Below are positions 1-64,000 of a stretch of DNA of 64,000 nucleotides, one piece after another. Numbering within the stretch: position 1 is the first letter of the stretch; the number at the start of each line of letters is the position of its first letter. The translations under genes and the position numbers were made by a program. Below the pieces are notes generated by a model. That model had not been told where the DNA came from, searched no databases, and worked only from the letters and a program-made list of their open reading frames with translations. The stretch spans positions 62,001 to 126,000 of the forward strand of contig MCFE01000006.1 of assembly GCA_002104905.1 (NCBI GenBank), written 5' to 3'. This DNA comes from Basidiobolus meristosporus CBS 931.73. Taxonomy: Eukaryota > Fungi > Basidiobolomycota.

Positions 1-1617
1 AGATTCATTTAAGGTATCTGTATGAATAGTTGTTTGAACGTCCATCTCGTCACAAACACTCAAGCAGTTATCAATGGTAGCAGGAGTAGAGCCCCAGTCC
101 TCATGAAGCTTTAGTCCAATGCATCCAAATTCGATTTGCTCGCGAAGAGGAGCAGGGTCAGAACAATTTCCTTTGCCAGTGAAACCGAAGTTTAGCGGAA
201 TGTCGTCAGTGGATACCATCATATATTCAACATGGAATGCGGCAGGCGTGCAAGTAGTTGCTTTACTACCAGTATTAGGTCCTGTTCCACCACCAATCAC
301 TGTGGTGATTCCACTACTCAAGGCTTCATAACACATCTGGGGACAGATAAAGTGGATGTGAGTATCCACAGCACCGGCCACAAAGATGTTTCCTTCACCA
401 GCAAGTGCTTCAGTCGAAGCACCAATGATCATTCCGTCAGTTACGCCGTCCATGATGTCAGGGTTTCCAGCTTTTCCAATTCCAACAATGTATCCGTCTT
501 TAATACCGATATCCGCTTTGATAATGCCGCTATGATCCACGATAATGGCATTGGTAATCACCAGGTCCAGACAATTATCATTCAAGGTATGGGTGGATTG
601 TCCCATACCTTCACGTATGACTTTTCCTCCGCCGAAGACGCATTCATCACCATAAACCGTAAAATCCTTCTCGATTTCAATAAAGAGGTTGGTATCGCCT
701 AGTCGGATACGATCGCCGACAGTTGGACCAAACATATCCTTATAAACAACTCGTGGGATCGAGAAGGGGATGGGTGGAGCAGATTCAAACTCCTGCTTGG
801 CATGGCGGAATCCACGCTTTTCGCATGTCGCGATGATTTCGGGGATTCGCTTCTCGTCGTATTCGCCAGTAGCGATATTGTTTCCTCCTGATATATATTT
901 CTTACCGCCAATCTTCACGAGGGTTACGGTTTTAGAATCACCTGGCTCGAAACGAACCGAAGTTCCAGAAGTAATATCCAGTCTATATCCATAGGCACGG
1001 CCTCGGTCGAACTCGAGCTCACTATTTGTTTCGACGAAATGGTAATGAGAGCCTACCTGTAACATGACGAACATTAGAACATTGGATGGATTAATCAGCA
1101 TTATACTACTCACCTGAATCGGTCTATCACCCATGTTAGTAACTCTGAGGGAGATTCTGTCTCTGTCTGGGACCATGATAATGTTTCCAGGTCGTGGAAT
1201 AACTGCACCTGGTAAGCTATATTCATCTACAGGTAATGGTACAGGGAATGCATCCATCTTGGGGATCGGGAAGAAACTGCCATACAGAGCCAATTCAAGA
1301 TTCCCATCGTCCGTACAAATAGGGTCTTGGATAGCTACCAAGAATGTACCATCTCTGAACGTACCCTCCACATGCACTTCGTGTAGAGTCCCCAATACGG
1401 AGGTTAAAACGTGGCGACGACCTAACAGATGTCTACCTATATCCATAAGCTCAGACACGCTATGATTTCCATCCCTGATGAATTCGAGTATTTGTGAAGC
1501 AATAAGTGCAGTCGCTTCCGTGTGGTTGAGTCTCACCCCTCTGGCAAGACGTTTCTGGGCGAGAAAGCCGACCTGGTGAATAATCAACTTGTCTTGCTCT
1601 CTGAAAACAAGATTCAT
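1..1617 (-). CDS. URE1: Urease, eukaryotic single-chain gamma-beta-alpha type; 3' part runs off the window start
   Basis: Manual translation from ATG 1617: [35 protein letters not shown]...; RPIQ|VGSHYHF across a GTGAGT..CAG intron at 1057-1113; [10 protein letters not shown] (Ni-binding HxH), [27 protein letters not shown]. Absent from the ORF track because the frame has no stop before the edge. Confidence 0.98.
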
Positions 1618-3017
1618 AGTTCCTAGAGTACTTCGAGAGAGATTATGACACTAGATATGAAAAGGATGTATATTAGGAAAACGATGTGGACAGCCAGCTA
1701 CGGCTAGCAACGAGCAAGAAGAGAATATATGCACTGTTCTCATCGCCATCTTATCTTAATATATATATTTCTTGTGCTTGTAATACCAATCATGTGACAC
1801 TACTTGAAAACAAATCCATATGCTAACGTAAAGGAAATAAAGAATCCACAATGAAATTTCACAAGATCAAGTTTTAGCAAACAAGTGTTGGATTGAATCA
1901 CCAAAAATTCCGAATTTGGGTTAACTGATGAATATTATCTCTAGCAGATACAACTCCCCCACTAAGCAACCCACCGGCTGTACATTTTTAGATGGCAGAG
2001 CACAATATTACAACTGTAGTGAGAATGGTGTGAATAATTCGTCGTTGAATACGATATGGAGCCTGTGATAGGTGGCAGATTTTTTGCGCCACAAATGAAA
2101 GATCTTACGGCCTCGGTCTGGATGATAATCTACTTTTGATGAGCAGAGTTCGAAAAGCTACTCAATTGATAACCTAACTGGTTTTTGGAAACCGCCATTG
2201 CCGAGTAATGGCAACTGTTTTCCTGCGGCAGTTGCTATCGAATCCACCAACCTCAAGCACTCATCTTGGTTGCTAAAATAGTAACCAGCCAGTGGTTTCA
2301 TTGACTTTTCAAAGTTAATGCATTCCGCAATCAGGGGCATTGACCATAGCGACTACAGCTTATGCTAGTTGTGAACCTAGCTTTCAACATCACAAGATGT
2401 ACTAATAGCATTGATGCTGGCGAGCACAAGGAATGACAATCCCTAATTGGGTATTTACTGATCAAATTGATTTAGTTGTATTTAGCATGCATCTAACCTT
2501 CGTTCCTTGAAAATGCCACATGAATCCAAATTTGTTGAGGCATGAATTTTTCGGAATTCATACTCAACATTCGACCGTTTTCATTGGCAAGCGCCAGGCT
2601 TAACCTACTCATATGATATACAACATAGAGAAACCTACCAATCAGGCGAATCTATGGACTGCTCCATGGTGATATGTATTTAGGCTAATATACTGGAATA
2701 CTTAGCATTGCCTCTTTGGTACCAAATGGAATGTGGTGTTTTGTGACACCTGATGAGCATATGGTGATCGTTTTCCGTTCCAACAATTGTTCGCAATCGT
2801 ATACATGTTTATTCTCACATATGATTCCCGAACGAAAAGTTTGGAATTTCTCATAATTAAATTATTTGAGGTTGGGCTCTTATTTGCCTACTTTTTCTTA
2901 CTCATTAACATAATCATCTCAAAGCTCGCTTACAACGAAAAGCATCTTGTTAAATTCTTCGACTTATAGACATTTACAACTCATTTGAATTCTGTTCATC
3001 TGATTATATCAACCTCA

Positions 3018-5941
3018 ATGAATTCTCCCGTACATTCATTAAGTAGATTTTTTCGGTCCACACGAAACTCAATTATCGGTCGCGATAAACAATATCCTAC
3101 AACTTCACCATCGCCACCACCGCCGCCTGAGAGTCCAACCACGACAGGGCCAAACGAATGGGTTGATTTTCAGCTACCAAACGACTCTGAGATGTATTAC
3201 ATTAATCCGGTAGATTGTTTTGCTAATATCAATGCTTTTAGGAGACTCAAGGGTTATCGACCTTCAACTCTGAATCTCCCTGAGTTTTTCAGTGGTTAAA
3301 AAATATTTGCATTCGCGGCTTCTGACTCTATTTTAATTCAAGGTGACCGGCGAATGCATCCGAAATTTACCCCCGAATGCAAACCTGTACGTAACGTGGT
3401 TGCATATGGACAATTCTAACAAGAACCCAAGACTAATCGACTCACTTAACAATTCTTAGAAATTCCAATGGGACGGACGGTCAATGGTGGGAACTCTACG
3501 ATCCTGAACACCAATTGAACTTTTATTTCAATTCGAGTACTGACCAAGCAGAATGGTTGAAGCCTGAAGATGTTGATATAATTCCTCTATCGTTAGTTCA
3601 GGTATCTCAACAAAGTTAAACCACTCTTGCATGATCAATCGTTAAATTATGAACAACGTCTCCAATAGAAAAACTCCTTAGGCCAAAAGGTCTTGATGAA
3701 AATTTCCATGAAAGCGGCTAGTAAGATTGCCGGGACAGATATCAAGGCACTAGGTATTGATCGTCAAGTTAATACATCGCATTCTCCCTTGGGGTTAAGT
3801 TTAGGCGGACCTGTGGGGGATACGGGAACATTGCGCAAGGAGCGTGCAGGTCGATTAAGCTCGCCCACTTTACCTAGTGTCCCACATGTATACAGATTTC
3901 AATATCGGTTGCAGTGGATATGGGCTAACGATCATCTTCATTTCATTTAGACAGCACCTATCCAATCATCACCATTAAGTCGGGCTGATGAGTGGTCAGA
4001 GCCTAGTACTGACCATTCAGACCATAGCCCAGAGCGCCTGGCACCCTCAAGCAACCTCACCCCTGTTCGAAAGTCCGTGTTAGTTGCAAATAATGCTCGT
4101 CGTTCTGGTATCAGCTCGCCGGTGCTGAATCCTGGTAAATGCCAACCAACAACTCGCCTAAAAAATTAATATCTAAGTACACCATATATAGATGCTGCTG
4201 CTGCCATGCATCCACATAATTCTCATCAAGAGACTGCTCCCATAGTTTTGCCTCAGCGGGTGCAGTCTTTACTCCCACCAAGTCGACATAATGGGTAATG
4301 TTTAATCTTTAGTTTTGTACCTAAGCGGGTTGCTGACAGTCTGGCTGATTGATAGCCATGCCTCACTTCCGTCTCAGTTGGTTGTAGAGATTGAACAATT
4401 TCAGATCGATGGCTTCGCCAAGAAGTATTTTGCCACACACAAACGAGGAATATTTCGACGCAAAGTGCCAATGGAAAAGATGCTTCAATGGACTAAAGTA
4501 TGTTGGTCTATGGTATGATTTATAATCACCTTTATCTAACCCTTTACTAGGATTCCATCAAGCAACCACTGATGGTTCTCAATAAAAATGTGCATAGAGA
4601 TGCCTTGAAGTGTTTTAAACATATCCTTCTGTTCGATAATTAGACATAATCCCTATCCCCGATTCTATCCTTAACTTTTGATTCTACTGATCCAACGGGT
4701 TATGGGTGATAGGGTTCGCACCAAAAACAACGAATTGCGGGACATCCAGTGGCTTTTAGATCGTGGAATCGTTTTTGGTGAACTTCGCGACGAGATTTAC
4801 GTTCAAATGTGCAAGCAGCTGACCAACAATCCACACCCGTAAGTTATTGACAAAGCCAGCCTGCGTTGATTTCGACTAATGATGTGTTCTACCCCAGATC
4901 TAGCGTATTTAAGGGATGGCAGTTGATGAGTATTGTCACGGTAGTGTTTCCTGCATCCAAAAATTTTGAAGAGTATTTGAAAACCTTTTACCGCGCACAC
5001 TTCCAATCCTCCGAGCCAAAGATACCCTTAATGGCCAAGCATTGCTACAATAAGCTAATGCGTATATCGAAATCTGGTCCTCGTGGAAAAATTCCTTCAT
5101 CAACTGAAATTGAGCAGGCAAAGGTAACCTATTTGCAATACTTGATGAATGGCACCCGAAATTGGGCTGATCTTGATTTCTTTAAGGATGCCGCGTTCTA
5201 TCCTTCAGTATTTGGCGACACACTAGAGAACTTTATGGAGCAACAGAAGGAACAGCATCCAGAGCTTCCTCTTCCTCATATCCTTCTCTTTTTAGCTGGT
5301 GCCGTTCTCAAGCTTGGTGGATTGCATAGCGAAGGAATTTTCAGGCTCTCAGGAGACCCCGAGTTCGTGAATCAACTGCGTTTGAATTTAGAAAAACAGA
5401 AGTACGATCTTGAAGGGATCGCTGATCCAAACTCTCCCTCATCCTTACTAAAGCTGTGGCTGCGAGATCTTTCTGAACCCCTTATACCCATCGAGTTTTA
5501 TGATAAGTGCCTCCTTTTTGCAGAAAATCCTCAAGAGGCCATTCAGCTTATTGGCAACCTACCCGATATCAATCGCCAAGTAGTCCATTTCATGATCTCA
5601 TATTTGCAGGTAACTCTCAAAACTAGGGTAACGTTAGATTATCTCTAACTTTTGCACTGAAAATCTAGATGTTCTTAACAGACGAAGCCACTAGCTCCAC
5701 CAAGATGAGTGTTTCGAACATTGCCATGATCTTTGCGCCGAACTTTCTGAGATGTCCAAGCGAGAATTTGAATGAGATTTTCGAAAAGACCCGTTACGAA
5801 CAAGCTTACATTCGAACCTTGCTGCTTGAAATGAGGCCGAAGCCATTAGTCACATTGAACCCTGAAAGTGGAGAGATAATAATGACCAACACCTCAAGCC
5901 CAAAGCTAGTGGAGGCTATTGAATCAACCCAAATCGATTAA
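3018..5941 (+). CDS. WW-WW-MyTH4-RhoGAP protein (ARHGAP39-like), multi-exon
   Basis: WW-like exons NEWVDFQ..MYYINP|VTGEC and GQWWELYDPEHQLNFYFNSSTDQAEWLKP; MyTH4-like KMLQWTK|DSIKQPL and ELRDEIYVQMCKQLTNNP; RhoGAP GGLHSEGIFRLSGD, SLLKLWLRDLSEPLIP, KMSVSNIAMIFAPNFLRCP; GT-AG introns restore the frame. Confidence 0.9.
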
Positions 5942-6294
5942 TATCTAGCCCATCTCATCAAGTCCTATACTCTCTTATCATTCCTCATTTACTATATCCT
6001 TTATTTCAACATGTATTAAGCAGGCTCCTTCTATTGCTCTCTCGTTCCATTTAATCTATTCAAGGTGATCCACCATCACATAAGTTTCGAATTTTGCCAT
6101 TGATTCTATGATATATCATATGTACTTCCAAATGTAATACACCTGCGAATGTTCAGCTTGAATGAACTCCAGTTACACGCATCTATTTATTATTTTCCTC
6201 ACAACATTGTTATTACTAAAAGGCTCACTGATAATAAGAGTCCTCGCGTCCTTGCAGAAAAATAACCATCTTGGCTGGGTCTGAAAAATAGCAA

Positions 6295-7405
6295 TCAGAC
6301 GGAGATTTTGGTGAAGGTTTTCGGATCGTAACCATGCTTTTTTAGGTCCCCTCTGGTTTCCAAAGGGTTATCCAATGCTTGTTGAAGGAAGAATTCAAAG
6401 AATCCTTGCACCGTAAGTCCATACTCGTTGGAGGAGAACATCTGAAAAAGCTGCTCGACGAAATCTGCTGCGGGATGAAGTCCATTGGTTGTATACAAGA
6501 AATGATCCATCTCTTCCACATTCAAAGCACCATCCTTGTCCTCATCAAATCTATCAAAAAGTTCTTCCAAAATACATTTCAGAGAGTTACTCAGACAATT
6601 CCCTTCTAGCAATGGTTGCTCTCCTTCATCCCCTTCAATTTCATCGTATAAGTTCCTGATCTCTCGCTGTAGCTCTTTATATCAACACGTTAGTAATTGG
6701 ACTTTGCCTCTTCGCAGGTAATTGTTCAAACTTTACCACTAATAGGCTCATACGTGTTGTCAATGGCTTTACCAATCTGGAGTAGAGTGGACGCTTCGTG
6801 AAGAGAATTATTAAGATAGCAAATGAAACCTAGTAGATGGTAGCAACTAGCACTTTTCGGATAAAAATCTAATGGAAATATTGAATATGCATTAGACATA
6901 CAAAGGAGTTCGAAGATATGATTGCATATGGGTAGAACTATTGAGAAACTACCTAGAATGGATAATACTTTGACACAGGCCTCCACTAGCAGATCCATGT
7001 CTTGCTCCGCTTGGAATCTTTTCAGCAATTCCTGAACTTGGTCGTGTGAAAGCTCCATACCCGCTTTCTCTGTGGTCTCGGCTCGTTTCAGAAGTAAATA
7101 TCTTTCAACAAAAAAGGCCTTCCAGCTCTTGGGACAGACAACAATCTCTTCGGGAATTTGGATACCAGCATTGTTGAGTATAGTGGCAAGCAATTCTCGA
7201 TCGCCGAAAACCTCTACATACTTGCTGGAAGTGAGAAGCGTGGTGAGAATAATGCACATACATTGTAGAAATATTTTAGTAATTGTTGAACTGTCTATCT
7301 TCTTACTTACTCAGCCCAGAATTCCTCAGAATTGTTGTCACTTTGAATATGAAGACTTTCCAGAATTTCTGACAACTCCTCGTTCGTGTATGTATCGTTA
7401 TTCAT
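6295..7405 (-). CDS. Hypothetical protein with a TPR-like helical segment and a C-terminal EF-hand; 3 exons
   Basis: Spliced model MNNDTYTNEEL..FWA|DKYVEVFGD..ASCYHLLGFICYLNNSLHEASTLLQIG (TPR-like)..EPIS|ELQREI..LFDRFDEDKDGALNVEEM (canonical EF-hand loop). Confidence 0.7.
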
Positions 7406-7920
7406 CTTGCCATTCAAGAGTAATATGTAGGTGTACAAAGGTTGGTCCACTGCGTCAAAGGATTGTATCCATGTGGTAATAATTTCTGTATATTGTTAAT
7501 ATGGAATTGTTGACGTGTGGCTGAAACTATATTGTAATTGTGTAACAATTTCACTTTCGATATAGATACTATGTAATCCTCTGTCAGGATGCATGAAGAT
7601 AACAATCAGGTAAAAAACCTTGGGCGCTTCACGGCCATGGTAGGTACCCAATATAGCTCTGATAATACATACCAACTTTTGACAGTCAAATTATGCATCG
7701 AGAATGGATATAGATGCTGTATCCGTTTATTTGAGTCATTTAATAACAGTGATTTCGACGACAGAAAATGGACAGAGAACAGTTGGAATTCAACAACAAA
7801 GAAGCTTTTAAGCGAAAAACCATCTGTTGATAAAATTGAAAGGAATAGTATTTTTGAAGAGCATCGTATCTTAGAGCCACGTCACATTGAATTGGCATTG
7901 ATAATAAGCACCAGCATAGT

Positions 7921-9073
7921 TTACTCTTCACTTTTAACTTTAGTATTCTATACAAAAGCGTTATTGGGACGACTTGAGGTTAAAATTACTTATTGCACCA
8001 ACTTACTTGCAATTCGATGTGCTCATCTGCTAGCTTCAGATATTCTTTGGCCTGATCTTCGGTCTTCTTTTTAAGGGTTTCGGAATCACGGGCATTACTT
8101 TTCAATTGCGCAATTTCATCAGTAAGCTCGGCAATACGTTTTTTCTGCTTCATATCGTTCTCTTCCATGTTTTTGGTCTCCTTGTTGAGGTTGCCCTTTC
8201 CCTATGTGGAGCACCATGCTAAGTAAAATATTTCAAAGCATCAATTGAGGAATAGTAGTACCTGGCCCTTGATCTTCTCAAGTTTCTCCTCAGCAAGGAA
8301 AAGGTCCATCAAAATAGAGAAGGTACGGTCGAGAATTCTGGCCACAAGTTAAATTAAGATCCGTGATATTGTGAAATGATACTTCAATCACTTACAAAGA
8401 GAGGAAAAGAGTAAACCCAGTTAGATACCTATAAATGATGACGATTAGAGAAATATAATGAAAATAAATGTCTAGCTACTTTACATATTTCTCTGGCTGT
8501 AAAATTTCTTGACATGAAGTTGGGTATCTGTACGAGGATCAGCTAAATTGGCTTGATCGGCTTCGGCAGATGCTTTTATCATTCTATTTATGGAATCTTC
8601 AAAAACAGTTAGAATAAGAGGAACTCTAAATGTCTAGTTAGATATCTACCTGCGAAAAGGATGAACACGAAGCTGTTCCACACTCTATGTTAGAAATATT
8701 CTTGCGATAGTGAAGCCATAGAAAGAGTAATCTTACACTCCAACAACATTGATAATCCATTGGTTTTTCCTTATCTAATTGACCATTAGCACACTCGGTA
8801 AATTGAAAAGCAACAAGATTGGCTCTACTTACAATGCCAGACTCGTCGATTTTCATGAATACAACTCTTCTCCATTTTTTAGGGAAGGGAAACTAAGATG
8901 AAATTAATACGCTGTATGCAAACCCTTGAAGCCTTTCCGCACACTTACCACCATCATTACAAATAGAGACATCTGAAATTAACTAAATTGTTAGTAGTTG
9001 CAATATTCGGCAACAGCCTATTACTTACCTCAAATATGAGAAGTCCAAACACCAAGCTATAATATAGAGCCAT
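7921..9073 (-). CDS. BAP31: B-cell receptor-associated protein 31 (BAP31/Yet3-like) ER membrane protein, multi-exon
   Basis: MALYYSLVFGLLIFE|MSLFVMMV|FPFPKKWRRVVF; coiled coil LKKKTEDQAKEYLKLADEH; last exon NTKVKSEE* ending at TAA 7921. Confidence 0.9.
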
Positions 9074-9583
9074 AATAGTTTATGATGTCCACACAAAGGT
9101 AAAGTCTTATGGATTAGGTTAACGAGAAGAGAGAGTTGTTGAACTACGGAACGTAAATGAGGTTTTATTATAGTCAAGGGTCTATTAATTTTCTTATGCT
9201 TTGTTCATGCCAAGTGACGTGTGCATTCTGACTCGAATCATTTTTGGATTTTTTCAGTCCATTCTGATTATAATGAAAAGTACTAAAATCAGAATATCGT
9301 CATCAATTATCCGCTGGTGATTCATGCTATTCGATATTTAACCTACACTTTTATCAATAATACACATGTGTATACGGTATTGTCCATGATCATTTGCTGA
9401 CAAGTATAGAATACCGCTGAACATTTTCACCTTATTCTATATATATGAGATCTGTTGGTATACGCAAGAGAGAGGGCGTTTGCCCATAATTTTCTGCACA
9501 GAATTACTTGTGAGGGAGAACTGATGGAAATGTGATCAAATTAATAGATTTATATAAGTGCGTATTAGGAAGCTACGTGGAAA

Positions 9584-11134
9584 CTAGAACATTATGAATG
9601 CTGTATACTTTTTCCCTTGAGGATACACCATCATTGAGGCCATAAACAGGCCCATGGAAATACTCAGACCAACAACAACCATTTGGAAAGCAAGCTGCAT
9701 TCCATCAGAACTGTCGCCAAATGCCTGCAAGAACCCTTTCACTCCTAAGCTACCAGGTACTAACATCATCACGGCGACTAGTACTGCTCCAAAACTAAAA
9801 CGGTGCGAAATACGAGTGTACACATTTCCTATCAATGCGATCGTAAAGGATGATATGGCAGCAGATATTGTTACGTCCATATACTGTGAGGTGAAGTAAG
9901 AAACGGTATACCCTGCGAGGCTAAGCATAAGCATAGGTGGCCATTGCCTCAGGCTAGCGTTTATGGATATACAATAGCCTACGGCCAACAGTGGAATCAG
10001 GAGGAATTGCCAATAAGGACTAACAGGATGACATTCTTCCCTCTGCTTTGTTCCCGAATCAATGGCACTCCAAGCCTGGGAGCCAATATTCAACCCAAAT
10101 CCCAGCATGAAGGCTAATACAAGAGCATACACCAAACGGACCACACCGGATATCGAGTTCTTTGATGCCAGCTCTAACACAGAGGAGGTCAGAGGCAAAC
10201 CAGGCAGAATCAACGCAACGGACGAAACGATGACGTTCATATAACAAATATGCTCATGCAGGGCGGTGGCGACAAAAGCGCACATGATGGCAGCCGAAAG
10301 CTCAAATACATTATTATAGCTGTATATCTTCTCTGACAACAAGGCCAAAATCCCCACACCAAGGCTCAATCCGGCTCCAGTAACTGCATCAAGCCAACTT
10401 CCATGAAACAATGAAGGCGTCATGCAGAACGAGCATAGCGGATAATTCAATACTTGCACCCACCATGGCCAAACTGGCGAGGATACCAGGAGCTCCTCCA
10501 AAATAGCGTAAGCATCTTTGAGGTTAATTTTTTCGTGGATAACCTCCTTGGATAGAAAATAGGTTTTTTCCAATTTATCCATATGGTAGCCTACTACACT
10601 CCTCACGATATGCGTATCGCTTGTATGTGTGTTTGGGTCCAGAAACGAAATAAAGGTCACTCCTGGCATGTAGGCCACACTTGCCCGCAGGTTTAAGGCC
10701 TTTGAGGCTTCGTACAGATTTTGCTCTAGTCGATGGGCGGGAGATCCGAAAGTTATCATCGCCTTGGCTAGTAGAATCAAATAATCATGATGCAATATGG
10801 TATTTGCAATCTGAGCAGTCAATGCGATATGCTCCGAAAAGGGATCCAACATTTCAGAAAGATCATCGCGGGATTGATTTGAACAAGGACAGGCGGAAGT
10901 GCCACAATCATTATATTTTGATCCAAATGAGTTTTCGCATTTCAAATCGTGCAGATTGCAGGCTGAACGGGTTCTTCGTCTATGAAGAAAAAACTGATTG
11001 CATTTCGCTTTGTTTGTATTCCAAGTAAGTAGTTGAGCAGGAATGCCTCCATGGTGTCCGTCTAATCGGTGCCTATGGCCAGTGATTTCTTCGATGATGC
11101 GCTCATCCAGTGCGTTGACAGAAGGATGGATCAT
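9584..11134 (-). CDS. ThrE/DUF1212 family (Prm10-like) threonine/serine exporter-type membrane protein, intronless
   Basis: 516-aa ORF with LAKAMITFGSPAHRLE, LILPGLPLTSSVLELASKNSISGVVRL and MMLVPGSLG motifs and about 10 hydrophobic segments. Confidence 0.92.
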   Translation of the reverse strand: MIHPSVNALDERIIEEITGHRHRLDGHHGGIPAQLLTWNTNKAKCNQFFLHRRRTRSACNLHDLKCENSFGSKYNDCGTSACPCSNQSRDDLSEMLDPFSEHIALTAQIANTILHHDYLILLAKAMITFGSPAHRLEQNLYEASKALNLRASVAYMPGVTFISFLDPNTHTSDTHIVRSVVGYHMDKLEKTYFLSKEVIHEKINLKDAYAILEELLVSSPVWPWWVQVLNYPLCSFCMTPSLFHGSWLDAVTGAGLSLGVGILALLSEKIYSYNNVFELSAAIMCAFVATALHEHICYMNVIVSSVALILPGLPLTSSVLELASKNSISGVVRLVYALVLAFMLGFGLNIGSQAWSAIDSGTKQREECHPVSPYWQFLLIPLLAVGYCISINASLRQWPPMLMLSLAGYTVSYFTSQYMDVTISAAISSFTIALIGNVYTRISHRFSFGAVLVAVMMLVPGSLGVKGFLQAFGDSSDGMQLAFQMVVVGLSISMGLFMASMMVYPQGKKYTAFIMF

Positions 11135-12947
11135 ATGGCAGGAAGTGAAACAGCCGTTTTACAGACTGAAAGCAGCGTTTCAAGTAGCAAATAAAGTGAC
11201 TGAACCGAATATTTGAGATTTGACTCAAGCTCTACTGCTTATCAATTATATATATATATGTTCCACACATGTAGGAAGCGAAAACAGTAGTGTCTGGTAG
11301 AATCCATCTCTAAGTTCTTGCTCTCCTCAACAGAAAATACGTCATTAGAATTATGATTACAAAGGAAAATATTTGATACTGTATAGCTAATAGCCACTCC
11401 TGTCAGATCTCGTAACTTAATCACGATTTAGGTACACTGTGACGTTGATAGAGTGCAATAATACACCGGTGCTTCCCGATAAGTAGCGAACAGTCAAAAA
11501 GGAGTAGGGGTAGTGGAGTAACAAATTCCTCCCTACACCTGTTCTATAATTTTGGATGGAGCAGCATTGTTGTTGCATGTCTGACAATAATAAATTAATA
11601 GGAAACTCATTATATTACTATTAAGGACATCGAATCAAGATACTGTTTGGTTTGGAACTATGAGCTCGTTGGTTGGAATACCGCTCAACAGACAAGTGAT
11701 ATTTCTGGGTATCAAGCTATGACTATTGGATATCAGCCAGGTTTCGGACAATGATACGAGGACTTACCCTGATTGGACACTATGATTATTCACTAGGGTA
11801 CTTCTTGAATCATGTACAGGTATATCAGGATTGTTTGTATACTTGCCATAATAAGAAGACTGCAATTCGGTTTTAAATGGAGAGCAAGATGATGATATAT
11901 AGATCTAATTATATGAATAGGTAGGGATGCCATCGATAGCTAATCCAATTGACGTCTCATATATTTCTTTACAGTGTAATTGAGGAAAGTCAATTCTTGG
12001 ACGCAAAGTATGAAATTTATAGTATATATATTCCGAAGCTCATGGCTTACCAGTGGTAATAGATAGATTTCTAGCCTATATCACATATATACCTTAGCCA
12101 AATATGTTGGTACCAACTCCTTCAAAAGGCATGTAACATCGCTTTGAGGGAGTTCAAGTGTACTCCAAGCCTTAGTTTATGGGGATTTCTACAATAGCAG
12201 TGACCAATACATATATATATATGTGATCCGAAGTACACCATGATCGCACCGATATAATTACTGGATCCGGAGGACCTCCCTTTTGTGGTTGAAAGGGTTA
12301 TTAAAACGTTCACACATCAATATAAAAACAAAGAAATGATTGATCAAATCCAGGTATAGCTATACGCAAAAATTCAAACTAAATTCAGGGTAACAACTCG
12401 TGCAATGTCTAGTACTTCCTTTCAACCTAGGGGAAATCAAAGCTTTTCATAATGGTCTGTATAAATACAAAAATTGATCGATTTCTGAACTCATCTTATA
12501 TTTTGCTTATATCCTACTCATATTTCAATTCGTACGGCGTTTGGCTTTATTATTTTACTTCCTCCTTTCTCATTTCAAGTTTGTTTTCGTTTACTGATTC
12601 TAGTAGCTGGGATTAACGCAAACACCGGAGTCAAGAAAGAGTACGAGGCATAGAGATCATAATTCCAATCGCCTTATAATACTTCCCTACCACGTATCGT
12701 CTCCTAGGCTGTCCAACATTGAGACGAAATCTATTAGTATTGTTACCTTTTCGTTGCTTTCAGTATCTCATTCCTGTGGTAGTTGATCTACCAGCTCACT
12801 CACACAATTTATTACCTCTGCCTTGATGGTAGACAATTTCTTAATTCCTAATTTCTGCTAATTATTTACTTAATTAATATTTTCTATTGTTGTCACCTTT
12901 TTGATATACGTTTCGCGTTTTTCTATTCTATTTGACCTTCATAAGTA

Positions 12948-14590
12948 ATGGGCATCTGTTTATCACAAGAGGAAAAGGAGGCTCGTGGAAGAAGTTTGAC
13001 CATCGACAGAATCATTGAACACGATAATCGAAGATCCAACAAAGAATGCAAAATTCTCTTATTGGGTTAGTGATATATTTAATATCAATGCTGAGTTTGG
13101 AATGCGCCTTTTTACCTTTCGATGATACTTCAGGGAGTGGGGAATCTGGCAAGTCGACGATTGTTAAGCAGATGAAGATTATACATCAAAATGGATATAC
13201 GTCGGAGGAATTATCTTTATTCAAGGCTACAATTTTCAAGAACTTGATAGATTCCGCGCAAAATCTCGTCCTGGCGATGAACAAATTGCAACTTGAGCCC
13301 TTTGAGCCCAAAAATAAGGTATCTATTCATATTTCGTGCACATATGGAAAGGGACATCAAACATTAATTACATTTCTTGTACTTGGAAATAGGAATATGC
13401 CAATATCATTCTTAATGTGAGGTATGAAGGAGGGTATGCGATGAAGCTGACACCAGAGTTCGTTGATGCTACGGACTCTCTTTGGAAAGACCCGATCATC
13501 CCCAGTTTATTAGAGAAGCATAGAGAATTTTATCTAATGGACTCAGCTCCGTAGTAAGTAGAATTTTTTCTTACCGTTTATTCCAATTGCAGTAAATAAT
13601 CTTCCCAGTTTTTTTACTCATGTAAAACGTATTGGCTCTCGAAATTACATACCTAACGAAGCAGATGTCTTAAGAGCTCGGTCAAAAACGACTGGTATCA
13701 TCGAAACCAGATTCAACATGGGCCAGCTTAGTATACAGTCGGTTTTTGAAAGGTCATTTCAGCTTTTCCAGCAGCATTAACTCTTATATCTTTGCAGTAT
13801 GTTTGATGTTGGTGGACAACGCTCAGAACGAAAAAAGTGGATCCATTGCTTTGAAGGCGTGACATCAATTATTTTCTGTGTCGCACTCAGTGAATATGAT
13901 CAAGTTCTCTTGGAAGAATCAGGACAGGTATATCTGACAGGGATGTATCTTCTACTATAATGACTTATTGTTAACTGGAATCAATCTCCTAGAACCGTAT
14001 GACAGAAAGTCTTGAATTATTCGAGTCCATTGTGAACAGCAGATGGTTTTTACGTACCTCTGTCATCTTCTTCCTAAACAAAATCGACCTGTTTCGCGAG
14101 AAACTTCCCCGTGTCCCACTCTCAAATTATTTCCCTGAATATACTGGTATGCAATTATTCTTCGCTTATAGTACTGGCTAAGCTAACAACATAGCGTAGG
14201 GGGCCCAGATATCACCAAAGCAGCCAAGTATATTCTATGGAGATTTACGCAGACCAATCGAGCAAAACTCAACATTTACCCACAGTAAGTACGAAAATCA
14301 AATCATCATTCATTCCTTTGCTAATTTATTTTATTTCTCTAGCCTGACACAGGCGACTGACACGTCTAAGGTTTGTTGAAAATGAACATTTATATTTCTC
14401 TTTCAGCCATATATTCAATGACGACTATTTATCACTTATACGGGGATTCTAGATAAAGTAAATGACACCGGGTATTATTATCTGCTAGCACCGGCTTATT
14501 TACCCATTGTTGATTATGTATAGGCTTGTGTTTGCTGCTGTAAAGGAGACTATACTGCAGAACGCTCTGAAGGATAGCGGGATTTTGTGA
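12948..14590 (+). CDS. Heterotrimeric G-protein alpha subunit, fungal group III (cAMP-pathway type), multi-exon
   Basis: MGICLS (myristoyl/palmitoyl N-terminus), KILLLG|[83 protein letters not shown]. Confidence 0.97.
14453..14457 (+). other. Predicted 5-nt micro-exon (ATAAA) of the G-alpha gene
   Basis: Flanked by TTCTAG acceptor and GTAAAT donor; inclusion gives TDTSK-IK-LVFAAV, exactly the conserved length; skipping it frameshifts the C-terminus. Confidence 0.75.
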
Positions 14591-15154
14591 TGCTCACCAG
14601 CTGTATTTTTCCAATACAACCAAGAGACAATATTTCATAAGCATATGTATATCTACTTGGAACATCACCTGCACCATTATGGAATCAATGTACATCGAAT
14701 ACTGGATCACCAATTCCTCGCTTGTAGCAAATTTATTCAAGCGCGACAAGTAATAGAATTATGCTTAATATCTATAAACATATCATTCTAGACTGGGGTT
14801 CAGTTGAAGTCTGTTGGCCAAATCAACTCCGGGTCTTTTCATATACATATATATGTCCATTTCGCATCGGCTACAGTCTTCCAGGAATCGCTGCGATCCA
14901 GATCAATGCCAGAATTTGAAGTAACATATATTGCATATTAGCTTGGCAAATTGCCGAATGATATCGATGATGAAACATTATCGTAATCATCGACAAATAC
15001 CAATAACCGTGACTGCTTACATAACTGAAATGACATTTGGCGCAATAAAACCAAGAAAGATATAGGAAGCAAAAAAAATCCGTCTTGACCTCGCATTTTA
15101 TCTCCATATAACATTAAACCCTACCCACCTTTTCGTTCTAAACAATCTTGCGCA

Positions 15155-15587
15155 ATGCTCAAAGGGAAGAAGCCTGAACGCCAATTTACTCCACCGCCTT
15201 CGTGTAAGTCAAAACCTCAAACATACCAGCTTTGTGCAAACAAGCCTAATCCTATTGAAAGATGATCAAGCAACCTCTAGTTATGTACATCCTTCGCATT
15301 CTGTTGCAGTTCAAATAGAAACTGAGAATCAGCCCATTCTACCTGGTTCTAGAGGAAATTACCAAGGAGTAAGCGCTGCTAGCACAACTAACCATATACG
15401 TCAGCGTAGAAGTGGGCATTGCTGTGGGTTTAATTGCCATATCATCCTTTGGACTATAGTTGTCTTCATTATCGGTCTATTTATATTGAATGTAGGTGGT
15501 TATCCCCCAAGTGCCAACGGTATTTAGAAATTTACCTATTTACTCAAGGAGTACATCGACCAGGAGTGGGAAAGTATACTGACGTAG
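15155..15587 (+). CDS. Small single-pass membrane protein with N-terminal PPSY motif; 3 exons predicted
   Basis: ATG 15155 MLKGKKPERQFTPPPS|YDQ (GTAAGT..AAG intron), HCCGFNC followed by a TM segment (IILWTIVVFIIGLFIL), putative intron 15492-15548, then EYIDQEWESILT*. Confidence 0.55.
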
Positions 15588-16523
15588 AAGTAGTGCACAA
15601 ATATACTTCAAGTGACCGTATTAACGGGCAAGATAGAATGGCGCTTTACTACTATCAGATTTATTCCCTGTTACTCGCAATCAACCTTGTTTACCAATTT
15701 GAAAGATGTACTTCAAAGTAGCTTCAGGCGTTACCATTAGAGCGTATTGATAACCCACAGCGATTGTGTAGCTTTAAGAACCATGATAATAAACAACATG
15801 GTACTGCATATAGTGAATTTGCACGTGCGACTAGGGTATCTCTTGGACTATTTCGCAGAGTTATTGTTGTTGCATAGTCCAACTAGTTGCCTTTCGCTCT
15901 CGAGTCATCATAGCCTGCTTTTGAAGCAACCTTCTCTCCAAGCCACAAAGAAGACAGTCGGTTCATTTGATCACATGATATTGTGATGTGGGGACTTCCG
16001 GGAGCTGTGACCGTCATGTCGTTGTGAACCCTTTCGAAAACCTCTGTAACACCAAATAGTTTCTGGAAAGATGGTGGCATCACACACAACCCAAATCCAT
16101 GAACATAGAAGCTGTTTCAGAATAGAGCTTATGAAATTACGTTTTTCTTTTACGAAGGGAGATGTAACACCCATTAATTAACATTTCTGTGATGGCATGT
16201 GACGTCACTGCTACAATTACAGTAAGTCGTTTTCAATTCCTGGTTTAAGGATGTTTCTCCGTTTAGTGCAGATCGGGCTACACCTGAGCTTGAAGTGGTA
16301 TTTGAAAATGGTGGACTTTAATGCAGAGGAAAACGAGGCGTGAAGCACAAGCAATAGTAGGTTACAAAACTGGAGAAGTGCAATAACTGATGAAAGAATG
16401 AGGGAAAATAAACTTCGGGCTTGGGCATGTACAGATAGTTGAACAAAAAATATAGGCAGATGATCTAACGATTAGGAGGCTTAGAGATGTGGCGAGAACA
16501 TTCCCAATAGTTATCCTATATTG

Positions 16524-19446
16524 TCATGCACTTTGGGTCAGGGAATTTCTACTGTCGGAGCTCGGCATTGATCGTAGCGACCGGAAGGTGGTCGAACGAG
16601 AGATACTGGTTTTGCGAGCCAGGCGCTTTATAAAGCTATGCTGAGAGCAGTTATGAGGACTTATGCGGTGTAATTCTTGAACTTCCCGTCGTAGCTGCTC
16701 TAGATCTTTTTTCATCGCATCTCGCACAATTTCCTCCGACATGTCTGCTGGATCAAAATTACAGGCATTCAGATATTGTCCAAAAAGCTCGCTGTTTTCG
16801 CTTGCATCATAAACGTTTTCAACTGCAAAGTGGTGGCGTAAAAATATGTTCTGAGTAATTAATGAATCTAAGCCAAGATCGTTGCCAAAGAACCGGCGTA
16901 GTTTCGTTAGCTTTCTCTGGCGGGTTGCTTTGTCGACCTCAAGAGTATCGCTGGTACCCTCGAAGGGCTCGCGCTCATTAAAATTGTACATCGAATAGGA
17001 ATCTGATCCATCTGTCGATTCGTCGTTCATATCCGATAATACTTCTAGGTATAGCATCATATCTTCCACTGAGCTCTCGGAGTCCAATATGTGAGATAAA
17101 ATAGAGGATCGACATTGATATGAAAGTTCCATATCTTTGTTTACAGTGAGGTATTCTTTAGGCGGGTGGTGACCGAATACTTTCTCAAGCTTGTTGGCCT
17201 TCTTTAGCTGTAATTTGCGAATCTCTGGAGGCATTGGCCTGGCGTTTCGCTGGATCAATGCCTCTCTTCGACTGTCAGTCCCTATGGATCCATTCTCAAT
17301 TTCGTTGGATGAAGGATAGACACCTAAAAGTTGATACAGTTTCACCAATTTTTTTCGCTTGATCTCTTTCGAGTTGCGACTGATGTTGCTTCTTTCGACC
17401 GAATGGTCCTTTATCTCCTCGATTGGCGATTCGTAATAACTGATCGAACTATCCGCCTGCTTTTCAGTTAACTTGTGGGCTATTGTCGGGTTTGTTAATG
17501 ATTTAGATACTAGTTGTTCGTCCATGGGCTCTCCGAAAAGTAAATTCAATTTGCGTGTTCGCTTTGTCAAGAGACGACGTTCCTCCGGGGAAAGGTCATT
17601 ATAGGTAACCATAGGGCATAAGGAGATGGTTTTTTCTGGTTCGAAGCAATTGCTGACTTCAAGGTTTTCCGAAGAGCCAAGTAGATTTTGATGAGCCAAC
17701 TCGGTAGTAGAGAGTTTTTTCCCAAAGAATCCTTCGAGCTTCTCCAGCTTTTCGATCTTTTTCTTTTTCAGCATCTCTTTGTCAGAGTTGACTATGGTGT
17801 TTATGTTTTGAGGATTCTCGGTGAAAGTAGGTGGCAAGGAGCCCGGTGAGAACACTGACTCGTCAATCATTCTTTGGATAACCTCTTTTTCGAACGACCT
17901 TCGACCCAGAATCTTGGCCAGCTTCTTTTTCAACAGTAGTTTTTTGCTAGTATGGTCCAGGCTTGCATATTTGGATGTGAAGTATGGGTGTGGATCAAGC
18001 GGTGGAAACATTTGATTCATGATCTGATGAAGAATGCTTTCTCTTTCCTCCGGAACATCCTTCATATCTATCTTTGCTCCGTGGTATCTGTGGATAACCT
18101 CCATTACGTTGGCTACGGTATTTATATCGAACTGTAGCCATCTTGTTACACACTCGCCGATATAGGCTTCTTCAAACTTCGTGGGTTCTAGAGAGTGTCG
18201 GTTAGCTTTGGTGCAAATAAATGAAGAAATTGCTAAAAGCGCTTACCAGATGCCCTCTCTTGTAGTAGCCTAGCATACAATTCGCTTACCTCGAACTGAG
18301 GTACAACGCACTGAGCCAGCATGTCAAATACATGTTCTTGAGCTTCATCAAAAATATTTATGTTGGGGACGTGTTGTGGAAATGATGTGGGCTGAGGAAT
18401 TGCCTTTCTGATTTCCTCGGGGATGTTAATTCTTAGCGGGCCATCTTGGGCAATATATACCTTGTAAAGATAATCAGCAATGACCGAAACCAACGAAGAC
18501 TTTGTACATCTATAAACCTCCACTTCCACCCAAAATAGGAAGTTTTCCAATGCATTCATTTTTAAGCAAAATTCTCTCAAATAATTCAGACCCATCTTGT
18601 TCTGGAAGATGTTATGCATTTTGGGATCCGTCGATCTCATTCTCGAAGGAACCAACACGCCGTTGGCTTTACACATATCGGTCTTTTTTGTAGAATGGTG
18701 TCTTGGAAGGGATGGGAAGGCACTTTGTTCATCCAAGTGATTGCCAGGCGATTGGGTGCTTCCGAATGGACATGACCATCTTCTTACTTCACCGGCAAAG
18801 TTCCCATCATCCAACTCTCCAAGACTTGAGTGGTCTGTAGCATAAAATGTTGAGTTTGAGGCAGGTGAAGGTATATCAAGCAGTTCGTCCTACCTTCATA
18901 GATGTTTACTACTCGAACGAAATCATTCAAGCTCAGGATATCTCCCACTCTGTCGGTGAAATCCAACTCTACTCTGCCAAAAAAGATCGCACCACACACG
19001 AGCGGCTTAGTATTGTTTTCGTTATCTTCTTCAAGGCTTGGGTCGAATCCCAAGAGCTCAGATTCCGTCAAATCCTCCATAAGATCTTTTTCAAGAAGTT
19101 GCTTGAGACTTTGATTGGACTCCTTAACGTAATCCAGGCTGTTTGTAAGTTGTGGTGAATTCGAGTAATTGAAAGCATATTCAGCCTCGATTAGCCTAGC
19201 TAACTCTTCCACAGTGCTTGAGCGAGCTATGGTCACGGGGAAGTACCGCTGCGACGTGACAAACACGATCACCTTGATGTAGGACTCAATATGCTCAAAG
19301 GTCCTCTGATTACGGGCTGCCTGAATCTCGGAGCGTCGTGGCTGACGAGTGAATTGTTTCAAACGAGGGATGTCATGTTCAACACTCGGAAAATAAGAGT
19401 ATCTGTGACAACGAAGGTTTGGACTAGCAGCAGAAAATTGTTGCAT
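16524..19446 (-). CDS. Large RGS-domain protein (ubiquitin-like N-terminal segment, RGS domain, repeat-containing tail); 5' end uncertain
   Basis: ORFs 18784-19554, 18233-18814 and 16524-18104 join in frame via two GT-AG introns; RGS signature GLNYLREFCLKMNALENFLFWVEVEVY..YKVYIAQDGPLRINIP..IFDEAQEHVFDML..PQFEVSELY. Confidence 0.88.
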
Positions 19447-21492
19447 TGGACAAGGGCTGGCTACGCTTGTGGGAGACTGCTCAAAGGAAAAGATCTCTCT
19501 ACTACAGGGTAATGACTCGAGGGAGGAAAGGATTATTGAAGGTGGGTGGAGCAATCTGTGGGAGGGTCTAGAGTTTGATTAGATGCTCTAATCCCCGGCC
19601 GTATGGTGCGTTTTAAAGTCGGTAAAATAGGGGCTGTGGAAGAAAATTTCATCGATTACCAATTGTGCTTTAGCAGCTTTGGTGTTTCTTAGACAGTGCC
19701 TGGGACTTTGATCATTATTTCTCGGCTGGCCAGCATCAACTCAGTGATGGATTGGCCTAAGGCGAAACACTTTTCACGCTGAAAGCAATCCCCTATCTCA
19801 AAAATCCTGGTTGGCCAAGGACTGAACTAGTCGTTTGCAATTAACCGCCCTGTATCCAGCATTGTGAATAACTTGGATGATCTGCTGCTACGGTTGGATT
19901 GATATTCATACCACCACAGTGAAACCGTCTCTGGTGATCCAACATCACCCACTGGACAGTGGAAAGCACTAGCTTCCTTTGGGGCGATTCAGAGGCAGTC
20001 ACAGAAGGGGGCTTCAACCGAATCAGCTCTTGGTGATAGACGTTCCCAGATAGCACCGTCGCTGGCTATGGATAATGGTGCACTAGCAAATAAACATTAC
20101 ATGCAGGTCAGTCTACCAAAGTTATCGACAAGCACTTGTATTTACCTCAAGATGGTAAGTTTTGATTGAATTTGGGATTAGCCTCCTTGAGATATCATAT
20201 AATACTTGAGTGGAAGGGTAAATATATTACAGTTGGTTGAGCGCAGCAACTGGTTGTCGTTTGAATCAGTGTATCACTTCATTTCGATCGCCGTAGATTC
20301 CATCCCCCTATTAGGCACACACTACTACCACTCCTGCGTGATCTCTTTCCCAAAATAAATCATACGAAAATCATTTTGTTGATGATGAATGGTTTCAATA
20401 GACCTCGGACCATTAGACGAAGCAGCAATGAAAAGCGATTGTTCATCCCTAGTATTACAGGTTCAAATGCATGGATTCCTGGCATCTTAGTGGACATCGG
20501 CGATATCGAATTCTATTCTTGCAATGACTTGAAATATTAAGGCCATATAAATCATATCGATATTTACCGAATTCAATCATCTTGTTACGGGATGTCAACA
20601 CAGTGTCAGTGGTAACTACGGTCGATGATCCTAATAGACTAAAGCTAATAATTTATCATCAGTATATAGTCCAGGCGAGAAAGAACTCAATCTCTGCACG
20701 TAGCAGCAGGAGGTGTATGATGGATAAAACACCTAAATGATTACATAATGATGTCAGGTGCTCGAACAACTCCCTGAACATCGATGCTACAACCAATGTT
20801 CTGATCTAGATATCCACTGCCTTTAGCTCCAGTAACGTAGCATTCAACGATAATAAATCCTCTCTAGGTAATCAGTGACTACATCAAGTATAGGACTACT
20901 CATATGATATAGGTCAATGGCTAGCGAATATCGCATTTAGCCATTCGAGGCTTTGTCATGATCCTTACGCGTTACCTTGTTTGAGTCATTCCAAGAGATG
21001 GTTGGTGAATAAGATGGGCAAAAGAAAGGCTGACTTGGTAAATCCCGGCCCTCAAAATTTCATTTGGATGCGACTTATCGGATACCGATGTGTTCAATGA
21101 TCGAGAGCCTCACTAGAATGTCGGTCTATTCATTGGCGAGTAGTGCATGGTTTTGTATCCAACTACGATCATTGAGCAATGATGCACTGGGTTGCTTACA
21201 GTAAATAATCATTGGTGAATGTATTCCGCAATAGAAGCCTGTCACCCGTGAGCTCTCAATACTTACAGTGCTTCATACTGAATGATGTCTACTATATGCT
21301 TTTCACTACTTTATTCTGTACCGATTTGTAATGAGTACTCATGGCGGGTTGGAAGCGCTCATATATGCCTGATTAAAGGGATAGCGCCATGTAACAATGC
21401 TATCATTTGTCTATCCACACTACGTATGTATGTATCCGACGGGCAAGTAGCAGATAGAGTCTAGTTTGAATATTGCCGTAATCCGGGTTATA

Positions 21493-21900
21493 TTATTTTG
21501 AACCTTGGCAATATTTTTTGGGAATGAATCTGCTCCACGTACGTAGAGCCACTCGCTGGAAATACGGACGCCTCCCAAATAGAGTACCCACTGTGACTAG
21601 GATACACGAATAGAGTGGAAGAGTAATAATCAAATGAGCGCCCCGATAGGACCACGGACCATGCCTCAGTGTTCCTTCAACGCCAAGCACACTCTTCAGA
21701 ATTGGTCGCGCGATCTTCATAGTGCTGGAGCCAGTTATCGCAAATACAGTCATAATTATGCTCCATTCTTTCCACCAAGGCCAACTCCATCGGACAAGAT
21801 CTCTTCCTTCGGGAGAAATGGTGAACTTCGGAGTAGAATGCTTGATGTTTGAGGTAGACGGAGGTAGTGCAGTAGAATGTGCAGAAGTAGAAGTATGCAT
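21493..21900 (-). CDS. Small intronless membrane protein resembling the DUF6787 family
   Basis: WSIIMTVFAITGSSTMKIARPIL..IITLPLYSCILVTVGTLFGRRPYF matches my recollection of the DUF6787 pattern (VFAITG..P.Y..LL...G.LFG). Family call from memory, not searched. Confidence 0.65.
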   Translation of the reverse strand: MHTSTSAHSTALPPSTSNIKHSTPKFTISPEGRDLVRWSWPWWKEWSIIMTVFAITGSSTMKIARPILKSVLGVEGTLRHGPWSYRGAHLIITLPLYSCILVTVGTLFGRRPYFQRVALRTWSRFIPKKYCQGSK

Positions 21901-24133
21901 TATGAGAGAATGTAACAATTAGCATTTCATGGTTGGCATCTACTTTTAAACAGTGGTGGCAGTCTAAGAACCGACGGCAACAGCGTCTAGTCCAGAATTG
22001 GGTGTAATGGCATTTCCTGAATTGACACTATTTCTCCGTTTTGCTGTTTTTATCCTGCCGCTCCGAGTTGGAAATTATTTCAAATCAATGCAGATTTAGC
22101 AAGTTGAATAACAGATGTACATTAGGTGACCCAAAATTGGCAGGTTGTAATATTCCGACTATCAGTGATTTCTGAGTGTACGGATGTTGTCCTTTTATGG
22201 GCATTGGACATCCTGTTTTTTGCAAGCCTTTCATATCTCCATCTGGACGGATCATGCAAAGACTAAGCAAGCAGGCAATGGTCAGATAAAAGTTCAAGGA
22301 TACCTCTGACTGCTGTAAATACAATGGAATTGGCAGGCAAGGTAAATCTAGAATATGTCGAGTTCAGCACGGCAACAAGATAAGTGTCTTTTACGAGGAC
22401 GGCATAGATCTACTTAGCCTAGACTCCGTTGAAATTCGGAGTATCACAGAACTTGTTAAAAACTTTCCAGAAAGAGGTGTTTCCAAGAGGTCTATTTAAG
22501 CGACACCAGTGTATCTAGCTCCTTACGCTCTGGTATTCAATGATTGTAATCATCATGGAACAAGACTATCCTGAGCTATGGCTGTTTGAAACCATTGCCT
22601 GAATTTTTAGGATTGCTTTATGACCACCAAATACCTGTTCGAAGCATATAACCCGGATGATAAGGGCGGTTTGACTGGAAATACATAGGTGGCTCATCCA
22701 TCAATCTTTATGCAAGCTTTAGTATACACGCCACGAACTGTACTAGTGATACATTTATCAGACTGATTCAGGGTGAGGTGTGCTGCTTCAGTGAAGATTA
22801 TCTTCAATGGATCAATCAAAATATTGATGACACCTTGGTCCATATAAGTTTAAAGTGAGCAGCTGATTCGGCCGTACGAAGTGTGTGCTTTGCCACTCCT
22901 TGGTATTATTGTAGATAAAGCGTTTAGGCCATTAGCAAAGCTTTGAAACGTTTCCAAGTTTGATTGATGCGCGCATCGTCAATATTGATAGATGCCAGTA
23001 TCTTTGTCTTGTATCGGGCTAAATTCTCTGGTACCTTCTATGCCTTCAATACCCGTAATGTTGCAAATAATTAGTATTGCACCATGATTATTCATGTATT
23101 ATGATTTCGCAGCTAACGTTATCGAAATGGATTTCGTGGGATCTTTTTTACCGTTTGATAAAGGATCACAAATGTTGCGTGCAACTTTCCATGGGCTTCC
23201 ACAACGAAGCGAAAACCGCTTTCTTCTACTTATCACCAGATGACTTCCAAATCGCAACTCGCTTCTCGCAACTGGCTAATTTATCAACGCGAGCAAGGTG
23301 ATCTTCATTTGCATTATATGCTCACTCTATACTATGGTCTTGGGTAACCAAGACTTCTGTTTTTACTATCTTCTCAATTCCCTAATCGGTACGTCATATA
23401 TGCGTGATCTCTGAAAGTTTAGCTATGATTGGACATCCATTCTAAACTAGAGCTAGTCGTGTGATGGAGGTGGAATTACTGTAATCCAAAAGTATTAGAA
23501 GAATGCTTTTGTGTGCTTATCTGTAGAATGCGTTGCTAGCGCTTATGCCATGCTATCTTGAACGGGCTTAGGGAGTTGTGTACTAAGTTTTGAAAGTGGT
23601 TGGTAACACACCTTCATTTTCAGATAGTATATTGGTCAATTTGGTACAACATGCTTAGATTTGATTTCATTGGAATGATAATTATATTTAATCTCTCAAT
23701 ATTGATACGATTCATAAAGGCTGGTTGTCTCTTTGAACTATTCCAGTCATATATTTTGGTGAAGTATTCAACCTCTAGTAGCACTTTTTGATAGTAATAT
23801 ATGCTCAAATGCATTAGATGTTTGAAATTAATGATAATATGTAGGATTCAAATAGTATGGGGATGAGACAACACTGAAGGTTCAGTTAATTTGGGTTTTC
23901 TTAATAGTTGTCATACTTACCCTAGGTATAGCCACAAGCTTATAGTACTCTTAGCTCCTTAGATATCTAGTAGTTAGATTGTATACTTCTCTAAATATTA
24001 CATGTCAAATTACACTTATCACACAAACTTTAATTCTTGCTTTCGAAGAGTTGAATGTTGAGTTCAAGTTTCATTTGTTGAACATTTTGGGGAGACTTGA
24101 AGGTGATTTGTTCTACATATTTGAAGAGGCATG

Positions 24134-24478
24134 TGTTGTAAATCTTGCAATTACATCAAAATATTCCATTGGCTTAGTCACTAAAACCATGGTCTACAAA
24201 CATTGGAATTTTTACCCAAATTTCTATTTGAGAATTACTTGGAATACTCTACCAAAACATCAGGTACCAAAGACTTGATAGAGCAGTGAGTTGTCCAAAG
24301 GCCACTAAAAGTTTGCACACATGCTCTTGAGACCTTTCAAAGCATATTCTACATGATTGATTTGGCTGTGTAGAAGTAAAAGTATCACTTTTGCATCAAA
24401 TAAAATATTGGGAGGAAATTATACAATCTAGGCTTTTTTCCAGCCACTTCTAACATCTCCAAAGCACTTACCACAACA
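24134..24478 (+). repeat. Degenerate Ty1/copia LTR, copy A
   Basis: Starts TGTTGTAAAT after purine-rich GAAGAGGC, ends ..ACAACA; core TTTGCACACATGCTCTTGAGACC shared with the other copies. Confidence 0.75.
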
Positions 24479-24573
24479 AGCATCATTTTTGCTTCGAAAG
24501 AACCATTAGTCAAGTGTCATAGAGGCTACTAGTTCCTCACCTATTCATATCACTTACAGCAATATGAATAATT

Positions 24574-24838
24574 TGTTGTAAATCTTCTAGCTACATCCAA
24601 ATACTCCATTAACTTAGTGACCTGAATCATAGCCTATGAATCCTAGAGTATCATGCTCAAATTCTTTGCTGGGAATGACTTACCAGGTTATCAAAGTTCC
24701 CAAAGTTATCAAAAGGCCCACAAACCTTGCATATTATGCTCTTGAGACCTTCCTGAACATACTAAAATCACAAAGTGAGATCCACATCACCTACTTGTTC
24801 TCTCAATCATTTCTAATACTTCCAAGACTCTTATAATA
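24574..24838 (+). repeat. Degenerate Ty1/copia LTR, copy B (internally deleted)
   Basis: Starts TGTTGTAAATCTT, contains ATGCTCTTGAGACC, ends CAAGACTCTTATAATA; about 95 bp downstream of copy A. Confidence 0.72.
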
Positions 24839-24859
24839 TAGGTCAATTGTAAGGTAAAT

Positions 24860-25060
24860 GATTACAATAGAGTTTCTGTTGAGCTGTGTGTGGAACTCTG
24901 ATGGTATCAAACAAACATCTCAAAAGAAATATATAAAGGGTGCCACTAAGAGATGCATAGCATGCTAAAGGCTTAGATCGACATTGTGAACTGTTATCCT
25001 TTGGATTGCAGCCTTTCATTACAATGAAGCTCTGAAATGAAATCAGGCCCAATTAGAGTT
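24860..25060 (-). pseudogene. Possible copia integrase fragment
   Basis: IRVPHTAQQ resembles the integrase TxPYTPQQNG motif; segment is CpG-poor like the other copia relics. Confidence 0.35.
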
Positions 25061-25399
25061 GGGTCACTGTAGGCATTAAACTGCAGTAGATTTTGCATTG
25101 ACAGCATAATATTTATATTGGCCTAGCCATTCAGATTTATATTCAATACTGCATTAAATGAAAACCATAATCTACAAGTTCTCGCAATCACTTTTAATAT
25201 CTGCAAGACTGACAACTTGAAGAAAGTAGGAACACTATTCCATCACATCGAGCGATCTTACTAAGAACATTCCTTTGATTATACTGTACCATCCATTCAT
25301 CAAGGAGATCCGTTTCAGCCCTCGGGCATCCCAGAGTCACCAGCTAGCAACCATCTATCAAAATCTGGAATTCGCAACTTAGATTGTGATCGGGTTTAA

Positions 25400-26003
25400 T
25401 GTTTGTGTGTTACTAAAAGTTTTGGTGGATTCTGGATTTATCAATGCCCTGATTATCTCTATGCACGTGCGACCCTGCATAGCTCAAAGTGAAATGAAAA
25501 CCTGACTTCATTCGGAAATCCTTGCATGACTGATATTTCATATAACACATATAGTCATGGGACGAATAGTCAACTGACTAGGAATGGAATACACTTTAAC
25601 GACTAAATCTTCAGTGTGATCCATCGAGTAGTGAGTTTCTCAGTTTCTCCACTAACCCAAAAAGGGGTCACTCCACAGTAGGACAATAGCCCTAATAAAG
25701 ATGATGAATGGGAGTTCAATTATACCAGCAGCCTTTCAACAGTGTTTTGGACCTGACTCAAATATCAGGTTGATTCATTCCAAAGCACCTGGTACAGCCG
25801 GAAATGGCACCCCACAGACCGACTGCCACATCAAAAAGTTACCGGTTAGGCGCCATCTAATCGGAAGATCCGAATGGAGCTTGCGAACGAGTTCTGACCT
25901 GTTCAAATGGTCTATTGCCAATCTGGAGACACATCTTCACTTTCAATCCGCTTGGCCCTCTGACTTCTGTCATGCATGTCCAAGTGAATGCGCAGCGAAT
26001 TGA
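25400..26003 (+). mobile_element. Probable Ty3/gypsy pol relic (protease and RT start)
   Basis: LKVLVDSG (retropepsin DSG) near 25415-25440; weaker resemblance of RLIHSKAPGTAG and GRSEWSLRTSSDLF to RT N-terminal motifs; frameshifted. Confidence 0.4.
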
Positions 26004-27003
26004 CTCCTGCGGAATCACTCAAAAGCCCTTGAAAAGTCTCAAATAACGGCCAGTATTGATAGTATCGAGATCCTGGCTTGCTGCGACACATCAGCTATCC
26101 TGACAATTATTTTCGGATAAGACGGTATATGTGAACACACACACATGTATAGCATGCTGAAATTGCTATTGTACCAACCTGGTCAAGTTTTTGGTTCGAG
26201 ATCACAAATATCCCAGAGACCGTGGTAATCTGCCGAATGTCTATGTGTAGCAACCAGGTGACTAGTATAGCTTGTGGTATTTCGTATTTCTGATGTGTTG
26301 TATTCCTATGTAGTCACTTGATCGACCGTGGCTCGGGCGGCACCCGGGAAAAGTGCTAAAGCAGAGATGGGATGTGCCTTTATCCTTTGCTATGTGGTCT
26401 CCGTTGAATCCGTGGTCATGTACACTTAATTGGAACGGCAACGCCTATTAGAAATGATACCGGCGTGGCTCCGCGAGTCACCAGGCAAGTGGTGTAAAAC
26501 CGGTTTTAAAATTTGCACATACACCAAATGCCACATTTTTGCAATGATAAAGGGCTCTTTATATGATTTCACTCATTTTATTGGAAAAAGTTTCAACGAT
26601 GGACAGTACTGTACGTCATAGTGTATCATTCCAAGATTTGATCCAAGCTGGTCTAACACAAACCACTACTTACTACATACTTTGGATCAGAGCCATAGAT
26701 TAATGAATGATACATTTTGCCAATGCGCATTGGACTTATTGGTCGAAAGTTTCTCACGATTGGTTTCCGCGTCCTTACTGTATGGATCGATTTAGTCTGA
26801 CCTCTTTAATCCGGAATGAAGCAACTAGTATAACATGATGCAGATTTAACGTACGAAATAGGCAGTCAGTAAAGAGGTCGGTCATTGGTGTAAGGCCGGA
26901 TCCTATTCCATCTTACCAGAGTCTTAAGCTTCTAGACAACCCGCTATATAAAGTGCGGTGCTAATCGTGTAGATGGCGTGAATTCAATTATCGCATCCTT
27001 TGA

Positions 27004-27945
27004 ATGAGCTCTGAAACGGTTGAACAGTCACTTCTCAACACCAGTACCTCACTTGTGATTATTGGCCTCTCAATCCCTATTGCATTGGATTGTGCGTATA
27101 CCGCGACACGAATTGTCCTCAAGGAGACGGCGCTTGTCTATAAACTGAACTTCATGCAGACAATGGTCAGGCTAATCAACTGCATACTTGAAATCATACT
27201 CGAACTGAAAGTGAACAAAAATTGTGCTGTCATCGCCGTGCAGTACCATTCTACCGCATTCATCTCTCTGCTATGTATTCATCTAATCCTATATCTAAAA
27301 GCCTATCATACCTCCTTCTCTACCAAAATTGTAGCAATCATCTGCATAGGATTAGAGGGCGCTGAGGTATTCTGCTTAGCCCAGATGTTTTCTAAATTGG
27401 GGCAGAGCATATCCAAAGGCCAGTTAGGCGAATGTCTACTCGATTTCCCGAAAGAATATACGCTTGGAATGGTCTTGTGTACCACCTCAATCATGATTCT
27501 CTTGAGCTCCATTTTCGTCTACAACATCATTCGGTTGTCCCGGTTCAACAACAAGGGGGTCTATCGAGTCTTAGCAAGAGATGGTGCGGTGTTCGGAATA
27601 GTCATTCTGGTTTGCGATATTGTGATAGCTACTCTCGTTACTTTGGGCATCCAAAATACGTGGTATCTACTCTTTGCTGGATGTAAGTTCAATCTTTCAA
27701 ACTTCATATTTTTCATTCCATTCAAACCATGTCGATACTATCTAGGGACGATAAAAAGTAAATTGATGTCTGAAATGATGCTACTTACTCACAACAGACG
27801 TAAACGTGGATGGTCTTCCGAAGACAGCCCAGAGAACAACACAACCGGATTTTTCCAAGGAACACTTCTTAATGACCAACAAGACAACAGGAACAGTAGA
27901 ACTATTGAGCTAATCCCAGTATCAAGCTCTAAATCAGACTGCTGA
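27004..27945 (+). CDS. Orphan 7-transmembrane GPCR-like protein; one 63-nt in-frame intron at 27683-27745
   Basis: Seven hydrophobic segments after removing the GTAAGT..CTAG intron (FAG|WTIKSKL); polar C-terminal tail; no N-terminal ectodomain. Confidence 0.7.
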   Translation: MSSETVEQSLLNTSTSLVIIGLSIPIALDCAYTATRIVLKETALVYKLNFMQTMVRLINCILEIILELKVNKNCAVIAVQYHSTAFISLLCIHLILYLKAYHTSFSTKIVAIICIGLEGAEVFCLAQMFSKLGQSISKGQLGECLLDFPKEYTLGMVLCTTSIMILLSSIFVYNIIRLSRFNNKGVYRVLARDGAVFGIVILVCDIVIATLVTLGIQNTWYLLFAGCKFNLSNFIFFIPFKPCRYYLGTIKSKLMSEMMLLTHNRRKRGWSSEDSPENNTTGFFQGTLLNDQQDNRNSRTIELIPVSSSKSDC

Positions 27946-30360
27946 TGCCTAGTGGTACTGACGCGGCCACCAGCCCATATACAGAAGAATCGGCACCCAC
28001 CCAATATTCACGAATAATTTCTTTCGCGGCAAAGGGCTAGTTCATATGCGAGCAATTATGAGTTTTGCGTGACACGAATGACTTACGAGCTCAAAGGACT
28101 TCTCAACTTGCCAACAGAGATTGTTGTGTTTATGTTGCATTCAAATAATAAGCTATGATTCCTCCCTTTGCCTTGGAATGCCCAGTATATTTTGACCTCT
28201 ATATGAGAATCCACATGTACAGTCGTAAACTATCTCCAACTTGATTACAAATCCTCCTAATACCCAGTCAACCGCACAGTTTAGAATAAACTTCTCGGCA
28301 TGCAAATGACATTCTCAAATCGCAAACAGGTAGCAGTCAATATGAATAAACCACTGGGCAGAAGCCATACCGTATTGTAGCAATGAGTTTATGTATACTG
28401 ACAAAGCCATTCAATCGTTAACGAGTCTTGGAACCTGAGAAAAGTTCCAATGAATCTATGCAAGGTTGTGTCTGAATCGCTTCAAATCGGCAGTTACAAG
28501 TGCCGAAATTTCCCAGAGATCTTTAATGGCTAAAGATCCTGTCTTAGATGATAGATAATCTTAGATCAGAAGTAAGCAAAGCAGATGGATGAATTAGGCC
28601 AAATCCCGTCCTTCAATGCTGTATTCCCGAGTGGACTCGGAATTCAATCCTTGGTAGGTTTTCTCGGGTGAAACAGGTTTCTGATTTCCTAGGCGAGGAG
28701 ATCCCTCCTCGTATTTTTCGTTGATTCGGTAGTTTAATAAGATTCACACCTGACCCAGGTACATTATCAAGTTCACCCAGCTGGATTTCAGGTGTTACTC
28801 GAGCTTACCAAATCAGTCAATGAGCCAAGGACCAAACGCACTGAGGCACATGCGTTGAATTGATGGCGCTATCCACAATGCGTGCCGATCCATACATCAG
28901 AACTAAATAGAAATTTCGAGTGATTGGCAGTGTTGAAGTCAGAAACTTTTAAATCTGTCAACGAGGAGTTCAGATGCTACCATGATTAGTGAGGTACAAC
29001 ATCTAGATATCCCCCCTTACGTTGTGCGTCTGATAAGTACCTAGATAACCTAGATTTTGTATCCCTATAGGCTAGATAACAGGAGATAAATCCTTCATTG
29101 TATAATTCATTATGTCGAAAGTGCCATGTCCCGCAGGTAGTTTACAAATCGCTTTAGCTTTGGTAATCTCTTGGCTCATGAACATAGAATAACGAGAGTG
29201 CGATACAATGTGACTAATGTGACATAGGCTAGATATCTGTCTTAGTGGTCAATAAACTACCCCAACAGAACCTTTCCAAGAAAGTACCTTCTGCCAGTCC
29301 TATTTTTTTGTCCCAGCACAAGAATAGTCCTAGCCGTGCACCAATTTTAATTCATGAACTCAAAACATCAAACGAGATGGCACATTTTTTATTCGATACT
29401 CTACGTATTACATCCTCATTACAAAGTGAAGAGGTCACATCCATATGAATTCCAATCAACAAGCTATCCCATGGTTACGAAAAAGCGCCCCATATTTACT
29501 GAGGGCATGATAATGTGTTCTTTATCTAACCTATCACTTCACAGATAACGCCTGAACAATACTGAGTAACATTGGCATTCCATTTTGTGCATTTACACCG
29601 TGCCTAAATATAGAGGGATTGCTAGACAATGAATTGTGGAGCCGAGATACTTTTACACATCCGGTTTCGAAATTTTGGCTTGGCGTTTACCATAACATGC
29701 GACGCTTAGTATATCCTCACATCTTAAAGAAATTTGAAGCATTAGTCCATTTCGTGTCATATCAGAAAATATTGGTTATGAGGCGTTCAAGTAACCCAAA
29801 TTCTGTTGCAATTTATAACTCCCCAACTCCGATATAGTATTCAAAATATGTCACAAAAATGAATATTGAATTTTACTTCATGTGCAATTAAGGGCAAATC
29901 TAATGATTTGCGATCTGGACCATACTCCGCCCTCTTATCATTCTATTCGGTATAGTCGTAATGAAATCATTTCATGGTGGGGGCTAATCCATGCACAAGC
30001 CTGAAAACTCTGATGACTCTACAGATTTGGTTTGACATTTGCTGATGTATTGAATCAGTGAAGCTCAACATATCGTCAAGTTTCTCGGACTCATCTGAAA
30101 GTCCCAACATTTTGTATAGCTCCTGCTTGAAACTTTCTTGAAGCGCTTTTCTCCTTAGCATCTCAACACTCTCCTAATGGTTTGAATACACTATTTGAAC
30201 ACAATAAATCAATACTGGCTGATAATATGGAGTTTGTTACGTCAAAGCTTCCAGTGTATGACAAGCTTGGGTGTAAAACTAGTTAATGTCAACACAAAAG
30301 CATTTCCAGGCTTACGCATTGCTACTAGGATGCAATGCACTTATCAGTGGGCGTACCAAC

Positions 30361-33300
30361 CGTTGTAAGAGCTCTGGAGATCTTGGAAGTGATTGGGAGA
30401 GCAAATACATTAAGTGGTTTCACTTAATGATTTATTGAATGAAAAAGTAATATTTACACCTTTACATGGCCTTGGGGAAAAAACATGAAGAATATGCTTA
30501 GGAAGGTCTCAAGAGCATGTGTGCAAAGTGTGGGATGTTTGGACAACTTTGAGAAATTCCATGTTCCTGGTACCTTATGTTTTGATCAATATATTGCAAG
30601 TAAATTCCAACAAGGTGTCTGGTCAGAGTTCTCTAAGATATGTAGGTAATGATCTAAATGACCAAGCTAGGAGAGTATTTAGGTGTAAGTACAAGATTTA
30701 CAATGTTTCCACTAGCTAAACATTCATGGTAACTAGTCCTAACCATGATCTAAGATATTGAGATTGTCTCTAGCTAATGGTCTGGTAAAATGTATGCAAT
30801 CATTTCATCTGTTGGACAGTATACGGATTTGACTAAGTTATTCCCTATAGCTTCCTGTATCTAATGATATCTAATATATATGTGCTTAATTCCATCATGA
30901 AAAGTTGAATTTCTACCTAATGTATACATCTTTGATTTTGTTGAAATATTTTAATGGGGGCTTTTTGAAACAAGTTCAAGTCTTTAAACAGCTTTCTTAG
31001 CCACATTGCTACTTTTAGTGCCTCACAGGCTGCTGTATTCTCTGCCTCTATGGCTTCCAAACTTCATGTTTAAGTGGCATCAGATTATCCCACATGATCC
31101 TGCTCTGAATCCCTCCAGGTATACCTTGAGCAGATATCTGCAGTTCCTTTTAAATATCTAATAGTCTGCTTAACTGCTGTAATATGATTAGATTTATAGT
31201 TCTGATTATGCTGGCTGACAGTTCCCACTGAATATGAGATATCTGGACATGTTCCTAGCATGAGATACATCAGACAGCCAACCTTGGGCTGATATAGGAA
31301 GTCTGGGCTTTCAGATGGCAACAAGCCCTCTTGATTTTGTTGAGTTTTGTCCAAGTGATGGTTTGGCTCTATAAGGGTAGCAGCCAGTTGACAATATTGC
31401 ATTTGGTACCTCTCAAGTATATCACAAGTGTACTGGGACAGGCCTAAGGTGATAGTTTGGGTACTTCTCTCTAAAGAGGACTGTATCCATAAATAGTAAC
31501 TGAGCTGTCCTAGATTGGACATTTTGTGCTCCTTGGATAGACTTCACTTAGTCTGTTTCAATGTTTCTTAGTTATTGGTGGATGTATTAATATCATCCAT
31601 GGGTAATACTAATAGAGCTGGACTTGCTCTTTCTGGCTTATAGTAGGTACAATACTCAGTTGCACTTCTCTGGAGACCCAGGGATTCCAAATATGAATCT
31701 AGCTTGTATTCCAGGCCCTTTGTGATTGTTTGAGATGATATAGAAATTTTTGAAGCTTGCACACCAAATGGGGGGCTAGATTGGTTGGCAAAACCATCAG
31801 GCTGGTCCATGTACACATACTTATCAAGTCCCCTGCTCAAAAGTATAGTTTACATCCATCTGATGACTAAAGAACTTATATTTGGCTGCAATAGCCAGTA
31901 ATAGTGAGATAGAATACAGCTTGGCTACTAGAGCAAAGGCTTAAGTATAATCCAGTCCTTACATCTGAGAGTCTCCATTGGCTGTATGGCATGCTTTGTA
32001 TCTTTCAATTGTACCATTAGCCTTATGATTTGGCATAGAGACACATATATGTCCAATTGATATTTGGTTGATTAGTAATTTGACCAAGTCCCAGCTCTGA
32101 CTTTCCATCAGGGTCTGATATTGTTCAGTTACTGCAGACCTCCAAAACTTTGTCTGAGGGCAACTTAGAGTCTCTTTTACTGTCAGAAGCCTGTAAATGT
32201 GGACTAAACTGGCATAGGATAAGTGTGTGCCATTATTCACACAACAATTTGGGCAATTTCAGATCTGGTTGGATCTCCTGGTTTGTGATACTGGAATACT
32301 AACATCTGGGATATTCCAGGGCACTGATTTAGGCTGAATCATGGTGGTAGAGTCTTCTGGAGATCAGGAGTACTCTATGTCTTGCTCAGATTCAATCCTA
32401 ACTAATGGTGAATTTGAGTTTTGATCTTTGCATCATTTAATATCATTTTTGCAAATATTTTGCTTTTTCTTTAGACAGCACACAACTGGACTTGAACAGC
32501 TGCTTTACTTTGCTTTGGAAACACTGTCTGCCTTAATCTCATGGCAATAGCCCAAAAATAGGAATTTTGCACTTTTTGGCTCATATTTTGACTGATTTCC
32601 AGGCAGTGTCTTGGCATTTGCTGTGCAACCAAATATTCTTAGGTACCCTGCACTTGGCATATATCCATACCATACCTCAAATGGAACAGAACCACAAAGC
32701 ACTCCGCAATAACTCCCATTCTTAAGATATACAGCAATACTGACCAATTCCACCCAAGAATTGTAGAACAATTATATCACAGACCATAGATCTTGGCATA
32801 TCAATGATTGATCTGTTTGCACATTGTGACACTTCATTTTACTGTGGGGAGTAAGGAATAGTAGTGTATTGCTTTATCCCATGAGTATGGCATAAGTGGA
32901 TGAGGAGTTTAAGGTATGAACTATACAATTGCAGAGCATATTTTCTTGATATTTTCACCAGTTTCTCTGTCCATCCTGACTTTGAGCTCCCTGACCGTAG
33001 ACAGGGCTTCTTTCTCTCTCTCCATGAAGTACACCTGCATCTATCTTGTGCAATCATGAATAATGAGATTTAACAATTCATTACCTAAGGATAAATTTTG
33101 CCTTTGTCAGCACAGATGTGAGTGATTGGATCTAGTTTTTTCTTAGTTTTGTTGAGCCCAGAGCTATTGAACAGTTGTCTGGCTTGTTTCCTATATATGC
33201 AGGCTTCATAATCCTCCAAATTAGTGGGGGATCAATTTTTGCTGCAGAAATTGGCTGACTTTTAATAATTTTACTCAAATAATCAAGTTGATATAGACCA

Positions 33301-33638
33301 GTATAGTGTTATAAGAGTCTTGGCAATACTGGAAGTGTTTGAGAGAACAAATAGATTATGTGGTTTTCAATGAATGATTTATTAAATGTAAAAGCAGCAT
33401 TCATACTTTTACATGGTCTTGGCATAACAAACATGTAGAATAGGTTTAGGAAGGTCCCAAGAACATGTGTGCAAGGTTTGGGGCTGTTTGGACAACTTAT
33501 CTAATTTTCATGTTCTGGGCAAATATTCAAAGTAAATACTAACAAGGAATTTGGTCAGTATTCTGCATGATTTGTAGGTAATGATTTAAGTAACCAAGAT
33601 GGGTGAATATTTGGGTGGAATTACAAATTTTTACAAAA
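30361..33638 (-). mobile_element. Decayed Ty1/copia retrotransposon: LTR D (33307-33638), GAG-pre-integrase/integrase, RT, RNase H, LTR C (30361-30705); gag/protease absent
   Basis: EACIYRKQARQLF (~33200), IKQYTTIPYSPQ, AVYLKN..VPFEVWYG..LRIFGCTA..KYEPKSAKFLFLGY, GTIERYKA, VYMDQPDGF, LMYLMLGTCPDISYSVG..AVKQTIRYLKGT, RNase H AACEALKVAMWLRKL..YCPTDEMIA; many stops and frameshifts. Confidence 0.92.
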
Positions 33639-33956
33639 GATAGTACCATGCATTTTTGTGACATGTTACAAACCTCTGCAGCTAGATTCAGAGTGCCATG
33701 TGTATTGAGTACCAAATGCATGTTTCCAGTCTCTCTGTGCTCTTACTCATTATGCACAATATTGCTCCCAAAAAAAAGGTTAAAAATGAATTTTCTATGG
33801 CATAGGCTCAAACACTGGGGCTGCTTTGCATAAAGTGAAGAACTATGCCTCACAGTCTGTGGCCAGATATTGGTCTGCTATGCCTCTCTGGCACACTATG
33901 GCACTAATTGGCACTCATTGCTCAATGGGGCACTCTCCAGTGGAATAAGTCCAAGA

Positions 33957-34229
33957 ATTTGTTAAATATAAGAGTAGTATTTATACCTTTACATGTTCCT
34001 GACAAAATAAGAATATACAATGTGTTTAGAAAGCTCAAAGAGTATGAGTAAGAAGTTTGGGGCTGTTTGGGCAACTTTCAGAAACCTCATATTGCAGTAC
34101 CTGATATTTTGGTGAAATATTCTATGTGAATCCCAATGTGGAGTTTGGTCATAATTCTCTGAGATTTGTAGGTAATGATCTTGGTGACTAATTTAGGTGT
34201 CTACTTAGGTGTAATTACAAATTACAACA
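33957..34229 (-). repeat. Degenerate copia LTR, copy E (3'-truncated)
   Basis: Reverse strand begins TGTTGTAA at 34229; shares GGGGCTGTTTGG(G/A)CAACTT and TTTGTAGGTAATGAT blocks with copy D and close variants with copy C. Confidence 0.72.
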
Positions 34230-34259
34230 CTTTCTTCACTGTAAAGGGGCAATTTATGG

Positions 34260-34975
34260 AATTCAACAAAGCAACCAAATGTAGCACTTTGCACTACTGA
34301 GAGAGAAAATATGGCAGCCTGTGAGGCTAAAAAACAGAATTATGGCTAAGAAAGCTTGTTAAAGACTTAGGCATAGGTCAAAAAGGGGCTACTACATTAT
34401 TTCAAGATAAATAAGGATGCATACAACTAGGTAGAAATCCAACTTCTGATACTATAACTATGCACATTGATATTAGACATCATTTAATACATGGGCTATA
34501 GAGAATAACTTAGTTAGCTTAGTGTACTGCCCTACAGATGGGATGATTGCAGACATATTTGCCAAGCCAGTAGTTAGAGACAAGCTTGAATATCTTAGAT
34601 CCCAATTAGGACTAGTTAATATGAATAGTTAGTTGAGTAGTATTATTGTAAATTATCTAATTACACCCGGATATTCACCCAAATCAGTCACTTCAATCAT
34701 TACCTACAAATCTCAGAGAATTCTGACTAAACTCCTGGCTGGGATTTACTTTGAATATTTTCACAAAAATATCAGTTACCAAGAACATGAGATTTCTAAA
34801 AGTTGTCCAATCAGCCCCAAGCTTTGCACACATATTTTTGGGACCTTGTTTTGTTTTCCAAGACCATGTAAAAGTATAAATACCACTTTACATTCAATAA
34901 ATGTGCATGGTTTACTTATGAATATCTCAAGAATGTCCCACTCTGTAATTGGCATATATTTATTTCTCACAACAA
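34260..34975 (+). mobile_element. Copia RNase H fragment followed by LTR copy F (~34644-34975)
   Basis: ..MAACEAKK..LWLRKLVKDLG..MHIDIRHH..VYCPTDGMIADIFAKP..LGLVNMNS* (frameshifted), then TATTGTAAAT and the LTR core AAGTTGTCCAATCAGCCCCAAGCTTTGCACACAT. Confidence 0.85.
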
Positions 34976-35474
34976 TATCATGTAGAGGGGCTCTAAATCG
35001 GCAGTAACATTGAAATTACAGCAGAAATAAGTTCTGAAGTTAATTGATGTGACAAGTCGAGATACCTCAAGAGTGTTTTCTACCTGGTACTAGCTGCAAA
35101 GATGACTAGATATGAGAGGATGGTTTAGTAGCGTAGAGGAAATCTATGCCCAAATGTAGAAAGACGAGTACAACGATTTTCCGTGTGAACCAGAAGTCCA
35201 GGTGATTGATTTCACAAAGTACCGTCAAAGACACAATTCCCCATTTTCAGTTGATAGAGGCTGTAGCAAATTTGACTTGCATCAGTAACAAGGGTATTTT
35301 TGGTTGTGGTAGTAATTGCTGGCATTAATCATTTGACTGACATTTTATATATATTATCCACTATATTCAATCTTATATTCAACTTTCGGGTAGCAATGGG
35401 GGTCTTTGACTTTACTATTTCGGGTTCTGACCATCTGTAAAACTAGTACAAAGGGGGCTATGTATATGATACGC

Positions 35475-36794
35475 TCAGCATCTCAGAAGCCTGGCTGGTG
35501 CAAAAGCTTGACTCAACCAGATATCAAGGCGTTAGCTAGAGTAATCCCAGGTATGTCAGTATATATCTAGTATGTAGATTCTGCCTCAGGGATGACTGTA
35601 ATCACTTACCAAAACCAATCTGTTTTCTTTCACAATCGAATATACTGTAATACTTCCTTAGAAATACCACTCCAAACACCCATTGAGGATACTCGTGACT
35701 GTCTTCTCTGAATACAGTCTTACATTTACCATCGGCTTCATTGATATATTCCGCCGGTCCAAGATCGTAACCCCTTCCTCTAATAATGAAGTGTAAAGTC
35801 GGTAGGTTGTGTATGCTGGAGCATTGGATGTGGCCTTTTCTGTCGGCTCCAATTATTCGATGAATCTGGTTGATATGATGCTTGGGTCCAACTATCATGG
35901 ATGACCCAGAATCAATCAATATTGAATAATTGTCGTTCCAATCCACTATGGAGGAGGCACCGAGATAGACCTGGTCTAAAGGTATCTCCCACTGACTCGG
36001 GTTCACAACTGGTACCCAATGAATTGGTCCTTCGAATGCTAAATGGTCGTAACCTCCAAAAGTAATAGAGCTGTAGCCGGTGGTTTCTTTGAGCGAAAAT
36101 GCAAAGATCGGTCTTAAGGATGGATACAAACGAGTGATGGACTGTATTGGCCGTTTATCAACTAGGGGATGTGATTAGCACTCTGCGCTGATAAGATGGT
36201 GGAAAATTGATGCTACTGACGTGCCACTGAATTGAGGGGTGAGCCTAAACCGAATACACCATCAAATCGGTAGTTTCGAAATTCTTTGGACAACTCAGTT
36301 GCTTCAATGATTGGTTGCGGATATATCTTCAATGAGCCCAGATGTACAATATCTTGGCCTAATATCCCGGTGATTTTCCCACGCGCGTACTCTAACTCTA
36401 CTGGATTGTCGAGGAATTCGTACGTTTGGGACAGGGATGAGTTGAAGGCATAGGTTCTGTTGCCACCTTCTGGCAGAAAAACACTAGGAACCCAAAGATC
36501 TGCGGACCCAGTATCAAATAAGACATTGATTGGCTGAGCTGGGGTTCCTAAAGCCACATCGTTATCAGAAAGCTAATGTTGCACAAAGGATAAACCCAAC
36601 CACATACCTACTCCAATTCGACCATAGTACTACTCAGCTAAATATTAGTTACATACAAATAGAATAGGAAAAATGGCACTTACATAAAGGTTATTACGAT
36701 TGGTTAGAGGAACAGTTACAATGGTAGATAACGGTCTACATAGAACAACCCAACTAAGCTCGGATAGAACTACCAATTTCCGCCAGAGAGACAT
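35475..36794 (-). CDS. Secreted pepsin-like aspartic protease (family A1), multi-exon; last exon uncertain
   Basis: Hydrophobic N-terminus; VPLTNRNNLY|YYGRIGV|GTPAQPINVLFDTGSADLWVPS; FDGVFGLG; ILIDSGSS; WVFGVVFLRKYYSIFD..QIGF. Confidence 0.92.
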
Positions 36795-37375
36795 ATCAAA
36801 GCAACTGTTTGGTGAATAGCAAAAACTCACGGATTGTATTTATAGCTTGGTTGGCCTCATATCTTTGACTTGTCATAACGGTTGATAGAGCTTAACAGAC
36901 AACTTCAAAGCATCATGTTTCAATAAACTTGACTTATATTGAGAGGCCGGCTTGGCAGTGGTGGAAGCTTCGATTGGCAATATAATGATAATATTGATGA
37001 TCAGTGTACATATTTAGTCGCTAATGTATAGTCAATTGTATTTCTCCATATGGCGTTTCAGCATAAAGCTCGAGAGATAAGAGCGAATAGGGACTGTCAG
37101 ATAAGAAGTGGGAGTTTGCATTGCTTTTATTTGTTGAGAGCCTAAAGTGAAACGCGAATATTCTTTTTTTCTTTACTGTATGATGAGATTTCATCATTAA
37201 GTTTAATGCCAATATAAATGCAATCTGGCTTTTTCATTACACAGAGAAATTCCTATATCAACACACTATCTGTCGCCATCCTCACTACTGTAGCTGACTT
37301 CTAATAAATTCTCAACTGACCCTTGGATCTCTTGTCTGGGCTACTCTAGTCATTGTTCCGGCACCAAACAGAAAG

Positions 37376-38917
37376 ATGCATTCCTCTACCTCAACCGCTG
37401 AATGCCAGTACTCCATTGAGATGGAGGCTACATATAGTGAGCATGGGGTGATGTCACAGCAATCATCCACCTTGACCTCCGGTTGCTTACCTACCATGGC
37501 CAACACTTCGCATCTAGTCCATCGTATTGCTAGCCCTCACGACTTCGAGCAGGAGTCGGATTCCCAGGATGAAGCTGACCCTCTACTACTCGGGACCAGG
37601 CGTATCTCAAATGATGACTTGAAAAAAGTGAAAAAGCAACAGGGAAAGGGAGTGTATTCCTTTTATGAAGAGCAAAACCAAATCATCAACGATTTGCTTT
37701 CCCCTGTGAAGGCTGCTTCTGTTGACGAGGATTCTCGACTAATAAAAGTATGGCATCTTATTTCTGATAGACTCGATAATAATCCAGCTAATTGAATCAT
37801 CTAGGTCAAAATTGCAGTTTATGGCTCCTTTGGGGCTAACATAGCGCTATTTTTTCTACAGCTTTATGCTGCAGTTAACTCTGGGTCGTTGTCTCTCTTT
37901 GCAACTATGGCTGATTCGTTTATGGATCTCTTTTCCAGTGCAGTTCTTGTTTTTGCTGCTAGGGCCGCAACCAACGGCAACCTGCTTAAATATCCTGTCG
38001 TATGTGCGCAGGCCTCGTTCCTATACTGATTCTATCTAAACGTCATCCATTAGGGGAAAGCGCGTATGGAGACGGTCGGAATCATCGTATTCTCAGCATT
38101 GATGGGCGCCCTCTCGTTACAATTAATAGTTCGTGCTCCTTATTGGGTATTTTTTCGGACGAGCACTAACCCACTAGGCAAATCGTAGATTGAGGGAGTT
38201 AGAACACTTCTTGGTCAAAACCATTCACCCGCGCTGGATACCTGGAGTATCGTGTGTGTTTCTTCAGCATTGGTCACCAAGTTCATTTTATATCTTTATT
38301 GTGGAGCACTTCGTGAATTCCCTGCTGCCAAAACTTTTGCACAGGACCATCAGAATGACCTTTTAGTGAACGGGTTTGGTTTGACTGCTTCACTATTAGG
38401 AACAAAGATTGCTTGGTGGATCGACCCAGTTGGGGCTCTGATTGTCGCTCTGGTTATATTGAGGTCTTGGACATCTACAGCATATGGTAATGACTGTTAT
38501 CAACATGGGTGTCTATCACACAAGATTGATTTTAATGGCTGCTCTGTTTCAAGAAAACATTCAATTGATTGTTGGGAAATCAGCGGATGCGAATTTCTTG
38601 AAGAAAGTCACCTATATTGGTTAGTCAATTAGAGACCATCCTTCTAAATTCAGCCAGGACTAACCTTTTTAATGCGCGCAGCATTGACTCATCACCCTAA
38701 GGTCCTACAAGTAGACACTTGTCGCGCTTATCACGCAGGCAACAATATGTTGGTTGAAGTTGATATCGTCATGTCACCCGATACACCACTAAGTGAAAGT
38801 CACGATATCGGCGAGAGTTTACAAATCAAATTAGAAACATTACCAAATGTAGAGCGAGCTTTTGTACATGTAGATTACGAAACAAGTCATCAACCGGAAC
38901 ATCAAAAATTCTTATGA
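37376..38917 (+). CDS. Cation diffusion facilitator, Mn-CDF/MTP type, multi-exon
   Basis: FYEEQNQII, SLSLFATMADSFMDLFS, YP|GKARMETVGIIVF, AQDHQND..VNGFG, WWIDPVGALIVAL, DTCRAYHAG..VEVDIVM..SHDIGESLQIKLETLPNVERAFVHVDYE. Confidence 0.95.
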
Positions 38918-39665
38918 GATCTTGTTGACGGTGACTCATGCAAGTAAGAAATGATCAGCTGGAAATCCATCCCGATTCCATACAGTATTTGCATGATTTC
39001 AATATTTATGCATGGTATATTCTACATAAACTATCCTGATTATCTTGATACGCATCGAATTGTCTCTGGATAATGTATCTAGGTAATATCTGAGACATTA
39101 TTTTTAATTTTGCGCTGACAGCCTCTTGAGAGAAGTTATTTGGTAGGGATGTTGAAAATGGTTTAGATCATGTCTCATGAGAGTGAGCCATGATCGCTGA
39201 CAATAGTTATCTTTGGTGGATTTACAAAGGAGGTTTGAGGTTGAGTAATCAAAAACGAGTTTGTTGCTAATAGGTAGCCGGTCACGACCAATATTTTAGA
39301 GGTTGTGGTCATTCCCATCTTTTATCCGCTTGGTCAATGGCACAGTACATTGTGTCATGTCAACAGCCCCAACAAACTGTAAGATAGGGTAGTTTAGGTG
39401 AAGATTTTCTTTATTTTTGAAGCATGGGACTTCCAAGTTCCAGCTGGCAGTCATTGGCTCTGAAAGTTGCTCGAAGATATCTAAGTAATCAAGCTTCCAG
39501 TGCTGCTGATATATTGAATTAAAGAACATGAAAAATCGTGATTTGTGTACAAGTATGGAAGGAGCTCTCAAAGAAATGGTAACTATACAGGATTACGAAA
39601 GGTAGTCACTAATTGACATGCTCAAAGATCTAATCGAAGATCTTCCCGACCCAGATTATGGCGAC

Positions 39666-40922
39666 TTATAGGCACATTGGAATTCCATTCGGAGGTTTCT
39701 CTGACTGATCATTGTTCTTCCTCTCCGTTGTTTGGATTACCTTGTCCTCCAGGCTGAGATTACTAGTCAAGTAGATATTATACCCACTCTCTTCAGTCCC
39801 AGAGATTGATAAGTTAATATCAGAGTTGCGTGATGGATTCAGATGCACTATGTATGGGCGGTCAATTGTCTCACTCTCGGACACGGTGTTTGCGTTGTCG
39901 GACAATTGACACTTTTTCAAGCACCATAGTACAACCTTAGGCTTCCATGGTACAACATCATCCAGAGTATTCGAGGAGGTTAAGGAGCTAGCGTAACGGT
40001 CTGAAAGGTCGGCGTGGATACGTTTATACGCATGAACAACGGCTGGATCAAACAGAAACACCAGTGTATTGAACGTTCCTTGCAACGCACCAGCAAAGTA
40101 AGCCAAGAAGAATAGGTAAAAGTTTGCCTCCCTGTGAACGTAGACATCCATTTCTTGCATTATGTTGACACCCTGAGTGAAGATGGGAATTATCGGGTAT
40201 AGCACAATTCGACGTACAGCCTTAAGAACGTCCCTGTCGATATTGGTTTTGCCCTGCCATTCTGATCCAAGCTCATGACTTGCGGTGTGTTGGATTTGCT
40301 CCCGAATAATCCGGCTTTCCTTCACTAGCTTGTAGATCACCAGGCTGACCGCAATCGTGCAATAGAGTACGCTTATTGCGATCCAACCCAAGTAGGTCAT
40401 CCACTCCCAGAGTATGGTTTTGGAGGTGTAACTGTTGGTCCACCAGCAGGTTTCAGCAATTGAATAGTATCCGTACTTTCCTTCGAAGAATGGGGTGAGG
40501 CTTATGATCAGGGAGAGAGAAAATGATATAATGTAGTAATATTTCACATAGCTAGAGGTATTACTTTTTCCGTGGACAAAAACTATTTGTAAATTAAAGG
40601 CGATCATAGTGTTCAAAAATAAATAAAGAAGAGTGAACCATACGATGAGCCAAACGCTCAACGCACACCAAATGCTGTCGTTGTTGTTCTGTACGTTCAA
40701 TATCTGGGCACCACAGAAGCCAACATCCACCAGCGCCATCCATTTGTTTAGCCTTAGTGAGACTCGGTTTACCAGGTGTCGATCGTAGTACTTCAATCCC
40801 AGTAATAAAAGAAAAGCGGTAGCTGAGAAGGCCATGGAAATGCAGTTCGCGGCCAGTGCTGCAGTAAATACCGATCCATACTGATTATTTATGTTGGAGA
40901 AAACCGGTACCGTCGTCAACAT
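39666..40922 (-). CDS. GPCR-like 7TM receptor (cAMP-receptor/Git3-like class), intronless
   Basis: 418-aa ORF; LVNRVSLRL after TM1, CALSVW, YGYYSIAETCWW, RIVLYPIIPIFTQ, LQGTFNTLVFLFDPAV; Ser/Thr-rich tail. Confidence 0.85.
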   Translation of the reverse strand: MLTTVPVFSNINNQYGSVFTAALAANCISMAFSATAFLLLLGLKYYDRHLVNRVSLRLNKWMALVDVGFCGAQILNVQNNNDSIWCALSVWLIVWFTLLYLFLNTMIAFNLQIVFVHGKSNTSSYVKYYYIISFSLSLIISLTPFFEGKYGYYSIAETCWWTNSYTSKTILWEWMTYLGWIAISVLYCTIAVSLVIYKLVKESRIIREQIQHTASHELGSEWQGKTNIDRDVLKAVRRIVLYPIIPIFTQGVNIMQEMDVYVHREANFYLFFLAYFAGALQGTFNTLVFLFDPAVVHAYKRIHADLSDRYASSLTSSNTLDDVVPWKPKVVLWCLKKCQLSDNANTVSESETIDRPYIVHLNPSRNSDINLSISGTEESGYNIYLTSNLSLEDKVIQTTERKNNDQSEKPPNGIPMCL

Positions 40923-42690
40923 GCTACCGTCTGTCCGCTATTTCTCTCAGCGGTTATATCACGAAGTGAGGTGAAGATGCTCTGTAAATATGCAGGTCAG
41001 GATATGGCTCATTTATGATCGAAACAAGGTGGTAAGCTCAATGGCCTCTTTGTTACAAGAGGTTGAATTCTTTATGGTAAAGTAGACGAGAATGAAGCTG
41101 AGATAGGATTTGTGAGTGAGATCTTGCTGCCGTGAAGGCTAGGATTAGAAATCGAGTGAGCAATCAAAATAGTACAAGCAGCAGTGAGGAGAATCACAAG
41201 GCTATATTCAAGAATTGGATTTAGGAATTTGGGTGCTTTAATACATTCGAATATTAGGGGTGAATCACCAACCACTAGATTGTTATGAATATCTTTGAAT
41301 CTACAACATCATCCCCTCATACGAATTAGGTCTTGCATTAGAAAAGAAGAGACGGGGTACGGGAGAGACCTAGTCAACCACCATCTGTGGTTCCAACTTC
41401 ACTGAGATAATCATCGAATCAATTTTCGCCTTGGCTTTTTTTACAAATGAGGTGTCGTAAAACGAAACTAATCGATGGTGAAATCTCCCACTTGCTTGTG
41501 ATTCAACTCAGGCTTTTTTGAGCCGCGGCTGGGTCGAATTCTTTTGGGTTTGGTTTTAAAGTGGGCCTCGGAAACCCATTTATCGCAGTCGAAAACTCAA
41601 CTAAACCTAACCACTTCCGCACCAATGGCGTTAGAAATGAAAATTCCTTGCCACTGCTTGGATCCAATTTTATTAATATCTACAATGCAGCCAAGCCGAT
41701 TGAACAGCCTTTGGAAAAGGAAACACGGATCAGCTCCGAGTACTTTACGGCGGCAGCGACAATGGGGACATCTGCGATGGTTCTAAGACAATATTTTGCT
41801 TGATGTTTCCGTTACTCCAACCCAATCATAGGACGATCATGAGTGGGTGAAGCCTAAGGCACCTATGATACGAGTGTAGCCATTACAAACTGCTGATGTT
41901 GTATATGAAACGATACATCCCAATAATGGGATGAAGCCCACGTACCGAAACAATAATTCTTTCCGCATATTATTGTTATAAAATTAACTCTAGTCTACAT
42001 AGCCAATGATCGCGACGTGTTTGTTAATCTTCTGCAAAGCCAATCGCCAACCCGCTCTATGCGAATTCCTCTGCACCATCTCTAGCTGGTCAATCACCTA
42101 GATTACATCATCGAGAGTAGGGGTCGAGGTGCTATGAGCTGCAGTTGCCTGTACGCTCTGTTATCAATGGTTGGGCAGCACTGACTGCCCTGAGGTACCT
42201 TGGCAGCGACAGCACCTTCTTTCCGACGTTGACATGCAGACTGACCGCATTGTTTGTTATGAATCCAGTGTGTCAAAGCAGGACATCCCAGGCTCTGCTT
42301 GATCACGAAGTCGATTTACTGTTGTATTGAATGATGACCATTCTCTGGGTTGTTGAGCACAATATCTAATGATTTTACACAGCACCAATCAGACTCCCCA
42401 AGCGCCTGATCGCATGCCAGCGAGTTTGGCTTAGATGTCAACATGTGATGGTGTTCATGCCATCCCTGAAGCTAATCTCCTTTTCTCCTAACCGCATGAT
42501 ACTCGAAATCTACCCTTTGATTGCCAACGTTGCTTATCCAATGTGTCAACCGAGACACAATTGAGCCTTCGCTATGGGGTAAATTTGAGAGCAGTATGCG
42601 CAAGTGAAATCGATGTGATACTTGATTTTCTATTGATTTTATTTATTATTTATAAACGAACAATCTCGATTCTCTAATATATTAATGGAT

Positions 42691-43685
42691 TTAGGCAAAG
42701 ACCTGGTCTACTGGGTCTTCCTCTAACTGAGCCTCAGACAGCTTAGCCTCACGCTGCTTCTGAGCAGCAGTACGAGTGGTGTATTTGGTGGCCTTTTGGC
42801 GACGCATACTGGCACGAACGGCGTTGGGCGAGATGTATTGAGCATTTTCGTAAAGGGTTGCTCCTCCGAAACTACCTTGGAATATACGAATAGGGTTGAG
42901 GACGAAACGAGGACCAATCTCGACCAAACTCATCTCCTTCTTTAAGGTGCCATCCAAAGCATCCTTCTCCACAATTTGGTAGTTACGGAACCAGATACGG
43001 TTGTCGACAATAGAAAAGGAGATGACGTGATCAATGAAAGGCTTGCTCTTTCTAGTTCCCTTGGGGACACCGAATACTTGAGTGAACACCTCCTTCAAGA
43101 GACCGTAATGTGGCTCACTATCAAAGTTTTTGTCGAAAGAGAGAATGTGACGGGAGCCCTTGAGGCAGTTTCCGGTCATTTTCAACTCGTCCATGGTGTG
43201 GACTAACGCATGAAAGAAGACTAGTAAATAACATATCCTTAACCCAGATGTGGGGAATGATCTACTTACTGTTCTGGACGTGGAACTTCGCACTAGGACC
43301 GTTGGGGGTTTTAGAGATCCAAAGGTAAAGATCTTGATGCTTGCGTGACTCAAAGTATATACAGTTGTTGCAGTTGTTGAGTTCGGCCAATTCATTTAAA
43401 ATGTAAAGTTTGGACTTCGAATCGAGTTTGGTGTCTAAGGGAAATTCAAGTGATTAGTGGTTTGTGATATAGCAACACCTCGACCTCAGTAAGACTCGAG
43501 TTGGATTTACCTTTCTTTGCTTGAGGAAGAAGAGCCTCCAAATCAGTCATCAGATGTCTTTGTCTATAGGTAATACCACGAGAAGTGAGCATCATAACTC
43601 TTTGCTTGTTTCTGACCACAGGCTTGTCAGCACCCGAGTCTTTGTCAGCATTCTTTTTCGCGGCGTTTTTGAATACAGTAGCCAT
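42691..43685 (-). CDS. BRX1: Ribosome biogenesis protein Brx1 (Brix domain); 3 exons
   Basis: NKQRVMMLTSRGITYRQRHLMTDL, GPSAKFHVQN|VHTMDELKMTGNCLKGSR, DNRIWFRNYQI, LVEIGPRFVLNPIRIFQGSFGG. Confidence 0.97.
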
Positions 43686-43907
43686 GGTATTCTAGTCCAG
43701 AAGGGAAGTAAATAAGATAGGGAAAGACCGAGAAGGAATACTAAAGCTGAATGTATATAAAATACCAGAGAAAATAATCACTAGATTTCCAAGCGAACTT
43801 TTCTCCTCCAGGAAAATGATTTTTTTTTTTTACGTCGAAACGATTTTTTGGAAAAAAAAACCGCTTTGAATCACACTCAAATTCAGCCTCACATGCCTTG
43901 GATTGCG

Positions 43908-43923
43908 TTTGAAAATTTTCAAA
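43908..43923. promoter_or_regulatory. RRPE-like element (TGAAAATTTT) on both strands inside the perfect palindrome TTTGAAAATTTTCAAA
   Basis: About 225 bp upstream of the BRX1 ATG; matches the yeast RRPE consensus typical of ribosome-biogenesis promoters. Confidence 0.5.
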
Positions 43924-44358
43924 ATGATCGATAGCTTTTGTGGTAGTCATGTTCTAAAACTTAATCAGGATTTGGTTCATCCATGGACTCGCAAAATGCA
44001 TGATGATACAATTTTTACGACAGTGGCCAGTTTGCATTTGAAATATTTGAGTAAAGAAGGGGATGATCATTCTCGGAATCTACGTAAATTCGTGTGTCAA
44101 GGGTTTAGGTCTGTTCGTAGTGGAGCATTCCTAGCTTCTCACTGATTGCACTTCGGGTTTCCTCGTGTGGACGGATCACATAAAAAGCCAGTATATGATA
44201 AATAATGGCTCATAAGACATGAAACTCTATATAATAAGGTGAACTCGTAGATATTGGTTTATTCATGTCAATTAAAATAAGGGAAATGGGGCTGCTATAT
44301 CGACCACCGTGATGAGTCGCCATATCGCTACTTCATCTGCCATTAGGAATAGGCTCCA

Positions 44359-45501
44359 TCAAATAAATCTCTCTCCAATTGCCTTAAGGGGTATATCGAT
44401 TGGCAATTGCTTTGTGCTCTCGCCTTGGAGCTCTGAGTCGACTCTGGTGAAATGATCCGGTAGAGACGGCCGCCGCAAAACTCCATGACAACGTTTATCC
44501 CCTGTCCATGTTTTGTTTCTTTGGAGTTTTTCACTGACACTTCCCATCACTTTTGCGATGGTGGACCATGGGAATGCGCTCGTTGATAGCCTAGAAAGTT
44601 CTGTATGAGTTAAGTTGTCCTGGCCGCTGTGCTGTACGGGAAGGTCACATACCAATAATCGGTTGCGGAGTTAAATGTTCTTGAAGAAGCTGAGGAAGAA
44701 AGTCGTGGCCGTGGGACTGGACGTTGCGTGGATGTTTCGCTGGCCAGCGGCGAAAAAAATATGGCCCTTTGCTCCAAACAGTTCTTCTGCTCAATTTCCT
44801 CGCCCATCAATAGCTTTACTCCAATTGTTTCGATCTCTTTCTGGCTAATACTGCAGAGATCGCTCGGAAGATAAATGTTTTCACGAATTTGGATCGGGTC
44901 TGTTGGCCATAACTTGTTGATTCTTCGCAGGCGCTCGACCTTCAAAATATATGGAAGATTAGTTGAACAGTCACTATGAGATGACAAATCGATTCGGCGG
45001 TACCTCGATCCCATATCTAAGAGCTACACCATGAATCGTATCCGCTTGGGTAACTTTGTGCACAATAAATTGTTTCGATTTGATAGTCAATGTTGGAACT
45101 GACATAGACCTTGGTCTGGTAATAGGGCTTGAGATGGCTTCGTGAATCTCCGCTCGTACGGCCGCTTGTGAATCTATCTTGAACTCTTCATCGGAGGGTG
45201 TGGTCAGTGGATCTTGTTGGATCTTCCCGGTAATCCGGGAGAAGGTAGCTGGTCGTCTAGGGTTAAGTGGGTGATATAATACATGTTCTACATTTTTTAC
45301 GGATTGTGGTGAGGTTGTAGCAATGGCTGGGGATAAAGTCGATCGAGGTTCTGGCCTTGAAATGGGGTGTGAGGTGCTAATGTCTGGGTCAACCTGTGAG
45401 ATTGAATTCGAGTTTTCGGAATCTTCTACAGAGTCTGGAAAAGAGGGGCTTTTAAAAGAAAGGTGCGCATGATTAGGCAAGGGGAGATGAAGGGTAGCCA
45501 T
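44359..45501 (-). CDS. Single-LysM-domain protein without signal peptide; 3 exons
   Basis: FIVHKVTQADTIHGVALRYGIE|VERLRRINKLWPTDPIQIRENIYLP (LysM split by an intron); Ser/Pro-rich flanks; last exon ends GERFI*. Confidence 0.85.
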
Positions 45502-46043
45502 GTCCTTGGGTCACAAAACTGGAGGGATTCAAGGACTGTAACACAAAGCAAATGCTCACGGGGAATTCTTGTTTTGGATCAAGAATTGTATGAAAAGCCA
45601 CTTTAAAAATATCAGTGGTAAACGACTAGAAGGCCTCAAATAGCTTTAAATACAGCAGCTTGTCAAGAAGGGAAGAAAGGGTGCGCTAGATGCAAACACT
45701 GCAAGAGATATATTACAAGAAAGCAAGAGCTATAAAAAAATATTATATCAAACCAAAGCTGAGTTTGATCAATCACTTTATCAAGTAGTGTTGGGTGACG
45801 GGTAAAGTCACGGATGGCTGCTTTTTATTCCATAAATTTGCATATTTGGCAATCTATGATGAATTTAAGTAGATGGAGTAGCAAATAAGGTCAAAGCCTC
45901 ATCCTAGGAAATCTATTGGTGCCTCCTTAATCTTTCTTGCGTTTCCTGTTGCTACTTTGCTTGAAATATCCAGGTCAACTGAGTGAATGTTTAATTTCTG
46001 AATCAGAACATTGCATCGTGCGAGGTTGACAGAATGTACGGAA

Positions 46044-46061
46044 ATATATATATATATATAT
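46044..46061. repeat. (AT)9 microsatellite
   Basis: Direct read of ATATATATATATATATAT. Confidence 0.9.
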
Positions 46062-47878
46062 CAAGGTGAACTGTTTCCCTATTTAATACGTTCAATTCAC
46101 TTATCATAATATGCCCGATGTGGTTTGAAAGGGAGAGGGGAAATTAATCTATTCCGAATCAACATCAGAAGACGAATGCACACATTAGCCGAGGAAAAGC
46201 ATACCAAACGTCGGTTGCGAATGATTCTAATCTCGTGATAACAGCGGTCACACCAAAGCCGTCTAACGCGATTAGATGACTGTGAAGTCAAGAGAGAATA
46301 ATTATGAACCTATCGTTATTGCAAGTGTTGCGAATGTTCATGATAGCTCGCCCTACCAAATTACGTGTAACCAACTGTAAATGGAAAGAATCTCGATTTC
46401 TATTATTAAATCCTATCTATATATAACAAATTCATCAGCACCACTTGTGAACAGTATTCTAGCTATATAGGTGCTATCATCGGGCTACTGGATAATGGCA
46501 AAACTACTTACGAATCTTCAAAGTCGAGAATTTCTTGGCATTTTTCCGGCCGTGCATCGCCGGTTCGGCCTGTATTGTGATGCCTTGATGCCAACAAATG
46601 GAGCGTGGAAACGAAGCTACACAGATTTGAAAGAGCTGTGGGAGAAGTATTGGGCAGCTATGGTTACTCATATCGGTCTGCCATACAGCCTGTACATTCT
46701 GTGTTTGAAGACCACAGCCAGTATTCTATAGTGATATGACTGTAGACGCAGCATACAAGTAATCATCCAAACCTTTGCAGATATGGCTGTTGTGATTCAT
46801 TGAGAAGCTATAGTTCAGAATAGCGCCATCGGAAATCGATATCTGAACATTGTTGGTCATTAATGTTTAGTCCGAACACCGAGCAAGAGTGATCACTGCC
46901 TTATGTCTATCAGGTCAAGGTGATTGTTTTTATGCCCCCGAAAGTTGATGCGCATGCACTAGCCTCCCCTCATGTACCTCATGTAGACTGGCCTTTCATT
47001 ATTCCAGAAGTTGCCCTACAAAGTGGTCAACAAGTCCGAAGCAGACACTCGAGTCCATGGTGATACTGAGCACGCGTGGGTGTCTTGGCCAAGGCATCTT
47101 TTGTAGGTAGGGTTGATAACACTCAGATATCCAACAAATTGCCATATTGATCGATAATGGGAATCTATTGGCTGTCCGGCTAATCCGTTATCAAAACCAC
47201 TTGCGGAAACGTATGACTCTTGATTCTGTAGGAATTATCAAATACGAATCAGACCCTTATTGTACCGTAAAAAAATATACCTGCTTGGGGTAAAACGTGG
47301 AATAATGGTAGCTGCCGGGTCATGATATGTGGCATGAAGGGTCAGCAAAATTCCCCGAAATGGCGGAAGCACATGATGCTGAAATGAAAAACTGGATAAT
47401 CATTGTTCTTGGCATCATCAATCTTGGTGATATCTTGCGAAGGGCTACCAATGAGTTTGTTGTATCCGTACACATTCACAATGGTGTCTAGTGATAGTGT
47501 GGTTTACTTTTGTTTTCGTGAATTTATTAGTAAGGATCTACAAAATTAGTGTGCATCAATGCGATCCTAAAAACGTACTGATTAGATTGGCCGTACTCAT
47601 TCCTCATGCTTAAATAAAAATCATATGCAGAGGTTATTGTCAATCTGTGGCTAGGCGTTTCAGTGGGTTATGTATAGAGTGAGTTGAAGGGGAGGTGGGA
47701 AAAGGAATATCTACAGCATGATGATGCGCACATGGGCAGAGCGCAAAGGGGTTTCCTTGCAGCATGTCCTATTCTTTGGCTACTTGAACCAGTGGAGTGT
47801 ACTTTTCGTTACGTACAATTTCATAATATCGATAGAATATCGACATAAAATAGACATCTAGAATCATCTATTGAGATT

Positions 47879-48468
47879 TTAGTTCCCAAGTTCAGTGGTG
47901 ATAAGCACAATAAAGCAGTGATTTACCGTAGTAACTGTCATCCATATTAACGCGCCATGATGGGTGATGACTGAGAGAACCAACAGCCCAATTGTGCCAA
48001 GGATTTCCAAGGCCATCGATGCAAGTAGGTTGCCTATCAATAGGTAACTAGATCTGAAGAGTCCTAGGATGCCAATAATCGAGTAAAAGATCCTTAATAC
48101 AGTAATACACATGGGTAGCCATAGGCTTTGAGCCACGGCAAGCCGAACTTTGTTGGCTTTGGGGTCCAGAATTTCCAAGTGACGGACTAACAGGCATATG
48201 GTGATAATACTAGAAATCTATTCGCCGATTAGTTTATACAATTAGCGTTAGATTTTCACAAGAAACTTACCAATTCAATTCCCAGTACAGTATATCCAAC
48301 GTCTAGGTAAAAGGAATCATCCCTCATAGGCTCATAGTCACATTCAGCAGAGAACTCCTGCGGAAGCACGTTTGAGTCAGAGCCAGAGTAGAGAACTTTA
48401 CCTGGCAAAGGTTGCTCCGAGTCTACAGAGATTTGTGTGTAGGACATAGTGAGGGTGAAAGCTTCCAT
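47879..48468 (-). CDS. Hypothetical membrane protein with about four TM segments; 2 exons
   Basis: MSYTQISVDSEQ..VGYTVLGIEL|ISSIITICLLVRH joined in frame by a GTAAGT..TAG intron; further hydrophobic stretches follow. Confidence 0.6.
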
Positions 48469-49046
48469 CTTGTCTTCGCTGTATCTTATATACGAGAGCT
48501 TGTAATGAGGCTTAATTGGATCTTCCTGATTTAGTGAATGCTATGCCAAGCCAGATTGGAGGAGTACCTGCTGTTATTAATAGCAATCACCCTACCGGTT
48601 ACACATACGGCTATAGTAAAACCAAGTACGTTGGCAGTTTTTAAGGGGATCAATTTTCTATAACTAAAGTAGCCCATTTGTAGGTTAGCAACTGGTATAG
48701 ATTTCAGGTTCCAGCCAACAAAATGTAAGTATAATGGAGCTATTGGCTTCAGCAAATTCAATAGGTCAAAACGGTTTTGATCCTTCATAGGCTGCTGAGC
48801 CATACAATGCCTTCAAATATAGTATAATGCACAAAAGAGACTACGATCAAACAAACCTGTAAAACATTTATTCAATATCAATGTTCGTATCATGGTACAT
48901 TGCGCTAGTAATATGTACTTTTAAAAAAGTAAAGTAACCTGAGATGACACGAACGCTGCCAATACAAAAAATCCATAATCAATTTGCTGAGCTCACTACA
49001 TCATCCATAAATACCAGGAATACTGCAACCCGACTTCAGTGTGGCA

Positions 49047-51025
49047 TCAAATACGACTGGCGGCACATGTGTTGGGTGGTTGTCCGAATTGACGGGTTTC
49101 TACACCTTTGGGATCCTGAAGATACGACAGCGTAGGGGGATTAGCAATAGGGAGAATATCGTTTGCACCAATTCCGCATATCGTTGATGTCTGGTTTCTA
49201 TCCGCCACACCACAGAACATGAAGGGGATGTTCGGGTCTGAGTAAGTCCCTATGAGACGTGGGTAATATGCCACGAAGTGCATACACATCTCATTATAGG
49301 AAGCAATTCCGAACTCCACTTCAGTTGCATTCGGTGCCAAGCTGGGGAATTTGTTTACAGATGTGTCATATCTAAAAGGGATGTCCGTTAACGTTTTACA
49401 TTGCGGTTAACAGAAACTTCGACTTGACACTTACACACAATGTGTGTTGATGCGATCACCCGGTCGGATCCAGAAGTCGTTGATTTTGTGGATTTTTTGG
49501 AAATCGAACTCCCAGAACTCTGAAAGATCCATTACCACACTCTGATTACCTCCCACATTACCAATAACTCGGGGGTTGACTCCTTTATCCGAAGTATTAC
49601 TACTAGTTACTGTACTCCATATTTGAGTTCCGTAGCTGTGCATGTGAGGCATGGAGGCGAAAACTCGCGCTTCGTGCGGCCAGATGTTTGTACACTCACC
49701 AGGACAAGTATACTGGAACTCGGTCGGCTCAGTCTTACCTATCGCCATAGGAGGGGATACTACTAATGGATCACCTAATACAACCCACCCTGCATCATAT
49801 TGGCGCTTTTTAGAGGTATAATGAATCGACACACCAGTTTCGTCAGTCATGTTTGGGTCGGCTCCTGTTGGATTGTTATAGTGTGTTTGAATTACAACAT
49901 ATTTTGTAGTGTATGGGTCGCTGCTATCACCAAAAGGCAACCCTGCTTCAGCTGGATAGTTCAGAACTCCAGTTCCCACTGCCCATCTAGAGTCTGAGTT
50001 AGACACAAGCCTCAAAAGTCAGATATACCTCACATTCTTACCCATAAACGAAGCCATAACAGCCACTCATTCCTTCCGTATGATCATTGGAGTTGCTTGA
50101 GGCGCAAACCGTAGGGTTATTCAATACTTTCTGAAAGAAATTGTCATTCGAACATATGTAGACCAACATATGATGGACGTATTTTGACCCAATAATTGGT
50201 GCAACAGAGATAATGTGGCCAGAAGTATCTGTAGAGTTTGCTAACGGATCAAATATGAACCCAGTACAAGAATAAAGTGTAGGTTCCGCTGAGAGTTTGA
50301 AGGGTGGTGCTGTATAATTGAACACTTGCACCTCTGGGGTAGAATCTACAGGGCTTGAATCCTCGTCTCCAAAAAAGACAACCTCGGTGTACCCACGGTT
50401 ATCTCCATGGTAGGAAATATCCGTCATACCGTTTTCTCCATATGCATAAACGATTGAGACAGAGCCATTGGTAACTACTCTGTCTTGTGAATCGCTTGTA
50501 TTTAACGGGCGCGTAAATTCCACTAGAGTTTGTCCATCTGCTGTTTGGAACCCAAAATTTGGTACATAGTTCTGACAGTCATCAGGTGGTGGCAATGCCT
50601 TTTTCGTAGCATAACGGTCTGTCATGATCGTAGTGAAGTAAGTGTCATTCTTTGTGACAGATGCAGTCACAACATCCGATCCTGGCATTCCCCCTGTTTC
50701 TGGTTCAGAAAAACCAAACCCAATCCTAGGAATAGTCAAGGTTATTGATTTATTTCAGAAAGACAGCCTGTCAAACCAGAGCCTACCATCCAGTAGTGTT
50801 GACTTGCAGAAGTATGGTAATGGAAGCAGGTTGATTTTGCTGATCAACATGCCAATGGATTGTGTACTTGTCAGGTATTACCGATACTGACTTGGTGTAT
50901 TTGGTCCACTCCACATTGGCAGCAGAAGTGGAGGTGTAGGCAATCAGCGGATCACCTGCAAAACAATATGGGAGGATGGCAAGAGCAAAATAAATGCTTC
51001 TGGTCATGAAGTAGTGGAATGACAT
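49047..51025 (-). CDS. Secreted DOMON + copper type II ascorbate-dependent monooxygenase (DBH/MOXD1-like); 4 exons
   Basis: Signal peptide; DOMON YTIHWHV..TTGW|IGFGFSE..GGMPGSDVVTA..DRYA..VEFTRPLNT.D.QD; YVHHMLVY; YG|WAVG; IQTHYNNP; MPHMHSYG; NEMCMHF..YYP. Confidence 0.93.
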
Positions 51026-53072
51026 GGTTCCCAAGCCTGGTGGTAGAGAATAGAGCCTGAATTTATTGAGTGTGTAATTAAGAGACATGCCTCTTATATG
51101 CTGTGAAAAGAAGTCTTGGCAATGGAAAAGAGAAGCCTCGCATATTATTGGAGAGCTCGAATCCGTTCAGCAGCTGCTGATCATCATAAGCTCGAACAGT
51201 AAACTAGGTGTATTTCTGATATTGGCAGCGCAAATAACTCGAAACCTTCTTGGCAGCTGGGCTAGGTAAATTGAAACAGATCGAACGAAAGTGAGTAGAC
51301 TAGAGTACGCTTTTACCAATTAAACTGGAACATTATTAGGATTTCCGTAGCCATTCGGTAGCTAATGGGCAGGTTGATCCCCACGAAACATGAACTGACA
51401 ATGCAGTGCTCAAGAGTCAGATTAGAGATGGGATCTTTAAATGAAATACTCTAATACTTGATTCAATAGCGCCCACCCATTTTTTTGTGCACACGGTCAT
51501 TGATTGCCATTCCGAGGATGCCAGGGATCTCAGCTATAGGAATGAATGTAACATTTTACAGTGTACATGCCATAGGTCCAGCTAATCACTACAAAGAAGG
51601 ATTAGAGTTGTCGAGAAAGCACTCTGGGGTCGAGGGTTTCTCCAGTAAATTTCTGCTCTGATGTTGGTCAGTTGTTATTAGCGGATGTGCGGAGGTTATC
51701 CCGCTACCAGAGTGGATTGGGCGTGCTTTTGAGACATGATCAGCTCATGATCATGAATAGAAGGTTCGACGATTCATACATATATATCCCTACTATAAGA
51801 AAGCATGCAGACGACACGTTATGCCCACTGGAGTTGATGGTACTTATTGGATCAAGATATAATTCTTGAACAAGGTCTAGTAGATCTACTTCGCCATCAG
51901 TGTAGCCACACGCTAATGTACTGCATTATTGGAAAATGTTGTGCGGGCTGAAATGTAAGAAATGTCTGACGCATAGGTTAGCGGCCGTAGTTTTCGAATA
52001 ACTTCAAGCAGGTCCATGATTGGTTGTGGTACGTTCATAGCTATCCCACCGACAGTCCCAACGTGGTGGCTTTGCAAATTCGGACTTTCGGACAGCCGTA
52101 GGGACGCTATTCGACATAACGTTAACAGCGGTACTGGCCTGGCAAAATCGGTATGACTGGGTCACCAATCAAAGTTATCATTAGCATGTAAATCCCCCAG
52201 TACTATTCTAGCGTAAGGATCATAGGGTATCGGAAGCTCGAATTCTGCCAAACATACATCTTGAAGCCACCTGGTATATACGTCTGGTTTGGAAAATAAG
52301 TTCTGTGGATTGCGATTCAAATGGAATACAGGAATATGTGCTGTCAAGTGAATGTGAATACTCCTAATGAAATATCATGTAATTCCAATAGTCTTTTCAA
52401 CATTCTTATTCCTATCCCCATCCTTAGTATGAGATCTTGGCAGGAAGGTATCTTTCTTGTGGGTGGGAGAGCTGAGCATCCGTTTCATGTAGCCGAAATT
52501 CGAAGATTATCAGCTTAATTTCGAAGCATATTTTAGTATTTCGTCAAACCTGGGCTAGTATCAGTAAAATTAACAAGACTGCCTTTTCCCAAATCTTCAA
52601 CGAAGGTACTTCATGTTAAATGGGAAAACAAAGCAGCTATGACCAAAGCTTTTTTATTAAGCCACACATCACGAACTCGAATCCATAAATACTTCTGAAT
52701 CATATGCTTTGATGTTCAATTGATGTCATACTTTATTATATTGGGCCTGTGCCTTTAAGCCGTTGAGTTGTACCGGGAATCTCATCCTTCTTGTCTGCAT
52801 TCCATGATAATGCGCCTGTGGGTCATCGTAAACCATCGAGGGTCTGCAATAAATATGGCCAAGGTACAAAGAGAAGTTCATTTTATAAATCCGCCTGTTT
52901 TATCAATCCAGCATGCTCAATACTCTTGTGCTGCAAAAGTAATTGACTTTCCTTCTTAACCACTATAATTGACATCAACACTCCAGCAAATACTCCTTAC
53001 ATACCATTAATCGATGTTGAATCATCGATGTCATTGAAGGATCCTGCCCATCAGGCCGCTTCATCTTTCTGT

Positions 53073-53842
53073 CTACTCTACCTCACGACAGATAATATGT
53101 ACGCCACTAGGCGTCAGTATAAGTGGACTTATCTCTCCAATGCGAAGCATGAAAGCGATGCAATCAAAAGCTTTGGACATCGTTCCTCTCTTCAAGTGCA
53201 TTATTCCACCATGTACTGCACTGATACAATCAGAGTCCTTTGCGGCCACCTCTTCGAATTTGGCTCGATTATGGACTAATAACTCACGAATATTCTTTGC
53301 CATTTCTAGTGCTTCGCTTTTGGTCCTAATGATTTTATCCTTTCGCCATATTACAGCATGGTGGATGTTAGAGCAATTTCAAGAGCAGTCTTGTTTGTTA
53401 GATCTACCTTTTTCCAGTTGGTTGGATCTTCAGAATATTTGTGCTTGATCAGTATGTGCTTCAAAAGTATTTGATCGTTACCCAGCTCTTCAACAGGGAA
53501 AGCAATTGGTTCTATATGATCAGAGGACACATTTGAGTGGTGGGGATGACGCTTTTTATACGATCCCGCCCAGTTCTCATCACTTTGCGGCAAGGGTCGT
53601 TTGAACTGCCGAGGATTAGGTTGCACTGGTTGGCTGTGATGAGAACCACGTCGATCAGGTACCCTCGGAGCTGAGGCATGTCGCCCTTGTTCGAATCGGT
53701 GCTTTATCGGCTCTGGTGGCTCCCAGCGACTTTCCGATGTTTTGGTGTTGAAGTAATAAATTCTATTGTGAGTCCGCGAATGAAGCATCTGCCAAAATTC
53801 CGGGAGTTGGGAATTCGATATCAACGCTTCTTTCATACTCAT
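53073..53842 (-). CDS. Divergent Pin1/Ess1-like WW + parvulin PPIase; 2 exons
   Basis: WW LPEFWQMLHSRTHNRIYYFNTKTSESRWEPP; PPIase HILIKHKYSEDPTNWKK|DKIIRTKSEAL..SDCISA..RGTMSKAF..SGVHII. Confidence 0.9.
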
Positions 53843-54935
53843 AATCTTACTCGCAGATACGTTTGTGGCGCGATCTAGGTTCGATTCCCTTCGTCAAGTA
53901 TATAGCTCCTCGCTAGGTAGTTGTTTTATATAGAGTTGGGGAATTTCTACAACCCAACCATCATCAATTTTATCATAGGTTCGTATATCCATCATCCCTT
54001 CAGACACATTTTAAGATTACTCTGTATATCATCGGATCAATCAATCTGTTGGTGTGAGCAACGTAACTATATTGAAGGCCACTTGACCGTCAAGAATGTT
54101 GGTCACAAAGAATAGCACTGCACCGCACTCGAATGAATCATCATCAATGCGCCATCTACATTGAATTACGGTGGGGCATTTCTCCGTTGGCTCTGGAATT
54201 CAACAAGGCCGCCTCAACTTCACAATGTTTTGTCAAGTCCATTTCTGAATGTGTGTAGGTGCATGATTAGTCTATAGATTTGTTTTATAGCATTGCAACC
54301 TCTCATCCATCGCTAGGTAACTCAACATGATGTAAGGTTCTCTACACTGATCCAACACTCGATTCCGTCCAAAACACCTAGGCATTCTTTCGGCTTCTGT
54401 GGCTAGGCGGGATGTTGGATGGAATGAATGCATCTAGGATGAGGGTTTCATATATTATAATAGCTGGAGATCGGTTTTGCAGAGTAATTTCGAGGATATT
54501 CCTATCTTATGAAAGGTAGAGAACACCGAGTTTTCGACCTGTTCAGGTCTCTACGAGCCATTATAACACAAGCCTACCCTTAGTTCTACCTGCCCCTGAC
54601 CACGGATCCCTAGATCACGGCCCAGACAAGTTACTAACACGTCATTATTGTTGGAGCAAAAGGGATTGAGACCATAGTGCTTCTGTTTTCTCAACATTCC
54701 TAATACGAAGAACATTCATTCCCAAAACAAATCATTGATTAATTTCGAATATTGACCAACACCTGGCACCCTAAGCTGTATTCATACCTGCTCTTAATCA
54801 CGGGCACTTGCAAAGCCAAACCAATTTCTAGATATCCAACGTTACTAAAAAATATTTTCAATGAAAATAAATTACTGTGCCCTTTTTTGAACTGATACTC
54901 TTAATACCTCCCGTAATATAATATTCCTCTCGAAC

Positions 54936-55500
54936 ATGACTAACCTTCCTGACCACTATGCAACCCTTGGAATCTCCGAGCTAGCCACACAAGAAGAAAT
55001 CAAAAAACAATACCAGCGTCTTGTATTGAAGGTGAGTGTTCAACCTCTATCTTCTTGGTAGGTTGAACGTTTTAATGAAACGTAATATAGCATCACCCAG
55101 ACAAATTACAACAAGAAAATAGCGGCCCCCAAGATGGGGAAGAATTCCGGAAGATCTCTGAAGCATGGAATGTCCTCAAGGACTCTATCAATAGAGCAAA
55201 CTATGACACTAATCTGAAAGGTATGGCGAGCGTCTTGAAGTAGACTTCTCAGTGGCTAATCCGGTCAATTTCCATGCACCAGCCTTTAGATTGAAACAGC
55301 TGGGTCTGGTTAACGGCGAAATAGATTTGGATGAAATGGAATTTGACGAAGAAACTGAAACATACTACTCACCGTGCCGGTGTAGTGGACATTACAGTAT
55401 ATCTGTGGAGGATCTAGAAAGAGGAGCAGATCTTGCCGCCTGCGAGCAATGTTCCTTGCAAGTTCGTGTATTGTACGAAGTTTTATCAGAAGAGGAATGA
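54936..55500 (+). CDS. DPH4: Diphthamide biosynthesis protein 4 (J-domain + CSL zinc finger); 3 exons
   Basis: HYATLGI..IKKQYQRLVLK|HHPDK..AWNVLKD..RANYD; IDLDEM..YYSPCRCSG..CEQCSL. Confidence 0.95.
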
Positions 55501-56013
55501 GGATTAAAGAAGCCTGACGTGCATATCGAATGTTTACCTATTGGTACATACCTGCAGCTTAGAAGTAACAGAATTTCGCACCAACTATGTAAACAATTAT
55601 ATCATTATAAAATATAGAAATCTAAGGTGTATGATTCCCCACATAGTAAAGAAATAGAAAGCATTTCTGAAGGTATACTGTATGTACTGAACTCAGTAAA
55701 AATCTTTAAGATGCAGAGGTGTATAATTGCTTCGATTTGTACTAATCTCTGCAAATATTATAATCGAGAATACTGTTTCCTACCTCCTACAATTGCACGG
55801 AAATGTACACTGAGGAAGCAGAAAAACATACTCTAAATCATTTTGGTTACTGAGTATTCCCAACCTTAGCTTAATATCCAAAGTCTCAAGACTAATTCAA
55901 TTTTGGGTGGCCAACCAATTGTTAGCTTAAACGAATTTTCCAAGCCATGGGATTCTATTCATCTTAAATACCCTGATTTTACTAGCTCTCACAAACGCGC
56001 AGTTTGTAGAACA

Positions 56014-57422
56014 ATGTCAACTAAGCCTCCGACTCCAGAGTATATATTCCGAGGTCACAACGGCGAAGTAAATTCCCTAACTTTGGCAGGAAATGATCAA
56101 TACCTTTTAACCAGGTTTCTTGAAGATCCCCGTACCTTTCGTTAGTTGATCTCGGACTAACTTTCGATAGTGATCAAAACGGAATTGTTATTATTTGGGA
56201 CTTGAAAGATAAGCGTTCATTGTACAAGTGGCAAGCGCACACTAGTGCCATCCTGTCAATCAGCTTTATCGGAGACCTTGTCATCAGGTAGATTCATTCT
56301 CACACTACACTTTTTTGAAAAGCCTAACAAAACGTTCGCGATTTAGCCAAGGCCGCGAAGGCATCCTGAAAATATGGGATTTCAGGTCTTTATTACAAGG
56401 AGAATCTCAGCCTATACTCGAGCTACCTGTTGAGTCTTTACATTTTTGCAAGTTCAGCGCTATTTCCCATTGTATGCGTATACTCGGTAATCATAATCCC
56501 ATCGGCACAAAACTAATTTACATTAATTATACAGTATCAAAGATGATGATTGCCTATGCCAAAGACCGGGATACGGTGAGGTTCCAACGTAGACAGTAAA
56601 TTTCAAAATTGATGATTCTCATTCAAGCACAGGTAGTAATTGGCGAAGTGCTATCCGGATTGACTTTACATACACTCAAATATGAGGAGGCAGGTGTCGG
56701 TGCGTGCATGTCCCTAAGATTATTTGAAACCAAGGGGCAGTTGATGTTGCTTTGCGGCTATGAAAGTGGGAAAACATCTCTATGGGTAATTGATGAGGAT
56801 AAACCAAGGATGGTTTGGTCCGCTAAAAACCATAACGAGCCAGGTACGAAGCCTGTTTCGGAAGACAATATCGGCGAAAATCTTATTTGATTTGATCTTT
56901 AGTCCTGGCGATAGACGTAAACCAGGAAGCTACGGTCGGAATTTCCGCAGGTGCTGACAGCAATCTAGTCCTCTTTGACTTAAACCAGGTTTGAGACATC
57001 CCATGGTGAAGTCTAGAAATTCATTGCTGAAAAGATACATTGAAGGATAAGCACAGAGTTATTCGTTCGACGCTGATCAAGCATCACGGTGTCTCTGAAG
57101 TTAGATTTCGCTCAGATGGGCGCATAATCGCGACCGCAGGCTGGGACTCAAAGTAAGCAACTATATCAAAGAGGGGAGTCGAGTCTTGGAATTAACATTG
57201 ATTGTTGCAAATCACAGGATAAGAGTATTTTCAACCAAAACGCTGAAGCCACTTGCTATTCTTAATTTCCATCGAGGAAGTATCTATACGGTTGGCTTTA
57301 CTCGAGTCAGGCAGAGCGAGGAACCTACTCGGGAGAAATCTGGCTTAATAGTTGACAAGCCAGAGAACTATCTTGTTGCAGGCTCTAAAGATGGTCGTGT
57401 ATCATGGTGGCAGATCTATTGA
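56014..57422 (+). CDS. ASA1: WD40 protein Asa1/GNB1L (ASTRA-associated), multi-exon
   Basis: PPTPEYIFRGHNGEVNSL, QGREGILKIWD, LHFCKF, GACMSLRL..GYESG, RSDGRIIATAGWDS|RIRVFSTKTLKPLAILNFH, LVAGSKDGRVSWWQIY*. Confidence 0.88.
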
Positions 57423-57632
57423 GACGCAGAGATCAACTTGAGCTTGTACTTTTAAACCAAAACATATTTATATTACATGAATATAATTAAATTGAATTTT
57501 GATCAATCATTACGGTATTATTCTTTAAATCTACCAATTTCCTCAGCGTCATTTTTACTATTCTTGTGAAATTTTGCAAACCACGCCTTGTCCATTCCTC
57601 TTTCGTATTGTATATCATTTCATTCAAGCATA

Positions 57633-58470
<838 letters not shown>

Positions 58471-59046
58471 TATCCGCCCCCATAGAAGAGTTGGTGAATA
58501 TATTTTAATTAAAGATTGCAACGCAACAATCCCACTTTCAAACCAATTTTCTCCGCATCTCATCAAACATTCAACTTAGACCAGAAATACCTTGGTTTGG
58601 GACATGGAGCCAATAAATATATTAATTTTATCTCTTGCATACACTCATACATACGTAATACCAACCAAATACACCCTTGGGCTATACAAGTTGATTAGCT
58701 TATGCAGGAATTCCTTGACGTAACTTCCATATAATACCAGTGAATTACATGAATCGGTCACGCGTCTACCCTAAATTAACATTCTTTCATCCACGTAATT
58801 TTATAGGATACCGCATTGTGAACTGTAATTATATACCGTCTTAATCTGCAAATAATCACTCCGATTTCACATAACATAATAACAACAAACCTTTCGTGAA
58901 ATCTTCCACAAACTCCACACCGATTCCAGCTTTTATAAACAACGTTCTAGTTCGCACTCACCTATTTTTCTCTTTAGTAGCATATACCTTTTATTTCCCA
59001 AGACCTTACACATTGGCCTCTTTGTTAATTTTCTTCTTTAACCCGA

Positions 59047-60129
59047 ATGTTGCAAGAGCCTATGAATAGAGATTCTTTTTCTCCAAAATCTCCCTTGTCA
59101 CCATATCCTCGGCCTCTGCCCAAAACCCCCCTTCAAACACTTAAGGAAGGAAAGAGCAAACCCAGTCCTCCGCCAAAAACCCCAATTCAAAATGGCAATA
59201 CTGTCGAAAATCTTGTTGAGGGGCCTTCTACGGCAACCCTTCCAAGTTCTGACGGAGTGAGAGATTCTCCCCAACCTTCCTTGCCGTGCGACTCAACTAG
59301 CCAGTATCTCCGCCACGTTCAAAATCCGATTCCGGAGGTAGAAGAGCGAAGTGAATCTGATTCGACACCGCAATCCTCACCCAAAAAAGGAGCTTATGGA
59401 AGTCCCGAAGTCAAATCCCCTTCACAAAGCCGCTTGTTCAGTCGTCTCAGTCCGAAACCCCCACGCAGTGCTGAGCCTTTGTCACCAAATCTAACCTCAG
59501 ACGAAGGTTCACCCATCACTTCCCCAAACACGTCACCTGGAATACTGAATCCGCAAGGGAGGATTGCCATCAAACCACCTGGATTAAACGGGGGACGCCG
59601 TTTATCGAAGCCTCTCCCAACACCACGTTCTTTTTCTAGTAATATTGATCCCAAGGTAGCTGAGCTGAAGAGACAGCAAATTCAAATAACCGATCTGCAG
59701 CACCAGCTCGAAGTAGAAAAGGAGATAAATGAGAAGCATCAAGACCAATTGCTCCGTGCAGAGCAGAAAAATAGCGTCCTACAAGATAGGATTCATCAGA
59801 TGCATCAGCAAGAGGAGGTGTATATGGAGCGTATGCGCGAGATGTCGAAAAAAATTGATGCGGCTGATCGATTGATTCAATCACTGAAAGGAGAAAACTC
59901 GATACTAAAAGAGCAGAATGAAATTGAACGAGAGCAAGACAACAAAAATATACAAGATCAGGCACAATATGCCCACCTAGAGCTATTGCGGGTTGCCTCA
60001 ATGGCCGACGAAGGAATTCGCATGTTGCTCAGCAGTGTTCAGGGTGCCAACAATGTAGCACAGCTGCTCAACAGCCTCGGAAAGATTCAGGCTTCCTCGG
60101 ACAAAGAGCGTGATACATCTGGTAATTGA
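59047..60129 (+). CDS. Hypothetical protein: Pro/Ser-rich N-terminus and C-terminal coiled coil, intronless
   Basis: 360-aa ATG-initiated ORF with PRPLPKTP/KPLPTP motifs followed by a heptad-rich Q/E/K region. Confidence 0.8.
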   Translation: MLQEPMNRDSFSPKSPLSPYPRPLPKTPLQTLKEGKSKPSPPPKTPIQNGNTVENLVEGPSTATLPSSDGVRDSPQPSLPCDSTSQYLRHVQNPIPEVEERSESDSTPQSSPKKGAYGSPEVKSPSQSRLFSRLSPKPPRSAEPLSPNLTSDEGSPITSPNTSPGILNPQGRIAIKPPGLNGGRRLSKPLPTPRSFSSNIDPKVAELKRQQIQITDLQHQLEVEKEINEKHQDQLLRAEQKNSVLQDRIHQMHQQEEVYMERMREMSKKIDAADRLIQSLKGENSILKEQNEIEREQDNKNIQDQAQYAHLELLRVASMADEGIRMLLSSVQGANNVAQLLNSLGKIQASSDKERDTSGN

Positions 60130-62434
60130 AACAGAAGTGAGTTATCATCCCATGATATACAATCTCACAATTTTCATAACTTTGTTTGAACTGTTTATAC
60201 TTCCTACTGTTTCCATTTTACGCTCCTGCTTGTGAATACATTCCGCCATTTTCGATAGTACATTTTGATTTCCATAGTCCGTTGATGGAAGATGCCAACA
60301 ATAATTCATCACCAATTTTCATTTAATAAATGGTGTCAGTTACTTGTTCTGTTATCCTATTCCAATCAATAGCTTAGAGATCTTAATTGGTTTGAAAGTT
60401 TCCTTGTGTGTATGGTCGATGCAATGCTGGAGCGGCTAATGAGTCAGATGTGCCGTTAAGTAATCTCCATCGCATGGAGTCCATACGAGAGGTATAGATG
60501 AAAGCATTTTCTCCTGTTTATATGTGGGTCCACATCAATTAAGCCATTTCAATGTGAACGCTCTACCCTCGTTCTGGTCCAAGTTGCTACTATGCTCCTT
60601 TAATAGACATCACGGCGCTAGAAATCATGCATTCCTTGGGCTTTATCTACAGGTAGCATAATGCTACGGCCCTGGCGCTTCGTAGCGATTATGCATGCCA
60701 ACGATTTGCTTATCGCCAACTGGATGGTTAATGTTATCCTCAACCTATAGCTGCGTGGGTAGGTGTAGCATTTGCACTCGAAACAAGTACTCAACCTACT
60801 TGTATGCACTTTATTGTAGATGATATGGCAGGGTATAATGCGGGCAAATGCCGATTGAGGTAGTCTGGAAATAAATGATGCAAGTGCAGGTAAGGCATTA
60901 CTTCACTTCTTCCACGATCCAACCTCGCATTTCACCAATTACAGGCAGTTTAGTGTAACAGGATAGGTTCAGAACCACCTATTTTGCTGAACCCTGAGCG
61001 CACATAATGTGTAGGTTTCTTCTGCATATGGTATCAGCCATGAGCTTCGTATACGTTAGCGGGAATGCACCTGCATCGAAGTCCACCAACGCCGTCATGA
61101 TCGTTGCCTCTACGTGGTAGTAGATCTTTTCAAGTCACATTACCTTTGGTTAGATTAGGTTACTGAGCCCTTTGCGGTAAACCAACGGATGCTTTAATAT
61201 GCGAACTCCCTCTAGCCACTCAATTTGGGTGTTGAGCCTGTGTTGATGCGAAGCATATCATTTAGGGGACTCCCGATAAAAATATACAGCTTCTTTGTTA
61301 GGATTGATTAGATGGGCTTGATATCCATCAAATATAATCATGATAATGCTAGATCTCGTTGCAATGTATACTCTTTGACCAGGCATTTGTGTTGTGGTCA
61401 ATACACTTCATCAAGATGGATAATGGGCTATCCTTCAGTGCTATGGTCATCCAAGAACCACTGGGCATGATTTGAAGTCTATCTGATAGGATTCAAAACA
61501 ATTCCTTGAAATTATAGATTGGCACTTGATGGATATATCTACCTTCGATATCTATAAACAAGCCTTAGCCAATCATCGCCCGCCCTTGCATTGGATCTTT
61601 GCTATTTTGAGGCTCTCTGACATTTACGGATTGGGAATCTGCTGAATTGTTGTGACCGTTAGGTTCAATAGTACCGTTTCAGGCTAATGGAGCTTGCCTC
61701 TCCTTGAACACAATTGGTTAGGCACTATGATGAGCATTCAGGTGGCCAGCGCCGCCAGTCTCGCTACGTACGTACATGTACCAAGCTGGTACATGACTGA
61801 TCGTTCCCAACGTTGGAGTGATGCGTCGTCCACCTTGAATTGCAATGAAAATCTGTCATTAAATATGAATTGCATAGAATTAGTGGTCTTGCAGAACTTC
61901 ATGTAGTAAGTTCCTGCATCCTTTCTATTTAATTGAATCTAATGGTTGGCCTGGTGACATTAATCTATTAGACTGTATATTGGGCGTTTCATACATTGGA
62001 TCAATTAAACTTAAGAATCGACTTAATCTCTACACTATTGAGCGCTAGACGGTGACGGTTGTCATTCCGAAACGGAGAGCAGAAATAGACATCCACCTAA
62101 TTGAAAACAAGTTTTTGATCGATCTTATAAATACTTCAATATACATGAATAGGAGTGCTTATTCATCTCTATTTGAACCCCTTTCAGCTTCCTTTATCCT
62201 GCACGAATTTTTTTACATGGCTTTATAGCCAGACTGCAAGTCTACCAAATTTTCTTTTCTATACTCTTCGTCTTTCTCAACCACACATATACCTAGATAC
62301 ATTCCTGTCACTATTTCTCCAGACCCAATCACTCGTTCAGTTGCACATACTTCTGTGCCAACACGGAAGTCAATTGAGTTGAATTTGAAATTCAGTCAAC
62401 GGTCCTTGACTACGATACTTATTCCTATTCCGAT

Positions 62435-64000
62435 ATGGCAACAAACAGCTCGGAAAGTTCTCCTCAGAGCGGGACTTCGTCAACTTTTATTAAGCAGCTT
62501 GATAGTAAAATCAAAGCATACCGTCAGGAATTGGAAGCAGTCAAGGAATGCAACCAGTTTCAAAAAGATATCTCGAAGATAAAAAGCGGCGATACACCAA
62601 TGAGTATGTTGAAGTTATTATAGTGTTTTCTTGACTCATTTCCTAAAGCGCTCGTTTGCTTGTAGATCGCCGCGCATCGGCAAGTGCACTATTAAAGCAC
62701 TGTGAAAACCTTACAGCGAACGACACTCAGACAACTCGTCCAATAGGGGCTGTAAGGAGATCCTCTCTGTCAAAGCCCGGCAGGATCTTAGAACATCAAC
62801 CGCGGAAGTATTCAATCGAGAGTCAAATCATGGAACCATGTCCTGAGCCCGAAGATGCCGAATACATCGATCCGATTTATCTTCAGCCATGCAATGAGTT
62901 TACAGAGCAACATGATGATGATGATGATGATTTCGACAATGAAAGTCTGTGCAACTCTATCCAGTACTCGGAGCACACTCACATACTAGATGTTGAACCC
63001 CCGGCCTTCTCGGTATTCGGCGATGAAAGTGTCTATGAAGCATCCCTTGCTGATTCCACGGTGGCCCGCCGAAAGTTTCATGATGGCCATCTATTGAACA
63101 AAGGCTACGACCATGTAAGATACGGGCTGAAGAATTATGAAGATACGATCTATGAGAATGATTATCTAGATAGAACCTATCTGCCCATACAGTCGTCTGA
63201 TGCTTCTAAATATCGAACTACTCTGCAAAAAAACAACTATTCTCTCCAGAGATCGGAGCCCAAATCTTTCACTACACTTTCAAATGATGAACCCAACGAC
63301 ATCGGCCTTTTTCAAGACGATGGCGATTCTGTTTCTTCTCGTCGCTCATCCGCTCATTACGATGCTAGCTGCCAACGCTTACGTAGAGTTGAATCCGACT
63401 ATCTCGGTAGACACACCTATTATGATACCGCAAAGGGCCATGGTTATGATGGCGCTTGTATCCGCGACGAACGTAAAAAACCCGATTCAGATTTTAGAGA
63501 TTTGTATAGCATAGACAATTATAAGGAACGAGATTACACCAGATTCGATAACAATTCGTCGAGCCAGTCTTACAGTTTGCGTGATGATGTTTCATCAAGG
63601 GAAGGCTCTGTCGATACTTCGGTTCGTTACTCACCATGCCTCGAGGAGCATCCTCTGGGTCGAAGGTCCTCGCTAAATACACCAATGCCAAGCTCTCCCA
63701 ATCCACGATATCAGCACGGTCGACATGCATTGTTTGATCGATATGATCGGGACATACTTCGCCGTTCACGATCGAATATATCGGAGATACTCTTGAACTC
63801 AGCCCGGTCACCAATCACTTCGCCACGTGAGAATGGATCTCGTATTTCTCCAATGCTACCGGAAGCAAAACGAATTCCTCGAGCCCATTCCCCGTCTGTT
63901 GCTTCCTCACATTCTGTGCGAAACCTAATACCCGAAAGGACCAACAGAAGAAATCGCTACACAATTTCGAATCCTGGAGATCTCCGTTCTGAACCTAGGG
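62435..64000 (+). CDS. Hypothetical protein with N-terminal coiled coil and long disordered Ser/Asp/Arg-rich region; runs off the window end
   Basis: Exon 1 MATNSSE..KIKSGDTPM, GTATGT..TAG intron, then one uninterrupted frame (NRRASASALLKHCENL...) from ~62666 to the edge. Confidence 0.75.

Follow-up and report, generated by a model that had tools for sequence, protein, structure and literature searches.

The systems closest to the gene described here are the amine beta-hydroxylases of the DBH/TBH type, the MOXD proteins of animals and the peptide alpha-hydroxylase PHM. DBH possesses a two-helix dimerisation module in a region that holds an intermolecular Cys pair, and 14 Cys of the bovine enzyme are engaged in six intramolecular and two intermolecular disulfide bonds (PMC4846438). 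Three residues of rat DBH, Glu268, Glu369 and Tyr494, have been proposed, on the basis of homology to PHM, to form hydrogen bonds with the substrate (Prigge et al., as quoted in PMC3197665). In PMC5366752 and PMC11918410, which both refer to Xin et al. 2004, MOXD1 is described as an orphan enzyme with a predicted hydrophobic substrate. A literature search on fungal DBH-like enzymes yielded nothing relevant, and a paper on monoamine evolution does not mention fungi.

The window, i.e. the whole 64,000-nucleotide stretch of Basidiobolus meristosporus CBS 931.73 that was analysed, carries a gene of this kind on contig MCFE01000006.1 (Table 1). The locus is K493DRAFT_295365 (100% match); its 587-residue deposited protein was retrieved at 100% identity across exon 3 when this exon was searched exhaustively. 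Its database label is hypothetical protein, and UniRef names it a "DOMON domain-containing protein"; since the databases already contain the gene with an automatic domain annotation, its presence as such is no new discovery. Its product is uncharacterised and belongs to an established kind of enzyme, with a restricted fungal distribution among the matches listed. We put at about 0.7 the probability that the product is a soluble, N-glycosylated and disulfide-rich non-coupled two-copper monooxygenase, which would be MOXD-like, act on a non-amine substrate and belong to a small fungal clade of an ancestral eukaryotic gene.

Table 1. Features of the copper monooxygenase gene of B. meristosporus, in positions of the window.
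Feature	Position	Strand	Remarks
Whole CDS, DBH/MOXD-like copper monooxygenase	49047..51025	minus	4 exons, 3 introns, 599 codons
Exon 1	51025..50787	minus	starts at ATG; signal-like N-terminus and first DOMON strands
Intron 1	50786..50726	minus	61 nt, GT..AG, phase 2; interrupts DOMON
Exon 2	50725..50042	minus	remainder of DOMON and most of CuH domain
Intron 2	50041..49987	minus	55 nt, GT..AG, phase 2; interrupts CuH domain
Exon 3	49986..49435	minus	end of CuH domain and most of CuM domain
Intron 3	49434..49372	minus	63 nt, GT..AG, phase 2; interrupts CuM domain
Exon 4	49371..49047	minus	end of CuM domain and Cys-containing tail; TGA stop 49049..49047
36-nt stretch spliced out in the deposited model	49250..49285	minus	GTATGC..TCATAG, phase 1, as fourth intron
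Predicted signal peptide	50957..51025	minus	residues ~1-23, cleavage after C-F-A
DOMON domain	50350..50950	minus	residues ~26-205; conserved Asp cluster
DOMON Met (G-G-M-P-G-S-D)	50688..50686	minus	near-invariant in the family
DOMON Tyr-His (His)	50409..50407	minus	near-invariant in the family
CuH (electron-transfer) domain, Cu2_monooxygen N	49863..50316	minus	Pfam and ligands
CuH ligands	His-His 50175..50170; His of THYNN 49883..49881	minus	codons read directly
CuM (oxygen-activating) domain, Cu2_monoox_C	49212..49796	minus	Pfam and ligands
CuM ligands	His-Met-His 49646..49638; Met of EMC 49289..49287	minus	codons read directly
Cys-containing C-terminal tail	49050..49211	minus	no helical dimerisation module, no hydrophobic anchor

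All four exons are open and in consistent phase, and the GC content of the gene is uniform with that of its flanks. The neighbouring genes with Pfam matches encode a Pin1-type rotamase, a DnaJ/CSL zinc-ribbon protein, a WD40 and a Brix protein, all of housekeeping type; the others comprise a weak LysM match and proteins without a Pfam match. Among these neighbours no functional gene cluster around the copper monooxygenase gene was found by Pfam, and the 64-kb window holds no paralogue of it.

The deposited gene model differs from the one given in Table 1. Exact mapping of the K493DRAFT_295365 protein onto the DNA requires a fourth intron of 36 nt (49285..49250), the splicing of which turns a 13-residue segment into a single Trp. 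The residues lost in this way include the conserved Cys and the strand with the YYPR motif, which come directly after the CuM Met ligand. We consider that the stretch at 49250..49285 is most likely coding, and the three-intron model better than the deposited one, for the following reasons. The YYPR segment is kept in every homologue of the family alignment. The orthologue from B. ranarum has the first three introns only and reads through the 36-nt stretch. Eight bases of the stretch differ between B. meristosporus and B. ranarum; five of these differences are synonymous third-position changes, and the donor GT is GC in B. ranarum. In the AlphaFold2 model of the orthologue, the segment forms a core beta strand (residues 522-529) right after the Met ligand. 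Finally, the Cu2_monoox_C profile gives 33.9 bits with the deposited B. meristosporus model, ending at profile position 114, and 56.1 bits with the intact B. ranarum orthologue, extending to position 144. The deposited model therefore needs correction, as it removes a core strand beside the CuM methionine.

The B. ranarum orthologue is 72% identical and adjoins the same downstream genes, namely one for a small membrane protein followed by one for a LysM protein. The positions and phases of all three introns are identical in the two species. Summed over the four exons, pN between B. meristosporus and B. ranarum is 0.146, far below a pS of 0.785, which is saturated, and this indicates strong and long-lasting purifying selection on the gene. 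These data bear on the reading that the locus is a decaying or non-catalytic relic, be it a pseudo-enzyme or an unexpressed gene. A protein without its core strand, as deposited, would suit such a relic; the strand is, however, missing through an artefact of the deposited splice model and not from the DNA, all exons are open, the six copper ligands and 12 Cys are retained, and the low pN relative to pS speaks for a maintained protein. We regard a relic as very improbable.

The Pfam search was run exon by exon, and full-length analyses were carried out on the deposited proteins of the K493DRAFT_295365 locus and of B. ranarum. Exon 2 matched DOMON (2.2e-14) and Cu2_monooxygen N (4.1e-10), exon 3 Cu2_monooxygen N (1.1e-8) and Cu2_monoox_C (1.7e-6), and exon 4 Cu2_monoox_C (1e-3). 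The profile positions continue over the introns, from 3-86 to 91-128 for Cu2_monooxygen N and from 2-107 to 116-144 for Cu2_monoox_C, which provides independent support for the splice model. With the full-length deposited proteins both catalytic domains (PF01082 and PF03712) scored above the Pfam gathering cut-offs, at 91.6 bits for Cu2_monooxygen N (cut-off 30) and 33.9-56.1 bits for Cu2_monoox_C (cut-off 23), and DOMON was matched at 2.1e-21.

The six ligand positions are occupied by His or Met in 60-61 of the 62 rows of the family alignment. By residue count they align with His262, His263, His333 and Met487 of DBH in the alignment with human DBH (4ZEL), where the column of the His-x-His motif has low alignment confidence. 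An earlier note on this DNA had described a signal peptide, a DOMON and both type II copper domains, a complete set of CuH and CuM ligands and three ordinary introns. The exon-wise Pfam scan and the N-terminus as judged by eye bear out the domains, the six codons were found where it had placed them, and the introns, bounded by GT..AG and occurring as the same three in B. ranarum, are as it described them.

At the N-terminus a basic residue precedes a hydrophobic stretch, which ends in a small-residue cleavage site (C-F-A followed by G). In the orthologue it is modelled by AlphaFold2 as a low-confidence helix at residues 8-22, as expected of a signal peptide. An in-frame ATG 63 nt upstream, at 51088, represents a possible alternative start; the orthologue begins directly with the signal-like helix. 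In its mature form the protein contains 12 Cys together with 11 sequons for N-glycosylation, as expected of a secretory-pathway glycoprotein. It is thus probably a protein of the secretory pathway, with export predicted from the N-terminus. The C-terminal tail stops a few residues past the last conserved Cys. A hydrophobic C-terminal tail is present in 30 of the 62 relatives, including Jimgerdemannia paralogues in which it resembles a GPI or transmembrane signal. It is absent from the Basidiobolus proteins, which are therefore expected to be soluble; retention in the ER or membrane, as reported for MOXD1, is not expected.

The intact B. ranarum orthologue was modelled with AlphaFold2 from the 62-sequence alignment (pLDDT 89.6, pTM 0.87). 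When this model was compared with solved structures using Foldseek, the best match was human DBH, over 530 columns and the whole DBH chain (E 5.5e-34), followed by PHM catalytic cores (E ~1e-14). In the ESM-Atlas, the best match was a chordate 'MOXD1' cluster (TM 0.67), then an arthropod DOMON cluster. Searched by sequence, the solved structures returned human DBH 4ZEL as sole match (E 8.6e-32), and no PHM structure was found at E<=1e-3. A Protein Atlas search with exon 3 gave generic PHM/Cu2_monoox clusters only, and NCBIfam holds no model for this protein.

With DBH, the Basidiobolus protein has in common the domain order, the copper ligands and the Asp cluster described as a putative metal site of the DBH DOMON (PMC4846438), at 24% identity to the human enzyme. 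What it does not have is the helical dimerisation domain of vertebrate DBH with its intermolecular Cys. Beyond residue 408, i.e. in its C-terminal 190 residues, the orthologue model contains no helix of four residues or more; the dimerisation module is therefore missing and the protein, judged from this model, is likely monomeric. The 12 Cys of the mature protein compare with 14 in disulfides of bovine DBH (PMC4846438). Identity is somewhat higher, ~28-30%, with animal MOXD1 and MOXD2, which show the same order of DOMON, CuH, CuM and Cys-containing tail and the full ligand set. The cysteine site of the DOMON reads D-x-C-Q in Basidiobolus and in most non-animal rows, whereas animal sequences have T-C-D. 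PHM shares the fold of the two-domain copper core and its ligands, at 15-18% identity, but is devoid of a DOMON domain.

Whether the pocket resembles that of an amine or a peptide hydroxylase was judged from aligned positions. In 4ZEL the proposed substrate-binding triad of DBH falls on the Glu that follows HHM, the Glu within IMELG and the Tyr located four residues past the Met ligand, each numbered at an offset of exactly three from rat DBH. In the 62-sequence alignment, these Glu/Glu/Tyr positions are Leu/Val/Phe in the Basidiobolus protein, matching in residue class the MOXD of fish, a crinoid and a chiton. The hydrophobic pattern recurs in the MOXD and protist homologues of the alignment; some insect sequences also are without the triad (PMC3197665).

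Such a pocket is relevant to the idea that the enzyme is a true DBH/TBH-type amine beta-hydroxylase, secreted and acting on monoamines such as dopamine and tyramine of the gut host or prey. The genus Basidiobolus lives in amphibian and reptile guts, B. meristosporus being a frog-gut fungus, and this habitat would suit such a role. So would the DBH domain order, DBH as the only solved structure matched by sequence, and the missing membrane anchor, since a protein without the tail found in 30 of 62 relatives could be released. An amine substrate is nevertheless unlikely in our view. The triad modelled to hold the amine and the phenol is replaced by Leu/Val/Phe, the nearest relatives occur in Endogonales, which are plant-associated root fungi, and in free-living protists, and the protein lies apart from the animal sequences sampled in the tree (see below). 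The proposal of the earlier note that host or prey monoamines are the substrates thus receives no specific support, an argument we hold to be weak in that it depends on a homology model of DBH.

The peptidyl-Gly carboxylate of PHM substrates is bound, according to structural work on PHM, by Arg240, Asn316 and Tyr318. The corresponding residues in the Basidiobolus protein are Met, Met and Phe. This counts against a PHM-like peptide alpha-hydroxylase acting on Gly-extended secreted peptides, for which the PHM fold of the catalytic core, as found by Foldseek, could be adduced. A DOMON is present, the lyase partner domain of PAM-type proteins is missing, with no PAL/NHL lyase domain detected by Pfam in the protein or beside the gene, and PHM gave no sequence match at the threshold used. 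We therefore think a PHM-like function highly improbable.

The positions considered weakly suggest, given that the triad stems from a homology model of DBH, an enzyme most like the MOXD1 type and unlike true DBH/TBH or PHM. Because both the architecture and the hydrophobic pocket positions resemble the MOXD1 type, the molecule on which it acts is probably not an amine and of a rather hydrophobic nature. If the preferred reading, a MOXD-like monooxygenase, holds, catalysis would follow the mechanism of the family. The three-His CuH site would take single electrons from a small reductant, which is ascorbate in animals and might be D-erythroascorbate or another donor in the fungus. The electrons would then move from CuH to the His-His-Met CuM site, and O2 would be activated at CuM such that one oxygen atom is inserted into a substrate C-H bond, the second being released as water. 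To our knowledge, ascorbate synthesis is not generally known in fungi.

An additional redox function might reside in the DOMON domain. Its Met and Tyr-His residues listed in Table 1 occur together in 56 of the 62 family members, MOXD included, whereas in human DBH the Met is replaced by Leu and the Tyr-His is missing. They are 93 residues apart and lie in loops flanking the face at which the domains of CDH and CYBDOM bind haem. The haem DOMONs (the cytochrome of cellobiose dehydrogenase, AIR12 and CYBDOM) have the same beta-sandwich fold, and we liken them to the present domain by spacing and loop position. In 4QI3 the haem partner of His176 is presumably Met74, and the Met/His spacing in Basidiobolus is comparable to that of this pair and to that of HYP1, a plant CYBDOM protein. 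The haem residues Met90/His174 of HYP1 and His176 of 4QI3 are those given in PMC10784544. With the DOMON part of the model, Foldseek returned the fungal cytochrome domains 6jt6 and 4qi3 (E 2e-5 to 2e-4). By contrast, a profile of the DOMON alone matched DBH only among PDB structures, and no haem-binding DOMON structure.

In view of these likenesses the DOMON of the MOXD, protist and fungal branch may constitute a cytochrome of the b type, unlike that of vertebrate DBH; this is a speculative proposal that we think more likely wrong than right. We know of no enzyme of the DBH family for which haem has been reported. The DBH DOMON has no haem axial ligands (PMC4846438). If the proposal were true, the domain would constitute a built-in electron-entry module feeding CuH, as the CDH cytochrome feeds the copper of LPMO, and electron-transfer proteins of the cell surface could take the place of ascorbate in driving the enzyme.

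The distribution of homologues was derived from an exhaustive search that gave 1375 cluster representatives at E<=1e-3, with only six at E<=1e-30; the best 150 of the 1375 were listed. The word-index search used besides is insensitive, and its alignment-based version added practically nothing to the 22 proteins obtained with a single sequence. Among the matches listed, the named fungal relatives are from B. ranarum, Jimgerdemannia flammicorona (at least six deposited homologues, some partial) and Endogone sp. only. The earlier note did not know the family from model Dikarya, and indeed no Dikarya homologue is among the matches listed in the searches that return source names, the fungi outside Basidiobolus all being Endogonales. 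The family hence appears rare among fungi, as far as the best 150 of 1375 representatives reflect it. Named relatives outside the fungi are from Thecamonas, Ploeotia, Clastostelium and Leptophrys, together with animal MOXD proteins. Two metatranscriptome relatives sit on short JGI contigs.

A maximum-likelihood tree was calculated from 50 sequences (LG+G4, UFBoot/SH-aLRT), with no labelled DBH or TBH among them. A clade with 100/100 support unites the eight fungal sequences with a sequence from a soil metatranscriptome; within it, Basidiobolus is sister to the Endogonales group. The clade is placed among sequences from protists. The animal MOXD sequences are separated from this clade by a 97/97 branch, and the Basidiobolus protein falls outside the animal MOXD clade. 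The assignment to a DBH/MOXD1-type family made in the earlier note holds; the fungal proteins form a branch of their own. Support on the deep nodes of the backbone is 7-47, so that no sister group of the fungal clade is fixed. In Basidiobolus and one Jimgerdemannia paralogue alike, intron 1 interrupts the Trp codon of the motif G-W-[VI]-G-F-G in phase 2.

These data are most readily accounted for by an old eukaryotic gene that is widespread in heterotrophic protists, persists in some early-diverging fungi and was most likely lost from the majority of fungi, among them the Dikarya. The alternative to inheritance from a fungal ancestor is horizontal transfer, either with a protist as donor or between Basidiobolus and the Endogonales. 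In its favour are the very patchy distribution in fungi among the matches listed and the weakly supported deep branches, which give the fungal clade no fixed sister group. Many transferred genes have reportedly been found in Basidiobolus, which we likewise count in its favour. We nonetheless consider transfer a rather unlikely origin. The gene contains spliceosomal introns, one of which has the same position and phase in Basidiobolus and Jimgerdemannia, a long path of ~1.35 changes per site separates the two fungal groups, the composition is native, and the gene order is conserved in two Basidiobolus species. It follows that any transfer would have been ancient and from a eukaryote. The view that the gene is neither a contaminant nor a recent bacterial acquisition, put forward on first inspection of the DNA, agrees with the GC content, the synteny with B. 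ranarum and the intron 1 of Jimgerdemannia.

For two decades no substrate has been known for the MOXD-type copper monooxygenases. A single-copy and soluble member from a culturable fungus, with a close orthologue at hand, would be convenient to express and to screen. The protein would also allow haem binding by the DOMON of the MOXD, protist and fungal branch to be tested. For fungal biology, it would represent one more ancestral eukaryotic gene that, among the matches listed, is kept in Basidiobolus and the Endogonales.

The deposited protein model of the monooxygenase gene K493DRAFT_295365 lacks a conserved cysteine and the YYPR strand, which adjoin the CuM methionine and were removed as a false intron (see table below). 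Comparison of the alignments showed that this segment is retained in the Basidiobolus ranarum model and in all homologues. At the 5' end, use of an alternative in-frame ATG would place 21 extra residues before the signal peptide. Since the B. ranarum orthologue begins directly with a signal-like segment, with no such extension, 51025 is the likelier start.

Coordinates of features at and beside the monooxygenase gene (L004, the B. ranarum locus carrying the orthologue)
Feature	Position	Strand	Remark
False intron in K493DRAFT_295365 model	window 49250-49285	minus	36 nt; segment kept elsewhere
Alternative in-frame ATG	window 51088-51086	minus	63 nt upstream of annotated start
Small gene, very hydrophobic product	window 47769-48447	minus	directly downstream of monooxygenase, same strand
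B. ranarum counterpart of small gene	L004 4191-4844		

Several deposited models of Jimgerdemannia flammicorona paralogues (P0152, P0003, P0174) are without the His-His or His-x-His copper-ligand segments, or without the R-I-N-T-H-C segment. The gene family is multi-intron, with seven introns mapped for P0174 at the J. flammicorona locus L005. The missing segments look like splice-model errors; some of these paralogues could be degenerate copies.

The small downstream gene keeps its position beside the monooxygenase in both Basidiobolus species. Its product, of 188 residues in B. meristosporus and 177 in B. ranarum, returned no Pfam match and is probably a multi-pass membrane protein.

Several relatives of 1000-1580 residues (P0009, P0029, P0041 and P0058, found with exon 3, and others) were matched by the query in two separate stretches; they are possibly copper monooxygenases in tandem-duplicated or fused form. 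The DOMON cysteine that presumably pairs with the C-terminal cysteine is part of a D-x-C-Q motif in the fungal sequences and in the majority of the non-animal sequences of family alignment A1, whereas in animal DBH and MOXD it belongs to a T-C-D motif (alignments A1 and A2). Its placement distinguishes the two groups.
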